A DNA stretch of 63,988 bases, filler included, from Ionaspis alba (taxonomy: Eukaryota): the NCBI GenBank assembly GCA_964255285.1. It is 5 parts of 5 records of this genome, joined end to end, with 100 filler letters (N's around TTAATTAATTAA, not from the genome) between each part and the next. Parts side by side here need not be neighbours in the genome. Positions count along the whole stretch, not along the records: positions 1 to 12,934 come from CAXUUL010000483.1; 4 more parts are not named here. One strand, given 5' to 3'. The notes beneath the pieces are model-generated. The model ran no database searches. It was not told the origin of the DNA and was given only the letters and a program-made list of their open reading frames with translations. The position numbers and the translations under genes were made by a program. Position 1 is the stretch's first letter; the number at the start of each line of letters is the position of its first letter. Below, piece by piece: positions 1 through 63,988 of the stretch.

Positions 1-874
1 GTACGGTTACATCTCTCATGTCCCTCACCGAAGTCTTTGTTCCTAGTTGATCCTATCGATATGTTCGGGTATGTTTCCAGGCAAGTGATCGATCAGCCTC
101 ACACAAGTTGCCAGGTACCTGCATATCTGATACCTCGAATCCTGCGGGGCTGCGTGTTTATCTGGGGTACAGGAGATGAATGGTCCTGACCATTTCATCA
201 TATGCCAGGGTTGGTTACAGTCGCAATGTCTCCTGACTGGCTACGTTTCTATTTATTTACACGAAGTCTCCTGTTACACTAGCGAGTGCGACATTGCACA
301 CTCCTTCTCCATGTTTCGAGTCTGCAAGGAGCCTCATGGGCTTCTTTCCAACAGAGCGGGCTTCGTTCTTGACCACTTTCATCACTAATCCCTGTTGTGT
401 CTGCGAATGACATTAGATTCTTACTCTATCAGGAAAACAGAAACGAAACATGCTTCTAGTCGATGTTCTGGAAACCATCTTCCTGATATTCCTTGTTGCT
501 CTGCTCAACCATGTCATGGTATCACTGGAATGTCGAGAAAAAGCTCTGTTCCTTCATTCAACGTTGGATGACTTCGCCTCATGCAACCACTGATCGTGTG
601 CACCAATATGCAGCCTGATTATCTCCTGGGTAGGTTCCTTTTTTGGTTGTCGTCCGGTTCACTAGACTTCCTACGAACGGATCGTTGAGGTATGATCTAC
701 ACCTCCACACACAGCTTGCCAAGGCACGTCTTGGCAGTTCAAAGGACCATAAATATGTGCTCTACTCCCCCGGGTTTTTAGCATCTCATCCTCTGCATCC
801 AAAAGTTTTTTAATAGCTAGCAAACAACCAGTGTCGAATTTTCGCCTCAGTTTGAACCTTTTAACCCCAAAATC

Positions 875-1801
875 ATGCAGTACTTCACCACATTTATTGC
901 CTTTTCCATGGCAGCAACTGTCATGGCAGCTGTTGCCTCCCCGATCGAGGAGCGCGCGATTGGGACTGCTTGCAATACTCCGGTATGCTCTGTCTCTCCC
1001 CTTTCCCATCAACCTTCCTAAATATATTCCCGTAGGATGGAGCGGGAACATGCCAGTATACCTCAAGCTGCACCAGTCAAGGTTTCAACCTCGCAGGCTA
1101 TTGCCCAGGTGCAAGCAACATCCAATGCTGTGTGAAGAAGACCTGCTCCGTTTCTGCAGGCTCGGGCATTTGTATGAACACGGGAGACTCCTGCGGTGGA
1201 GGCGGTTTCCATGCAGGCGCTTGTCCGGGCGATAGCTCCATTCAGGTGCGCAATACACTACCTCTAACCTCCCAACTATGTCTTAATTATCGAACAGTGC
1301 TGCGTCAAGAGCGGCTCAACCGGAGGTGGAAGCGGAAGCGGAAGCGGAGGCTCTGCTATCGTCTCCGCCGCCAAGAAAGAGGAAGGCCTCCCTTATGTAT
1401 GGGGAGGAGGAGGCTGTCACGGGCCATCGAGTGGTGGTTTCGATTGTTCGGGCCTCACTCAATACGCAGTCTGCCAAGCCAAGGGAAAGACGATTCCCCG
1501 AACAGCACAGACACAGTATCACAGCAGCATGGGCAAGCACCTCCCGCGCTCTCAGGCTCAGGCTGGTGACATGGTAAGTCCGAGTCTTTCGTGGTATTGA
1601 CGTTGGCAATGACTGACACACAAACAGATCTTCTGGGCCACAAATGGAGATTGTGCCAATCGCGTTGCCCATGTCGGCATCTTCATCAGGGCTGGTTGGA
1701 TGGTCAACGCTGCGCACACAGGCACTCCGGTAAGGGAGCAATCCATCTGGACATCATCTGGCGGGGAGTCGATCTGTCCGGACGCCGTTAGATTCTGGTG
1801 A
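875..1801 (+). CDS. Secreted NlpC/P60 (peptidase C40) cell-wall endopeptidase with two N-terminal Cys-rich (beta-defensin-like) repeats, 255 aa
   Basis: Manually spliced exons 875-982, 1036-1245, 1298-1573 and 1628-1801, all phase-0 GT..AG introns. Features in order: signal peptide MQYFTTFIAFSMAATVMAAVASP; two C..C..C..CPG.S.IQCC repeats; GGGSGSGSGG linker; then AIVSAAKKEEGLPYVWGGGG..GGFDCSGLTQYA..IPRTAQTQY..AGDMIFW..AHVGIFI..MVNAAH. These are the canonical NlpC/P60 motifs with a Cys-His-His triad. Confidence 0.92.
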
Positions 1802-1980
1802 AGATCTGTACTATTATTGGACTCGNNNNNNNNNNNNNNNNNNNNNNNNNNNNNNNNNNNNNNNNNNNNNNNNNNNNNNNNNNNNNNNNNNNNNNNNNNN
1901 NNNNNNNNNNNNNNNNNNNNNNNNNGATCTGTCCGGACGCCGTTAGATTCTGGTGAAGATCTGTACTATTATTGGACTCG
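1771..1980. other. Assembly gap (100 N) with an exact 55-bp duplicated flank
   Basis: 1771-1825 is identical to 1926-1980 on either side of the N run, consistent with an unresolved k-mer overlap. Confidence 0.9.
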
Positions 1981-2577
1981 GCAGTTTTGTGGCATTTCAG
2001 CTCTTGGGTCATCAAACTCCCACTGGCCACTCATTCTTTCCTCATTCTATCATTATCATTTACCCTTTCAATTCTTCTGCTTTGTCCTTCGTCTTATGTA
2101 CGCAGAGATTGAACAACGAGCGATACCAATAAAGTTGAGCAGATTTTCTTTTATACTGAAGTTGCTCTCGTTTCTGACAGAACGTTACCATTGATTACTA
2201 GTTATGATCAATCAATTCACCGCTGTGAGCAAGATGAGAATGAACGAATGATTGCTTGTCCAGTTGCCTAATCTATATCGAACAACTTTGGATTGTAACG
2301 TCATGGTTCATGGGCCCATAATAATAAATCAATCCTCAAGTTTTCTACTGTGTGTTCATAGATTTGGTACAACAGTAAGTATGCAAACATGATTAGTGCC
2401 GTGGTATCAGTGTAGACCGATGTCATCCTCCATTGAATGATAGTGATGCCGTTCACCGACAAGCCGGCAGGGCGAGAAATCATTTCGTGGTCACTCGGAA
2501 TCGTTCCCTTGCTTCGCCAAAAAACTATGATATAACCCCACGCCAGCGATAACTCCATGTCATTGTATGTCATCGTC

Positions 2578-3582
2578 CTATACCTGATCATGGATTTCTT
2601 CCGTAGCAGTCTGTTTGTAGCCAGAGCCATCTGTGTACGGCGGCCTGGAGTGCATGAGCTAAGGCTGACCTAACTCCGAGAAAGAGAACGATACCGTACC
2701 TACCGGGCGAGATTCTTTGCCGCAACGATCCCGGCACTCCCCACGGCAAAAGCTCCCAGTAGTGTCCTCCAGCTGCCGCTCTGTCCGGCAGCTAAAGCTA
2801 CGAGATCATAAACCAAACACCCACCAAAGATCCAATCGCTGGCCGCACTTGCCAAGCCGAACCCGACACCGGTAAGGACACGGACGGCCATGGTGGCCGG
2901 GTAGTCTTTGAAGAATGCCACAGACCCGTTGTGGAGAAGATCCAAGACCCCGATACCAGCAAAGGTCTTCGAAACAATATGGGTCAAGACGGAGGAAGTC
3001 GATGAGGTGTTCATAGGTTGGATCTTGGCGGCGATATAGTAGAGCTGGGTTAACGTATTGATGGTGACGAACACATTGGCTGTTTTGAGCTGGGATGAGT
3101 TCCAGAAGATCATCCAGGCTAGAGATTTTTGTTAATAAATATGAAGGACAAAAAAGGTGGAGAGACTGACTAGCTATGCACAGATTTCCGACAGCGTAAT
3201 AGGGGACGAAGTCCACTATCTTGTCGAGCTCAGCACGCTCGCCTGGGTTCTTGGGGCTGAGTTTCCACAAGCGGTAGAGCCATGCGAGCTGGAAGAGCTG
3301 CTGAGGAAAGAAAAAGCCGGCAATGAAGAAGGGCTGTAGACGCATTAGCCTAGGTATAGACTAAATCGTGACCAAAACAAACCTGAGGACTGAAGAATGA
3401 CAGATTCGCATCGTGCACATCTTTCATATTCGGACTGCTGAACATGCCATACTGCTGAGCAGCGAAGTCAATCAGGAAGGATGTTGGTGCCTATAGTGGT
3501 GGTGTCAAAACATCCCAGTCTACCTATCACACGGATTGGGAAGACTTACCAGCCATTTGGCCGTGGATACTGAGACGCCCAT
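2578..3582 (-). CDS. Conserved-looking fungal multi-pass membrane protein of unknown function
   Basis: Spliced model: MGVSVSTAKWL|APTSFLIDFAAQQYGMFSSPNMKDVHDANLSFFSPQ|PFFIAGFFFPQQLFQLAWLY..|WMIFWN..VAAKNLAR|PPYTDGSGYKQTATEEIHDQV*. Introns are canonical and there are several hydrophobic helices. The last exon is inferred from a GTAGGT..CCAG intron. Confidence 0.75.
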
Positions 3583-4113
3583 TGCGAAGTCCTAGAGCTT
3601 TGCAAGATACTGACGTTTCATGAAGAAGATGCAAGAGTAGTTGCGTATGGAGAAAACATGTTAAATGACTACATCACGATGCGCAAGATACTACCGTTGT
3701 TGCATGTTCGAATTGATGTCGTCACTAACTCGGCAGCCGCAACCCTAAAGCGCCGAGCCAGGGCAGTTCACTAATCCTTGCCAGGTGTCACGACTTGGAG
3801 GCTCCGGAGCTCGATCCACATATTCCGGGATGCGCAAATCAACGAATGGCTCGAGGACTTCATGGCGTGGGATTCCCACATGTTGCATGACACGACAAAT
3901 TCCAAAAGTATTTCCACGGATGACCATGCTATCTCGTAGTCAATTGCTAACCCTATCTAACTTGCTCGGCGCAGAGTTGGCGTCAAAAGCTAGTAGTTTT
4001 GAATTCTTTCTTGAACTTGCTCCACTGACATCAATACCTTGATACCTCGAGCACATGGCGTGCATTAGAATTTGTGGTTTGTTGTTGAACTGAATACCCA
4101 CCACTACCCTATC

Positions 4114-4758
4114 TCACTGCTTACGACTATCGCAATATCTTTCAATTGTCCAAGCCATTTCTTCGGCGATACAAAGGTCCTCGAGCCCGATACGACAGAT
4201 GTAGACATCGGCATTCACCGCTCGATTGTCTCCTCCCTGCAGTTCTAGATTGACCGTCACTTGTGTCCGGTCGTACCGCCATTCATACTCGTCTAGCTTT
4301 CTCTGTTGCTGTGGACTGAGACCGAAAAGTAACATGCCACAGACTAAGTCTCTCTCATTATCAGAAGACAAAAGCGCCGGATATGGCTTAGACTTGATCC
4401 CGAGTCTCTGATGTTGGGAAAGAGTGGCCAGAGTCATATTCGTGGCGTAAGCTATGGCGTCCACTTCTTCCATAGTCTCGACTATTATTGCAGGCAGCAT
4501 GAGAGGACCATAGAAGAAGGCAGGGCGCACTGAGGACTGGACGAACCAAGCGACCTCTTCACCCGTGAAACGGTTTGCAAGAGCGAGTAGATATAGACTT
4601 ATCTGAGCTATATTGGACTGCATGATGGCACAAAGGGGGGAAGTGATTTGAAAGACTACTTTTTTGCTCCATCGAGAGGACAGACGGGCAAACGGGTGAA
4701 TGGGCATGTGGGCAAGTGTGTTCTTTATAAGAGCAGTGAAATCTGATCTATGGCTCAT
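4114..4758 (-). CDS. Gamma-glutamylcyclotransferase / AIG2-like protein
   Basis: Single ORF with FFYGPLMLP (cf. FFYG[ST]LM), YPALL, LDEYE..YDRTQVTV and ADVYI motifs of the GGCT/AIG2 fold. The true start may be 4707 or 4623. Confidence 0.7.
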   Translation of the reverse strand: MSHRSDFTALIKNTLAHMPIHPFARLSSRWSKKVVFQITSPLCAIMQSNIAQISLYLLALANRFTGEEVAWFVQSSVRPAFFYGPLMLPAIIVETMEEVDAIAYATNMTLATLSQHQRLGIKSKPYPALLSSDNERDLVCGMLLFGLSPQQQRKLDEYEWRYDRTQVTVNLELQGGDNRAVNADVYICRIGLEDLCIAEEMAWTIERYCDSRKQ

Positions 4759-5435
4759 ACACTGTGAATCTGGTCATACCACTGAGAACTTCACCTTAAA
4801 CGAGGTGTTAGGCGAGGGGTATCGCAGAGCAAGGAAAGCACAGCTTGTAATGCAGTTGTAACAAAGAGCAATGGCCGTTCTCCTTTGTCATTTGGCAGAG
4901 TAGAACATTGCTCCAACACATCGATGAAAGATGCTTTAGCCCCTACTAAAAAGGCGTAACCAAATGTACCTGATGGAGGCAAGCTGATCGAAGTGGCAGA
5001 CGGCTGATCTTATGAACGACTACTCTAGAGTCAGACCTGTAGCGGTACAGAGAGATGGAAACGCCAGGCTGTCCTGTCTCGGCCAGAACATTGGACTTTG
5101 TGACATTTCAAATCAGGACCGGCCAGCTTCCATGCACTTCTCTCGCCGCAGGGCTGAACAGGGTTCCGCGCTAAGGAAGTCTCGCTTAGTCGTCATCCAT
5201 CTTCGACAGCATGTAGCCTGAAGAGCTCTCAATCTCTACAATTCTGTCATTCTTCTACCTCTCAACTTCTCATCCCCCACAGAGTCATCAAACTCCTTCT
5301 ACCTTTGTCAGAAGAATACTGGAAAATCTCAGCTAGTCTCCATCACATAGGTCCATACGACTTCATTCTTGTTGATATCCATCACACTCGTTGCATCCAA
5401 CCCTTACCTCTCCGAAAGTCCCCATCAACAACACC

Positions 5436-8194
<2,759 letters not shown>

Positions 8195-8813
8195 AGATTT
8201 GGTTCAACGTTCAATTTTGACCTGTCATGGAACGTACTTAGATTGTTGTGTCTCGTACATTCGATGTGGCCTCGACTCGAGGTAAAGTTGCATAATGGGA
8301 AGTATGATGCTTGTGAAGAGGCGAAGTGCAAGTGTTTTTTGCATGGCTATCTCGGCTGCCACTTCTATGTACTTTACATAGCGCTTAAAGAATAGACTCC
8401 TTTCCCATGCTTTGTGGTTCAGTACTTTCTTTGGTGCCTTGGACTAAACTCTCAAACGCCAGCGCGGTAGAGCTTTCTATGCAGCCACCTCCATGCAAAC
8501 CGTCGACTCCAAAAAATGGACTCTGAACCATGTGACACCCGAAATAAGACTCCTCCGAGCGCCTGAGCTTTGTTATTAGATATCTCGTCGTTTCGTGACC
8601 TGCTCAGATGTACTAGTGTTAGGAATCTGTGACAGGTTGTCCGTCCGTCAACCTTTCAAGTCCTTACGAGCGTGAGCAAAGGTTTTCCAAATCCACCCAC
8701 AGACACACAGCCTCATAGCCCAACTTCGCCATAGGTGTAGCCTTCGATCTGCCCTGCCACAGGAATTCTTCATGTTGTCAGATAGTCGAGAGACGTCCGA
8801 ACTTTTCCCAATC

Positions 8814-9290
8814 TCACATTCTCCGCTGTCGCTCCTCTTCATCCTCCCCAATATCTACCACTTGCTCCAGCACACCCCTCACAATCTTTACTCCCTCTTC
8901 AACTACTTTAGCCGGGACCGACAAATCCATGAGCCCACCTCTGCTTTCTCTTCCCCGAGCTTTCCCGTTGACTTCCTTCTTCCCGTTAATCCCATTTATC
9001 TCAGCTTTCTCCTTTGTCATGAACGCTCCACCAGCGTTGCCGCCTTTCGTCTCCTCCATGACAACCTGCATGACTTCACCAAAGGTGACGCATTCCCCGT
9101 TCCTGAGCAGTTCTAGCACCCGAGCGCGAATCTGTTCCAGCCAGCCACTGGCTTGACATTCATGAAGGAGAGAGGCGTGAAGAGCAGGAATAGCGTTGTG
9201 CGAAAGGAGAGCGGAGTTGATTTGGGTACGGAGAGCTGGGTTTAATCTTGGTTGAGGGGGAATTGTAATACGAGACGTCGCGGTTGCCAT
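8814..9290 (-). CDS. SUS1: Sus1/EnY2 transcription and mRNA-export factor (SAGA/TREX-2 subunit)
   Basis: 158-aa ORF with LRTQINSALL..LLHECQASGWLEQIRARVLELLR and LSVPAKVVEEGVKIVRGVLE, matching the EnY2 helical pattern. Confidence 0.75.
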   Translation of the reverse strand: MATATSRITIPPQPRLNPALRTQINSALLSHNAIPALHASLLHECQASGWLEQIRARVLELLRNGECVTFGEVMQVVMEETKGGNAGGAFMTKEKAEINGINGKKEVNGKARGRESRGGLMDLSVPAKVVEEGVKIVRGVLEQVVDIGEDEEERQRRM

Positions 9291-9925
9291 GGTATGACGA
9301 TGCAGGAGATTGAGGTCGATCTGATGCCAGTGGTGGTAGTGTTGCTCGCTTTAAGTGATTTGTGCGAATGTATTCCAGAATGTATGTCGACGACGAGGAC
9401 AAGGACGACCGATGTGTCAGAGTATTAGGGTCGTGTTTGGGCAATAGAACGACAGTGGGGTTATTGAATTGAGGCTGGCATGTGAATGGTGTTTTTAGAA
9501 CAGAGGCAGCTCTATTTGATAAATTCTCAAAGATTAAACTACTGAGGTTCAATAGGAGCAGTTTAGCCATCAAACAATATGTAATGTTCGCTATTGATGC
9601 TACCTGATCAACGAAAGGCCTTGCGGAACTGAACGATGTATTTTTTGACTCGGCGTCTATAGGAGCTGGACGCTTAAACAACTCTATACAAGCTTCGTGG
9701 ACGTCTGTTGGCAGGATCATCCGACTGGTACCATGTAAACTGCTCAGTCGCAAGGAATAGTCATATGGTATTCTGATGTCAATCTCCTCGATTTAAAAAG
9801 ATAGTATACCATATCAATGACATGGTTCCTGTTAGCCAGGTCCCTTGAACTAATACAAGAGCGTGAGGAATGATTGCAAGCTTCGTCATCCAGGGTCTTG
9901 GATCTTTCACTCATCATTCTCTCTC

Positions 9926-10868
9926 TTAAGCCGTTTCCCTCCACGCCTCCCTGATGCCAAAAAGTCCGGCAACCAAACCCAGCGCCGCAATGCTTGCCTC
10001 CCCTACATAACCTCCCTCAACACTGTAGTGAACCGTCAACGGCATCCACGCCGCATTTACATAGGCATCACGCCACCAAACAACCTCCTCTTTAGCAGCC
10101 ACGACCTTGTTCTCCTTCTCCTCGCCGCCGCTAATCTTGCCCTGCCTTCTCCTCAACATCCTCACTCTTGCCAATCGCCCAAATTCCAGTACCACGTGCG
10201 CCATCCAGAAGCGCGCGCTCCAGATGTACCATCTATTGACTTTGGTTTCCCCAAAGGCAAAGATTCCCTTGGAAGCGAGATACGCGCCGTTCTCAAGGTA
10301 CTGGTAGAACACATTCGCCATGATCTGCATCCAAGCAATCCCCTTCAGCCACACATCACCAGGCGGTGTTCGCCATGTCGCAGCAGCCCAGGCCCATATC
10401 TTCAGTAGGCCACCAAGTCGAAGGAAGACCCGGAAGTCATCGATAAGATCGGCGAGCGCTTTAGAGGACTGGGCCGCACGAACGATGCGGGATGAGGGCG
10501 ACGGTGAGATGGTGGCTACGAGAGTTTCGCCGGGTAGAAGCGTAGTTGGAGCTGTTCTTGAGAGGGTACTCGCAAGGAGGGTAGCAGCAGCCGAGAGGCG
10601 TGCCGATGTTATGCGATTCAAGGTGGAGTGGAGGAGATGGAACGTGTAGGTCAGGGTTAGAAGGGTGGTGTCGAGGTTGGCTGATGTGGAGAGAAGCCTG
10701 CATATTGGAATTGGCTGTCAGTCGGTTCCTTGAATCGATGAGAAGACGAGCATGGTATTGAGACCTGTTGATGTGAGATATGTAGGAGTCGGCATGTGAT
10801 ACGTATTGGGGCAGCGTCCGGGCGACTCTCTGAGAGTACGATGGCCGCTGCTCATGAGAGGGTGCCAT
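9926..10868 (-). CDS. Peroxin 11 (PEX11) family protein
   Basis: Exon 1 10868-10765, intron, exon 2 10697-9926. Motifs LADLIDDFRVFLRLGGLL, NVFYQYLENGAYLASKG, WSARFWMAHV, NAAWMPLTVHYS and a C-terminal hydrophobic segment are typical of fungal Pex11C-type proteins. Confidence 0.85.
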
Positions 10869-12934
10869 GATCAATGGTCTACAAGTATATAGAAGATCAA
10901 TGCCAACGAAGAAGCAATAGGTGAGTGGTACTCTTCTATAAACTCAATATTGCTTATATGTGATCCGACTGGCTGTTGACCTGTGGGGTTGGACGCTCAA
11001 GCCGAGGTCTACCGGCGCTTCCTCACCATGTGTCCGAATTGCCCTGCTGTGTTTGTTCTATCATGAATTCGACTTGCGTCTACAGACTATGACAAATTGT
11101 GACTAAATTTTCGACCTTTACAGTAAAAGTGCTGTTGGCACGAATGTTCACTCTTCCTAAATAGCCGAACGGCATCCATGAACAAGGACAAGCCCCGTGT
11201 GGAGAGAGGACGAGTTCATCTCCACTATATCTATAGGGGAAGTGAAATGAAAGCGGAAGGCAACCACCAAGACGATGATATAAGTCTTGAATATAGCCAT
11301 GGCACACTTCACCCAAGACGGGCCAGGTGTGAGCGCTGACCGGCTATTGGAAACGACATACAAGAGTTTTGACAGCACGACATAATAACCCCACTAAGGC
11401 GAGAGCCAAACGCAAGCACATTCCATGCGAGTCGCTAATGCCTGATAAGGTGGCAATGACATAGGAGAGAGCGGAAGCCAAACGCGATTCGACAAGGATT
11501 GGGAATTCTAGCACTTAGCTCGCAGATGGTGAGTCTGATGCTTACAACCGAGTCTCCAGATACTTGTTGAGGTCCTACCTTAGTATTTCGTCCACAGAAT
11601 TCTAATCACAGTCTGGCGTAGTGACAGCAAAAGCTCCGACGAGTTTTTAAGAACAAATACAAATCCATAGCCCCAGTGGCCAGTCGAGTTCTGCAGTCCG
11701 ACACAGAAGATCCTTGATAGCATAAGTAGTCCCATTGATATGCGGTATAGCGGCACGAACAATGTTTGTGATAAACGCACCAGCCAGGCTCAGGAAACCA
11801 TCTATGGCTTCCAGTATGGGAAAGGGTCGACTCACAAGTACCCAAGTACATATGAGAAATGTCACGAAGATATGCCACCACTCCTACGAGGTCCAGATTG
11901 AACTCAAAATACATTGAGAGTCTCTGAGCTGGGGATTGATACCCAATAAATTACTACTCATTGACGCACCACAGATGCTCGGAAAGTTGGAGTTTTTCTC
12001 AAGCTCTTAAGGACGGCCCAAGGCAGCGATTCGAATATTTGCCGGAGAAGCTTCATCTTTATGCGGCAAGATGTCCGGTAATCCGGAGCTCATTTAGCAT
12101 CTGTTGTCTAGTTCATCCTGTAGGCACTCCAATCAGAAGAGGAAGAAGTGAAAGCGAATGGATTTGTGAAAGGGAAGTATTAAGTTTGAGCATTTTGCTA
12201 TTCAAGATTGCCGGAAGATTTGGTACAAGGAATAGAATTCGATTTAGCTAGCGCTCCAGTGACTCTCACAAAAAGAAGGATGTTTGAGGCTAAGGATGTG
12301 TGCAACGTACAAGAATTAGCACACTTGGACCGGAAATTGAGAAGCATCAAGGGTTATGCAAGCTTTTGTATCTTTTGCTTGTTTCGAGGTGACAGGTGCA
12401 GCGGCTCAGGGCGAGAAAATCCTTGGACATGCCTGTTAGGGTGCCATAGTCAAGATTCAGTGGGATTCGTGAAATTTGGTTCTCGTTAGGGGATTTATGT
12501 CCAATGCAAAGAGAAAGCGGCCAGCAAGGACTAGAATTGTCTAGCTCTAGAAAGGTCCCAACTGGTTTGTGGTAAGCTCAGTGTAACGTACAGTAAGTCA
12601 GAATAGCTGAACAATACAAGCCCCGCTGCAAACCTGGCCAACCTGGCAAATGCTGGAATCGAAGGCCAATACCATGTATGTACTCCTTGTCCCTACCCAC
12701 TCCAAGATGGATCCATGCTTGAGTCGGATCAAGAGAAAGTCGAGAACATTACCAGCCACATAATATCTCGTAGCTTCGTATCTAGTGTTGGCCACTTCTG
12801 TGTGCGCAAGTCGTAACGAGGTCATGCCACTGATTGATAGATGAGAAGCGGCTCACCAATGTGCTCGATTTCTGGTATTGTGCACTTCAGGTCGAACGCT
12901 TTGGAAAGGACGATCTTGAAGATCTGTATCGCAC

Positions 12935-13034
12935 NNNNNNNNNNNNNNNNNNNNNNNNNNNNNNNNNNNNNNNNNNNNTTAATTAATTAANNNNNNNNNN
13001 NNNNNNNNNNNNNNNNNNNNNNNNNNNNNNNNNN
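12935..13034. other. Artificial scaffold linker (44N-TTAATTAATTAA-44N)
   Basis: An identical 100-nt cassette occurs four times in the window; the 12-mer gives stop codons in all six frames. Confidence 0.95.
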
Positions 13035-13647
13035 GCCTCGGAGAATCCTTGGCTCATGATCCGTCTCTTCGGGCCATGAACATGCTTGTCAACAGCTGTC
13101 ACGATGTTGTGTGCTCCAGTGACAGAAGTCATCTTCGCATAGCTCTGTGCCTTGAGGACGTTCTTTCCAGTTGAGTAGATGTCTAATTGAGGTTTAGTAG
13201 CTACTGATAGATCACGAAAGACTTGACTAGCGACTGACCTAGCATGGCCGCTCTGCTATTGAACGTGAGTCTATCTGGGCCATAACGAACCACTGGGCCT
13301 GGTTGGAATATTCAGTCAGTTAACATATCAATGTCTGGAAAATGACGACTTACCATATATCTCATGGCATCTCCACATGTCGAGATGGGTATCACCATTA
13401 TAGGCATGGTAGTACGCATACCAGCTGGTCAGCTTTGCTAGAAAAGGACCAGGGTATTTGGCATATGGGTGAAAGGTGAGACGGTAGATGGCAACAATGA
13501 AGAACTGTGATGGATTGTCAGTCCTCTTCGATAGGTACAATTTTAGGATGAGGGAAATATCACGTAGAGGCACAGAGCAACCACAAAACTTCCCAGGATG
13601 ATCAGAGGGGAGACGCCAGCGGCAGGAATCAAACTTCCAAGAGCCAT
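13035..13647 (-). CDS. Cytochrome P450, 5' part only (truncated by gap)
   Basis: N-terminal TM anchor MALGSLIPAAGVSPLIILGSFVVALCLY, then IYRLTFHPYAKYPGPFLAKLT, YG|PVVRYGPDRLTFN, DIY and HGPKRRIMSQGFSEA across three introns. The heme-binding region is not in the sequence. Confidence 0.9.
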
Positions 13648-14284
13648 TACTGTATGAGTCGAGTGACTTCGTAAGTTCCGAAGCTTTGCGAAATCGAGGT
13701 GGTATTTTAGACACAGATAGCACGCAAAGTCTTTACCTTTCTATATTAACTCGGATTATGGTCCGAAGATGCTCGAATGGTTGTCAGATCTAACTAATGG
13801 TATCATGTGTTCCGGGTTTAGTGAAGCGATTACTTAGGCTCTTGATGATTCTGAGGTTAGGGTTCAAGGCTTGGCGCTCGTAGCTTCGACGAAGAAGGTG
13901 CGATTGGAACACATCAATACAGCTGAGAAGCTTACCGACCTCAAGGCCGAGTCGCTCAATATTGTGTAAATGAAGTATTGGTGGTAATCATGTCCATGCT
14001 GGAATGATGACAGCTCGCAATATGTGACAAATAGTTACCAAATGCACAGCTAACAAACGTTCACTTGAAAGCTTATGCCAGTTGTAAGGTCAGTATCTGT
14101 AATCTTAGTCCGGTACTAGACTCAATAACGTTATCATCAGCAGTTGGCTGCGGTAATTCTGTCATAATTCTTTAGCAGCCACAGTTATCCAAGAAAACCC
14201 CATAACTAAGGGCCGCAATCCTATACCTATCCAGCTCTGCATACCATAAACGTTTGTTACAAGATCTTCTTCCTAATATGTTGC

Positions 14285-15425
14285 TCAACTCCGACCCCAA
14301 TCACCTCCCTTCAGCCTCTCCAAAATCTCCTCCTCTGCCTCCACCAACCCTCCAACGGTGCTTCCCAACCCGCTAGGTCCCGGATCCATGAATGCCTCCA
14401 CCTTCCTCACCTGCCCCTTCCCAACCTCCAGGATAAACCCGCCTTCAACCTTGACAATCTTCGAGCCCCGCTCCCCACCATCCGGGGCAGGCGCCCGATC
14501 ATCCAGCACCTCGATTTCCTCCCGCTCGACTAGATCTACCATCTTCTCCGCCACCCACTCTGGTGTCACCCATTCATCTAGTTTACCGATGAGCTTCATT
14601 TTCTCGGGGGCTTCTGTCCAAAGAGGGGTCTTGATGACGCCTGGCGCAACGGCTGTGACTCTTACTCCAAGCCGTTTGTCCAGAGGTGCGAGGGTGCGTA
14701 CGAATCCATTGATGGCGTGCTTGGTCGCATTGTAGATTGGAGCGACCATCGGAGTCGCTTGTCCTGCTATGGATGAAATATGAATGATGCTACGAGGGTT
14801 TTGAGGCGAGACTGGAGGTCGAGAAGACTTCTCTCGGGACGTGAAGTGTGCGAGAGCGAGCTGAGTCGTGCGTATTGGATGGACGAGGTTGATGTTGAGA
14901 AGGCGGTAGGAAGACGATGAAGGATCATCGGTCGAGGGAGGTTTGCCTGGTGGATACCAGAAGGTGGACCATGGCTAATGATCGGATTTAGCATGTTGTG
15001 CTTCGTATACTACGGTGTGTCATAGAGTATAGCTGTCCAATTGTAACTGTAAAGAGCAACGAACAGGATCATAGACGCCAGCACCGGGGCACACAACGTC
15101 TGCACCGCCGAAATGCTCGTCTGCTGCTGAGAACATGTTCTCAAGTTGTGACCAATCGGTAACGTCGGTTTTCTGGAAGAGCGCGCGAGCAGGTGCACGA
15201 GAAGGGCTTGAGTGGGCAGCGACGAGCTCTTGAGCTTCGGGGCGGAGGGAGAGGTCGGCAAGAATGACGTTACATTGTTTACTAAGAAGGAGACGGGTGA
15301 AAGCGAGATTGATGCCTGTACCCCAGGTTAGGGTTCAAGAAGTATTCTGGTTGGGCATCTGTAAGGTTCTTGCCTGAGCCAGCGCCGGTTACAATGGCGG
15401 TTCTGCCAGCGAGAAGGAGAGCCAT
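14285..15425 (-). CDS. Short-chain dehydrogenase/reductase (15-hydroxyprostaglandin-dehydrogenase-like)
   Basis: Spliced: AIVTGAGSG|INLA (TGxxxGI), VCPGAG, IIHISSIAG, catalytic YNATK, VAPGVIKTPLW. Confidence 0.93.
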
Positions 15426-15808
15426 GACATGCAGCTTGAGTGTGATTCAATACTGTGCTTAGGTGGAAGCCACCATTCACAAAGGTGGAGCATATTTATC
15501 GCATATACAGCTAATGACGTCTAAACCATGGACGAGCTGTGCGACGTCGGCTCTGGTAAACTTCACTAATCGTCTCTCCGAGCTCAATATCACAGAGTTT
15601 CTGTCCGACGAAATCTGCCACATCTGAGTAACATTTATCATACTATGAAGATCTCTTTTTACAATCGATGAATTTTCTGGGTGGATAAGACTTCTTTATC
15701 ACGAATGAAAGATTTCACCTAGATACAAATTCGAGGTTGAACCTAATCTCGTCGTCCACGTTCGTCGTTCACGTTCATCATCCATCCCTTGCAATTTCGT
15801 TCATCTCT

Positions 15809-17214
15809 TCATGCTTTTGAGATCTTCTCCTTGAGGATATCCTTCAAGGTAATAGCATCAGCAGCAAACTTGGAAATACCCTCTCGCAACTTCTCGACGG
15901 CCATTGTCTCTTCGTTAAAGTCGAAGCGGAAGAGAGCCTCGTCGCTGAGGTAGCTCTTTTTCTCGATGTCGAGACTCTTTGCATCTTCGGCATTCAGCTT
16001 CCGTGGAACCTTGTCTGTCGAGTTGTAAAGAGCCTCCAGAAGATTTGGCTGTGTAGAGCGTGATCAGTTTCGAGAACACGTGGCACGCGAATTATGAAAG
16101 ACTTACCGCGATGGTCAGGTAATCACAACCAGCCAATTCCGTAATTTCCCCTACGTTCCTGAAACTGGCACCCATGACAATGGTCTTGTACCCGAACTTC
16201 TTGTAATAGTTGAAGATACTTTGGACACTGTGGACACCGGGGTCTTCGTGGGGAGCGAAATCCTTCTTCATGGATGCCTTGTACCAATCCATGATCCGTC
16301 CGACGAAAGGAGAGATGAGATAAGCACCGGCTTCAGCTCCAGCAATGGCCTGGACGAGCGAGAACATGAGAGTCAAGTTGCAGTTGACGCCATGCTTCGA
16401 TTGTAGAATTTGAGCGGCCTGGATACCCTCCCACGTTGAGGCAAGCTTGATGAGGATACGCTCTTTGCCAATACCGATTGATTTGTAAAGCTAGAGCAAT
16501 TAGTTTTGTGAGCCGTTCTTTGAGGCCAGCCAACATACGTCGATGATGTGAAGAGCCTTCTCTACGGAAGCTTTTGTATCGAAGGAGAACCTGGCATCGA
16601 CCTCTGTTGAGACTTTGCCGGGGACGATCTGCAGAATCTCCTTTCCAAATTCCACGAGCAACCGGTCCAGAGCGGAATCAACTTGGTTGGCAAGATCACT
16701 GCCCTACGAACACTTTTAGTGCAACGACATTTGATGGCATCTACAGCCGTAGAGCTGTTATATCCACTGACATGCTCCTTTCCATATTTTACAGCGACAT
16801 CCATCAACTTAGCGTACTCGGGCTTTTTCGATGCCGCAAGGATGAGAGAAGGATTGGTGGTAGCATCTTGAGGCTTGTATTTGTCGATGGCTTCAAGGCA
16901 TTAGAAATATTCGATAGGACGATCGAGGAGAAGCTTGGGCTTGAGGTGAGAGGGTAGGGGTAGCATACTTGCAAAGTCACCTTCGGCATTGTTAGCGCAA
17001 GCCTCTGAATGAGGTACCTGCTGATAAGAGCTGCTTACCAGAATCGCAAACCACAGTCTATTCGATGAAAATGCAGCTGTCAGCCAATGCCTAAGTTCCT
17101 CGTTTTCTGCCGCAGTCTGCCGCGGCGTCCTATCTTTCTGAACGAGAGCGTTCCAGCAGGAAGGGAGCTACGCACCGTGCCTAAGGCTTTAAGTTGTTCC
17201 AGAGAGCTCGTCAT
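15809..17214 (-). CDS. TAL1: Transaldolase
   Basis: [103 protein letters not shown]. Includes 19-nt and 12-nt microexons. Confidence 0.98.
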
Positions 17215-18085
17215 GGTGATGTGAAGTTGTGAAAGAAATCGAGAGATTTTGCGAGTAAGCAATGGGAAAGTTTAATGGGAAAGTCTGAAGTTGAGGTGTT
17301 TTTGTAGCTGTTGGGTGCCAAATAAGAAAAACAACCCCACCACCGTAGGGAATAAGGCCGAGCAAAATTGGTGCGCCACGGGGGGGCATCCGCTCCAAGC
17401 ACAAACGGTTGATGCATAATGATGACTAAGGCGCCATCCTATTCTCCAGACCGAAACCCCGCCAGTGGTCAAATTGTGTTACTATTATCAATGCAGCGAT
17501 TTTTTAAAGGCAAAGACTAAAGGACGCCCCAACCAGGGATGAGACATCTCCTAAGGTCCGAAAAGTCCCAAAAGAAGACAATTTGCTTCATTATCGATGC
17601 GAAACTCATTCAGGGCCCAAAATATTTGGGAAGAGTATGACCTAGCCACTGAAACATGAATGAATGACTGGAACGGAAAGTATTCTATTAAGATTTGTTT
17701 TCTCGTAGTCAAGCGCGTTGCCATTGCCCCACTAGCCCAAAGTTTTCGTGAAACTGATACCTCCTAGATACTGCACTGCTTGGGCTGAGTTATCTCCCCT
17801 GATACTGAAAAACCTTCTCTCGGGGGCCCTTGCTCAGGATGTGTAATTGTTTAGCCATTAGCCTTTCAAAACTGCTAAAACTTCTGCAATACTATGTCCG
17901 AGTATCGTTACGAAAATCCAGCTACAACAATACAATTAGGCTTTCGCGGTGGAACACCCATCGAAGGTCCCAGGTACTGAGGCAGGACTCTTCTCGAGGT
18001 ATCCATCCGTCGACTGATACTAGATACGTGTCAATTAGAGTTGCAGGAGGCGAGAGAATCCTAGTTTGTACGACAACAATGTCCA

Positions 18086-19162
18086 TCAATTGCTCCCTCT
18101 AGCAATCATCATGTTCTCGACGCCTAGTGCAAATCTGCCGCAATCAGTCGCAAAACCCCACGTCTTCGCAGCATTGAACTCGACGCAATCCTGTGCGAAA
18201 GAAGGGCTCGTAGTCCCGCATGCATCACTCAACAAGATGCAATCCCATCCTTTTGTAAAGGCGTCCTGCAGGCTTCCGGCAACACATTGGTCCGTGTTTA
18301 CACCTGCAAAGAGTAGGGTCTTGATTCCCTCCCGCTCCAGGAAATCCGTACAAGGCGTTTTCGTGCCCCATAATCCTGACATCCTGTTTTTGTGAATCCA
18401 GACATCGGGGGTTTTGTCCAAGTTCCGCCCTTCCTGATAAGATTTGTCCAGAGCAGGCGGCAGGGCTGCATTCCAGGTATCACGCATCAGTAGTCTTCCT
18501 CCATCAATCGTTGTTCCATCCTCAAGTTCAACGGGTCCTATTTCACTTCCAAGGCCTTTGTATATCCGCTTCGGTTTCCCGTTTTCCGTCACATCTTTCG
18601 CCTCTGCAGCTTTCCTGTCAGCCTCCCTAGTCCCATCTGCGTCAACCCGACTAGGACCATAAGCGTCAATCGTTAGTGTGGCTTCTTTCGTGCTGTCTTT
18701 CTTCAAAGTCGATTCGAATCCAAAAGCTCTGCGGGTACTGGGCGGCATTGCATCAATGTCCTTCTCTGTAAGACCCCAATTCAACCATATTATCCTTATT
18801 CCTACTTTTCGCGCCGCCGGTATGGCGCCATCCAGTAATCGTCGTCCTGCTCGGTTGCCCGCTCCATTAGCGGCACGACCAAGGCAAGTTGACAAGAAGA
18901 AGTTTTGCATGTCTATTATTACAAGCGCTGTTAGGGATGGTGATAACAGTACGTCTGAGGTATTTGTGGGAAGCCTAATTGAGGCATCTGGATAGGGAAT
19001 GGTAAATTTAGGGGGGCTTGGTCGCGTGAGGTCGAAAGTTGGTGGCGAAGGGCTATGAAGCCAATGATTTGGAGGTGTGCCAATAACAGTTCGAGAACTT
19101 GAAACGTCGTCAACATCCGCTTCTGGGTGAGACGGATGGGGGTCTATATCTTCCGCAGTCAT
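18086..19162 (-). CDS. Isochorismatase-family cysteine hydrolase
   Basis: ALVIIDMQNFF (Asp), HKNRMSGLW (Lys) and LLFAGVNTDQCV (Cys) form the catalytic triad. Single exon; first ATG at 19162. Confidence 0.92.
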   Translation of the reverse strand: MTAEDIDPHPSHPEADVDDVSSSRTVIGTPPNHWLHSPSPPTFDLTRPSPPKFTIPYPDASIRLPTNTSDVLLSPSLTALVIIDMQNFFLSTCLGRAANGAGNRAGRRLLDGAIPAARKVGIRIIWLNWGLTEKDIDAMPPSTRRAFGFESTLKKDSTKEATLTIDAYGPSRVDADGTREADRKAAEAKDVTENGKPKRIYKGLGSEIGPVELEDGTTIDGGRLLMRDTWNAALPPALDKSYQEGRNLDKTPDVWIHKNRMSGLWGTKTPCTDFLEREGIKTLLFAGVNTDQCVAGSLQDAFTKGWDCILLSDACGTTSPSFAQDCVEFNAAKTWGFATDCGRFALGVENMMIARGSN

Positions 19163-20215
19163 AGCTTTTGAGAAATGAGTGAAATGGCTGGGTGTATGGA
19201 CGGAGGAAAAGGGGCGAAGCTTGATATACAAAAATATTTCATAAGAAGACAGCGGAAGAGACGAAAAGTGATTCCATTAGCGGAGAATTTCTACCCCGCA
19301 GGAAGATAACGAGTTTCCATATCGCTCCTGAAAGGGCAGGTCTGCTGAAAATGTCATCAGGGTGTTGATAGCCATCTTCATGTACCACTGGCTACTATGT
19401 GGAGTATAATTTGACCAGACTGTCGCCTTGAACATAGAGCAATCCAGTTGAGCTGGTTTTAATGCACGCGTAAGGTCGAGTTTCTTCCGTAATGCCGTCA
19501 CATGAGTGTCCCGCAATATACGTGTTCGAAATCTTTCAAGTACTAGTAGAGGTTTTTGAGTGATGAAGTTGTCAGGCCAAGGGTCTGGCTTTGCTAATGG
19601 CTGAATGGATCAACCGTGGCTCGAGTGAACAAGGGGATTGAGGGGCACAAAGTTCAGAACGAAGCCGATAATGCCAAGATATCTCAGCCCTATTGACAGC
19701 CCTGCCAGGATACGTACTCCAGCGCGGGACTGCCATGCAACTGAACAACGGAGATTGAATGTAGAGATCCTGCATCTCAGATCTGGGTAAGCTTACTGCT
19801 TTCTGGACCGGGATTCAAGATCTTGACTATCCACAGCATCAATTTTGTGACTCGACCTTTGCGATTGGGCTGAGCTGGACTACCTGGACCACTGGAAGCC
19901 TCGATCATGTCAGATCGATTGACCCTCTGCCCAACACCATCGACGTTGCGCCGATCATAAGTCTGAGAAGAGCAATCTCCAGAGTGAACAAAGGAGGATG
20001 CGCAAGCTTGCTAGCAGGGATCTGGAAGAACCATTTGTTGGCACCTGAGATCGGTACAACGGACCTCGAATGACTTTCATTGAAGGGCCAGCCTTGATTC
20101 CGAGCTGGAAGCTGAAGCATCACTACATTTGGTCTGTTATTGTCCCCGACAATCCTTAGCTTACGCGCCGTTATCGAAAAGGACACTACACGCAAGTCGG
20201 ACCACAAGATAATCC

Positions 20216-23200
20216 ATGGCGTACAATCAGAATGGGCAGGGCTTCTATGGTCAATACAATAGCTCTCAAGGGCCCTTGGAGCCACCCTATCAATATGGAA
20301 CCTACGTGCATAACCACCAATCGGACATGAGGAGGACATCGAGTTTTGATAACGGAGACGATAGAGCCCAATTTGCAGCCGACCATAGCGCAACATACCG
20401 CACGGGCAGTACCGCAAGCATACAAAATGAAGAATTATTCATGGGAGCTTCTGGCACAGTCATGAGGAACAATTCGAGCGGTTCCGCAATGAGCGGGGCC
20501 TACCAGCACCAGGGTTCTCTCCCACCAGGTCAGAGCCCACTCTCGAGTTATAATCCTCAAGAATATGCTCGATCATCAGCTCCATACACTCCGCAGAACT
20601 ATGGTAGTACAGGTACCAGTCCTAATCCTGGACATCTACCCTACGTCCCTGCCGCATACCAAACCACTAATGCGCCTCAACATGTGGGCTACGGCTACCC
20701 TGCCCAAGAGTCCTATCAGAGTCCACATCCACCTCCCTTACCCTACCAAGCGCCTTCACATCCTCCTCCCATCCCGCCCAGACCATACGAGCAACCCTAC
20801 GGTCGTAGGCTATCACATTCTTCGACAAGCCGATATTCAGAACCTTCCCATCGAAATTCACCACTTCCCCAATTGCCTGGCTCATCCCCTAGTGCTTCTG
20901 GATATACTCCCCCAGCTCCTCCTCCACCTCCTTTCTCGCCGATTCGCGATGGCTTTCCGTCCCACGGCCAAGCCGCATCACCAATGCGCCCATATATACA
21001 TAATTCATCCAATTCGCAGTCTCCAAATCCTCAGTATGATACTAGCAGACAACCTAACATGCATCAACTACCTTCTCTGCCAAACTATTCTGCCGCGGAC
21101 GAAAGCATTACTTACGCCCCTCCAGTTCGACAATCATCCTTCCCTCGGCCCTCCCCTGGAGCCTCCCTGCCATCTTCGCCAGCACCAGTACCTCCTCAGC
21201 ATTCGCCCCAGCGCACCAATACAACTGGCCGTCACCCAACTGCCCGACCACTTCCCGGTCCTCCGGCGCCTAGCGACAACAATCCAGATTATTTTGGTTC
21301 ACAGAACGGAAGTAGTCAGGAAGGAGACGATGGTTACATTTACGATGATATCATGAAAGAGGTCGAGGAGGCAATAATGGGGCGAACTCCAAGCACGACT
21401 GCAAGCAGAACGAGTCCACGAGTTGGAAGGATCACACACCAGCCTCAAATCAACGAAGAAGAAGAGCCTCGACCACTCTTCTCGGGAAGTTCTTATGCTA
21501 GTATCACGCCGGACTCAAGCAACAGCCACACCAATGGGATAGGTGGTAGCGGCTCAGGAATTGATGTCAATTATAGTGCTTACAGTGATGACAGTGATGC
21601 AGAGGCTGCTGCAGGTCTTGCAGCCATGCAAATGGCTGAAGAGCAGGAGGCTGCAGATGCTGCCCGCAGATTCAGTGGTAACACTGCAGTCCAAAGCCTG
21701 TACGGATCACAACGCAGCTCTAGGCCGGCAGAGCAATCAGCAGACTTGAGTAGCGACAGTGACGTACCAGTGGATATGAGTACTTATGGTGGAGGTTTTT
21801 CAGGAAATATCAACTACCACTATGGCAACGAGCTTACCAGTCCCTCTCACGCAGGTGATGCATTGGACAGGCAATATCAAGCTCCATCATCAAGCTCGCT
21901 TCGAAGATCGAACTTGTCCAACGAAGTGCTTCAGATGCCTCAGGCCGATTATTTCGCAGCAGACGATGATTTCATTCATCCTTTTCCATCATTTGGTGCA
22001 AGAGTTGATACAGGGGGTACGGGTGGTTTCTCGGAACCAGGTTCCCACCCACGGCGTTTGAGTTTCGAGGACGGGGATGAAGCAACGCTGGTAGATTACG
22101 ACATATCAGCCGCGCCGAGTCCTGCGAAGGATCCGATGGCATACACATCCTCATACCCGGCACGAAGTGCTAGTCGCCCACTTCCACAAGTACCCGGATT
22201 AAATACGGTTGACTACTATCGTTCAAGACGTCAGCTAGATCAGTCTGGAAAACTGGTCTATCCTATCGCTCCCGATGAATACGAACAAAGCTATACACCA
22301 TCTGGCACCCCAGTGCAGAAAGCGAACTCCATAGGAAGCCATAGTACTACTCCACTCGTCGTTCCTCCTGGCCGCTCAATCACGGATGCAGAACAGCGTC
22401 GGAGACAGCAGCAACTATCAGGAACTCGGAACAGTGCTTCCTACGACCCCAATTCTGGCCCCGATGCTATGCTAAACAGTAATGAAAAACTTGGAGACAT
22501 TGATCTTCCTTCAATTCCTGCGGGCAAGCGAAGAAAGTTTATTCCTTCCAAACTATCTACCAACGATTTCAAGAGTTGTACTGAGCCATGGGCACTTAGC
22601 TCGATCCTCGCTTGGATCAAAGAGATGACCGATGGCGAATCGGACTTGAAGGAGAATGCGGTGATTGATGGCATCGTGGCTCTCTTTACCCATAAAGTGC
22701 CTACTATGAACACTGCCGATGCGGAGGTCATCAGTGCGTGGGTTGTAAAATCTTTGTTCGAAGCAGGGGCACTCATCAAAGAAGAAGAGTGGGTCAAGTT
22801 GGGTACAAACCCAGTGTCTGGTGTTCTGTATCAGCTTACCGGCACTGGCTGCTATTCGTCAAGAGTCCACACCTCGACAATACCTGGCAGGTGCTATTCA
22901 CATCATTGCATGCGAACCTTGAAGAAGATCAATTTGCAGATCCAGACCTTACAACCACGGCGTAAGGCTGACGATTGGGTCACTTTCTACAAGCTCAAGA
23001 AAGAGGATATCGAAGGCCGCCCGAAGAAGGAGATTGAACGACAAAACGTTCTTCATGAAATCGTTACAGGAGAGGAGCTCTTCATAGATTCCTTGAACGT
23101 CTTACTCATACTGTACCGAGGAGGATTGGCGAAGTCGTCACATGCAATTATACCGCCGAAAAAGCTGGATGCATTCTTGACTGACGTTTTTGGAAATGTT

Positions 23201-25570
23201 GAGGCAGTCAAGACCGCCAACGAGAGTAATCTACTTGCTGGACTGAAATGGCGTCAACAGGAAGAAGGTCCTTGGATCAAAGGCTTCAGTGACATCTTTC
23301 GGGAGTGGATACGAAAAGCTCGTGAGCCTTATATTGCATATGCATCGAATCTACCCAATGCGACACTTCTCGTGCGAAGGGAAGCCGACCGGAATGCCAT
23401 GTTTCGACAATTCCTAGCACAAATGCAGGAGAATGAAAGTTCCCAGCGGCTTGACTGGTCCCATTATTTGAAGGCTCCTATTACCCGGCTCCAACGCTAT
23501 GGTTTGTTGTTGACCACAGTACTCAAGAACACTCCGGAGGATAGTCCAGAGAAAAGCAACCTCCTCAAAGCCATGGAGGAGATCAAGGCAGTCACCTTGG
23601 AGTGTGATGCTCGAGTGGCGGAGAACACGAAGCAAGCAGAACTTGCCGATCTTGCTCGCAGACTCAAACTCAGACCGGGTATGGAAAAGGTACAGCTCAA
23701 TCTAACCCATTTGGGGAGAGAGGTCATCTTCCAGGGCGATCTGCAAAGGAAAGGAAATAATAAAGTAAGCTGGCTCGAGACTCATGCGATACTCTTCGAT
23801 CACTACCTTGTGCTGGCCAAGTCCATCCAGCAAAGGGACGCTGCTGGCGGATTGAAACATGAAGTCTTCGACGTCTCGAAGCTGGTGAGTAGAATTTACT
23901 TGACAGACTCCACTTCCCTCCCTTCGCACTGCTGACTTCTTGAATAGCCAATACCTATGGACTTACTTGTCCTCGAAAGTACGAACGACGATCCTGTGGT
24001 CAAGTCTTCCGTGAAAGGTATTGCTTCAGTATCCACCGTTACAAGCCGAGCGCAAACTCCGCAAGAGATGCGCCTTGGAAGAACAGTATCAAGCCAGACC
24101 ACTGGTACTGGAGGTCCTGGAACACTCACGCATACTAGTACTAGCTCTTCGGCAGTCTCGACGGGCACCAATGGAAGCAACAGAACCCTCACGACAACCA
24201 CAATCCTAGATTCCCCTAACGAGAAGATAATGTATCCCTTCCGTGTAAAACATCTCGGCAAGACAGATGTCTACGTCTTGTATGCGCCTACGGCCCAAAA
24301 TCGACAGGACTGGTGTGATAAGATCATCGAAGCCAAGACACGGCATGCCGCATCATTGTTCGCCCAAAACGCCGAACCTTTTAGACTACGAGTTGTGGCA
24401 GACACTGCCTTTTCATACGACTCCATGTCTGGAGGCCAGAAGAGCATAGTCATTCGGGGCACTCCTCTCGACCGCGCCATCAGAGAGGTGGAGAAAAGAT
24501 TCGATGGACTTGGCGAAGCACCACCTACCGTCTGCAGAGCTACGGTCAATTGTGCAACGGCGTTCCAACAACCACAACTACAAGGGCAGCCACCCGGAAA
24601 GCACATGATCGCCGTGGGCACCGACTTTGGTGTATTTGTCTCCGAGTATGACAACCCTCGCGGCTGGGATAAAGTCATTTCATCTACCCGTGTGACTCAG
24701 CTTGCAGTGCTTGAGGAGTTTTCGTTGTTCCTTGTTATCTCAGACCGATCCCTCATAGCACATCACCTTGACGTCGTATGTCCAGCAGGGAAAACTACTA
24801 CTCGTACTTCCGAGTCGTCTGGTCGCCGAGCACCTCAAAAACTCTCAGGCAATCGAGATGTGGGTTTCTTCGCACATCGGCGTATGAAAGACAGGACTCT
24901 CGTCTTCTATAAGAAACGCGAAGGTATCTCTTCAACCTTTAAAGTACTAGAGCCTGTCTACCAGAAATCATCCACTTCATCCAGAAATCGCCTTGGGATG
25001 AGGAAAGGCACTACGGAGTTCTTTAGAGATTTCGATGACTTCTACATCCCGAGCGAAACCTACACTATCAATCTCTTCCAGACAAGCTTGGCTATTGCAA
25101 CAGCGAGAGGATTCGAGGTCTTGACATTGGATAAAAAGGTACCGTTCAGCATTCCGGATCTCAGAGCCCCTGAAGTCGCCTCCATTGCGGCTCGCATCCA
25201 GGGTCAGAAACCTTTGGGCATGTTCCGGCTCTCAGACAACGAATTCCTGCTCGTCTTCGAGGAAGTCGGCATCTACGTTGACAAGCATGGTGAGGTTTCT
25301 CGGGCTGTCGTCCTGGAATTTGTAGGGAAAGCTCGACAGGCTGTTTTATATGGAAGTATGTACCTAATACTGGTGGATACGAACGCCGGATTCGTGGAGG
25401 TCAGAAATGCTGTGAATGGCAGATTGCGGCAGGTCGTCAGCGGAAAGGATGTGCGGTTACTGGACGATGGGGCCAACGGGGGGACGGTCAAGATCTGCAT
25501 GCAGCATCCAGAGATGGAGAGAAGTCAGCTTGTGCTGGAGATGATTGTGAATGAGGGCTTGAAAGAATAG
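20216..25570 (+). CDS. Rho guanine-nucleotide exchange factor with DH-PH-CNH architecture (Rom2/Tus1/Rgf3 family)
   Basis: Pro/Ser-rich N-terminus, DH domain (EIERQNVLHEIVTGEE..YLKAPITRLQRYGLLL), PH domain (ILFDHYLVLAK..PIPMDLL) and CNH domain (VTQLAVLEEFSLFLVISD..). One 63-nt intron at 23885-23947. Confidence 0.93.
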
Positions 25571-25963
25571 TGGGAGCTGATTATGATATCGAAGGAGGGT
25601 TCATTTGCTTATGTCGCATGGGCTTCGTCGAATGATTTTGTTTTGCTGTTATGTGGAGAGGATGTTATTGAGATTCATGACGGCTTGGATGGTGTTATTG
25701 TTCGTCTCTATCTGCATTCTATTTGGTCTAAGGAGGCGTCCATGGCCCATCAGCAGCGCTCGGATGGAGTTACATGGGACGGGAATAATTTGAAATTGCT
25801 AGATTTGTTAATGCCCATGGGCACTAATCTATGATCAAGACTTGCCTCCAACTTTGGGCTTACAAACTGTGGCCTGCATATGTGCTACGTTAATCACCCA
25901 GATACAACGGCGATGGCACCTCGGACCAGGCTTGGGCTCTATCTCCGAATCCCGATTACTAAG

Positions 25964-26063
25964 NNNNNNNNNNNNNNNNNNNNNNNNNNNNNNNNNNNNN
26001 NNNNNNNTTAATTAATTAANNNNNNNNNNNNNNNNNNNNNNNNNNNNNNNNNNNNNNNNNNNN
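25964..26063. other. Artificial scaffold linker (44N-TTAATTAATTAA-44N)
   Basis: Same cassette as at 12935. Confidence 0.95.
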
Positions 26064-26589
26064 CAGTTGCAGCTCAGTGCACGCCCTTAGCGTTGTTATC
26101 ATCCTCCTCCACTTGAAGAGATATATTGGTCTTTATGTGTCCTAGATCATGTCCTTCTTGTACGTTCTTACCGTAGAGACCACATTATCAGCATTTTGTC
26201 CACATTTCGTCTCCTCTATGCTTTGCTGTTTACCAGACCCAGCTTGCTCATTACTACCATATCACTATCTATCTATTAGATACTGCAAGTACTTTCTGTC
26301 CGGTACGAGATCCTGCCTCGCGCGCGAAAAGACATCGTTTTCCTCCGTGGCCATTCGATCTCCCGACACATCATACTTTTCCAGATACAACATTATCTTG
26401 GCCCATACGCCGACGTTCGGCCACAAAATTGACCGAGGATACCCTCCTTCCGCGAGACAACCATTGACAGAAGTGATCCATCTTCCCAGCGCCCAGCGGG
26501 CACTCTCTTCCTTCCTTGTGGTCGTGCTGAAACTATAGCATTTAAAACTTTGTCTATATTTGCTCTCAGCAATCCTTCACAAGAGATTA

Positions 26590-27186
26590 ATGGTTTCCCT
26601 CAATGATTCGAGAATGCAATTCTTATGTGACAGATGGCCATTGATCCTCGCAGCATTCGTTCTGGTTACAGCTTGGTTCCTCACCTGGGTTGTTGGTCCT
26701 CCCTGTGTCTCCGGCACAATGATGGCTGTGTTCTCCTTCGTATGGTGGAATGTGCGTGGAGACGATCGAACTAGACCCTTGACTCTATGGACGTAAGTCT
26801 TACCTAACGTGGCACAAATACAGCTGACGTGAGTGGTAGAATGTTTCTTCTGGGACTAGTCTTCACCCTGTGGTATGGCCAACTCAAGCTCAAGGATCAT
26901 GGCATATCCGCCAGGTATACGTAGCGGTGGACTCAGTGGCTTTCCTTGTTGACTAACTTGATCCAGTTCCATCTTATTGATCTTGTTCTCCGCTCTTGTT
27001 TTGGACATTTGGCTCGTCAAATTCATGGCTGTCGTGCCGTCAGCCCGCGAGGACAGTGTCATTGGCGTCTTTTTGCCTTGTCTTAGCTCGAGCCTTACGT
27101 TTTGGTGCCATTGCATGCCGTTCTTTCGTCGTTGGAGTATTAGAGTAGACCATGCAGAGAGGGAACATGGCGTTGAACTGTTTTAA
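26590..27186 (+). CDS. Putative small multi-pass membrane protein, 165 aa, no family recognised
   Basis: Exons 26590-26792, 26840-26914 and 26967-27186. Introns GTAAGT..GCTGAC..TAG (47 nt) and GTATAC..CTAAC..CAG (52 nt) join in frame to a stop. About 4-5 hydrophobic segments. Confidence 0.6.
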
Positions 27187-27763
27187 CGTAATCATTTCGA
27201 TATATCCATGCCGAAGCATACGGGTAGAGAATGGGAATATCTGCTCGTTGCGTTCTTAGAAAGCGACGATGATGACGAATACCGCGAATGTGTTCAAGCG
27301 GGGTTTTATGAAAGTCAGTTCTTCTCGCGACAGTAAAGTGTCGCCATAAGAATTTTTTTTCGTAGACGCTCGTGGCAGATGAAGAGACACTTATTTCGGT
27401 GCATGAATGCCTAGTAGAACAGCGATGAAGGGTGCCTAATGCAGTCGCAAAGAACTTCGCGCCATGACTGATACATCCCTCTTAGACTGCCCCAACGAGG
27501 TAGGTATATTTGTCAAATGGTGGAGCAAAGAGGCCAGAATTAAATTATCGGACTTTCTCCCTAACTGACCATCCAGATATCCATCCCGCCAATGCATGCA
27601 ATTAGCCCTCCTACGTAAGAAGGATAATGCGTATACAGCCTCGATCTCCGCATCCACTGGCGTGTCCATTCAGATGCGTTCCATCATTGAGCTATCATGG
27701 TACCATATCACTCTATGTCCTGGCTTCACAAGTATCCCTACCTCTGGCTTTGCGCCCTGGGTA

Positions 27764-30700
27764 TCAGGAGAAGTAAGCTCTCACTGTCTGCTGCGCCTCA
27801 GGGTTCAACGTCGCAAGAAGTCCATTAGCATCGATGCCGGCCATAGGTACCAATTGCTTCGCGGCAGCGGCGACTCTTTGCGCGGTCTGACCCTGGATGG
27901 TCTCCGCCTCGAGCGCGAGGGCTATGGATAAGAAAACTTTGTCTGCCGCGGCGAGAACAGCGGAGTTTTGTCTGTTGACAGAATCAGCATCAGATTTCTG
28001 GGTGATGGAAGAAGCACCGCAAGTCTTACTGATCGATAAGCTGCGCCAGAAACATATAGGCATAAGGAGCAGCTTCCTCGTCATTGACAAGCGGCAATGT
28101 ATTGAGCCAATGTACCAGTACTTCAGAAACATTTGGTACCTTTGCCGAATTGCTCTGCAGGATTTTAGCAATGCTGGCACAGGCATTTTCAGTAGCAAAG
28201 ACATGGTCATCTTCTCGTGCGTTTGGTATTTGGCAGACAGCAAAGAGGATCGGAAGACAATCGGCCACGAAACTCGACCACGCCTGGCCACCTTTTTGCG
28301 CTGCAATGCCAACACCATAACACGCTGCTTGGCGATTTGCGGCAATCTCATCGCGCATACCGTCGATAAGTGGTTGCCGGATATGGTTCTGGTAACTCCA
28401 ACTTTGCTCGCCACAGAATTCGACGACGTCGTCGAAGATGCAGAGGGCCCATTGTCGTTGGGTGGAGTCTGGATTTGTGACGAAGGCGTCGTAGAAGGGG
28501 AGAAGTCGTGACCAGGCAGGGAGGAAAGAGCTTCCTTGGTTTTTGAAGATGGTATGAAATGCTTTGTTCATGTCCGAGAGCAGTGTTTGGTCATCTTCTA
28601 TGGCGAATAAGGTCTCTTCTGACTCTTCTTCGCCGTCTTCTGTTTCTTGCCGCTCTTCTAATCTTTTCTTCACTCTTTGCTGGTAATCTTCTAGGGTACC
28701 CTTGGCAGCCTCAATGAATGTGGCCATGTGGGTTGGTGTCAAGCACTCCTTACCCAGGACTTCGACGGATTCGTAGAAACACTGGTACATCTCCGCCAAA
28801 GTGTCAATTGCTAGTTCAGGCGTCAAGACCTCGAGCAGCTTGTCCAAGGTCAGCTCCCATAACTTTGCCATCTCGGGTGATCGTTCGCCATGAGCTTTCT
28901 TGTACGAATTTAGTAGCATTGGAACGCTTTTGGCGGACGCCACTCGGACTGGATCGTGGAAGAAAAATGCCAAGCCTGGTAATGCAACGTTCGACATTAT
29001 TTCGAGAACGTAGGGCTCGAATGCTGCTTCCAGTTGTTGTGCGTATATCACAATCAATTCGATCGCCATATGCTTATCCTCGAGTATCGATGTCTTGATA
29101 CCAATGACCTTTCCTTTCAGTGGCACCAACTCCCAGCCTTCTTCTTGCTCAAAGTTGGCGATCTGCTCGTCGTCATCCAATAGCTGTATGTCGGCCTTTG
29201 CACTAGCAAGCTCCATCAGGGGTGGCATCACACTCGGCAGATAAGGTATGAAGTCTTGCCCGAGCACACGGCACATCCGGCCCCAACAATGAAGAAGGTA
29301 TTGAGATTGTGGATCGTCAGCATCGACGATGTTTTCTGTGATATATTAGGCCAATGGGTACACTAAGACCATATGTAAGTTACCTTGTATGCGACCCAAA
29401 AGCTGTACCAGATTCAAAGCATCTTGACCCATCCGTTCTTTGCCGACCGCCAATGCTAGATGAGATCAGCATACTCTCCATAATAAATTCACGAATCGTT
29501 TCTCACCAATCAAAGTAGCACACTCCATAGCTTTTGCTCGAAGTAACCTGTATTCCTTGTCCTGCTCCCCCTGAAGTACATTAAATAACATAGGCATAAG
29601 GGTATCATAGTATGTTCCAAAAGCAGTCTCTGCAGAATCAGCGATCGTGGCAATGGTAGAAAGCGCCTGTTCTTGCACGAAGCGTTTGGGATTCGACAAA
29701 AGAGCTAGGAGACGGCGTAGTAAGTCTTCTAGGTAGGGCTCCAGAACATTCTTTTCCGCTTCTTCACAGAAGTTGACTAGCGCCGCTGCAGCGTGCGCCT
29801 GGACCCGAGGCTCTTGAGAGTCGAGGACCGGGATGATATTCGTAAGAACGACATTGTGGTACTTCTCCTGCATCGTTCCCGCAAAGTCGGTGCTCATCTG
29901 GCCCAAGGCATTGCAGCCGGCCCACCGTACTCGGGGATGCGGATCCCTGAGGGCTGGAACCACCAAGGCTAAAACTTTGTCCAATTCCCCGATCATGAGG
30001 TCTCTGCAGCCTTCTGATATCGCGGATATGGCCATCAATGCTGCGTGTCGATCTCGCCACGCAGAGGACTGCATCATCCGAGGGAGCCAGTTGAAAGTTG
30101 GAGGCAAGACTGCCTGACCACCAAGCTTGTTTGCCAGTCGATCCATGCACTGCTCACCTGCAACGTGGTTGAGATCACTTTCTTCGATGTCGGGCTGTAC
30201 ATATGATTAGACTCATACTTCGTGCCGCCGCTGGACTCTCTTACATCGTCAGAAGCGTTCCACTCGGATGCATCGTCATCCTCCATGCCAATGTCTGTCA
30301 TTAGACTTAAACATTGAGTAACCATATCCGAAGTGTATGAAGGATCTTTTCTGCACATGGCCGCGTTGTAGTCTGCAAAAGTAGCCATGAGCTCCAACGC
30401 ATTCTGGCGAGCTTGATCTTCGAGATCCTTGTCCTGTATGACAGTTATGCTAAATTGAACAAGACTGTGGAACAACGTTTTGAACATAGTAGGAGCAATT
30501 TCTGCGAGTTCTATAAGGGCAACGAGAGCTTTCGACAAGTTATCGGAATCACTGGCCTCTTTCAAGGGCGGAAGTATGTTCAGAATCTCAGCGACGGCGC
30601 CATAGTATTTCTTTTGCGATTTCTTTTCGATGGACCGGAAGAAGGACGCAAAGGCTTCCATAGCTGCTATTCGTACCTTGTAGAAAGAGGATTAGCTTCA

Positions 30701-31451
30701 GCCTCTATCTTTGCATGTTTTATACCTACGGAAACGTCGTCGTCCTTAAACCCCTTTGCAAAGGCCGATTGTACGGTGTCTTCGTGCTGTTTCTCGATGA
30801 TTCCAGGAGTGGTAGCGAATATCCGAAAAGCTCCCTCACGTTGGCCTGCATCTGTAGATTGGCTTGCTTGGAATAGACATCCAAGCAGATCAGGCCATTG
30901 CTCCCCTGTAACCCTCGCGTCAGCCATAGACCCTCATGACGATGTTGCTGCTGCGTGTGTTCACCATCGTCCGCATATTGTCTTGCAATCTCCGCTACTG
31001 CATCGCCGACCTTGTTCCTAACAGCCGGTAGAGTCTCCGAAGTCAAGCATTGCAGGAGTTTCGACCGTATAGCATTCTTCTGTGGTTGGTGGAGCGTCAA
31101 GAACAGCTCTCGCGGTTCACTGCTATTGGGCAGCTTCCTCGTCTTCGTAGATATGCGCCGGAACAGTACCGCAGCAAAAGATCGGCTCTAAAAACACCAC
31201 CCAGCATGGGCCACTGTCAGTGCCGCGTTCCCAGGCGCATATCTCGAGACGTAATTTCTCCGACGTACCGCTGGATCGGGGGAGTCCTGCATCTGCTCCA
31301 CCAAGCCCATCAACAGAACATCGGGTCTTTGGGCAACCCAATCGGCATTCAGTAACTCTTCCGCATTGGACCGAAGATTGTTATCCGACGAGGTGAGAGC
31401 TGACAGAAGTCGAGTGAGGGCCGTGTGAACTTCGTGCGGAAGGACTGACAT
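27764..31451 (-). CDS. PSE1: Importin beta-3 / karyopherin Kap121 (importin-5)
   Basis: HEAT-repeat protein: [12 protein letters not shown].., [84 protein letters not shown]. Multiple introns. Confidence 0.96.
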
Positions 31452-31973
31452 TTCGGGCTATAGATATGGTGGAACAATGAGGAGCTTCACGCGGCACACA
31501 ACCCCAACATTCGCGCGCAGCTCGACTATTGCTGCATCCGGTTGTGCGCAGCGTCCCCTGAGTAGGAGGTCAAATACCCAGGATAGGGTGATTCGGGAGA
31601 CTGTGGTGATGATAGAAGTGATACTCCGACACGAAAACCATGAACTCCACAGTGGGGATCGAGGGGAAATCAATTTTGGCGGGGAGGATTGGTGTTGCAA
31701 GGGTTGCAACAACTTTTTAGTAGCGCAGCATTTCTCGCTTGTGCTGCCAACCTTATTCTTTTCGTGTGACCGACGTGTTCGCCGCGATATCTCTCAGGGT
31801 CCAGGCAAACTACCAATGCACTGTTCCGCGCTCACGTATTTGCGCCCTTGGACATGTGGGTAAAACCTAGTCTATGTAGAAGGGAGTGGGACTGCTAAGC
31901 TAACGTCGCGAATGTTATTACAAGCCGTAAAGTATACAACGAATTCGGATACCCAGGGATATAACTGACCACC

Positions 31974-34145
31974 TCAACGACTGCTCGATCGATTGATGGC
32001 AAATACGCCAATAATGACTACAGCTAGAGTGACAATAGCCCCTGGTAGCAAGAGATCGTTTGGAACTCCAGGCACTACCTGCTGCTCTTGCTTGGCTTGT
32101 GAGACAGCTGGCTTCCGCTCTTTCTTGACTGGCGTATCCATCGATTCTTCATCGTCCGCATGCTCGAGTATCTGTCGCCTCCGCTCCTTGACCACAGAGG
32201 CCGGAGGTGTCAAGGGCCTGGGTAAGTTCGGATGGGGATCAAGTGTCGCTGTCATTGGTGGCTTCTCGGGATTATGCACAAACAGATCCACCTTCTCGCG
32301 GTGGCTCTTGTGCGCCAACGTGATTGCATCTAGCAAGTCTTGATCTGTGGTGATTGAGACGGTATCACCTTCGTTGTCCAGGTAACTCAGGGCATATCCG
32401 GATTTACCAATCTTGCCGTCTTCGAAGCTGGCTTCTCCTCCAACGGCGTCGACTTCATGACCCAATTTTGCAGTAACGTTTGCAATTAGTTCTGCCATGC
32501 CAGCCGACGCGACGACCTGCAATCTATGTACCCTACCGCTTGGTGCCTTGAATTTGAAGGGGAATGGCGCGTCCTCAGGAACCATCGGTGATGGGGGGTT
32601 GAATTCAGAGTGTGAATCGTCTCCGTTGTGTGAAGCTGATTCGTTTGGTTGAACGCTGTCGACTCGGTCGACAGCTGGTCTTGTTTGCATATCTGGTGAC
32701 ATGAGAGATCTGCCTGGAGTATGAGGACGGTGGCTGCCTTCTCCTGATGCCATAGATTCGGTCTCTTGGTCCAGTGAAAGCCAGAATTTGTTCCACGCAG
32801 GACCCTCACTATCCCCGGTTGACATTGTGTTAATCTTTGATTACAGTCAGCCACAAAAATAACAACACCGTTCTGAACAGACCTGTTCCAAGGTAGCATA
32901 AGTCAACTTTAGGACATCAACCATGCCTACGATTTCTCCTGGTTCGTTCATGACAGGAAGATTTAGGTAGTGTCCATCTGCGATGAGTAAGCCAGAGAAG
33001 GTCGCTTGAAGATCAGTGACTTACCATGCATCTTCCTCAGAGCGGCCTGTATGCTCATATCCATAGGTGCAAAATCCGGGTGTGGAGTCATAACTCTGAC
33101 AACGCTGCAATTAGCTGGATCTAGACCGGGAGCGATGACTCGCAAGACCACATCCTTGCTTGTGAAAATGCCAGTGATAGAGCCCTGGTCTTGCACGAGA
33201 ACAGCGGTCGTATGATTTTCCTTCATGAGCATTGCCGCCTCTTTTACCGAAGTACGCACGGAAACAGTAGTAGGGGATAAGCCAGTCAACACAGACTCCA
33301 AAGTGGGTCCGGACATCTTTTGTCTCAATGCCTCCACGTATTGAATGATCTGCTGCGGCTGACTTGCTCCAAGTTCTGATTGTACGCCTTCCAGAGCATC
33401 GTACAGCTTGCGTGAGGAACTATATGCCCTCTCCAGCTTCTCCATTGCATCGTAGAAGCATTTTGTGATATCGAGGATTCCAGAAATGTCTTGATTTTCG
33501 TCCATGACGGGAAGATGCCTGAACCCTTTTCGAACCATGAGGTCCAATGCATCTGTAGCACTTGTGTCGGTCCTTGCACAAAGAGGATTCTTGGTCATTA
33601 TCTCGGATATGGTCACTTCTCTGGCCTTGATACCAGCTCCCACAACTCGGAAGGCTAAATCCTTTGCCGTGAAGATGCCAGCTATTCGGTCATCGTCGTC
33701 GGTTACAAGAACACAGTCCTCCCTCTTAGCAGCCATCAGTTGAGCAGCTTCAGCAACGGTAGTATTTGGTTTGATTTGGAGCGCTTGGCTAGGTTTGAGA
33801 GCGAGGACTGTGCCAGGAGGCGCTTTCCTAGTATGTCGAGCCCGAGACGAGTTGGGCTTCTTCTTGTTGAGATCCGCCTCCATTTTCTTTCGAATGGCCT
33901 GTCTTGGAATCAGTACAAATTCTCCTTTGATTAGACACCAGGCAGCATACCTCATCTCGCTTTGATTGCTTTTGTCGACTGGCACTCATCGTTGATGCAC
34001 CGGCTTCGCTCTGCAACGCTGAACTTTGATGGGAATCCAGCTTCGGCCGAGGAATGTTAGAAGGGCTGTTCTCAAACACGGGTACTTGCCCCCTCCCCTG
34101 ACCACGACTGGGCGTGCCTCTGAAGGTTCCACCGGCAGCCGACAT
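31974..34145 (-). CDS. CBS-pair plus PB1 domain protein with C-terminal TM anchor (Mug70-like)
   Basis: SASRQKQSKRDE|AIRKKME, CBS repeats (IAGIFTAKDLAFRVV, GFRHLPV, GIFTSKDVVLRV), PB1 domain (FPFKFKAPSGRVHR..LSYLDNEGDTVSITTDQDL) and a hydrophobic tail LLLPGAIVTLAVVIIGVF. Confidence 0.92.
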
Positions 34146-34475
34146 GTTCTTAAGACCTTCGAGAATACGTTGAATAGGTTTACTGGTCCGCGCTTCCGAT
34201 CGAATCGTGATTTGTTGGCCGTGGGAGTGATGGTGATCACGACTCGTTAGTTCCTTCCATGTCAACAGTGCTAAGGACTAAACTAGTCTAGCGGAAATCC
34301 TTTTCCGTAAGGCTGATAGTAAGCGAAGCCCTCCCACATTAACCCCGAAATTATTGAACGAGAAGCTCCAATTGCAACAATAAATCTCTTCTGACGAACC
34401 ACACCGCTTGTTAGTACTCCTGGGATTCGCTGTACTTTTCGAATAATCTAGCTGATCTCCTTCAGAATTGTAAAA

Positions 34476-35131
34476 ATGGTCAAGAAGCGAGCGTCGAAGT
34501 ATGTCGTCCATGGAACAACTTCGATTGAAGCCAGGCCAGAGAGCTAATACTCTTCGTCAGCGGACGCAACAAGAAAGGTCGCGGTCATGTGAAGCCCATC
34601 AGATGTTCGAACTGCTCGAGGTGTACACCGAAGGACAAGGCAATAAAGAGGTTTACCATTCGCAACATGGTCGAATCAGCGGCAATTCGTGAGTCGGCAA
34701 TCTACAATGATTTAAATCTGGGAAGAGTCGCGTCGTTAGGATCCGGGGGACAAGTCGAAATGATCTCCTGAGACGGCGATGCCGTTCTTGTGTAGAGCAT
34801 ACTGATTCTTGTGCTATTCAATAGGTGATATCTCTGATGCCTCCGTCTTCCCTGAATACGCCGTCCCCAAAATGTACCTCAAACTCCAATACTGTGTCTC
34901 TTGTGCAATCCACGGCAAGATCGTACGGTACGCTACAACCTATATGTGCAGCTTAGAGTGCCGAAGGTCGAACTGCTTGGTCAAGGGCAATTTAGGCTGA
35001 TGAGTATATGTTCTAGTGTCCGCTCTAGAGAAGGCCGCCGCAACCGTGCTCCTCCACCGCGAGTTCGGTTCAACAAGGACGGAAAGAAGATAAATCCTCA
35101 ACAGGCCGCTGCGAAGACCACTCAGGCATAG
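34476..35131 (+). CDS. RPS26: 40S ribosomal protein S26 (eS26)
   Basis: Exons 34476-34498, 34561-34688, 34825-34927 and 35017-35131: [78 protein letters not shown]. Confidence 0.99.
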
Positions 35132-36304
35132 ACGGAAATGGGAGTGGAAAATGGGGTCAGGGGAGATGGGTAAGAGCTCTCCGGGTCTTAGGATGGAAGA
35201 TCATGAATAACACTGCTTGTCGTCAATGGTGCTTGGGAAGCTGTCGGTTGTATGCAGCTCTTGAAATTGAGATCAATCTCAGTTTTCAGGTGGATTGCAA
35301 GGTATCCTGAATCCAACGTGCATAATAGCACATGTGATGTGGATCGCATCATACTTTGCTCCTTCTTCTTCTTCATCCTCCTCTGCGAACGCCTTCTCCT
35401 TCCCCTCTTAACGATTGCACCACAGCGATTTCCTTTGATTCGTCTTTGTCCAACGAGACCCAGTCTCTACGCCACAATTCTCCGGTACTGCCGGAAATAT
35501 ATCAGTCATTAGCATGACATATCGTCGTATTCGTGCCTATAGACGTTGATGAGCACGTTATGCATGCGGTTGACTAATTCGCCAAGGCTGTCATCCAATA
35601 CTGCCGTGATCTGACTGAATTATATTTCGTAGCATTGGCTCTCGAGCCTTTTCTTATGCAGAGACATCTGAGGCCTACCGGTCTACAATCTGCATGATCC
35701 AAGGACATCTTTCCGAAAACAAAGTCAATTCCAAATCTGGTCCAGCTTCGGGCCTAGTCGCTCCAATCCCAGAACACGCGAGATACATAGACCGAGGTAT
35801 CTTGCGTAGACCATACATCCGCGACCTTAAAGCAGGAACTCCGCCGACTGACCTGTGGGGTAAACCGTTGGCATCGCTACGTAATCGAGTCCATTTTAGC
35901 GGATCCCTGGGTGGGAGGTTCATAGACCTGAGCTCCAAAGTACCACTTTAGGCAGCTCGATCGCCCATCAAAGCCTGCACACACGGCATAGCTCCCTGAA
36001 AGTATGGGCGACTAATAGGTGCTCCAATGGACTCCTGCAGGATTCTTCAGCTGCCCATGCAACGCAGCAGGGGAAAGCTCTACATACGTCAGAAGTCCAC
36101 CACAATTCCGCACGAACAATTGCTCAATGTTGCAAGGCTGCAGATCGTGTCCAGCCACCCAGACTTGACTGCGCGCCCGGACGAGGAAAAGCGGAGGAGA
36201 AAGATTGGGCTTAGAAGGGCACGCTCTGTTGTTGGTTACTTAGAAGTCTGCTTTCCCACTCGTACCAGTGTAGACAGAGCTTTATCCCGCCATTGTCGTC
36301 CAAA

Positions 36305-38166
36305 ATGTCGCGCATTCTCATTGCGATAGTAGCATGGCTTTCTTTCACCTCAACTATCTCTGGTACTCCCACCAAGAGCTCTTCGTTACCAATTGTTGAC
36401 TTGGGATATGTAAGTGGATGCTCGCTTGCTGTTAGGGATCAGTCGCTGACCAAAGAATCTCAATTCTCCAGGAACGCCATCAAGCTATCAGTTTCAATGT
36501 GAGTGTTTTACGCGATTCGCAACGTAGTGGCCGAGACTGATCTTTCGACATAGGAGACTGGCGGTTTCTACAATTTCTCCAACATTAGATACGCCCAGCC
36601 TCCAATTGGTGATCTGAGGTTCAGGGCTCCACTACCGGTCACAGGTAAAAGCTCGAAAGTTGAAGACGGATCAGTTGGCAGAATTTGTCCACAAGCCTTG
36701 CCGGCATGGACAATCATCTCTTCGGAATTCATTCCAGCTTATTTGAACGGTCAAAGCTTCGACCTTGCCGCCACGGAGGCTAACCTCACAAAGTCCCCGC
36801 CGAAAGCACCTCCTGCCGATCCCAGAACCACCGAGGACTGCTTGTTCCTGGACGTCTTTACCCCGAAAAGAGTATTCGAGAAGGCTAAAACTCGTGGTTA
36901 TAAGGGTAAGGGAGGCGCCCCGGTTCTCGTTTGGATATATGGGGGAGGGTACACCTTTGGTGAGAAAACAGGTCCCGTACTCTACAATCCTGCTGGATTG
37001 ATCAAAGCGAGCCAAATCGATGGATCCGATGGTATCATTTTTGTCGCCATGAATTACAGGGTATATTCTTCCTCCGTATCTGCGACAGCCTCGCACGACT
37101 GACCATGATATAGCTCGGGGCATTTGGATGGCTTGCTGGACCCGATCTCCAAGCAGATGGTACAGCGAATGCTGGTCTCTACGATCAACGTTTAGCTCTC
37201 GAATGGGTCCAGAACAACATCCACCTTTTTGGCGGGGACAAAGATCGTGTCACAGTTATGGGCGAGTCGGCAGGCGGAGGTTCCATCATGCATCAAATAA
37301 CAGCATTCGGCGGGCTGAAAGGAAGAGCCCCTTTTGCTCAAGCGATCCCGCAATCACCGGGTTGGCAAAACATTCCCGGCACTTTGCTACAATCAGATAT
37401 CTTCAATGCATACCTGGGCCTGCTGAAAGTCAAGACTATCGCAGAAGCGCGGCAACTTCCCACCGAGGCGTTGATCAGAGCCAACGCTGCTCAAATCGGC
37501 GCGTCAGCCTACGGTCAGTTCACTTATGGACCTGTCGTCGATGGCCTCTTTACCCCAGCACTTCCGGGTCGTTTGTTACTTCAAGGCAGCTTCGACAAAC
37601 ACGTCAAAGTTATGGTGGGCCATAATTCGGACGAAGGGCTTGACTTTGAAAGCCCAGCTGTCAACTCGACTGCCGCCTTTGACGCTTACGTCCAGTTCGC
37701 GTTCCCCGATATTGCACCAAAGGTCCTTCGGTACCTTTCTGATGTCCTCTATCCTCCTGTCTTCGACGGCTCGCAACCCTATCGCACCAACTTCCAACGG
37801 GCGACCTTCGTTCTTTCGGAATCAACCTTTACTTGCAACACCTTCTATCTCGATAGCGCTTACAAGAACCAGACGTATGCTTACTTGTTCTCTGTTTTGT
37901 TCGGTCTGCACGGCACTGATGTGCCTTACACCTTCTTCAACGGACCTTCCCCTGCTGTTGTGAACGACAAGATTGCTGTTGCTCTCCAGGAATATATCAC
38001 AAGCTTCGCCGTAAAGGGGCAGCCAAATGGTCCTGGCATTCCGAAATTTCCGCTCTATGGTCCGAATGCTGACATCATTAATCTGAACACGACGACGATC
38101 ACGCAGATTATGGATGACACGTTCAACGAGCGGTGTAAGTGGTGGCAAAAGGCTCTGTACTACTAG
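36305..38166 (+). CDS. Secreted type-B carboxylesterase/lipase
   Basis: Signal peptide, PIVDLGY, FSNIRYAQPPIGDLRF, EDCLFLDV, VWIYGGG, NAGLYDQRLALEWV, nucleophile GESAGG, NSDEG (Glu) and GLHGTD (His). Three introns. Confidence 0.95.
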
Positions 38167-38509
38167 GGGAGGGCATTGGGGTCGAGCTGTGCCGTTCAAG
38201 TGGATGCTGAAAAGCGAGGTCTGGAACAGCTTCTTTATTGCCATGCAAACAATCGGGTAGTAGCCGTGCTGCAATGCAGAGGCCACTGGAGAATTGGATC
38301 TTAGTCAGATGATGCTGTAATCAACATACCTAGTAACCATACTCGAAAATCCCGTCTTTCAAGAGCGCCGCGGAATCGCTGGACCCTGCAGCACATAAAC
38401 CATCCCTATTTATCGTTGCTGTATCAGAGACGAGATTTTGTCTCCCTCCGTCCATAGGATCACTCCAGCTACTGTGGTACCTAATATCTAATCTCCTTGA
38501 ACCGCGGCG

Positions 38510-38980
38510 ATGGGTCTAGCTCCGCCATTCACCTTCGAAACTGCCACCAAAAAGGTCAAAACCGCTCAGGACCTCTGGAACACAAAGTATCTCACGCCTT
38601 CGTTGCCCAAAACGTCTAACTGACCCTAATCCCCTTCTTCAGAGACCCAGTCGCAGTCTCCAAAGCCTACACACCCAATTCCCGATGGCGCAATCGCGCG
38701 ACCTTCATTGTCGGCACATCCGCCATCCAAGCCTTCCTGACCGACAAATGGGCGCACGAGCAAGGCTACCGACTACGGAAAGAGCTCTTTGCTTTCTCGG
38801 ATAATAAGATTGCGGTGGATTTTTGGTACGAGTACCACGACGAGGAGGGGAGATGGTGGCGGGCTTATGGGATTGAGCATTGGACGTTTGATAAGGAGGG
38901 TTTGATGGAGAGGAGGAATATGAGCGGCAATGATGTGATGGTGGAGGAGGGGGGTAGGTGGTTTGGGGAGGGGGTGGATG
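38510..38980 (+). CDS. DUF1348 / SnoaL-like (NTF2-fold) protein; the 3' end runs into a gap
   Basis: MGLAPPFTFETATKKVKTAQDLWNTK|DP..AYTPNSRWRNR..FLTDKWAHEQGYRLRKELFAFSDNKIAVDFWYEY..WWRAYGIEHWTF..GLMERRNMSGND. Confidence 0.9.
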
Positions 38981-39080
38981 NNNNNNNNNNNNNNNNNNNN
39001 NNNNNNNNNNNNNNNNNNNNNNNNTTAATTAATTAANNNNNNNNNNNNNNNNNNNNNNNNNNNNNNNNNNNNNNNNNNNN
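38981..39080. other. Artificial scaffold linker (44N-TTAATTAATTAA-44N)
   Basis: Same cassette as at 12935. Confidence 0.95.
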
Positions 39081-39754
39081 GATGGGTTGCTGTGCCGGGG
39101 GCTGGTTTGTTTTGAGATGGGGTGGGGATAAGGGTATGGGAAATGAGATATCGAGGGGCGGAGGAGAAAGGATGGGTATATGGCTGTTTGTTTCTGAGGG
39201 GGTCGAGCGAAGGCGTTCTGGATGTGTTGCTGTGGAGATGGTTTGAGGATCTTTTGATACCCACTTCTGTACGTGCTTGCTTTTGGTGTGCTTGGTCTGT
39301 GCTCTGCTGCATGCACTCTGTTCTGCAGAAAATATGTGTTTATCTCGGGCGGGATGATATGGTGGACGACATGATTCAATAAACCTAGAGATACAGGATC
39401 CCAAGACTTGCTTGAGAGAGGGAGTGCAACGGAAGATAGTCTTAGTTATGCCTGGAGATTAGCGAGTCGAGAAAATGAAGGAGGAAAAGTGGAATGAAAT
39501 GATCATCCGTCCATCTGCTTGCAATCCACGACGAGGCTAATCGGTGTGCTTTGGCGGTTTCTGCAGAGTTGTGCTTCTCTTCTCGTAAGCCGTTCTTCGA
39601 AGTCACATTATTGGGCATGAAAATTTCATTTCGGTCTATTGACGCTCAATGCTTCGACTCGAGGTGCCGCTCAGCCGTTTATTACAATTACAAATTTCCA
39701 TCTATCCCATGTATCCAGCGCCCGAGCAAATCTATCACACAAATATCATACACA

Positions 39755-42700
39755 TCAAAGCTCGTCCTTGACATCCCTCTCCTTCTCCTCCTCCACACTC
39801 ACCCTTTCCTCCTCCCTCTCCCTCTCCCTCACACTCCTCAAAAACCCCTCAATCTCCTCATCATAAACCGTCCACTCCGGCACCTGTCTCCTGGCCCTCT
39901 CCAGCTTCGGCTCTTTCGTCAACGGATTATTACACAAATCGATCGTCCTCGCTTTCGCCAAACTCTCATCACTACACCACGTCTCGCACCATAGCCACTC
40001 TTGCGGTAAGCTGTGAATCGGTAGGGACATTTGCATGTGGTTCGGGAGATCTTGGTCTAGATTGCTCAAGGAGTTGGGATCGGCACTGAGCTGATGGTAT
40101 TGCTGCCGTAGTCGATCGCCTGCAGCCATTTGCCGGAATTTTTTGAGGTCCACAACGTAGAGCGCGGAGATGTGGTAAGGTGAGCCACGGAGGAAGGACT
40201 TCCAGTAACCCTGTTTCCAGAAACGAAAACCCTCCATCTCAGTGCGAGAATCGCACATCGGTGTGAACGCATACGGAGCGCCCTGCAAATCATGCGTGAC
40301 GAGATCGTGCATGTCAGTACGAACGATCTGGTCCGCATCGACGAAGATGACTTTATCAAGAGAGAGCGGAAAAAGAACATCAAGGAAAAGGATCTTATAA
40401 CCCCAGATCTCACGTTGTTTTTCCTTCTGCGAGCGCAGCCAGTGCGGCCATTTATAGGTGACCATTTCGAAGCCGAAGCCGTAGTGGGCGGCGAGATGGG
40501 GGAGGGAGGCTTTGAAGGAAGGGGAGAGGAATTGCTCGATGAACCAGAATTTGACTGTGTGCTTGGTGTGCCGCGTTACGCTTAGCATCATGATGTTGAG
40601 CATGCGTTCGTAGAGGTGGCCTGAGGCGACGGAGAAGATGTTGATGTCGGCGTGTTCGGGTTTGGGTGCCAGGCCGACGTTTGATAGGATGGAGGATGCG
40701 AATCTGGTCGCTTTGGAGACGTAGTCCATTGCTGCGCCGGTGAGACCGCCTTCTTCTAGGACGTCCTCCATCTCCTGACCGGCCTTGCGAGAAAGTCGAG
40801 GGAAGAGCGTCAGGCCTTGAAAACTCATAAGAGCAACGTGTGTACTCTCGTCGCCCTGCTGTGGAGCATAGCCCTTGGAGCCAGCGCTCTCGATCTCGAA
40901 AATTTGCTGACTGCGGCCAGATTGCAATCGAATGTTCCAATATCCTGGATTAGCTTTGAATTGGAAATATCCGAGGTTTGCCATAATCAGAGTGTCTGCA
41001 GAGTGGGGATTCTTTTCAGTTCCTAGGAGAAGCTGCACCCCACGAGGCGGTTGTCCACTGCTCGTATCACGAGAATGACCTTCAATAAGGATGTGCTCCA
41101 GCTCGTAAACAGCATCGATATCAGTGCCATCCTTGAGAGCACTCAGCTTAATGTTATCGAGATCTTGAACGCATTCTTTGGGAGCGACTAGCCAGGCAGG
41201 TGGAACATCAAGACCCAGGTTGAGCAAAGCTTCTTTAGGCAGACCTTCGAATCTAGCCTTCAGTTTCCGCAAGCTACCGTTCTCATGAAAGGATGGCTTT
41301 GCATCTAGCACGTATCTATAGAATCGTTTTACCGGAATCTCCTGCATCCTCTCTCGGGGGTTAAGGAAGAGTTTCATGTGAACCCCACTTAATTCGGAGA
41401 TCACCTTGAGAATTTGCACCCATCTCTGAGTGACCTCGCTGGTAGGATCTATTGCTGCGACTATCTGGATAGATGCGGTTTCGGAATCGCCTGTCTCGAT
41501 GGCAGTATGGCTCGAATTCCACTTCTGGAAGTTGTTCATCCGCAGAGATGATGCAGAGTCGAAGATCCCCTCAGGTACATCGGAGATTGTAGACAAAGCA
41601 ATCAGCGACGAAGCGCAGGCTGCTGCCAGAGGCGTGTCGAGCTTATCCTCAAGTCCCAGAGCCGCAAGGGCTGTGTTTGCAGGAGTAATCCGCTTCAGCC
41701 GTTCGTACTCCAGCAAATGTTGAAAGTCTTCTGAAACGAAACTGGTTCCTTCAGGTATAGGGCCAACGAAACGTCCATTCAGCACAACGCCTCGTTGCCC
41801 AGGCTGCAAGCCAATGGATGAAGCAAAAGCCTGCATGCCAAGCCAGAACGCTTCTGCCATCTGATCCGGCTCTTTGGGATTGATTCGGCTAGCAGACGAA
41901 TCTGTTCCTGTCAACGCAGCTGTTACTATTTCGGGGCTAAGCTCGTTGCTGTTGAGGAAAGCCTCGAACATCCTCGCCGACCTATAATTGATTGTAGTCT
42001 CATGGGATGGATTATGCACGATAACAATTTCCGCCTCGCTTTGCTTCTTTCGAAATTCCATTGCTTCAAGGACCATCTGAAGACCCTCCTCTGAATCCAG
42101 GTCGGCCACAATAATCAGGTGGGACCAAAACTGCTTCATTGCATCACTGCTAGTGGTAATTCGAGGGAGACCATTGTACATTGGTCTTTGTTCTGATACA
42201 ATCTTGCCGATGTCAAGTATCTTGACGGTGCTTTCGTCTTCGGGAATGACCAACGCATTCCGGTGTGTGACTGCTGCTTGGAGGAATTCGCCGGCGAGCC
42301 AAGTATCATCAGTGATAACCTCTTCAAAGACTTGCTTCTGGAGTGCCCGCAAATCAAGCTCAATTCTTGAGCTCATTGATTGCATCCAACCATCATTACG
42401 AGGCATGACTGCACCGTTGACGAAGATCAATGGTGAATTGCCGTCTATACCAAGGCGGCCCAAGTACTTGTGGGTGCTCTTCACTCGGCTTTCAAGCTCA
42501 TCTGCCTCTAGCACGGCGGAGAAGTCTAGAGCGGCCATATCTTTTCTCACGTCCCGTCCCTTGATCGCAGCCTGGAAATCTAGCTCGTTGATGTTCCGGA
42601 TCTTTCTGTCTTTGATAGACTGTGCAGTATTAGCTCGAGCTTTGCACGGTGCAGCATTCTAAGACCAGAAAACTCACAGTCTCGAGATATGCAATGACAG

Positions 42701-44428
42701 AACCAAGGCCGTACGTTTCTAAAAGATGGTACACGATTTTGGCACGAGCTGCTGCTTCAACAGAACCTACGACTGGTACCACTCCGAATCGAATAGGCAC
42801 CTGCCTCTTGACAAACATTTGGAGGCTCTCAACCAGCATTTCGGTGTCTTTTAGATCGGTAAAATCGAGAGGCATAATAAGATTGTGGGTGTCACGCCTT
42901 ACAGTTGGAAGCTGCCCTGGGTACATTCGTTGCAAGAGCTATTGAGTTTCGCATCAATTGCTTGGCCTTTGATTCGAATAGATCCAACTTACTGCGCTAG
43001 CATGAGTCGGCCAATCTTGGTATCTCTTGTCCTTCTCGATGTCATTGAGCCATATGATGACCTTTCCTCCTTCAAGAGCATCCCGATAATCGTAGCGTTG
43101 TGCCTCTCCTTCCTTCTTGCTTTCGGCAATAGACGGATGGGCTACAAGGGCGACAGCTTCCGGTGCTCTTAGACCTAAACCTTTCAGGCCTCCAATGAGA
43201 TTCCTCTCGTGCCGCAATTGCTCGAGAAGACCGAATGCATCCATCTGTCTTGCATCGATCTGCATGCCATTCATCCAAACGACGTTGTAGCCTGCTGGTA
43301 GGAACGTTTCACGGTTCTGAGTATGCTCGGTGACAAAATCGATGGAGGCATTGAGCTTGGATATAGGAGAGGAGTGTTTCGGGAAATCCTGAGAGACCTT
43401 GAGAAGGGTGGCAAAAGGCTCAGCACTTTCCATGATGAAACTAGATGCTTTGAAGCCTAGACCGAGTAGTTCAGAAGCTGATAGAGGCTTCAGATCTGCC
43501 AGATCTCCTGCTTCCAAGGACACCTCCTCTGCAATGGGCTCTTTGACCTCCTTCTCTTTCTTTTCAGCATCTCTATCATCGATGACAATGTAATCTGTCC
43601 TCTTCAGAGCCAATTCAACACCATAGCCGCTTATCACTAGAGGCTTCTCGACGGAAGGAGGAGACGGCCGATACCGAATCCTGTAGCTGGTTTGTCCAAT
43701 CCGCGCGGTCCGACTCAAAGTCTGATGAAATTGACCGAAAAGGGGAGAGTTGATATCTGCGTAGAGAGTTGAGGTCAGTATTTCTGGTGAGAGGCTCAAG
43801 GTGCGGTCGAACGGCAAGTCGGCCTCATCACTGCACAGTATTAGCTTATAGCATCGTCCTTGTAGGCCACAATGCCTACTCTGAACTCCTGAAGTCCTGC
43901 TGCGCTCGGTCTAGCGCAGGCGAGCAATACTGCTTCCCATCGAAGTGAACCCAAACTGGACAGGCCGCATCTTGAGCTACCATCAACGATGCTTCCACCG
44001 AGGTATTGTAATACTGATAGTGTGCTTCTATTCTGGGTGCAGCAGAGTGTATTGAGAGAGCCAAGTTGAAGGACGAGAGGGCATCCGGATCCCGTAAGTG
44101 TCCGTCATCCCGTAAGACTTGTAGGAAAGCTGTATAGAGGTCTCGATCCGTAACATGGTCTGCGAAGTGTCCATCGGCGATGCGGTCGAGCAAGGGAAAG
44201 TAGGAAGATGCATTTTCTTGTGCGGCGGTCTCACTAAGAAAATTTAGTAAGAGCTCTAGCTAGTAGCCATACCAGGTAGCTCACCTACAGAAGCTCTAGA
44301 AGATATGGAGGAGAATTAAAAGAGGCCTGGAGAGCAACATTGACGGAACCTGCTGCCGCAACAGTTGCTGGCAAAGAACTCGTTGCGAGAACAGCTCCTA
44401 GGAGCTCCCAGGGGAGAAAGAAAAGCAT
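39755..44428 (-). CDS. KRE5: UDP-glucose:glycoprotein glucosyltransferase (UGGT, GT24)
   Basis: Signal peptide, SGYGVELALKRTDYIVIDDR, catalytic domain INIFSVASGHLYER, WGYKILFLDVLFP, IFVDADQ, DQDLPN, WLWCETWC and a C-terminal KDEL. Four introns. Confidence 0.97.
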
Positions 44429-45050
44429 GCTGCTGGACAAGAGATATCAAAAACGCGTCAAATACATGCAAATGTAGAGAATTACCAGTCTCCTGGGCTC
44501 TCGATTTTAGAAGGCTACGTGGACCTTGAACTGTGTGAACCAATGAATACGCACGGGCCACAAAGCTTGTGAGGATTATCCAAAGCCGCATCCTCTCCGC
44601 CCTTCTAATCCTACTGCTTCAATTTACTCGAATTCCATTATGGGTGTTTGAGGTAACAGATGCTAGGCAAAGTCCTTGGACCACGCCGATAAGCCCTTGC
44701 ATAGCGCTCACTAAAGGTGCGAGAGTCTGTTCTATGCTTCAGGCTATGCATCCACTCTCGTTTCCTACTTGAACGGTAGCTTCACGTCGAATATATCACC
44801 AAAAAAGAGGAAGCAAGATACCACGATATTGGTACAGACCTCATACACTGGCACCAAGATAAACGCCATCGCTGTCATGCAGACCGTTCCTCATATCGTA
44901 TTCGTCATTTCCTTCCAGAACACCGCGCTCGGCTGAATCAAATCAAGCAAAAGTATGTGAAAGAAGCAGAATCATAACCATCAATCACCAACCAACCGCA
45001 TCGGACAACTCTTCGTCCAAACTCCGATACCCAAGCCCGCTCTGTCAACA

Positions 45051-46571
45051 TCACGCGCTTAACTCCGCCCTGCCTACACTCTCATCTACTCTTCTCTCCA
45101 CCCTCCTCTCCACCCTCGGCATCCTATTCTCCTTCTCCCTCCTCGCCTCCATAATCAGCCTCGTCCTTTCAGCCTCCAGATCCAACCCCACCCCTCTCTC
45201 AGCACTCCCGCCCCTCGAATGCCCCTGCTTGTTCGAACTTCCCGCCCTTCCTAAAGCGCTCGTGCTCTTCATCTTCTTCAAGCTCTTCCTCTCGTCTTTG
45301 GACGGCGGTCTGATATCGCTGTCCTCCTTCGATTCGCTACTTCGAGACTTGAAGCGTCGCAATTCTCGAGCGATGCGCTCAAGTGTGCTTTCGGATTTCT
45401 TCTTTTCGTGGACACAGGGAGGTGGAGGGAGGGATTTGTTCATGGAGCGCTCGTTCAGTGCTGTCGAGGTGGACGTCGGGGGTTTGTCTTCCCTTGTGGT
45501 CGGGCGATCGTTGGTCGCGAAGCTGACGCCCGAGTCTGCGCGTTTGCCATTGTTGTTGGTGGACTGCACCTTGAAATCTTCGAGGCCTCTGATAGCGTTG
45601 CATTCTTCGATGACGCTGTTGGCAGTTCGTAAGTACTTGTCTACGATCTCGCGAACAACGGCCCAGCCATTGAGGTCGCCAGGTCTCCGAGATTGGTTTT
45701 CGAGGTTTGTGAGGACGCCTTTGCCGTTTCGCTCGACGGCCTGGATGTAGCGGAAGAAGGCGTGGCGTTGGGAGGCGAGAATGGTGGCTGTCAATTGAGC
45801 TGTCGGTGGTGATATGGAAGTGGGTGGATATAGGGTATTGAGCATGGCGATACAGTTGGGTTTGTTGAAAGGTTCGAGGCGCATTTCATTGATCAGTGTC
45901 TGGCGGCTATGTTAGTAGTGGTAGGCAAGAAAAGCATACACTGTGGCTAAGATACTGACCCATCGTCGGAGACCTATATACACCTGTGTATACAGAGCCT
46001 CGACTTTCCTTTCTTTGTCACCCATGCTGATATACCATTCAGATAATCCAGGGTACTTTCGATGCAATTCGTCATCTTGTCGAAGAAGGGCTTCTCTTGA
46101 AACCCCTAGTCGATGCAGTACAGCGGTCAATTCCCGCTTCCGTCGATTTTCAAAATCCTTCAGATAATCCAATGCCGTCAAGGCTTGGGTGAAATCAACG
46201 AGGCAAAGTTCTTCGCTGAAGCATCTTCGAACAAAGGAAGTAATGAAAGAAGGAGGTAAGGAAAAGGGCTGCGACGGGAGACTCGATATCTGTTCCATGA
46301 GGCAGGATTTGAAGTGCTCCGTGGCAGACAGAGCGTTTTGTCTTCCGTTCTCAGCACAGTGGGAAGACTGTGGCGACGTGGGAGAGTTGTCGGTACTAGA
46401 ACCAGCGTACAGTGAAGGTGTTCCTGGATGATGAGACTGAGCTAGAACATTGTTTGTGTACATGGTCCGCAAGGGAATCTCATAACTGCCGGGGTATGCG
46501 AGAATGTGTTCGAGTATCCAGGGGAAAGCAGATCCATCAGTAGTTGGGGAGGGGTGGTCTTGTAAAGACAT
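45051..46571 (-). CDS. Conserved-looking fungal hypothetical protein
   Basis: Two long exons joined by an intron near 45960-45901: FPWILEHILAYPGSYEIPLRTMY, SLPPSFITSFVRRCF, VDFTQALTALDYLKDFE, YTQVYIGLRRW|TLINEMRLEPFNKPNCIAMLNTLYP. Confidence 0.85.
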
Positions 46572-49500
46572 CTTGTACTTATGTTGGCTGTTGTGAGAAT
46601 TTGTTGGTGGGGATCTTGTCACAGCCTCAGGTGCCAGGATGTTGGCTGAGGAGGCGAGAAAGCCTTACTGTGCAAAAAATGAGTCTAGATCACCATGGCT
46701 GTGAAAAGCGAAAGGATGATCGGCCAGAATTGGAGAGATCAATAATGTGCTGATGTGGAATCGCAAATGCAATAATTTTGAAGTCGCAATCCGATTTGTT
46801 TATTTGCGATGCTTATTTTTGATAGTCGGCCTCGAGATTTCGATTTTGGCACCGGGTCCCCGCGTAATCAACGTGCTTGTTTGCTAGCACGGGACTAATC
46901 CACCACGCGATATTGAATTGCTCAATCGTATCACTCGAACGATTGAGCGCGAGATTCGTAATTAAGGAAACTTTGGTACAGTCTCCAGAATTTGTTGGCC
47001 TGAAGGTGCATTCCCGAGGGTATGGTAAGATCGGCTACCAAGTGCTAGGTGCGGCCTGTTCAGCGGCCGCTCGAACCGGCAATGGTAAACGTAAGAAGCG
47101 ACCCGTCCGAACACGCTACCTCTTGCTATTCCAAACAACCGTTCTTTCAACGTGTCTGCACTGCGCCGTGCTGTTACCCGTCGATCGCCAGAGTCAAAGA
47201 CTTCGTTCTGTCGCCGAGGGGTTTAGAAATCGCTTGAGATTTCCTTGACTGACTTCTGTGGGTCGTGCACAGCTGCAGGAGAATGGCAATCCGGGGAACG
47301 AAGGCAAAATGACTTACCGGAAGAGAATAAAGGTACAATAGGAAATATATTAACAAGAATCGAGACTATAGTACAATCCCTCAATAGGACAGAAGTTGAA
47401 CTTCGATTCGCTCTCTCCGTTCATCAAGGAGCGAGTTGAGAGATTCAAGTAGGGCAGCACCGGAGCAGCGCTCGGAAGCGTACCGGAAGGCAGATTCTTT
47501 AGGCAACATGTGTGGACACCTTCCTGCGGTTATCTCAAACCAGGTTTTACCCCTACACGTCTACAGTGTCCACGCAACGGCCTGACAATCTCCTCCGGAG
47601 TAGGGAGTGGGATTGCTGATGCAAGCACGGCACCCCTCCATCAACCATCCCAGAGTCACCTCGTTAGCTCCGACTTCGATGTCCAGACCATTTGTCGTCC
47701 CATTTTTTTCCTCGAGGCACGGTCGGGATAGACTCCGATAGTAACATGGCACGGCAAATCGTGTTCTAGGGAATTCTTGCCCTCTGTTCTTCCTGTCAAA
47801 TAATCTTCGCGATCTTTCTTATCTCATTGGCGGGGCTGCAAATAATCCGAACTAGGAAGCATACACATTTTTGCTGCACTGTGAGTTTTGCCGTTTAATC
47901 ATCCGCACTGCATTATTTTCCAAACAAATCTCCCTTCATCTCTTGGACTCACTGGTTGGACCAACATACGTGAACTTGACCATCCCCTTGACATTTCTGA
48001 AACAGTGGCAAACACCACCCTTTCAGAGAGGCGGGATGGGATGGTTGGGAGGTCGTTTGCTTGGTTCCGTTGCCTGACAACTCTTTGTCATATTCTCAAA
48101 TACCCACTTCTGCTCGTCTCTGACAGAAAAACGAGGTTGCTGTTCTGAGCCCTAGAAGCTTGGTCTTTCATACCCCTTTTATGAATCTGGTTCGCTACCT
48201 ATGAAAGGACTTGGCCTAAGGGAAGAACAAGGCACAGCCTACATTGCCGGTGTTCTTGAGCAAGTCTTCTTTCTCAGTGCTGCATTTCGCAACATCATTT
48301 GTCATTGACTTGGCTCATATCGATGCATATGGAGCGACGCGTGGCAAGATTTGCCATCGTCAGTCCCACAGGGCATGGGCCGTTCTCGTAAGTACAAGAT
48401 GGAAATGCAAGAGTCATGGCACAACGTTTAGCTTCTGTTCATCGCAACAAGTACTCGCATTGATCGTCGCTTCTAGGATACGCTTAGCCATGGGTATATC
48501 GAACGGTCTTCTTCAAATCAATCCATCTCTCCAGAGCCTGCTAGTAAAGTCTTGCCAAGAGTCAACTTGCGAGATCGCTGCTTCAGATCGACTCGCCGAA
48601 AGCGGTGGGGAGGCTGCTTCCAACGAGTCGGCTCGCAGAATTTTCAACTGCCAGGATCCCTTACAAGCCGCAGACCGACAGAACCTTTCCCCAGGAAATG
48701 CAGGTTCTCCTGTAGCCTCTCGGCGGGCATGCAGAATGGGAGATACAGAGATCCGGTCCAGCTGGAACAAACGGTCGAGTGATGGTGGTGCGGGTAAATG
48801 ACATTGTGCAGTATTAATCAGGAACCTCCCGCCGTACACCTCCTCACTACTCTAATTGGCCTGGTCAATGAAATTGTAAATAAGATCAGAGAACTAGCTT
48901 ACCAGTATTCTGTGCTTCCCAAAACCATTACTGTGACAGCATTCGCTGTACTCCGTCATTGGCGGGAAGAAGTGGTATGCCTTAGCTGAGAGTAGATTGG
49001 TCCTGCCGTAAAGCTACGAGAGCATTTCTTTCTCCGGGTTCTCGATCAGTCCGACTGACAGCTGTAAGATCTGATTTCTACTCGAGAGCGACCTTTACAA
49101 CATACATGATGCACACCATCGGCTTCGTCGGCGGCTCGCAAATCGCCATGTGTCAAAGCAGCTGACCACCCGCTGATGCGTGCCTTGCCGTGTCCCGCAC
49201 CGAACTAGTCAACCTCGCTGTGCCTGACTACCACAGCAGGTGCAACCTTCACGCTGATCGGAAGAGGATAGTAGTTCCTGCCCGTTGTGTGAGACACAAG
49301 TAATATGCCTCATCCTACAGGATCTGCCAGTTCTTCACGGGAGCATGATCTATATATTGACTCCGATGTCTTGCAGCAATAGGCCGAAAGAATATCTTTG
49401 GGCCTTGATCGCGGCTATTCTTGTGAATGTCTTCTTGCGCCGTGGACGCTTCCATATGGTGAACTGTTTATACCAATACATCGAGCGCTGTTATCCGTCT

Positions 49501-50149
49501 CGCCTTCGATCTTGTGGTGTTGCTCTTTGTATCAACTCCATGATGATTCACCCACTTTGCATCCCCTGTTACCGCCAAGAACTTGTGTCGCTCATACACT
49601 TCTAATCCATAGAATCCTTCGACGCAAGACTTCTTGATGCAGCTGTGGACCTACATTCACCATCTGTCTGCGGCAGGTGACACAACTTGTGGGCAAGGGC
49701 TACCGTGATACATATATTGTTCTTGTCCTGTGATCTCCAGCCAATCGTCCATATGTCCTTCCTTACACCTGCCTGATATTATCATCGTCGCTGTTTTCTT
49801 TGAAACACCCACCTGTTCCAGCGGCTGAGCCAACGGCAATTAGACGCTCGCTCTCGCACTTAAATCAGAATCGCTGATTCCGTGCCTCTTGTCGTCCATC
49901 AATAGCTTTTATACAAGATCTCCATTCTTCCATAAATTCCAATAGAGTATGGTCTTATTATTTACCATTGCTTGTCTCGCCTTTGCTGTACTGTGACAAT
50001 GGTAGAAAAATGGGAGCGACTGCAGATAGGGAAAACTCGACATTTAGATAACTCTGAATTCCTTTAATCATTTGATCCTCATTTCCCTCAAAATAGCTCA
50101 AATCGTTGCACCAACTGTGTGTTCTAGTTGGAATATTATGCGAAGAACT

Positions 50150-51590
50150 TTATAAAAGTATGATAAACGCACATTCCAAAGGCCCACAGTGATATAGTAA
50201 ACAGTTGATGCAAGCGCCATTACCAACTATCACTTGATGTGAACCAGGCTCCCAGAATATTGATGCCAAAGCTAGCATCCAAAGCCCTTTGTTGCCTGCC
50301 ACCGGATAGACTGATACCGAAGATGACGTGCCCACATCTGCTAGCCAACCGTCTTGATGTTGGGGAATAGGATGATCCAACTCACAGAGAGGTGTAAGAA
50401 GCGTCAAATTGCCGTCTGAACGAGTCTCTGGTTTGTGATGGCAACGATTCACGAAAAACATAGCCGTCAAAGCTTGTATCATGGCACAAGGGTTCACTGC
50501 GCGATAACTCCTTGACCAGCCCGCTGTTACAGCGACACAGTTCTTCTGATTCTTTGCCTCCCATACGTGCTTCTCGTCTGGATATAAGTTCGATGACCGG
50601 CTGATCGGAACAGGGTCACATTCTTCGACAGGAGAAAGATAACCAGGGCTAGCCACTCTTTGGAAGTGAACGATCTTCAAATAATCTAGGGAACACTACT
50701 TGGCCGTGAAAGAACGGACCTAGCCATATGCCATTCTCGAGGTCTGTGTTCACGTTGTGGTCAACTAACTCCAGCGCCTAACGAAGAACCGTTTCAATTG
50801 AACATCGTCTAGGTCGTTCTCCACTTAATGTCAGTGCGATTGTTGTGGCAAACGAATGATATTCGCTCCGGTTGTAAACATCGGAAGAGTCAAGCATCCC
50901 GTAAATAGAACCATTGAAAAGCTAAAGCGTTAAACTGTCAGCAACGCCAATGTCAAATCGCGTAGAAAAAAATTCTAACACTGTCAGGGTCGATATTTCA
51001 ATAACAATCACACCACTCAGCACCAAGGGGTAGATCCGTTACGACAGTTTCCTAGAGAAGCTTTTGCAGACCATGCGGTTTGTCCAAAGATAAGTATTTC
51101 AATGCCATGCCTGCAATGATCTGATCGTGTGGGAATGCATTTCCTCGAAGGTTTTCCATCGCCTCATCCTGAATGGTGTCTGAGCCAGATATGTAGTAGA
51201 GTGGTAGACCTCGAATCCTTTTAAGGGCGAAGGGAAGAGCTTGCATGAGTGCACCATTCCCAAGGTAACCTTCAGAATCTGCCTTTTGCAAAACAAGTCT
51301 GGCACCCGTGGGGATATCAGCCATACCGTAGCCCTTATAGCATTGACTTGTTGGATAAAATTGTCGAGGTTTGCTGATACGACTTCGTTGAAAGATGTAA
51401 AAGTTTTAAGGATTTTAGTTCGAATTCCCTTGCAAAACATGAATTCATCAGAAAAGATGATGTAAACCGGCATCTCCGGCTGCGATAACAGGATTTGTCT
51501 AACCGGTCCCAATATGTTGGTAGGTAACCCCCCATGCACCATTTGATGAATGCTGTAAGCCACGGAGCGGTAAAGGCTACGCTGCACCAC
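50150..51590 (-). pseudogene. Degraded gene of a fungal hypothetical protein
   Basis: Collinear protein-like fragments (..SEGYLGNGALMQALPF.., ..GIWLGPFFHGQVVFPRLFE.., ..GNKGLWMLALA..GACINCLLYHC..FIILL*) are interrupted by in-frame TAG/TGA stops near 51052, 50998 and 50778 plus a frameshift. The 5' end abuts AT-rich DNA. Confidence 0.5.
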
Positions 51591-51991
51591 GGGTTAGATT
51601 AAACCCGATAGATTCGGGGTAGGTTAAATAGATAAACTAGGTTCGAAATAAGTTTTTTTAATATTAATTTAATTTAAAATAATTAAGTCGGGTTGTGGGT
51701 TAATTTATTAAATTTATTAAATTTAAAAAATTTATAATAATTATTATAATAGTCGTAATAATATATAATTATCGAAATCAAAATTTATAATAATAATTAT
51801 AATAGTAAAAACAACAAATTATATTTGAAAAATAATTTAATATAAAATTTATATAATAATTTTTTTTAATAATCGATTTATTTATAATTTTATTTAAACC
51901 CTAAATTTTTTTTTTATTAATTTTTTAAATTATTTTGTTGGAATTTTTTGTATTTTCTAAAATCGTAATAAACAATTTATAAAATTAAAAA
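51591..51991. mobile_element. Extremely AT-rich relic, probably a RIP-degraded transposon or repeat end
   Basis: Abrupt shift from roughly balanced base composition to mostly A/T, with abundant TpA and very few CpA/TpG. CpG is retained (tcga, atcg). The tract runs into a contig end and shows no transposase ORF. Confidence 0.6.
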
Positions 51992-52091
51992 NNNNNNNNN
52001 NNNNNNNNNNNNNNNNNNNNNNNNNNNNNNNNNNNTTAATTAATTAANNNNNNNNNNNNNNNNNNNNNNNNNNNNNNNNNNNNNNNNNNNN
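51992..52091. other. Artificial scaffold linker (44N-TTAATTAATTAA-44N)
   Basis: Same cassette as at 12935. Confidence 0.95.
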
Positions 52092-52346
52092 TTTTGGTCT
52101 GCCTCCCAGCCCTTAACGCCGTCCAATTACCGAGAGTCTCAGGGCCTCTAATCAATGTGAGGCAAAATGGGAACAAGCAAGTAATTTTGCAGTCTCTGAT
52201 AAATAGGTCCGCAAATTATTCCAAGGTTGCAAATATGTCTACGCCAGCCCAATGCCATAACCACCCCCAATGCTCTTGCACGGCTGCCCAAGTTCCAGCT
52301 CCATGCCTATATGCAAATGCTCATGCCGTATACCCACCACGCCAAA

Positions 52347-55300
52347 TCAGTATTTCGCACTAGTATCTTGGACGTCACTCCCCGTCGTGGCCAATGACGA
52401 CCTCCTCGATCCATCATAGCCACTGCCTCCTCCACTCCACTCGCCTTGTAATCTTTGCAAAGCTGTGTCTTGCCACCCTTCGCCTCCTGTCCTTAACACC
52501 ATTGCGAAGTTCGTGCCTTTGGAAAACCATCTCTCCCTACGCGTATTGGCCTTGCTGCCTCCTTCAAGTGCCGCGCGGCTGGCACGGGTGGTCCTGGGTC
52601 TCTTCCCTTTTCGTCCTCCTTCGGACATGAGATTGCTGAGTTGGAGTCTTTGTTGCTCGAGTCGGATGTCGTAGGAGACGATGGAGCGGATATAGGGCGC
52701 AATATCCTGAGCAATGGTGGATGTAGGACATTGGAAGCTGGTAATTTGAGGTCCCCTGGAGTTTAAAGAGGTTCTGGGAGCTTCGTATAAGGGCTCGAAT
52801 GCTGAAGCCATGATTTCAGTCAACGATGGTTGGTAGTCCTGCTCTTGACGCGCTTTGTCGATGATGGTGCGCACGACAGTGCCAGGACCGACGTTGCAAG
52901 CGTGAGAGTCACGTTGGACACATTGGATGGCCTTTCCAGAGGAAGCCATGATCGTTAGGGGTATAGAAACGCTCAGGTCGGTAAAGTCCTGCAATGGCTC
53001 CGCCTGAAGTAAGATTGTGCCCTCTGTGTAATTACTACGCAGCTTATCTGTGAGCTCAGGTTGTCCATTGTCGAGAATAGCGGTCTCGTTAAGCCGAAGC
53101 CCGAGATTCGGAAGCAGGTCCGCAACGCTTAGGGCATCCGCGACTAGATCAGACGTCTCCAACAATTGCAGAGATTCTCGAGATGTCTCTGGAGCCTTTG
53201 CAAACGAAGATCGCTTTGTCTGGTAAAGCTCAGGCCAGTCATCAAGTCCTACCTTCCACCATTGCACAGCTTGAGATAATAGAGTCGTGCTTTTAGTAAT
53301 ATCATCGAACACGGATTTAGATTGCCCGTCGCGGCCGAAGAGTCCCATACCTTCCAGATAGGTACTGTCGCTCACCACTCGTAACGGCAATCCTTCGTCG
53401 TTCAGGTATTCCTCGGCATTGGACCTTATCAGCATCCAGTCCAAGCCGCCCTTGCTGTCCCCAATTGCCATTTGACACCAAAAGTTAAGCTCGGAAATAG
53501 TTGCCCGAAGATCTCGATGCTTAGAGGTGTACAATGATATGACAGCATCACGTTGGAGCAGGTGACCTTCATTTCCTGCTAGAAGTAGGAGATAGTCAAC
53601 AGCAAGTTGCTCTGTCGGGGGTGCGAATCGAAAGATAGCATAGAGAACCATATCGTCTAAAGGCAGAAGACTTTCGTCTGTGCATGTCATGATGATCGGT
53701 CGTTTCGATTGGAGGATGAGCGACAGTGTAGTGGCCCAGAATTGCTTATCTTCCTCGAAAAGGACGTCTACTTCCTCAAGCAGGATCAATGACTGTTTCT
53801 GTTGTTTTTGTTTCTTCGGCGATTTCGGGGGCGGATCCTTGACCCTCTGTTTCGAGGTCGGGCGGGACTTTGAATGTGCTTTGCTCTTGGCATTCGGCTT
53901 GAGGAAAGACTGCATGGTACTCTGGCGTCCACTATCAAGCTCCTGCTGAATGGTCACCATGTGCTCGTCCGATTCCTCAAGATTATCCGTGGTGGCTGTC
54001 TGATGGACGAGATGGTTTCTCGCCATGTCACCAACTTTATCCACGAGATCTTTGCCACTTCTGCGGCTGCCAGAGTTAATCTCAAACACTTCGAAGTCGA
54101 GCTCCTGAGCAACAGCATACACCGCAGCGGTCTTTCCACATCCATGAGGGCCACTAATCACGACGGCATTCGTGGCTCTTCGGATCTCGCCGTTCGCTAG
54201 GGAGACACCAGGACGGTCTCCAGCTCTCAACATGGATCTCTTGGTGCTGAAGAGATTGGAATCGGCAAGATCTTCAGGTTCTGTGAGCTCATCTAGCTCA
54301 TCTGCTTCGTCATCCGTGGATATGATGAAACCGTCCAATTCCTCGGCTCTTCTGCGTTTCTTTCTTACCCTTACGATGGACATCTTAGGCACCACCGGCA
54401 ATTCCCGAGTCTTTGCGTCCGCTGTGCCAGTGACAATCGAGGTAACTATGAGGCCTTTCAACCAGTCACGAAGCATTAGTACCTCTTGACCGGGCTGCAA
54501 GACGTCGGCCGCACACTTTGGAGCATATTTGTGTACCCAGTCTTGCATTTCGCATTCGAAACGGTCAAAAGGAGCTAGAGATAATTTGATGCCATGAAAG
54601 ATGCGCAAGAGAGCATTATGCGTGGCTACTTGGCTCGACATGTTGCCAGTGATAAAGACCTCCTGTTCCTTGTTAAGAGACTTCTCAGCGGCGGGCAGAT
54701 TGCTGACGATTCTTTGTCGTAGGATGTCCTGCAGCTTGGAGCCTGTCATAAGTTTACGTCGCGGCTTGCGGAGCACTGTGACCTCCGCGCTAAAACTTCG
54801 AGATTCTTCTAGCCTCTTGCGCTCTTGTTGAGAGAGTTGGCCATATTTGTAAAGTATTTCTTCATGTTCAAGGATTGGCGTTTCTGCTTCTTTCAACTTT
54901 TTGTGTGTTAGGCGGGTCTGAATATTGTGCAAGGAAACACTCTGGGCCGTGTCATTATTCAATAGGCCCCGGCAATGGACCATACCGTTTGGAGGCCACA
55001 GCGGCTCAAACGCACCCGGAATTCTTGGGGGTTTGGAGAACCCAGCAGCAATCTTTGACCAGGCATCTGCGTCCTTCTGCAATATTACCCGAGGGTTTCT
55101 GCGCGGAGTGGCAGTACTAGTTGTGACAGCTGTGTTTTTGTCTAAATCACCGCCGCAGCCTGCTGCTTTCCTAACTTCAGTTGATCTGCCATTCCCAGGA
55201 AGTGTTGAGTTTCCAGTGAAAAATGGATGCGTAGGCTTCGGAGGGTCGGTCGACAGTGCAACTTTCTGCGTAACAGGGACCGTAGCGAGCAGTGTCTCTA

Positions 55301-56288
55301 CCCTTTGAACTGGTCCGGCAAGAATATCTTGAATCTTTTGACCAAATAGCGAACGGCGCTCCTGGTCTGATCCATACTTTATGATCACAATCTTATGCAA
55401 AAGAGAAGTCTTGCGCTTATCGCCTTTCTTCATCGTCCTAGTTTTGCTAATCCCGGCAGTTGTGTGTGCTTTTGGAGACACCAACTTCCCATCGGTTCGA
55501 AGCTTGAGCATTTTTCTTTTAGGTGTCCCGTTCCAAGCAGAAGTCTGGTCTTGGGGTAGCTTCTCTGTCTCCTCTGAAAGCTCAGTATGGCTATTTCTTG
55601 GGGGTACGGCATTGAGCACGCCGCCTTGATTAGCCTCGACATGCAGCATAGAGACTTCAGAAATACCCGATCTTTGGCCGAATGTAGGAGAACTGGAAAT
55701 GCCACTGTCAGTCGGTGCACCATGAAACTGTTTCTCCAGCGTACCCTCGTAGGGTATATTCGTAGATGATAATTCGTCCGGTGATCCCGTACTGCGCCGT
55801 TTTCGATTATGTTTATGCCGATCCAAATCGTCGTGGACGGATTCCTTCTTTTTCTTCTCCTTACTGGCTCCCGATGATCGAGTTGACTGTTTGACAATAC
55901 CATCAAATGAGGTCTCTTCAGACTGACGACCATTCTCCATGTGCATAAGTCTATTACTCGACAGAGTGAGCCGCCTCTGATTCACGGACTGCCCTGGAGT
56001 CTTTCGCTTCCTCCCTCTCCTCACTGTACCAGGCTTATCCTTAACGTCGCCATTGTCTTCGATGTAATCGCTCCCAGATGCAACCGGGAGAACTGAAACG
56101 CGGGGTCTAAGCGCAGGACCAGACATTGACGGCGTCGTGCTATCAACAGCTTTCAAGATTGATCAGTGGCTGTTTTTCTGTCTCGAGCTGCTACTAGGCA
56201 TACCTTGGATCTTGACAGGATTGAAGAAAGGGTGCAGGACATGCCCTTCATGAGCCCCCATTCCTGCTGCTTCGACTGCCAACGCCAT
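52347..56288 (-). CDS. ELG1: Elg1/ATAD5 RFC-like clamp-unloader AAA+ subunit
   Basis: Short exon 1 MALAVEAAG..LHPFFNP, then a long exon with WVHKYAPKCAADVL, Walker A GPHGCGKT, VFEINSGSRRSGKD, Walker B LILLEEVD, SKRPIIMTC and DIAPYIRSIV. Confidence 0.9.
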
Positions 56289-56671
56289 GCGCCGTCAGTC
56301 ATGGTGATATTCCCGAACCAGTATGTAGAACGCAGCGCATGATGAGACAATTCTAGAATGTGGAAGTGTTGAAAAAAGATATTTTGTGTGCAAACGTTGA
56401 CAGATTTTATACAGACATGGTGAGTTGAAAGCACGTGTTGGTGATGAGATTGTAAGTCGAAATCGAGAATGCGCGGACTTCACTTCTTCTGGTCAGATCT
56501 AATTCACGATTCACGTCGCGTCAGGGAATAATGATTGCGCACTTCCACGCGGGAGGCTGCCAGGGTCAGATGCAGGGATTGTAACGCTAGTGAAGCTGCC
56601 CCACGAAAATTTTGGGAGAGCTAGAGTGTGGTATAACTAATAGCAAGATATACAAATCATTGTCGTGAACG
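56289..56671. promoter_or_regulatory. Short divergent promoter between ELG1 and the UTP8-like gene, with PAC-like and RRPE-like motifs
   Basis: 383 bp between the two start codons. GATGAG at 56341 and 56443, AAAATTTT at 56606, and CGCG cores around 56470-56552. Confidence 0.4.
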
Positions 56672-59646
56672 ATGCTCCAAAGCCCGCAGGTATTGGCGAA
56701 ATTGCCAAAGTCTCTGGAGGGTGACAAGAGTCGGATTTATGCTGCAGATGTCCATACAGTAGCTCGAGGCAAGAAGAGGAAGCGGTCCGAGCTTGTCGTT
56801 GCTGTTGACAATGAGAGTATTAATCTCTACAACGTGAGTGCACCTGATATACTACTGCCAAGTTGCTGAAGAAGCTGTTAGCTTCGAACGTCGAGTCTGA
56901 CGACTACGTACTCCGTTTCGTCCTCTGTTTCGTTCACTTGTCCGCCTTGTTCGATTCGCCAAAGAGATTCTGGGATTACTCCGACTCAACGTTCCACGTA
57001 CTGCTCTATCGGGGGAGCAAAGCCACGGATACAATGCTTCGTAGAGAATGCTGGCAAGGTTTTCAGATCGGATGGGCATATATCTACTACATCATACAGC
57101 ATCGTCGACTCGACAAGCCCAGTGGTCTTCCTCGGAACCATTGACACTTCCGGAGACGATGGGATAGTTGCGTCAATGGCTGTGATTGTGGTTCACAGAG
57201 ATGGAGCGTTGCGATGTCTATCGAAGGATCTGTCTAAGGAATACTGGAGACGTGATTCAAATTCAATGGTTAAAGGGACACGCAAATTGGTTGGGTCAGT
57301 CGAATGTGCTGCTATCATTGACATTGATCAAGCTCGCAGAGGCTTTCTGCAAAGGCGTCAAGATCTTTTGGCAATGCTACAAAATAGAACGGAGTCAGCT
57401 GTTGCAAATTTCTCTGACCCTAGCCTCCTGGTGTTGGTGGTCAGGTATGACACTGCTGAAAGCTCAAAAACTAGTCAACGGGTAGAACTGAGGCTTTCAA
57501 AGATCAGTGCAGGTCGACTGGCGGCCGTGGCTGGAACCACACTAACGAGATCTTCTTCCGTGGACGAGCTGGTGAGCTTCACAGTACCACAACCTACTGA
57601 ACTCGTTGGCCGGAAGTCAATCTTCCAATTCAGTCACTCCAATGGAACGTTGTACCATTATATCGGGAAGCATCTTGCAGTCTACGACTTTACCAGCCCT
57701 ACACCGCGCCTGGACCAGCATATCAAGCTGAAGTCGAAAATACTGTCATGCCTCCGTCTCTCCTCCGCTGCTGTCGTTCTCAATACAGCGTCAACAATAT
57801 CGCTCCTTGACACCCACTACAAATCAATACAGGGGGCCCGTGATATTGAACAGGAAATTGAAGATATACGGAACAAGGTCGAATCCGGCTCCAGGTCGGA
57901 TAAGCCAGCAAACCTGAAGCTTCTTACGTACTCTTCACGGCTTAAACTCCTCGTTGGAGTTGTTGGACGATCGTTGATTTCATGTCAACTCGAGGATACG
58001 AGATCAGATGTAAATGGTAGCAGGAAACGAATTAAAAGTGGCCTTCTGATTGACGCGGTTGGTAAAGGCTTACGGAATTCAACGTCAACAACGACCCCTG
58101 ATAATGTAGGGAAATCCTCGGTCCAAGTGTTCGGAGGCTACCTACAGCCTGCTTCTTCGGAAGCGGCATGGGAGGCTAAGAAAGCTGAGCTGGACGTTTT
58201 GGCAAGCAAAGCTGACACTGACAACTTTGATTATGCCATGTTTGCCGAGCTCGATACCTTACCAGCATCAGACGGCGACAATTCAGGGAATGGTGCTATC
58301 GAGGAACCGAGAAACAACGGGAGTAATTCNNNNNNNNNNNNNNNNNNNNNNNNNNNNNNNNNNNNNNNNNNNNNNNNNNNNNNNNNNNNNNNNNNNNNNN
58401 NNNNNNNNNNNNNNNNNNNNNNNNNNNNNGCGACAATTCAGGGAATGGTGCTATCGAGGAACCGAGAAACAACGGGAGTAATTCGAGCAGCATCAGACCA
58501 AAGCTTACGTACCTCTTTAGCAAGATGTTTGATCTGTACATAGAGAACAGTTCGCGTGGAACTCCACCCAAATTGAGAGTGAAGCTTTTACCCCGGAAGA
58601 CTTTTGAATGGCTGCTCAAAAATCGCCACTTCTCCCGGCAACATGTGGAATCAGCTTTGAAACATACGGGCCTCGTCCAGGCATCAACAAGCTTTCCTGC
58701 CAGTGCAGTTGTGACAGCGCTTGCCTCCTTCGACGAGTCCCTAAGCACGCTGGAAGATCTGTTCACCAGCCCTACTAATCTCATTACCAGAGAGGTTGTT
58801 TGTGGCATTCGGATTGCTATTGATGCGTTGCAGAAGTTCGAAGGATCTGAAGAGACAAAGCTTCTCACGAACGGCGAGATTGCTTCTAATTCAGACGAAC
58901 GATCAGGAACACAGATTGTACCAGCTGAATCTGACAGGACAGGTTTTCCTGGAAAATTGAAACAAAATGAACACCAAACACATACTGCTCAGGCAATTAT
59001 GGAAACCTGTGTTTCGAGACTCTATCATTACCACGAAGTGGACATCCGAAAGGCTCTCAAGCAAGAGCTGTTACCGCCCGATCTGCTCTTCCTCATCGAC
59101 TACCTGCGCATGAGCCTAGCTCGTGGCGGATGGCTTTCGCGATATGTGGACGATGCCTATTTCCCCGTTGAAGGAGAGGCCGAGCCGGTGGACGAGATGG
59201 GTATCGCTTCCAAGCTCATGAATTGTGCAATTGATAGCCTGGGCTCGGGCGGGTGGATATCCGGCTCATCATCTAGTGTCGACATGGCTGAAAGTGGTGA
59301 TACTATAGCATACATGAAAGCTGAGATCTCAGCGGCACTGGAAGGCATTGAAGAAGCTGCATATCTCAACGGTATGCTGAACGAGGTACTCCTGTACAGC
59401 AAAACGGCAAAACACCTGGACGGTCTGCATATGGGGACTTCAAATCCGAATGAGGTCAAACCTATCCCGGTTACTTTTGAAGACGAAATATTGAGAGTGC
59501 TTCCAATTGGACTCAACGCTGACCAAGGAGTGGGATTGACAAGGGTCGGAGCTGGAGGAGAACTTCAGGCTCGAAGTGCGAGGGATATTGGGAGGTTGAA
59601 GAGTCGCAAGATTGGGCATTATACCTTTGAGCGTATCATGGTTTGA
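56672..59646 (+). CDS. UTP8: Utp8-like (t-UTP/SSU processome) beta-propeller protein
   Basis: Exon 1 56672-56833 (KKRKRSELVVAVDNESINLYN), exon 2 from 56882 (LTTTYSVSSSVSFTCPPCSIR). Collapsing the duplicated gap flank joins the two long ORFs in frame. C-terminus RDIGRLKSRKIGHYTFERIMV. Confidence 0.75.
58275..58484. other. Assembly gap (100 N) with an exact 55-bp duplicated flank inside the UTP8-like CDS
   Basis: 58275-58329 equals 58430-58484; merging the copies restores the reading frame. Confidence 0.92.
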
Positions 59647-59933
59647 NNNNNNNNNNNNNNNNNNNNNNNNNNNNNNNNNNNNNNNNNNNNNNNNNNNNNN
59701 NNNNNNNNNNNNNNNNNNNNNNNNNNNNNNNNNNNNNNNNNNNNNNAAGAGCCAATCGTATCCTTCCGAGCCATTGGACCCTGAGGGCTGAAATTAAGTT
59801 CTAGATCTTCAATGCCCTCGTGCGATCTCCGCGTATTTGACCGACAGTCGCCCCAATTCCTGATGTCTTCTCCTATACAAATACTACATAGTTCAGGCAA
59901 GCCGCAACAACCTTCGGACTGATTGACTTCAAC

Positions 59934-61512
59934 ATGGCTCGACCGCGGCGGAGATCCAGCGGACTGGGCGCAGACCCCAGAGGAGACACGAGTGCTCCCG
60001 CAGTTTCCACCCTCGAGCACATGCCTGCAATCCTCACGCCTTCAATATCTCCCGTAAGCACAATCAATTCCTCTTCTCTTTCAAATAACTCACCAACTAA
60101 CGACTCTCCTCCGCCAGCGCCCCTCCGACGCCAAACCCTCCCATCACCGCAAACGCCGCAAAGCCCGCACCGTAATCCGCCGCTGGCGAGACCTCTCTTT
60201 CAGACACACATGGGTGAACCCACTCATCCTCACCCTCCTCATAATCTCCCTCTACCTCATCAATCCCTCCAAAAGCAACCCCATCCACAGCGCTCTCTTC
60301 CTCTCCTACCCACTCCCAGCCTCCTCCCCGCTCATTCCCTCTCACGCTCCCCGTGGTCCCGACGCTCCGATTCAATATGACAAAGGTCCCCGCGACCTTG
60401 CTTTCGTGGCTTTCTACATCGTCGTTCTCTCGTTCACCCGCGAATTTCTCATGCAGAGAGTCATCCGCCCACTCGCCATCGCCTGCGGCATTCACTCCCG
60501 CGCAAAGCAGTCCCGCTTCATGGAACAGGTCTACACTGCCATCTATTTCTCCGTCTTTGGCCCTTTCGGTCTCTATGTTATGAGTCGGACGCCAGTGTGG
60601 TATTTTGATACAAGAGCTATGTTCGAGGAATACCCGCATCGAGCCCACGAGGGTCTTTTCAAAGCGTACTATCTGTTGCAAGCGAGCTATTGGGCGCAGC
60701 AGGCCATTGTGCTGCTGTTGCAGCTCGAGAAGCCGAGAAAGGATTTTAGGGAACTGGTTGGGCATCACATTGTTACGCTGATTCTGATTGGGCTGAGCTA
60801 TCGATTTCACTTTATGTATATGGGGGTTGCGGTTTATGTTACGCACGATATTAGTGATCTCTTCCTCGCGGTAAGTTGCGCCCTTTTCTCTCTATCCTTG
60901 GTGGACTATTCCGTGGTTATTTCGTTGTCCCTGAGTAGGAGCTTGTTTCTTTGGTCTGACTGACTGGTTGTCTTGTTCCAGACCTCCAAAACTCTAAACT
61001 ACCTCAACTCTCCACTCACCGTTCCTTTCTTCACCTTTTTCATCGGCGTCTGGGTTTACCTCCGCCACTACATCAATCTGCGCATCCTTTACGCCACACT
61101 TACCATTTTCAAAACTGTCGGACCCTACGAGCTCAATTGGGCGACCGAGCAATACAAAGGCCCTCTAAGTCAATGGATCACCTTCTCCCTCCTTCTCAGT
61201 CTGCAATGCATCAATCTGTTCTGGCTCTTCTTCATCGTCAAGATATCGGCGAATATCGTGTTTGCAAAGACGGTCGAGGATGTGCGGAGTGGTGATGAGG
61301 ATGAGGATGAAGAGGAGGATAAGAAGGACGGTATTGAGGAGAGGTTGGAGGGGAAGAATGGAGCCATATCTACGGGAAGGGAGAACGGGAAGGCGGGTGC
61401 AAGTGCGAGGCTGATCAATGGAAATCCCGTCGCTCCAGAAAGTAGCGAGGCTAGGACAAAGGAAGGGGAGACATATGCTGATGCCATCAAGGAGGAGACG
61501 AAATTGCGATAG
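59934..61512 (+). CDS. LAG1: Ceramide synthase (sphingosine N-acyltransferase, TLC/Lag1 domain)
   Basis: MARPRRRSSGLG start, QYDKGPRDLAFVAFY, RFMEQVYTAIYF, KAYYLLQASYWAQQ, Lag1 motif EKPRKDFRELVGHHIVTLILI..THDISDLFLA|TSKTLNY, WVYLRHYINL. Introns near 60054 and 60871-60981. Confidence 0.95.
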
Positions 61513-61659
61513 TCGAATCCAGCAATCTTGGTAAGATTTCCTTCTTGCGGCTGTTGGATNNNNNNNNNNNNNNNNNNNNNNNNNNNNNNNNNNNNNNNNN
61601 NNNNNNNNNNNNNNNNNNNNNNNNNNNNNNNNNNNNNNNNNNNNNNNNNNNNNNNNNNN

Positions 61660-63733
61660 GTCTCGAGATCCTTGTTCAGCAAGAAAACGCCATACTCAAA
61701 CCGATAAGCCACACTCCCAGTCTGGAACAGCGGATACTCCGTCGACGTCTTGGCTACATGCAAACTGATCGGGTCCGAGACAGTAGACACCGATCCTAGC
61801 GGTTTAAGCGGGTAAGGTAAAGCGATAGAAAGGTAGGATGAGAGCTGACACAAAATAGTAGCGACATAACCCAATGCTGCGGCTGTAGCCGGTTCGCTGG
61901 CGAGAGGAGAACTGAAGTCGGCGTTCGGGAGGTAGTTGTCTAGGATCGTGAAACAGAGAGGTTTTCCTGGTATAGGTTCGAGTGGGAAGATGTGCACTAG
62001 GTCCTCACAAATTCGGCGGATGTGGCCAGATATATTATGTTCTGCAGCTTGAGCTTCACTAAGCCGAGTTTCGAGGGTATGTTGAGCTCTTTTCAGGTAT
62101 TCGAGAGATTCTTTTTGAGCCTTGTTACCAGATTGGAGAGCGCTGCGCCGGGAAGCAATGCTAGCACGTAGCTGAGCGTTCTGGCCTTTTGCTTTAGCAA
62201 TCTGCTTCTTGGTTAGGCTAACTGCGGCACGAGTTCCGATCAGAGAGGACTGGGCTGTCGTCGCAGCAGCGACGGTGTCGGTTACTGATTCATTCTCATC
62301 AAGTACGCCTTGTATTTGCTTTACTAGTGTGTTGCGGGTTGAGAGAGCGTCCTGTATGCATTCGTCCAGGTTCTTCAACTTCATGAGGGCTTCCGCTGAC
62401 GATGTTGGCTGGGTGCTTGGGCTCGAACTTCTGGATTTTGACCCCCTAGACTTGAGAACACCATTGAAGATTGGTAACGACGCTGGTAGTTCACGGGCCA
62501 ACCCAGTAAAATTACCATATATCCCATCCGTCATGTGGAACAGGACACAGTTCTCTGGTAGCGGTTGACGGTAATTCTCGAGCTTCACTGATATCAGTCG
62601 CATCCTATTCCAAGTCTGGTCGATTATCTAACATACCGATTTGCAAAGGAACTCTAAAGAACCCATGTGTACCTTATATTCCAGCAAAACACTGAAGTCT
62701 GTCTTCCCTTCAGGCTTGGCCCAAACTCTGGTAACAAACTCAGCTGTCCTGGTAACACGGGGACCCCAAACTTCCAGGTCGAAGAATATGAAGTCAGCAT
62801 TTACAGATTTCTGGATGACTTCACTAATGTACAAAGGCTCAGCGTAGAAAGAAACATGGATTGTGAAGAACGTGTCTAGCATTTTAGCCTCGACAACTTC
62901 CTCTAGCTTCCTCTGTCGTGTCATCGAGGTGGTATTGCTCCAATTGAGCGTGCTGGTCCTGCGCAATGTAGCCCTGGATGGCCGTGAAATAGCTGCGCCA
63001 TCTGTTTGGCTACTTTGCAGGCTCGTGAGGCTCTCTTGACGGTTAAGACTGTTGCCCAGCGAAGAGTCTTCATCATCAGTTGGCCTATATCGCTCATGTT
63101 TGAACCTCCTTAAAGTTGGGCTAAAGCTATCGGTATCTTCAATGACTTCAGCGCTGATTGCAGATTCGGTTGCTGAGTAGATGATATGTTCATCGCCTTT
63201 CTAATCCAAATGTCAGGAATAATTTTAGAGCATGGGTTCTTCCACCCCCGCCAGACCATCGTCGGCAATGCAAACGAAGGTACACGATGCTTCTCAAACG
63301 AGTTTCGCACTACAAAGAAGAAACAGAAGAAGAAATAGGCTGTTTTTTTTCTGGTAGACTGACCTCCACAATGCTCGACGATGCTTTGATATCAGAAGAT
63401 GACTTAGAATGAGTAAGATTGTGTCGCTCGCGCAGTAAGAACTGGCTTTCAGAAGAACGCAAACTGGTTGGCAGATGCTCATCATCTACTGATTTGCCGT
63501 GGGAGAGCCTCGACGGCTTTTTGACTGTCAAGTTCCGGAGTGAGATGCCCTGAAGATGACGGACTTTGAGATTCTTGAGAACATCCAATTAGCTCTACCA
63601 GTACACATTTTGGCGTGATGTATTCGAAGTGCAGACATACGGATATATTGAGCCAAGGTTTATCTGTTGTCAAGCCTTTGACATCCTGCAAGTCGAAGCT
63701 ATAATTTGCCTGAATCGGTTTGCCTGAAACCAT
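61660..63733 (-). CDS. VPS38: Vps38/UVRAG subunit of PI3K complex II; the 3' end is lost in a gap
   Basis: KPWL..|NLKVRHLQGISLRNL, RRTSTLNWS, LDTFFTIH..PLYISEV..VNADF, LPENCVLFHMTDGIY, a coiled coil, TAAALGYVA, LPYPL and YRFEYGVFLLNKDLE. Several introns. Confidence 0.88.
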
Positions 63734-63988
63734 CGTAGGTATTGCCAGTCGCTGACCCAGCGCATAATTATGCTAGCATGATCCATGGACTGCCAGATTG
63801 ATGGACGTTAAAGACACGGCAACACATTATAACGATTTGACTCCAGCGCTGCAGCGAAGCGGTGCCGAAATTCATGTTGAATGTCTAGCAGAGTGTTTTG
63901 TTTGATGACTTTCTCGACCCTTAATTGATGGGGATTACGCGAGACCCCGGCGAGTTGACATCCTCGGCCCGTTCCCGCAGCTCTTAGA

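Follow-up and report, generated by a model that had tools for sequence, protein, structure and literature searches.

The GH24 lysozymes LYS1-5 of Coprinopsis cinerea carry an N-terminal 12-cysteine 'defensin-like domain' followed by a linker, are induced by bacteria and lyse bacteria in turn, as far as the available part of the report describes them (PMC6461984). The same text presents DLP1-10, stand-alone 12-cysteine proteins of ~100 aa that are secreted and bacteria-induced in C. cinerea; antibacterial activity of these DLPs was not demonstrated there, and their production failed in the authors' hands. It further records that lysis by LYS2 was unchanged on removal of the module, and that a helix-plus-two-strand (cysteine-stabilised alpha-beta) fold was modelled for the domain (PMC6461984).

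NlpC/P60 enzymes of eukaryotes have their own literature. Published work already covers ascomycete NlpC/P60 genes and their kinship to those of actinomycetes (PMC4600878, PMC6299479), and a preliminary description of the locus studied here was right to treat fungal NlpC/P60 genes as known in general. In the sections of PMC4600878 at hand, the published ascomycete proteins are single-domain or bear an SH3-type N-terminal domain, and they display fungal-specific cysteines and a variable third triad residue, with Asn an accepted variant. According to an excerpt of PMC7549978, family members of Aspergillus fumigatus have signal peptides and were detected in lavage fluid of infected mice. Outside fungi, the NlpC/P60 proteins of Trichomonas vaginalis (6biq, 6bim; PMC6299479) and house-dust-mite LytFM (PMC4600878, PMC5586350), a single-domain protein (PMC4600878), are described in the accessible passages as secreted eukaryotic C40 enzymes that descend from bacterial ones and whose action on bacterial walls has been either proposed or demonstrated.

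We analysed a 63,988-nt stretch of Ionaspis alba DNA (GCA_964255285.1), referred to as the window, and describe a gene within it whose 255-aa product sets a 12-cysteine region before an NlpC/P60 domain. The protein resembles C. cinerea LYS1-5, as these are described, in its signal peptide, 12-cysteine N-terminal region, linker and C-terminal peptidoglycan hydrolase; it differs in the enzyme itself, which is a GH24 muramidase there and an NlpC/P60 endopeptidase here. Two six-cysteine modules set it apart from the published ascomycete proteins, and the Trichomonas enzymes and LytFM are independent acquisitions with other accessory parts. We favour, with a probability of about 0.65, the view that the protein is a secreted modular bacterial-wall hydrolase, its NlpC/P60 domain cutting peptidoglycan and its modules targeting the bacterial envelope.

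An intact four-exon gene

Joining four exons gives a predicted coding sequence of 768 nt, that is 255 codons and a stop, with no internal stops (Table 1). No in-frame Met lies between the preceding stop and the ATG at 875, and all three introns are of the GT..AG type and in phase 0. Relatives allowed the junctions to be checked. At metagenome loci L001 and L003-L010, tblastn gave residues 1-158 as one stretch in a single frame and residues 154/158-253 as a second such stretch in a different frame; because these homologous segments sit in single frames, unbroken coding in relatives bridges the three intron positions of the window. The junctions were likewise gap-free in an alignment with 11 full-length homologues, and the Pfam NLPC_P60 profile runs on from position 56 to 58 across intron 3. 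The splice junctions are thus supported by comparison with relatives. The open 768-nt frame, the bridged junctions and the collinear Pfam matches bear out the four-exon gene at 875 to 1801 that had been proposed at the outset; it lies on the plus strand, and its exons join in phase. It had also been pointed out that a track of start-codon ORFs conceals the catalytic domain, and none of the 19 ATG/GTG/TTG ORFs of at least 40 aa between 700 and 1825 lies in the catalytic frame.

Table 1 Features of the Ionaspis alba locus, in window coordinates.
Feature	Position	Strand	Description
TATA-like ATAAATA element	749..755	+	~120 nt 5' of start codon; possible core promoter, from sequence alone
Exon 1	875..982	+	aa 1-36; start codon, signal-like segment, first Cys (C33) of module 1
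Cys module 1	971..1131	+	aa 33-68, across intron 1; C-x8-C-x5-C-x10-C-x7-CC; net charge -1
Intron 1	983..1035	+	53 nt, GTATGC...CCGTAG, phase 0
Exon 2	1036..1245	+	aa 37-106; remainder of module 1, most of module 2
Cys module 2	1144..1303	+	aa 73-108, across intron 2; C-x8-C-x6-C-x9-C-x7-CC; net charge -2
Intron 2	1246..1297	+	52 nt, GTGCGC...GAACAG, CTAAC-type branch motif, phase 0
Exon 3	1298..1573	+	aa 107-198; CC closing module 2, Gly/Ser linker, first NlpC/P60 half with Cys156
Gly/Ser-rich linker	1310..1354	+	aa 111-125; read from sequence
Catalytic Cys156 codon	1445..1447	+	FDCSG motif; C in 85/86 fungal and 31/31 bacterial rows
Intron 3	1574..1627	+	54 nt, GTAAGT...AAACAG, CTGAC branch-like motif, phase 0
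Exon 4	1628..1801	+	aa 199-255, stop 1799-1801; second NlpC/P60 half with His213 and Asn225
Catalytic His213 codon	1670..1672	+	H in 86/86 fungal and 31/31 bacterial rows
Asn225 codon	1706..1708	+	third triad member; aligned with catalytic His of 7cfl and Glu of RipB 3pbi
Assembly gap	1826..1925	.	100 N; flanked by exact 55-nt duplication (1771-1825 = 1926-1980)

Directly after the stop codon comes a 100-N gap with duplicated flanks, which could be taken as a sign that the locus is no working fungal gene, being either bacterial contamination or what is left of a transferred gene in decay. The duplicated 55-nt stretch 1771-1825 takes in the final 31 nt of the coding sequence, and the reading frame is unaffected; the gap and its flanks are an assembly or scaffolding artefact outside the gene. 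A single independent 4,954-nt DNA contig spans 700-1820, introns included, and differs there at 2 letters, which speaks against a non-working gene. So do three spliceosomal-type introns in an otherwise intact frame, the retention of all catalytic residues and of 12/12 module cysteines, and neighbours that are ordinary eukaryotic genes (a Cdc48-type AAA ATPase, PEX11, RhoGEF, importin and UGGT). Bacterial contamination was rejected on the introns and the eukaryotic neighbours, and we regard a non-functional locus of either kind as extremely unlikely. The setting is one of housekeeping genes, with no defence or secondary-metabolite cluster around the gene. These comparisons show a fungal gene with introns that is intact and belongs to an already known enzyme family. 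Its best relatives point to a filamentous ascomycete as the source, probably a lecanoromycete that forms lichens.

The encoded protein has all the parts attributed to it earlier, namely a signal-like N-terminus, two Cys-rich modules, a Gly/Ser linker and a complete NlpC/P60 domain. A hydrophobic, signal-like segment occupies roughly aa 4-20 (Kyte-Doolittle 10-residue means of 1.4-2.05 across residues 4-16), with likely cleavage near aa 19-22 as judged by hydropathy, and homologues align with the protein from residue 1. The hydrophobic N-terminus suggests that the protein is secreted, as do the signal peptides of A. fumigatus family members and their detection in lavage fluid (PMC7549978). Exon 1 also encodes a short P-I-E-E-R stretch. 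The linker is predicted to be disordered: the equivalent residues 112-118 of a homologue model have pLDDT below 50.

An NlpC/P60 domain with a Cys-His-Asn triad

Every motif that the preliminary description had quoted (PYVWGGG, FDCSGL, IPRTAQTQ, AHVGI and NAAH) is present. It had also named a match to Pfam NLPC_P60 (PF00877) as a check, and the profile was found: exon 3 alone matched positions 1-56 above the curated threshold (E 2.6e-12; 47.1 bits, cut-off 23), with exon 4 alone continuing collinearly over positions 58-91, below the cut-off (E 0.027; 14.9 bits). As the first match ends at profile position 56 and the second starts at 58, the two halves of the NlpC/P60 domain abut at intron 3. 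Solved structures gave a concordant picture. Exon 3 matched 29 distinct PDB sequences at E ≤ 0.01, and homologue P0001, 81% identical, found 35 distinct solved NlpC/P60 sequences at E ≤ 0.001, with 7cfl at the top (2.8e-18). The AlphaFold model that we compared by structure is that of P0001, not of the Ionaspis protein. In it, the catalytic blocks reach pLDDT 87-97 and the papain-like alpha+beta fold is present; Foldseek returned 62 PDB matches at E ≤ 0.001, among them RipA 4q4g at E 9e-9 with an rmsd of 2.0 over 138 columns. Trichomonas 6biq and 6bim were also among the fold matches, with a distant sequence relation (E 6e-8 to 2e-6). Their chains, at 265-278 residues, are longer than the domain, and we take the extra part to be bacterial SH3 domains.

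The triad required revision. A Cys-His-His arrangement had been suggested, with the NAAH motif as its last element. In alignments with solved NlpC/P60 enzymes, Cys156 falls in the region of their catalytic Cys; His213 is invariant (Table 1). His228 of NAAH, in contrast, is poorly conserved, being His in 52/86 fungal rows and in 0/29 listed bacterial rows (of 31). Asn225, a polar residue 12 positions after His213, aligns with the third catalytic residues of solved enzymes and is Asn in 84/86 fungal rows; of the 31 bacterial rows, 24 have H at this position and 4 have E, with N, D and Q found once each. We therefore rejected Cys-His-His and assign the triad as Cys156-His213-Asn225 on alignment and row counts. 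Four further cysteines mark the fungal rows (C146 in 78/86, C165 in 78/86, C207 in 85/86 and C248 in 86/86), and each is absent from 31/31 bacterial rows. Together they are likely to make up two stabilising disulfides.

The best sequence and structure matches are RipA/RipB and the clostridial and Tn916-type autolysins (4q4g, 3pbi, 7cfl, 4hpe, 9ubf), which have the same fold as the Ionaspis protein and, like it, a catalytic Cys and His. Their third residue is Glu or His rather than Asn, and the Ionaspis protein differs further in its four extra cysteines, its eukaryotic gene structure and its accessory domains.

A cysteine module shared by many enzymes

The two modules of 36 residues each are identical at 16/36 positions, and the six cysteines of module 1 are invariant or nearly so in 12 homologues. 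Both are acidic, with pI ~4.1-4.2. Existing resources did not place them. Pfam gave no family for exon 2 at E ≤ 1, and across 10 module proteins the module matched none at E ≤ 10 beyond chance-level rows. In a PDB profile search, 36/36 matches fell on the NlpC/P60 part (profile position 110 onward) and none on the modules at E ≤ 10, and an ESM Atlas search with exon 2 returned no usable match. A six-frame scan of the window for the module motif found a sole further match, within module 1 of this gene.

As a 70-aa query, exon 2 nevertheless retrieved 215 representative proteins at E ≤ 0.001, 66 of them at E ≤ 1e-10. Carriers of the module range from chytrids to Dikarya, and a dictyostelid and a rotifer have it too. 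Strict-pattern modules number 0 to 21 per relative. Over 333 modules the commonest spacings are 8-5-8-7 and 8-6-9-7, the median net charge is 0 and 59% have a charge of 0 or below. Among the best 148 matches, 33 contain a Pfam family (E ≤ 1e-5), and this is a peptidoglycan-hydrolase family in 20 of the 33. The partners are GH24 (6), VanY (5), NLPC_P60 (5, one also with CHAP), Phage_lysozyme2 (4), M15_3 (1), GH25 (1) and GH108 (1); within these 148 matches, the module is fused to at least seven peptidoglycan-hydrolase families. A further search again gave GH25, GH24, VanY and NlpC/P60. Other partners are ribonuclease, phospholipase A2, cutinase, papain C1 and DUF7223/DUF7029, besides CBM1-containing proteins, and these associations beyond peptidoglycan enzymes imply that the module may serve a more general purpose. 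Proteins consisting of a signal peptide and 1-3 modules also exist (P0221, P0226, P0265, P0216, P0264 and P0192).

By this survey, the module is a widespread, promiscuous eukaryotic domain without a Pfam model, and it, rather than the enzyme family, is the less-described part of the protein. Because 115 of the 148 best module-bearing matches have no Pfam family, a definition of the module family could allow annotators to recognise a large 'hypothetical' share of the fungal antibacterial secretome.

The range of partners bears on the substrate. Not every NlpC/P60 domain acts on peptidoglycan; the family also has poly-gamma-glutamate hydrolases and amidases with other substrates. The Ionaspis enzyme might act on some other gamma-glutamyl or amide substrate, such as poly-gamma-glutamate capsules, or on the wall of the fungus itself or of a partner; in the wall variant, the enzyme would be tethered to the hypha through modules that bind polysaccharide of fungal or algal origin. 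The occurrence of the module on a cutinase, a papain-type protease and CBM1-containing proteins fits such a target, as do the unchanged lysis by C. cinerea LYS2 without its module (PMC6461984) and the reported inclusion of PgdS among NlpC/P60 poly-gamma-glutamate hydrolases (PMC5880399). The closest solved relatives, however, are all peptidoglycan DL-endopeptidases or autolysins (RipA/RipB, Acd24020, Tn916-type), and peptidoglycan hydrolases make up 20/33 of the Pfam-annotated module partners. We consider a target other than peptidoglycan very unlikely.

Predicted fold of the module and its relation to defensins

An AlphaFold model of the module is all-beta, with four strands and a helical turn of at most 3-4 residues per module. 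Foldseek with this model found nothing at E ≤ 0.001 and returned two rows only, at E 7-9, neither of which reached Z ≥ 2 when re-examined structurally. VIA-align against 48,161 chains gave Z ≥ 2 only for five beta-defensin-type chains, at the weak values of 3.3, 2.9, 2.6, 2.5 and 2.1: the C-domain of big defensin 6qbk, human beta-defensin 4 (5ki9), helianthamide (4x0n), the sea-anemone toxin 1atx and the arthropod clip domain 2xxl. Helianthamide, the big-defensin C-domain, the anemone toxin and the clip domain presumably belong to one fold group, and the six-cysteine spacing ending in CC is, as we understand it, close to the beta-defensin consensus. The likeness to beta-defensin-type folds thus lies in the C..C..C..C..CC layout of six cysteines and in the all-beta model. 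The difference is that the modules are not cationic and match no Pfam defensin, big-defensin or clip family (exon 2 at E ≤ 1; 10 proteins at E ≤ 10).

The modules do not have the marks of a cysteine-stabilised alpha-beta (cis-) defensin. That class pairs a CxxxC motif in a helix with a CxC motif in a strand, as stated in the text available of PMC5234102; both motifs are absent from the modules in the window, and the model is all-beta. Fungal defensins are placed only in the cis superfamily in the accessible part of PMC8877149. Our search of the open-access literature met no report of a beta-defensin-type fold in fungi, nor of a fusion of the Cys module with NlpC/P60.

The module is probably the same as the 12-cysteine domain of C. 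cinerea. This identification is by description and by two primer-encoded peptides rather than by alignment. With 12 cysteines at aa 33-108, the Ionaspis protein has a region of the described kind, which spans ~80-100 aa, precedes a lytic domain via a linker and also occurs stand-alone. In addition, the qRT-PCR primers for DLP1 encode two peptides that fit the C2-x5-C3 and G-x-C4-P motifs of the module. No Coprinopsis name appeared among the 45 proteins matched by a GH24 module protein query. The two models of the fold diverge, with alpha-beta reported for the C. cinerea domain in the text we had and all-beta given by AlphaFold for the window-type module.

A broader proposal is that the module is a beta-defensin-type (trans-defensin-like) domain outside animals, present throughout the fungi (chytrids to mushrooms and lichens) as well as in dictyostelid amoebae, and shuffled as a bacterial-envelope address tag among muramidases, amidases, carboxypeptidases, endopeptidases, RNases and phospholipases. 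We offer this as a speculative idea that is more likely wrong than right. Were the module homologous to animal big or beta-defensins, the trans-defensin fold would be older than animals, and its first role would have been that of an accessory domain in lytic enzymes, not that of a free peptide.

The same structural hint raises the prospect of a protein with two weapons, in which the modules would themselves be antimicrobial in a defensin-like manner (on the membrane or lipid II), possibly once cut off at the linker, with the NlpC/P60 domain as a second, independent one. The only chains at Z ≥ 2, 5 of 48,161, have beta-defensin-type folds; stand-alone proteins with a signal peptide and 1-3 modules exist; the C. 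cinerea DLPs, which match these in description, are bacteria-induced and secreted (PMC6461984, available part); and the linker is predicted to be disordered. Set against this, the fold match is weak (Z 2.1-3.3), and the report on the DLPs, in that same part, did not demonstrate antibacterial activity. The modules are also acidic, and the median charge of 0 over 333 modules, with 59% at or below 0, is unlike cationic membrane-active defensins. On balance, we find independently antimicrobial modules improbable.

Proposed mode of action

As a bacterial-wall hydrolase, the protein would lose its signal peptide to yield a mature form in which two 36-residue six-cysteine modules in tandem are followed by a Gly/Ser linker and, at the C-terminus, the C40 domain. 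By homology with RipA/RipB and the clostridial and Tn916-type autolysins, the NlpC/P60 domain would most likely cut the gamma-D-glutamyl-diamino-acid bond of peptidoglycan stem peptides. The modules, all-beta, disulfide-knit and non-cationic in prediction, may be counterparts of the cell-wall-binding domains of phage endolysins and keep the enzyme at the bacterial envelope or carry it to its substrate. Peptidoglycan exists only in bacteria. The ecological use would then be antagonism of, or feeding on, neighbouring bacteria, and we infer an antibacterial function from the enzyme family and from the domains that accompany its modules.

That same family and domain evidence would serve equally for nutrient scavenging, in which peptidoglycan of dead bacteria or shed muropeptides would provide carbon and nitrogen and the modules would merely retain the enzyme on insoluble wall debris. 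The location of the gene among housekeeping genes, and not in a defence or secondary-metabolite cluster, agrees with this idea. Pointing the other way, the related module-bearing lysozymes of C. cinerea are induced by live bacteria and lyse them, in the available description (PMC6461984). Scavenging and antagonism fit the present data alike, and we judge scavenging in place of antagonism unlikely.

The comparison with phage endolysins extends to architecture. In both cases, small, repeated, non-catalytic modules sit beside a lytic domain with a flexible linker between them, and one and the same module has been shuffled onto many different catalytic domains. The window module differs in being N-terminal, disulfide-rich and eukaryotic, with a putative binding role, and Pfam links it by sequence to none of LysM, SH3b, PG_binding and CW_7 (10 module proteins, E ≤ 10). 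The natural combinations of module and enzyme could serve as templates for engineered lysins.

Relatives and bacterial ancestry

Ascomycete NlpC/P60 relatives named among the matches come from Aspergillus fumigatus, A. clavatus, Metarhizium and Pochonia. The Ionaspis protein is 80% identical over 132 residues to a catalytic-only Cladobotryum protein (P0017) and 50% identical over 257 alignment columns to an A. fumigatus protein (P0012), and it shares with the ascomycete enzymes the fungal-only cysteines and an affinity to actinomycetes. Among the 120 best exon 3 relatives listed, P0088-P0120 are named actinobacterial records or mostly actinobacterial-like unnamed ones, of Rhodococcus, Nocardia and Streptomyces type, with 52-69% identity; one unnamed row, P0091, is fungal-like in the tree.

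We built a quick tree of 135 columns, sampled from the 120 best matches of one search, with 4 partial rows dropped. The Ionaspis protein fell together with 85 fungal or fungal-like rows to the same side of a branch with SH-aLRT 83, which was not starred; the tree came with long-branch warnings. The nearest named bacteria were two streptomycete proteins. An ancient bacterial origin had been put forward as plausible, and actinobacterial relatives among the best matches, streptomycete neighbours in the tree and the published link between ascomycetes and actinomycetes all agree with it; we likewise regard bacterial ancestry of the gene as plausible. The enzyme would then be one more of the known bacterial-wall hydrolases that fungi inherited from actinomycete-like bacteria, and ordinary by itself.

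The emphasis placed earlier on the two-module architecture was overstated, since other genes share it. The architecture is kept in Leotiomycetes, Lecanoromycetes, Pezizomycetes and one Auriculariales basidiomycete, and the module itself is widespread. When 117 catalytic domains were classified by what accompanies them, 19 bore the Cys module, 36 were SH3-like and 18 were catalytic-only. Mapped on the tree, the Cys-module label needed 10 changes, of which the starred branches alone force at least 4.

Gene structure and intron positions

The plus-strand gene comprises four stop-to-stop frame pieces that, joined at GT..AG boundaries, give 768 nt and 255 codons with no internal stop. All three introns (53, 52 and 54 nt) are in phase 0, with ends like those of filamentous ascomycetes and branch-like motifs, and the start codon is the first Met downstream of an in-frame stop. 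This in-phase joining into an intact frame bears out the four-exon gene proposed in the preliminary description. Its remark on the ORF track also holds: the catalytic frame is absent from the list of start-codon ORFs. A single DNA contig spans the gene unbroken, introns included.

Coordinates of features in the window and the encoded protein
Feature	Position (nt)	Residues
Exon 1 (ATG at 875)	875-982	
Exon 2	1036-1245	
Exon 3	1298-1573	
Exon 4	1628-1801	
Span of single DNA contig	700-1820	
P-[LI]-x-E-R stretch	941-958	23-28
Cysteine module 1		33-68
Cysteine module 2		73-108
Catalytic Cys		156
Catalytic His		213
Third catalytic position (Asn, by alignment)		225
Fungal-only cysteines		146, 165, 207, 248
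Exact 55-nt duplication	1771-1825 = 1926-1980	
100-N gap between the two copies	1826-1925	
Housekeeping neighbours	4114-46664	
Cdc48-type AAA ATPase	6052-8194	
RhoGEF and CNH-domain protein	20213-25570	
UGGT	39755-43910	
Paired 44-N blocks	12935-13034, 25964-26063, 38981-39080, 51992-52091	
Further 100-N gaps	58330, 59647, 61560	

Relatives are encoded at 17 metagenome loci. In L001 and L003-L010, a single frame covers window residues 1-158 and a second one residues 154/158-253, meaning that the coding DNA there is uninterrupted at all three window intron positions; in place of the three introns, these genes carry one short interruption near residue 156. L002, a 1,156-nt contig, stays collinear through the three junctions and changes frame once, near base 550, and 11 full-length database homologues are gap-free at the junctions. 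On this comparative evidence the four-exon model is very probably right, and intron positions evidently differ among lineages, which in a laterally derived NlpC/P60 family points to intron gain after transfer. The interruption in L001 and L003-L010 (loci about 3001-3829), where all three window introns are missing, adjoins the catalytic Cys. Separately, the exact duplication at the 3' end takes in the last 31 nt of the coding sequence plus the stop codon and flanks a run of N's; the segment 1771-1980 looks like overlapping contig ends that the scaffolder joined but did not merge.

The catalytic domain

Pfam NLPC_P60 matched the exon 3 translation (E 2.6e-12, 47.1 bits, profile 1-56) and, below threshold when taken alone, that of exon 4 (E 0.027, profile 58-91), so the profile runs unbroken over intron 3 and the family named in the preliminary description is recovered by its HMM. 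Exons 1 and 2 had no Pfam match at E <= 1. With the exon 3 translation as query, 413 proteins from 3,264 candidates matched at E <= 0.001. The 120 best matches begin with 87 fungal or unnamed eukaryote-like proteins (54-86% identity), whose named sources include Aspergillus, Penicillium, Talaromyces, Metarhizium, Pochonia, Purpureocillium, Botrytis, Clarireedia, Ascodesmis, one Auriculariales species and many lichen-fungus bins. The rest (52-69% identity) comprise actinobacterial proteins called 'lytic transglycosylase/C40' and unnamed records mostly similar to these; in the tree, one of the unnamed records, P0091, fell with a fungal protein. P0001, the closest full-length relative (81% identity over all 255 residues), matches 35 distinct NlpC/P60 sequences of solved structure at E <= 0.001. 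Its AlphaFold model (mean pLDDT 80.4; catalytic blocks 87-97) superimposes on RipA (E 9e-9, rmsd 2.0, 138 columns), with further structural matches to RipB, Cg1735, clostridial autolysins, SagA, LytE, MepS and Trichomonas enzymes. Some homologues carry unrelated domains (P0016, 1346 aa, CorA and carbamoyltransferase; P0056, 795 aa, an MFS transporter) or are unusually long with only the NlpC/P60 family listed (P0035, 585 aa); all three most likely reflect gene models that were merged in draft or metagenome-assembled genomes of fungi.

Cys156 and His213 show almost no variation across 86 fungal and 31 bacterial rows. The gene and domain reading of the preliminary description was correct except in one detail, the last member of its Cys-His-His triad. 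By alignment the third residue is Asn225, 12 positions past His213, opposite the catalytic His of 7cfl and the Glu of RipB; this column is N in 84/86 fungal rows and, among the 31 bacterial rows, H in 24, E in 4, and N, D and Q in one each. The His of the NAAH motif is poorly kept (52/86 fungal rows and 0/29 listed bacterial rows, of 31). Four additional cysteines are near-universal in the fungal rows, occur in 0/31 bacterial rows, and probably pair as two disulfides fit for a secreted protein. Extra ascomycete cysteines and a variable third catalytic residue are already noted by Tang et al. 2015 (PMC4600878).

Origin and architectures of the family

A quick maximum-likelihood analysis covered 117 catalytic domains (135 columns; four partial rows left out), and the program issued long-branch warnings. 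The window protein and 85 fungal or fungal-like rows fell on one side of a branch with moderate support (SH-aLRT 83), and the nearest named bacteria are represented by streptomycete proteins P0088 and P0092. The ancient bacterial origin suggested earlier is plausible in light of this tree and the actinobacterial relatives; because the sample is limited to the best 120 matches of one search, the tree is consistent with, rather than proof of, one ancient transfer out of actinomycete-like bacteria. Three spliceosomal introns, lineage-varying intron positions and cysteines confined to the fungal rows speak for a long history in fungal genomes. The idea of a bacterial origin is itself already published: PMC4600878 states a common ancestor of mite, ascomycete and actinomycete proteins, PMC5586350 repeats the statement, and Aspergillus and Metarhizium genes are handled as published LGT candidates in PMC6299479. 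The fungal enzyme family is known and laterally derived, and the window gene is an ordinary representative of it.

Sorted by N-terminal region, the 117 rows comprise SH3-like (36, mostly Eurotiales), Cys-module (19), catalytic-only (18, mostly Hypocreales) and other forms (12), together with 32 rows from P0088 onward that are actinobacterial or unnamed (P0091 groups with fungi). Architecture requires 10 changes on the tree, at least 4 of them forced by the starred branches alone. Cys-module forms occur in Leotiomycetes, Lecanoromycetes, Pezizomycetes and one basidiomycete, at several early-branching positions; the two-module architecture, earlier singled out as deserving a look, is conserved and widespread across several fungal classes and no peculiarity of this locus. 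Between the signal-like segment and module 1 lies a P-[LI]-x-E-R stretch, kept in homologues P0001, P0058, P0059, P0004, P0005 and P0023, with a K-R site at its position in the catalytic-only relatives P0017 and P0025; it may be a propeptide processing site.

A widely shuffled cysteine module

The noteworthy part is the accessory module, a domain without a Pfam model that has been shuffled widely within the antibacterial secretome of fungi. Both copies follow C-x8-C-x5/6-C-x9/10-C-x7-CC and share 16/36 positions. Across 12 homologues the 12 Cys show little or no variation, and G-x-C ahead of the second Cys, an aromatic residue following the third and C-P-G at the fourth are also kept; G-x-C recurs in 331/333 modules and C-P in 280/333. 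Exhaustive phmmer with exon 2 returned 215 representative proteins at E <= 0.001 (66 at E <= 1e-10) with 0 to 21 strict-pattern modules each. Several top short matches resemble prokaryote-style ORF calls on eukaryotic DNA, breaking off at the point where exon 2 of the window gene ends. Ten module-rich proteins gave no Pfam model for the module even at E <= 10 (chance-level rows only), and a PDB sequence search found no solved structure matching it.

Among the 148 best module matches, 115 have no Pfam family and 33 have one at E <= 1e-5, a peptidoglycan-hydrolase family in 20/33. Counting proteins with two families under both, these partners are Phage_lysozyme (GH24; 6), VanY (5, 3 also GH24), NLPC_P60 (5, one also CHAP), Phage_lysozyme2 (4), and Peptidase_M15_3, GH25 and GH108 (1 each); a separate search returned GH24, GH25, VanY and NlpC/P60 again. 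The other 13 comprise ribonuclease, prokaryotic-type phospholipase A2, cutinase, papain C1, BSP peptidase, DUF7223/DUF7029, a weak stanniocalcin match and a fibronectin protein, the last probably unrelated. DUF7223 accompanies the module in 5/148 (P0141, P0150, P0171, P0182, P0197; three also with DUF7029, one with a ribonuclease domain), and these DUFs may be further secreted antibacterial enzymes. Modules occur in Neocallimastix californiae (21 in one protein), the chytrid Kappamyces, Jimgerdemannia (Mucoromycota), Ascobolus, Meristemomyces and the lichen fungi Xylographa and Lambiella. Outside fungi we found them in the dictyostelid Acytostelium subglobosum (P0123; 9 modules and a BSP-type peptidase) and the bdelloid rotifer Adineta steineri (P0241; CBM1, 2 modules and VanY), the latter perhaps another lateral acquisition.

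A model of P0153 (signal peptide plus two modules; 32-sequence alignment) was all-beta, with pLDDT 89-95 over the modules. Foldseek of the module model against the PDB gave no match. An independent structure search of 48,161 chains returned only five with Z >= 2: helianthamide (4x0n; Z 3.3, 43/44 residues aligned), the oyster big-defensin C-domain (6qbk; 2.9, 43), human beta-defensin 4 (5ki9; 2.6, 43), the clip domain of Drosophila Grass (2xxl; 2.5, 41) and sea-anemone toxin ATX Ia (1atx; 2.1, 36), low values that, per the tool, may mirror a common arrangement only. All five belong to the beta-defensin-type fold group, and the Cys spacing, terminal CC included, lies near the beta-defensin consensus. 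The modules lack cationic character (net charge -1 and -2 here; median 0 over 333 modules, 59% <= 0). From the matches and the spacing the predicted fold is probably beta-defensin-type; homology to animal defensins is a minority possibility.

Relation to Coprinopsis proteins and proposed function

Kombrink et al., ISME J 2019 (PMC6461984), describe in C. cinerea ten ~100-aa 'defensin-like peptides' (DLPs) with 12 conserved Cys and five GH24 lysozymes bearing the same domain N-terminally via a linker, a fusion the authors regard as restricted to few fungi. Several are bacteria-induced and in the secretome, and the lysozymes lyse B. subtilis; removing the module from LYS2 left lysis unchanged, and DLP production failed. 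That description fits our module, and two peptides encoded by the DLP1 qRT-PCR primers match its C2-x5-C3 and G-x-C4-P motifs, so the domains are likely the same. The authors' fold model, a helix plus two strands, is cysteine-stabilised alpha-beta, whereas ours is all-beta. Should the domains indeed be identical, three points are new here: NlpC/P60 as a partner, the wide range of partners and taxa, and the all-beta beta-defensin-type model; an open-access literature search found no paper on any of these.

With gene structure, family, catalytic residues, and the module family and its partners established, a mechanism can be proposed. The hydrophobic N-terminus suggests secretion, as do A. fumigatus relatives, which have signal peptides and were found in lavage fluid of infected mice (PMC7549978). 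Like enzymes of the RipA/RipB type, the C40 domain would cut peptidoglycan at its gamma-D-Glu-diamino-acid bond, and the modules would deliver the enzyme to the bacterial envelope or keep it there, much as wall-binding domains do in endolysins. The LYS2 deletion and the non-peptidoglycan partners, the main counter-evidence, cast doubt on a simple wall-binding role. That the module is an autonomous antimicrobial seems unlikely, and nutrient scavenging by the enzyme equally so; a non-peptidoglycan substrate or the fungus's own wall as target is less probable still. Module fold and function would be directly testable.

Genomic context

The surrounding genes encode ordinary eukaryotic housekeeping proteins, including, besides those tabulated, a GGACT-domain protein, PEX11, a short-chain dehydrogenase, an isochorismatase-domain protein, importin repeats, CBS- and PB1-domain proteins and a carboxylesterase. 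The gene therefore lies in no evident defence or metabolite cluster. A dead gene or bacterial contamination is the least probable reading of all, and contamination is ruled out by these neighbours. The paired 44-N blocks, 12 bases apart within each of four pairs and spaced ~13.0 kb, look like a masking or data-handling artefact, not biology.
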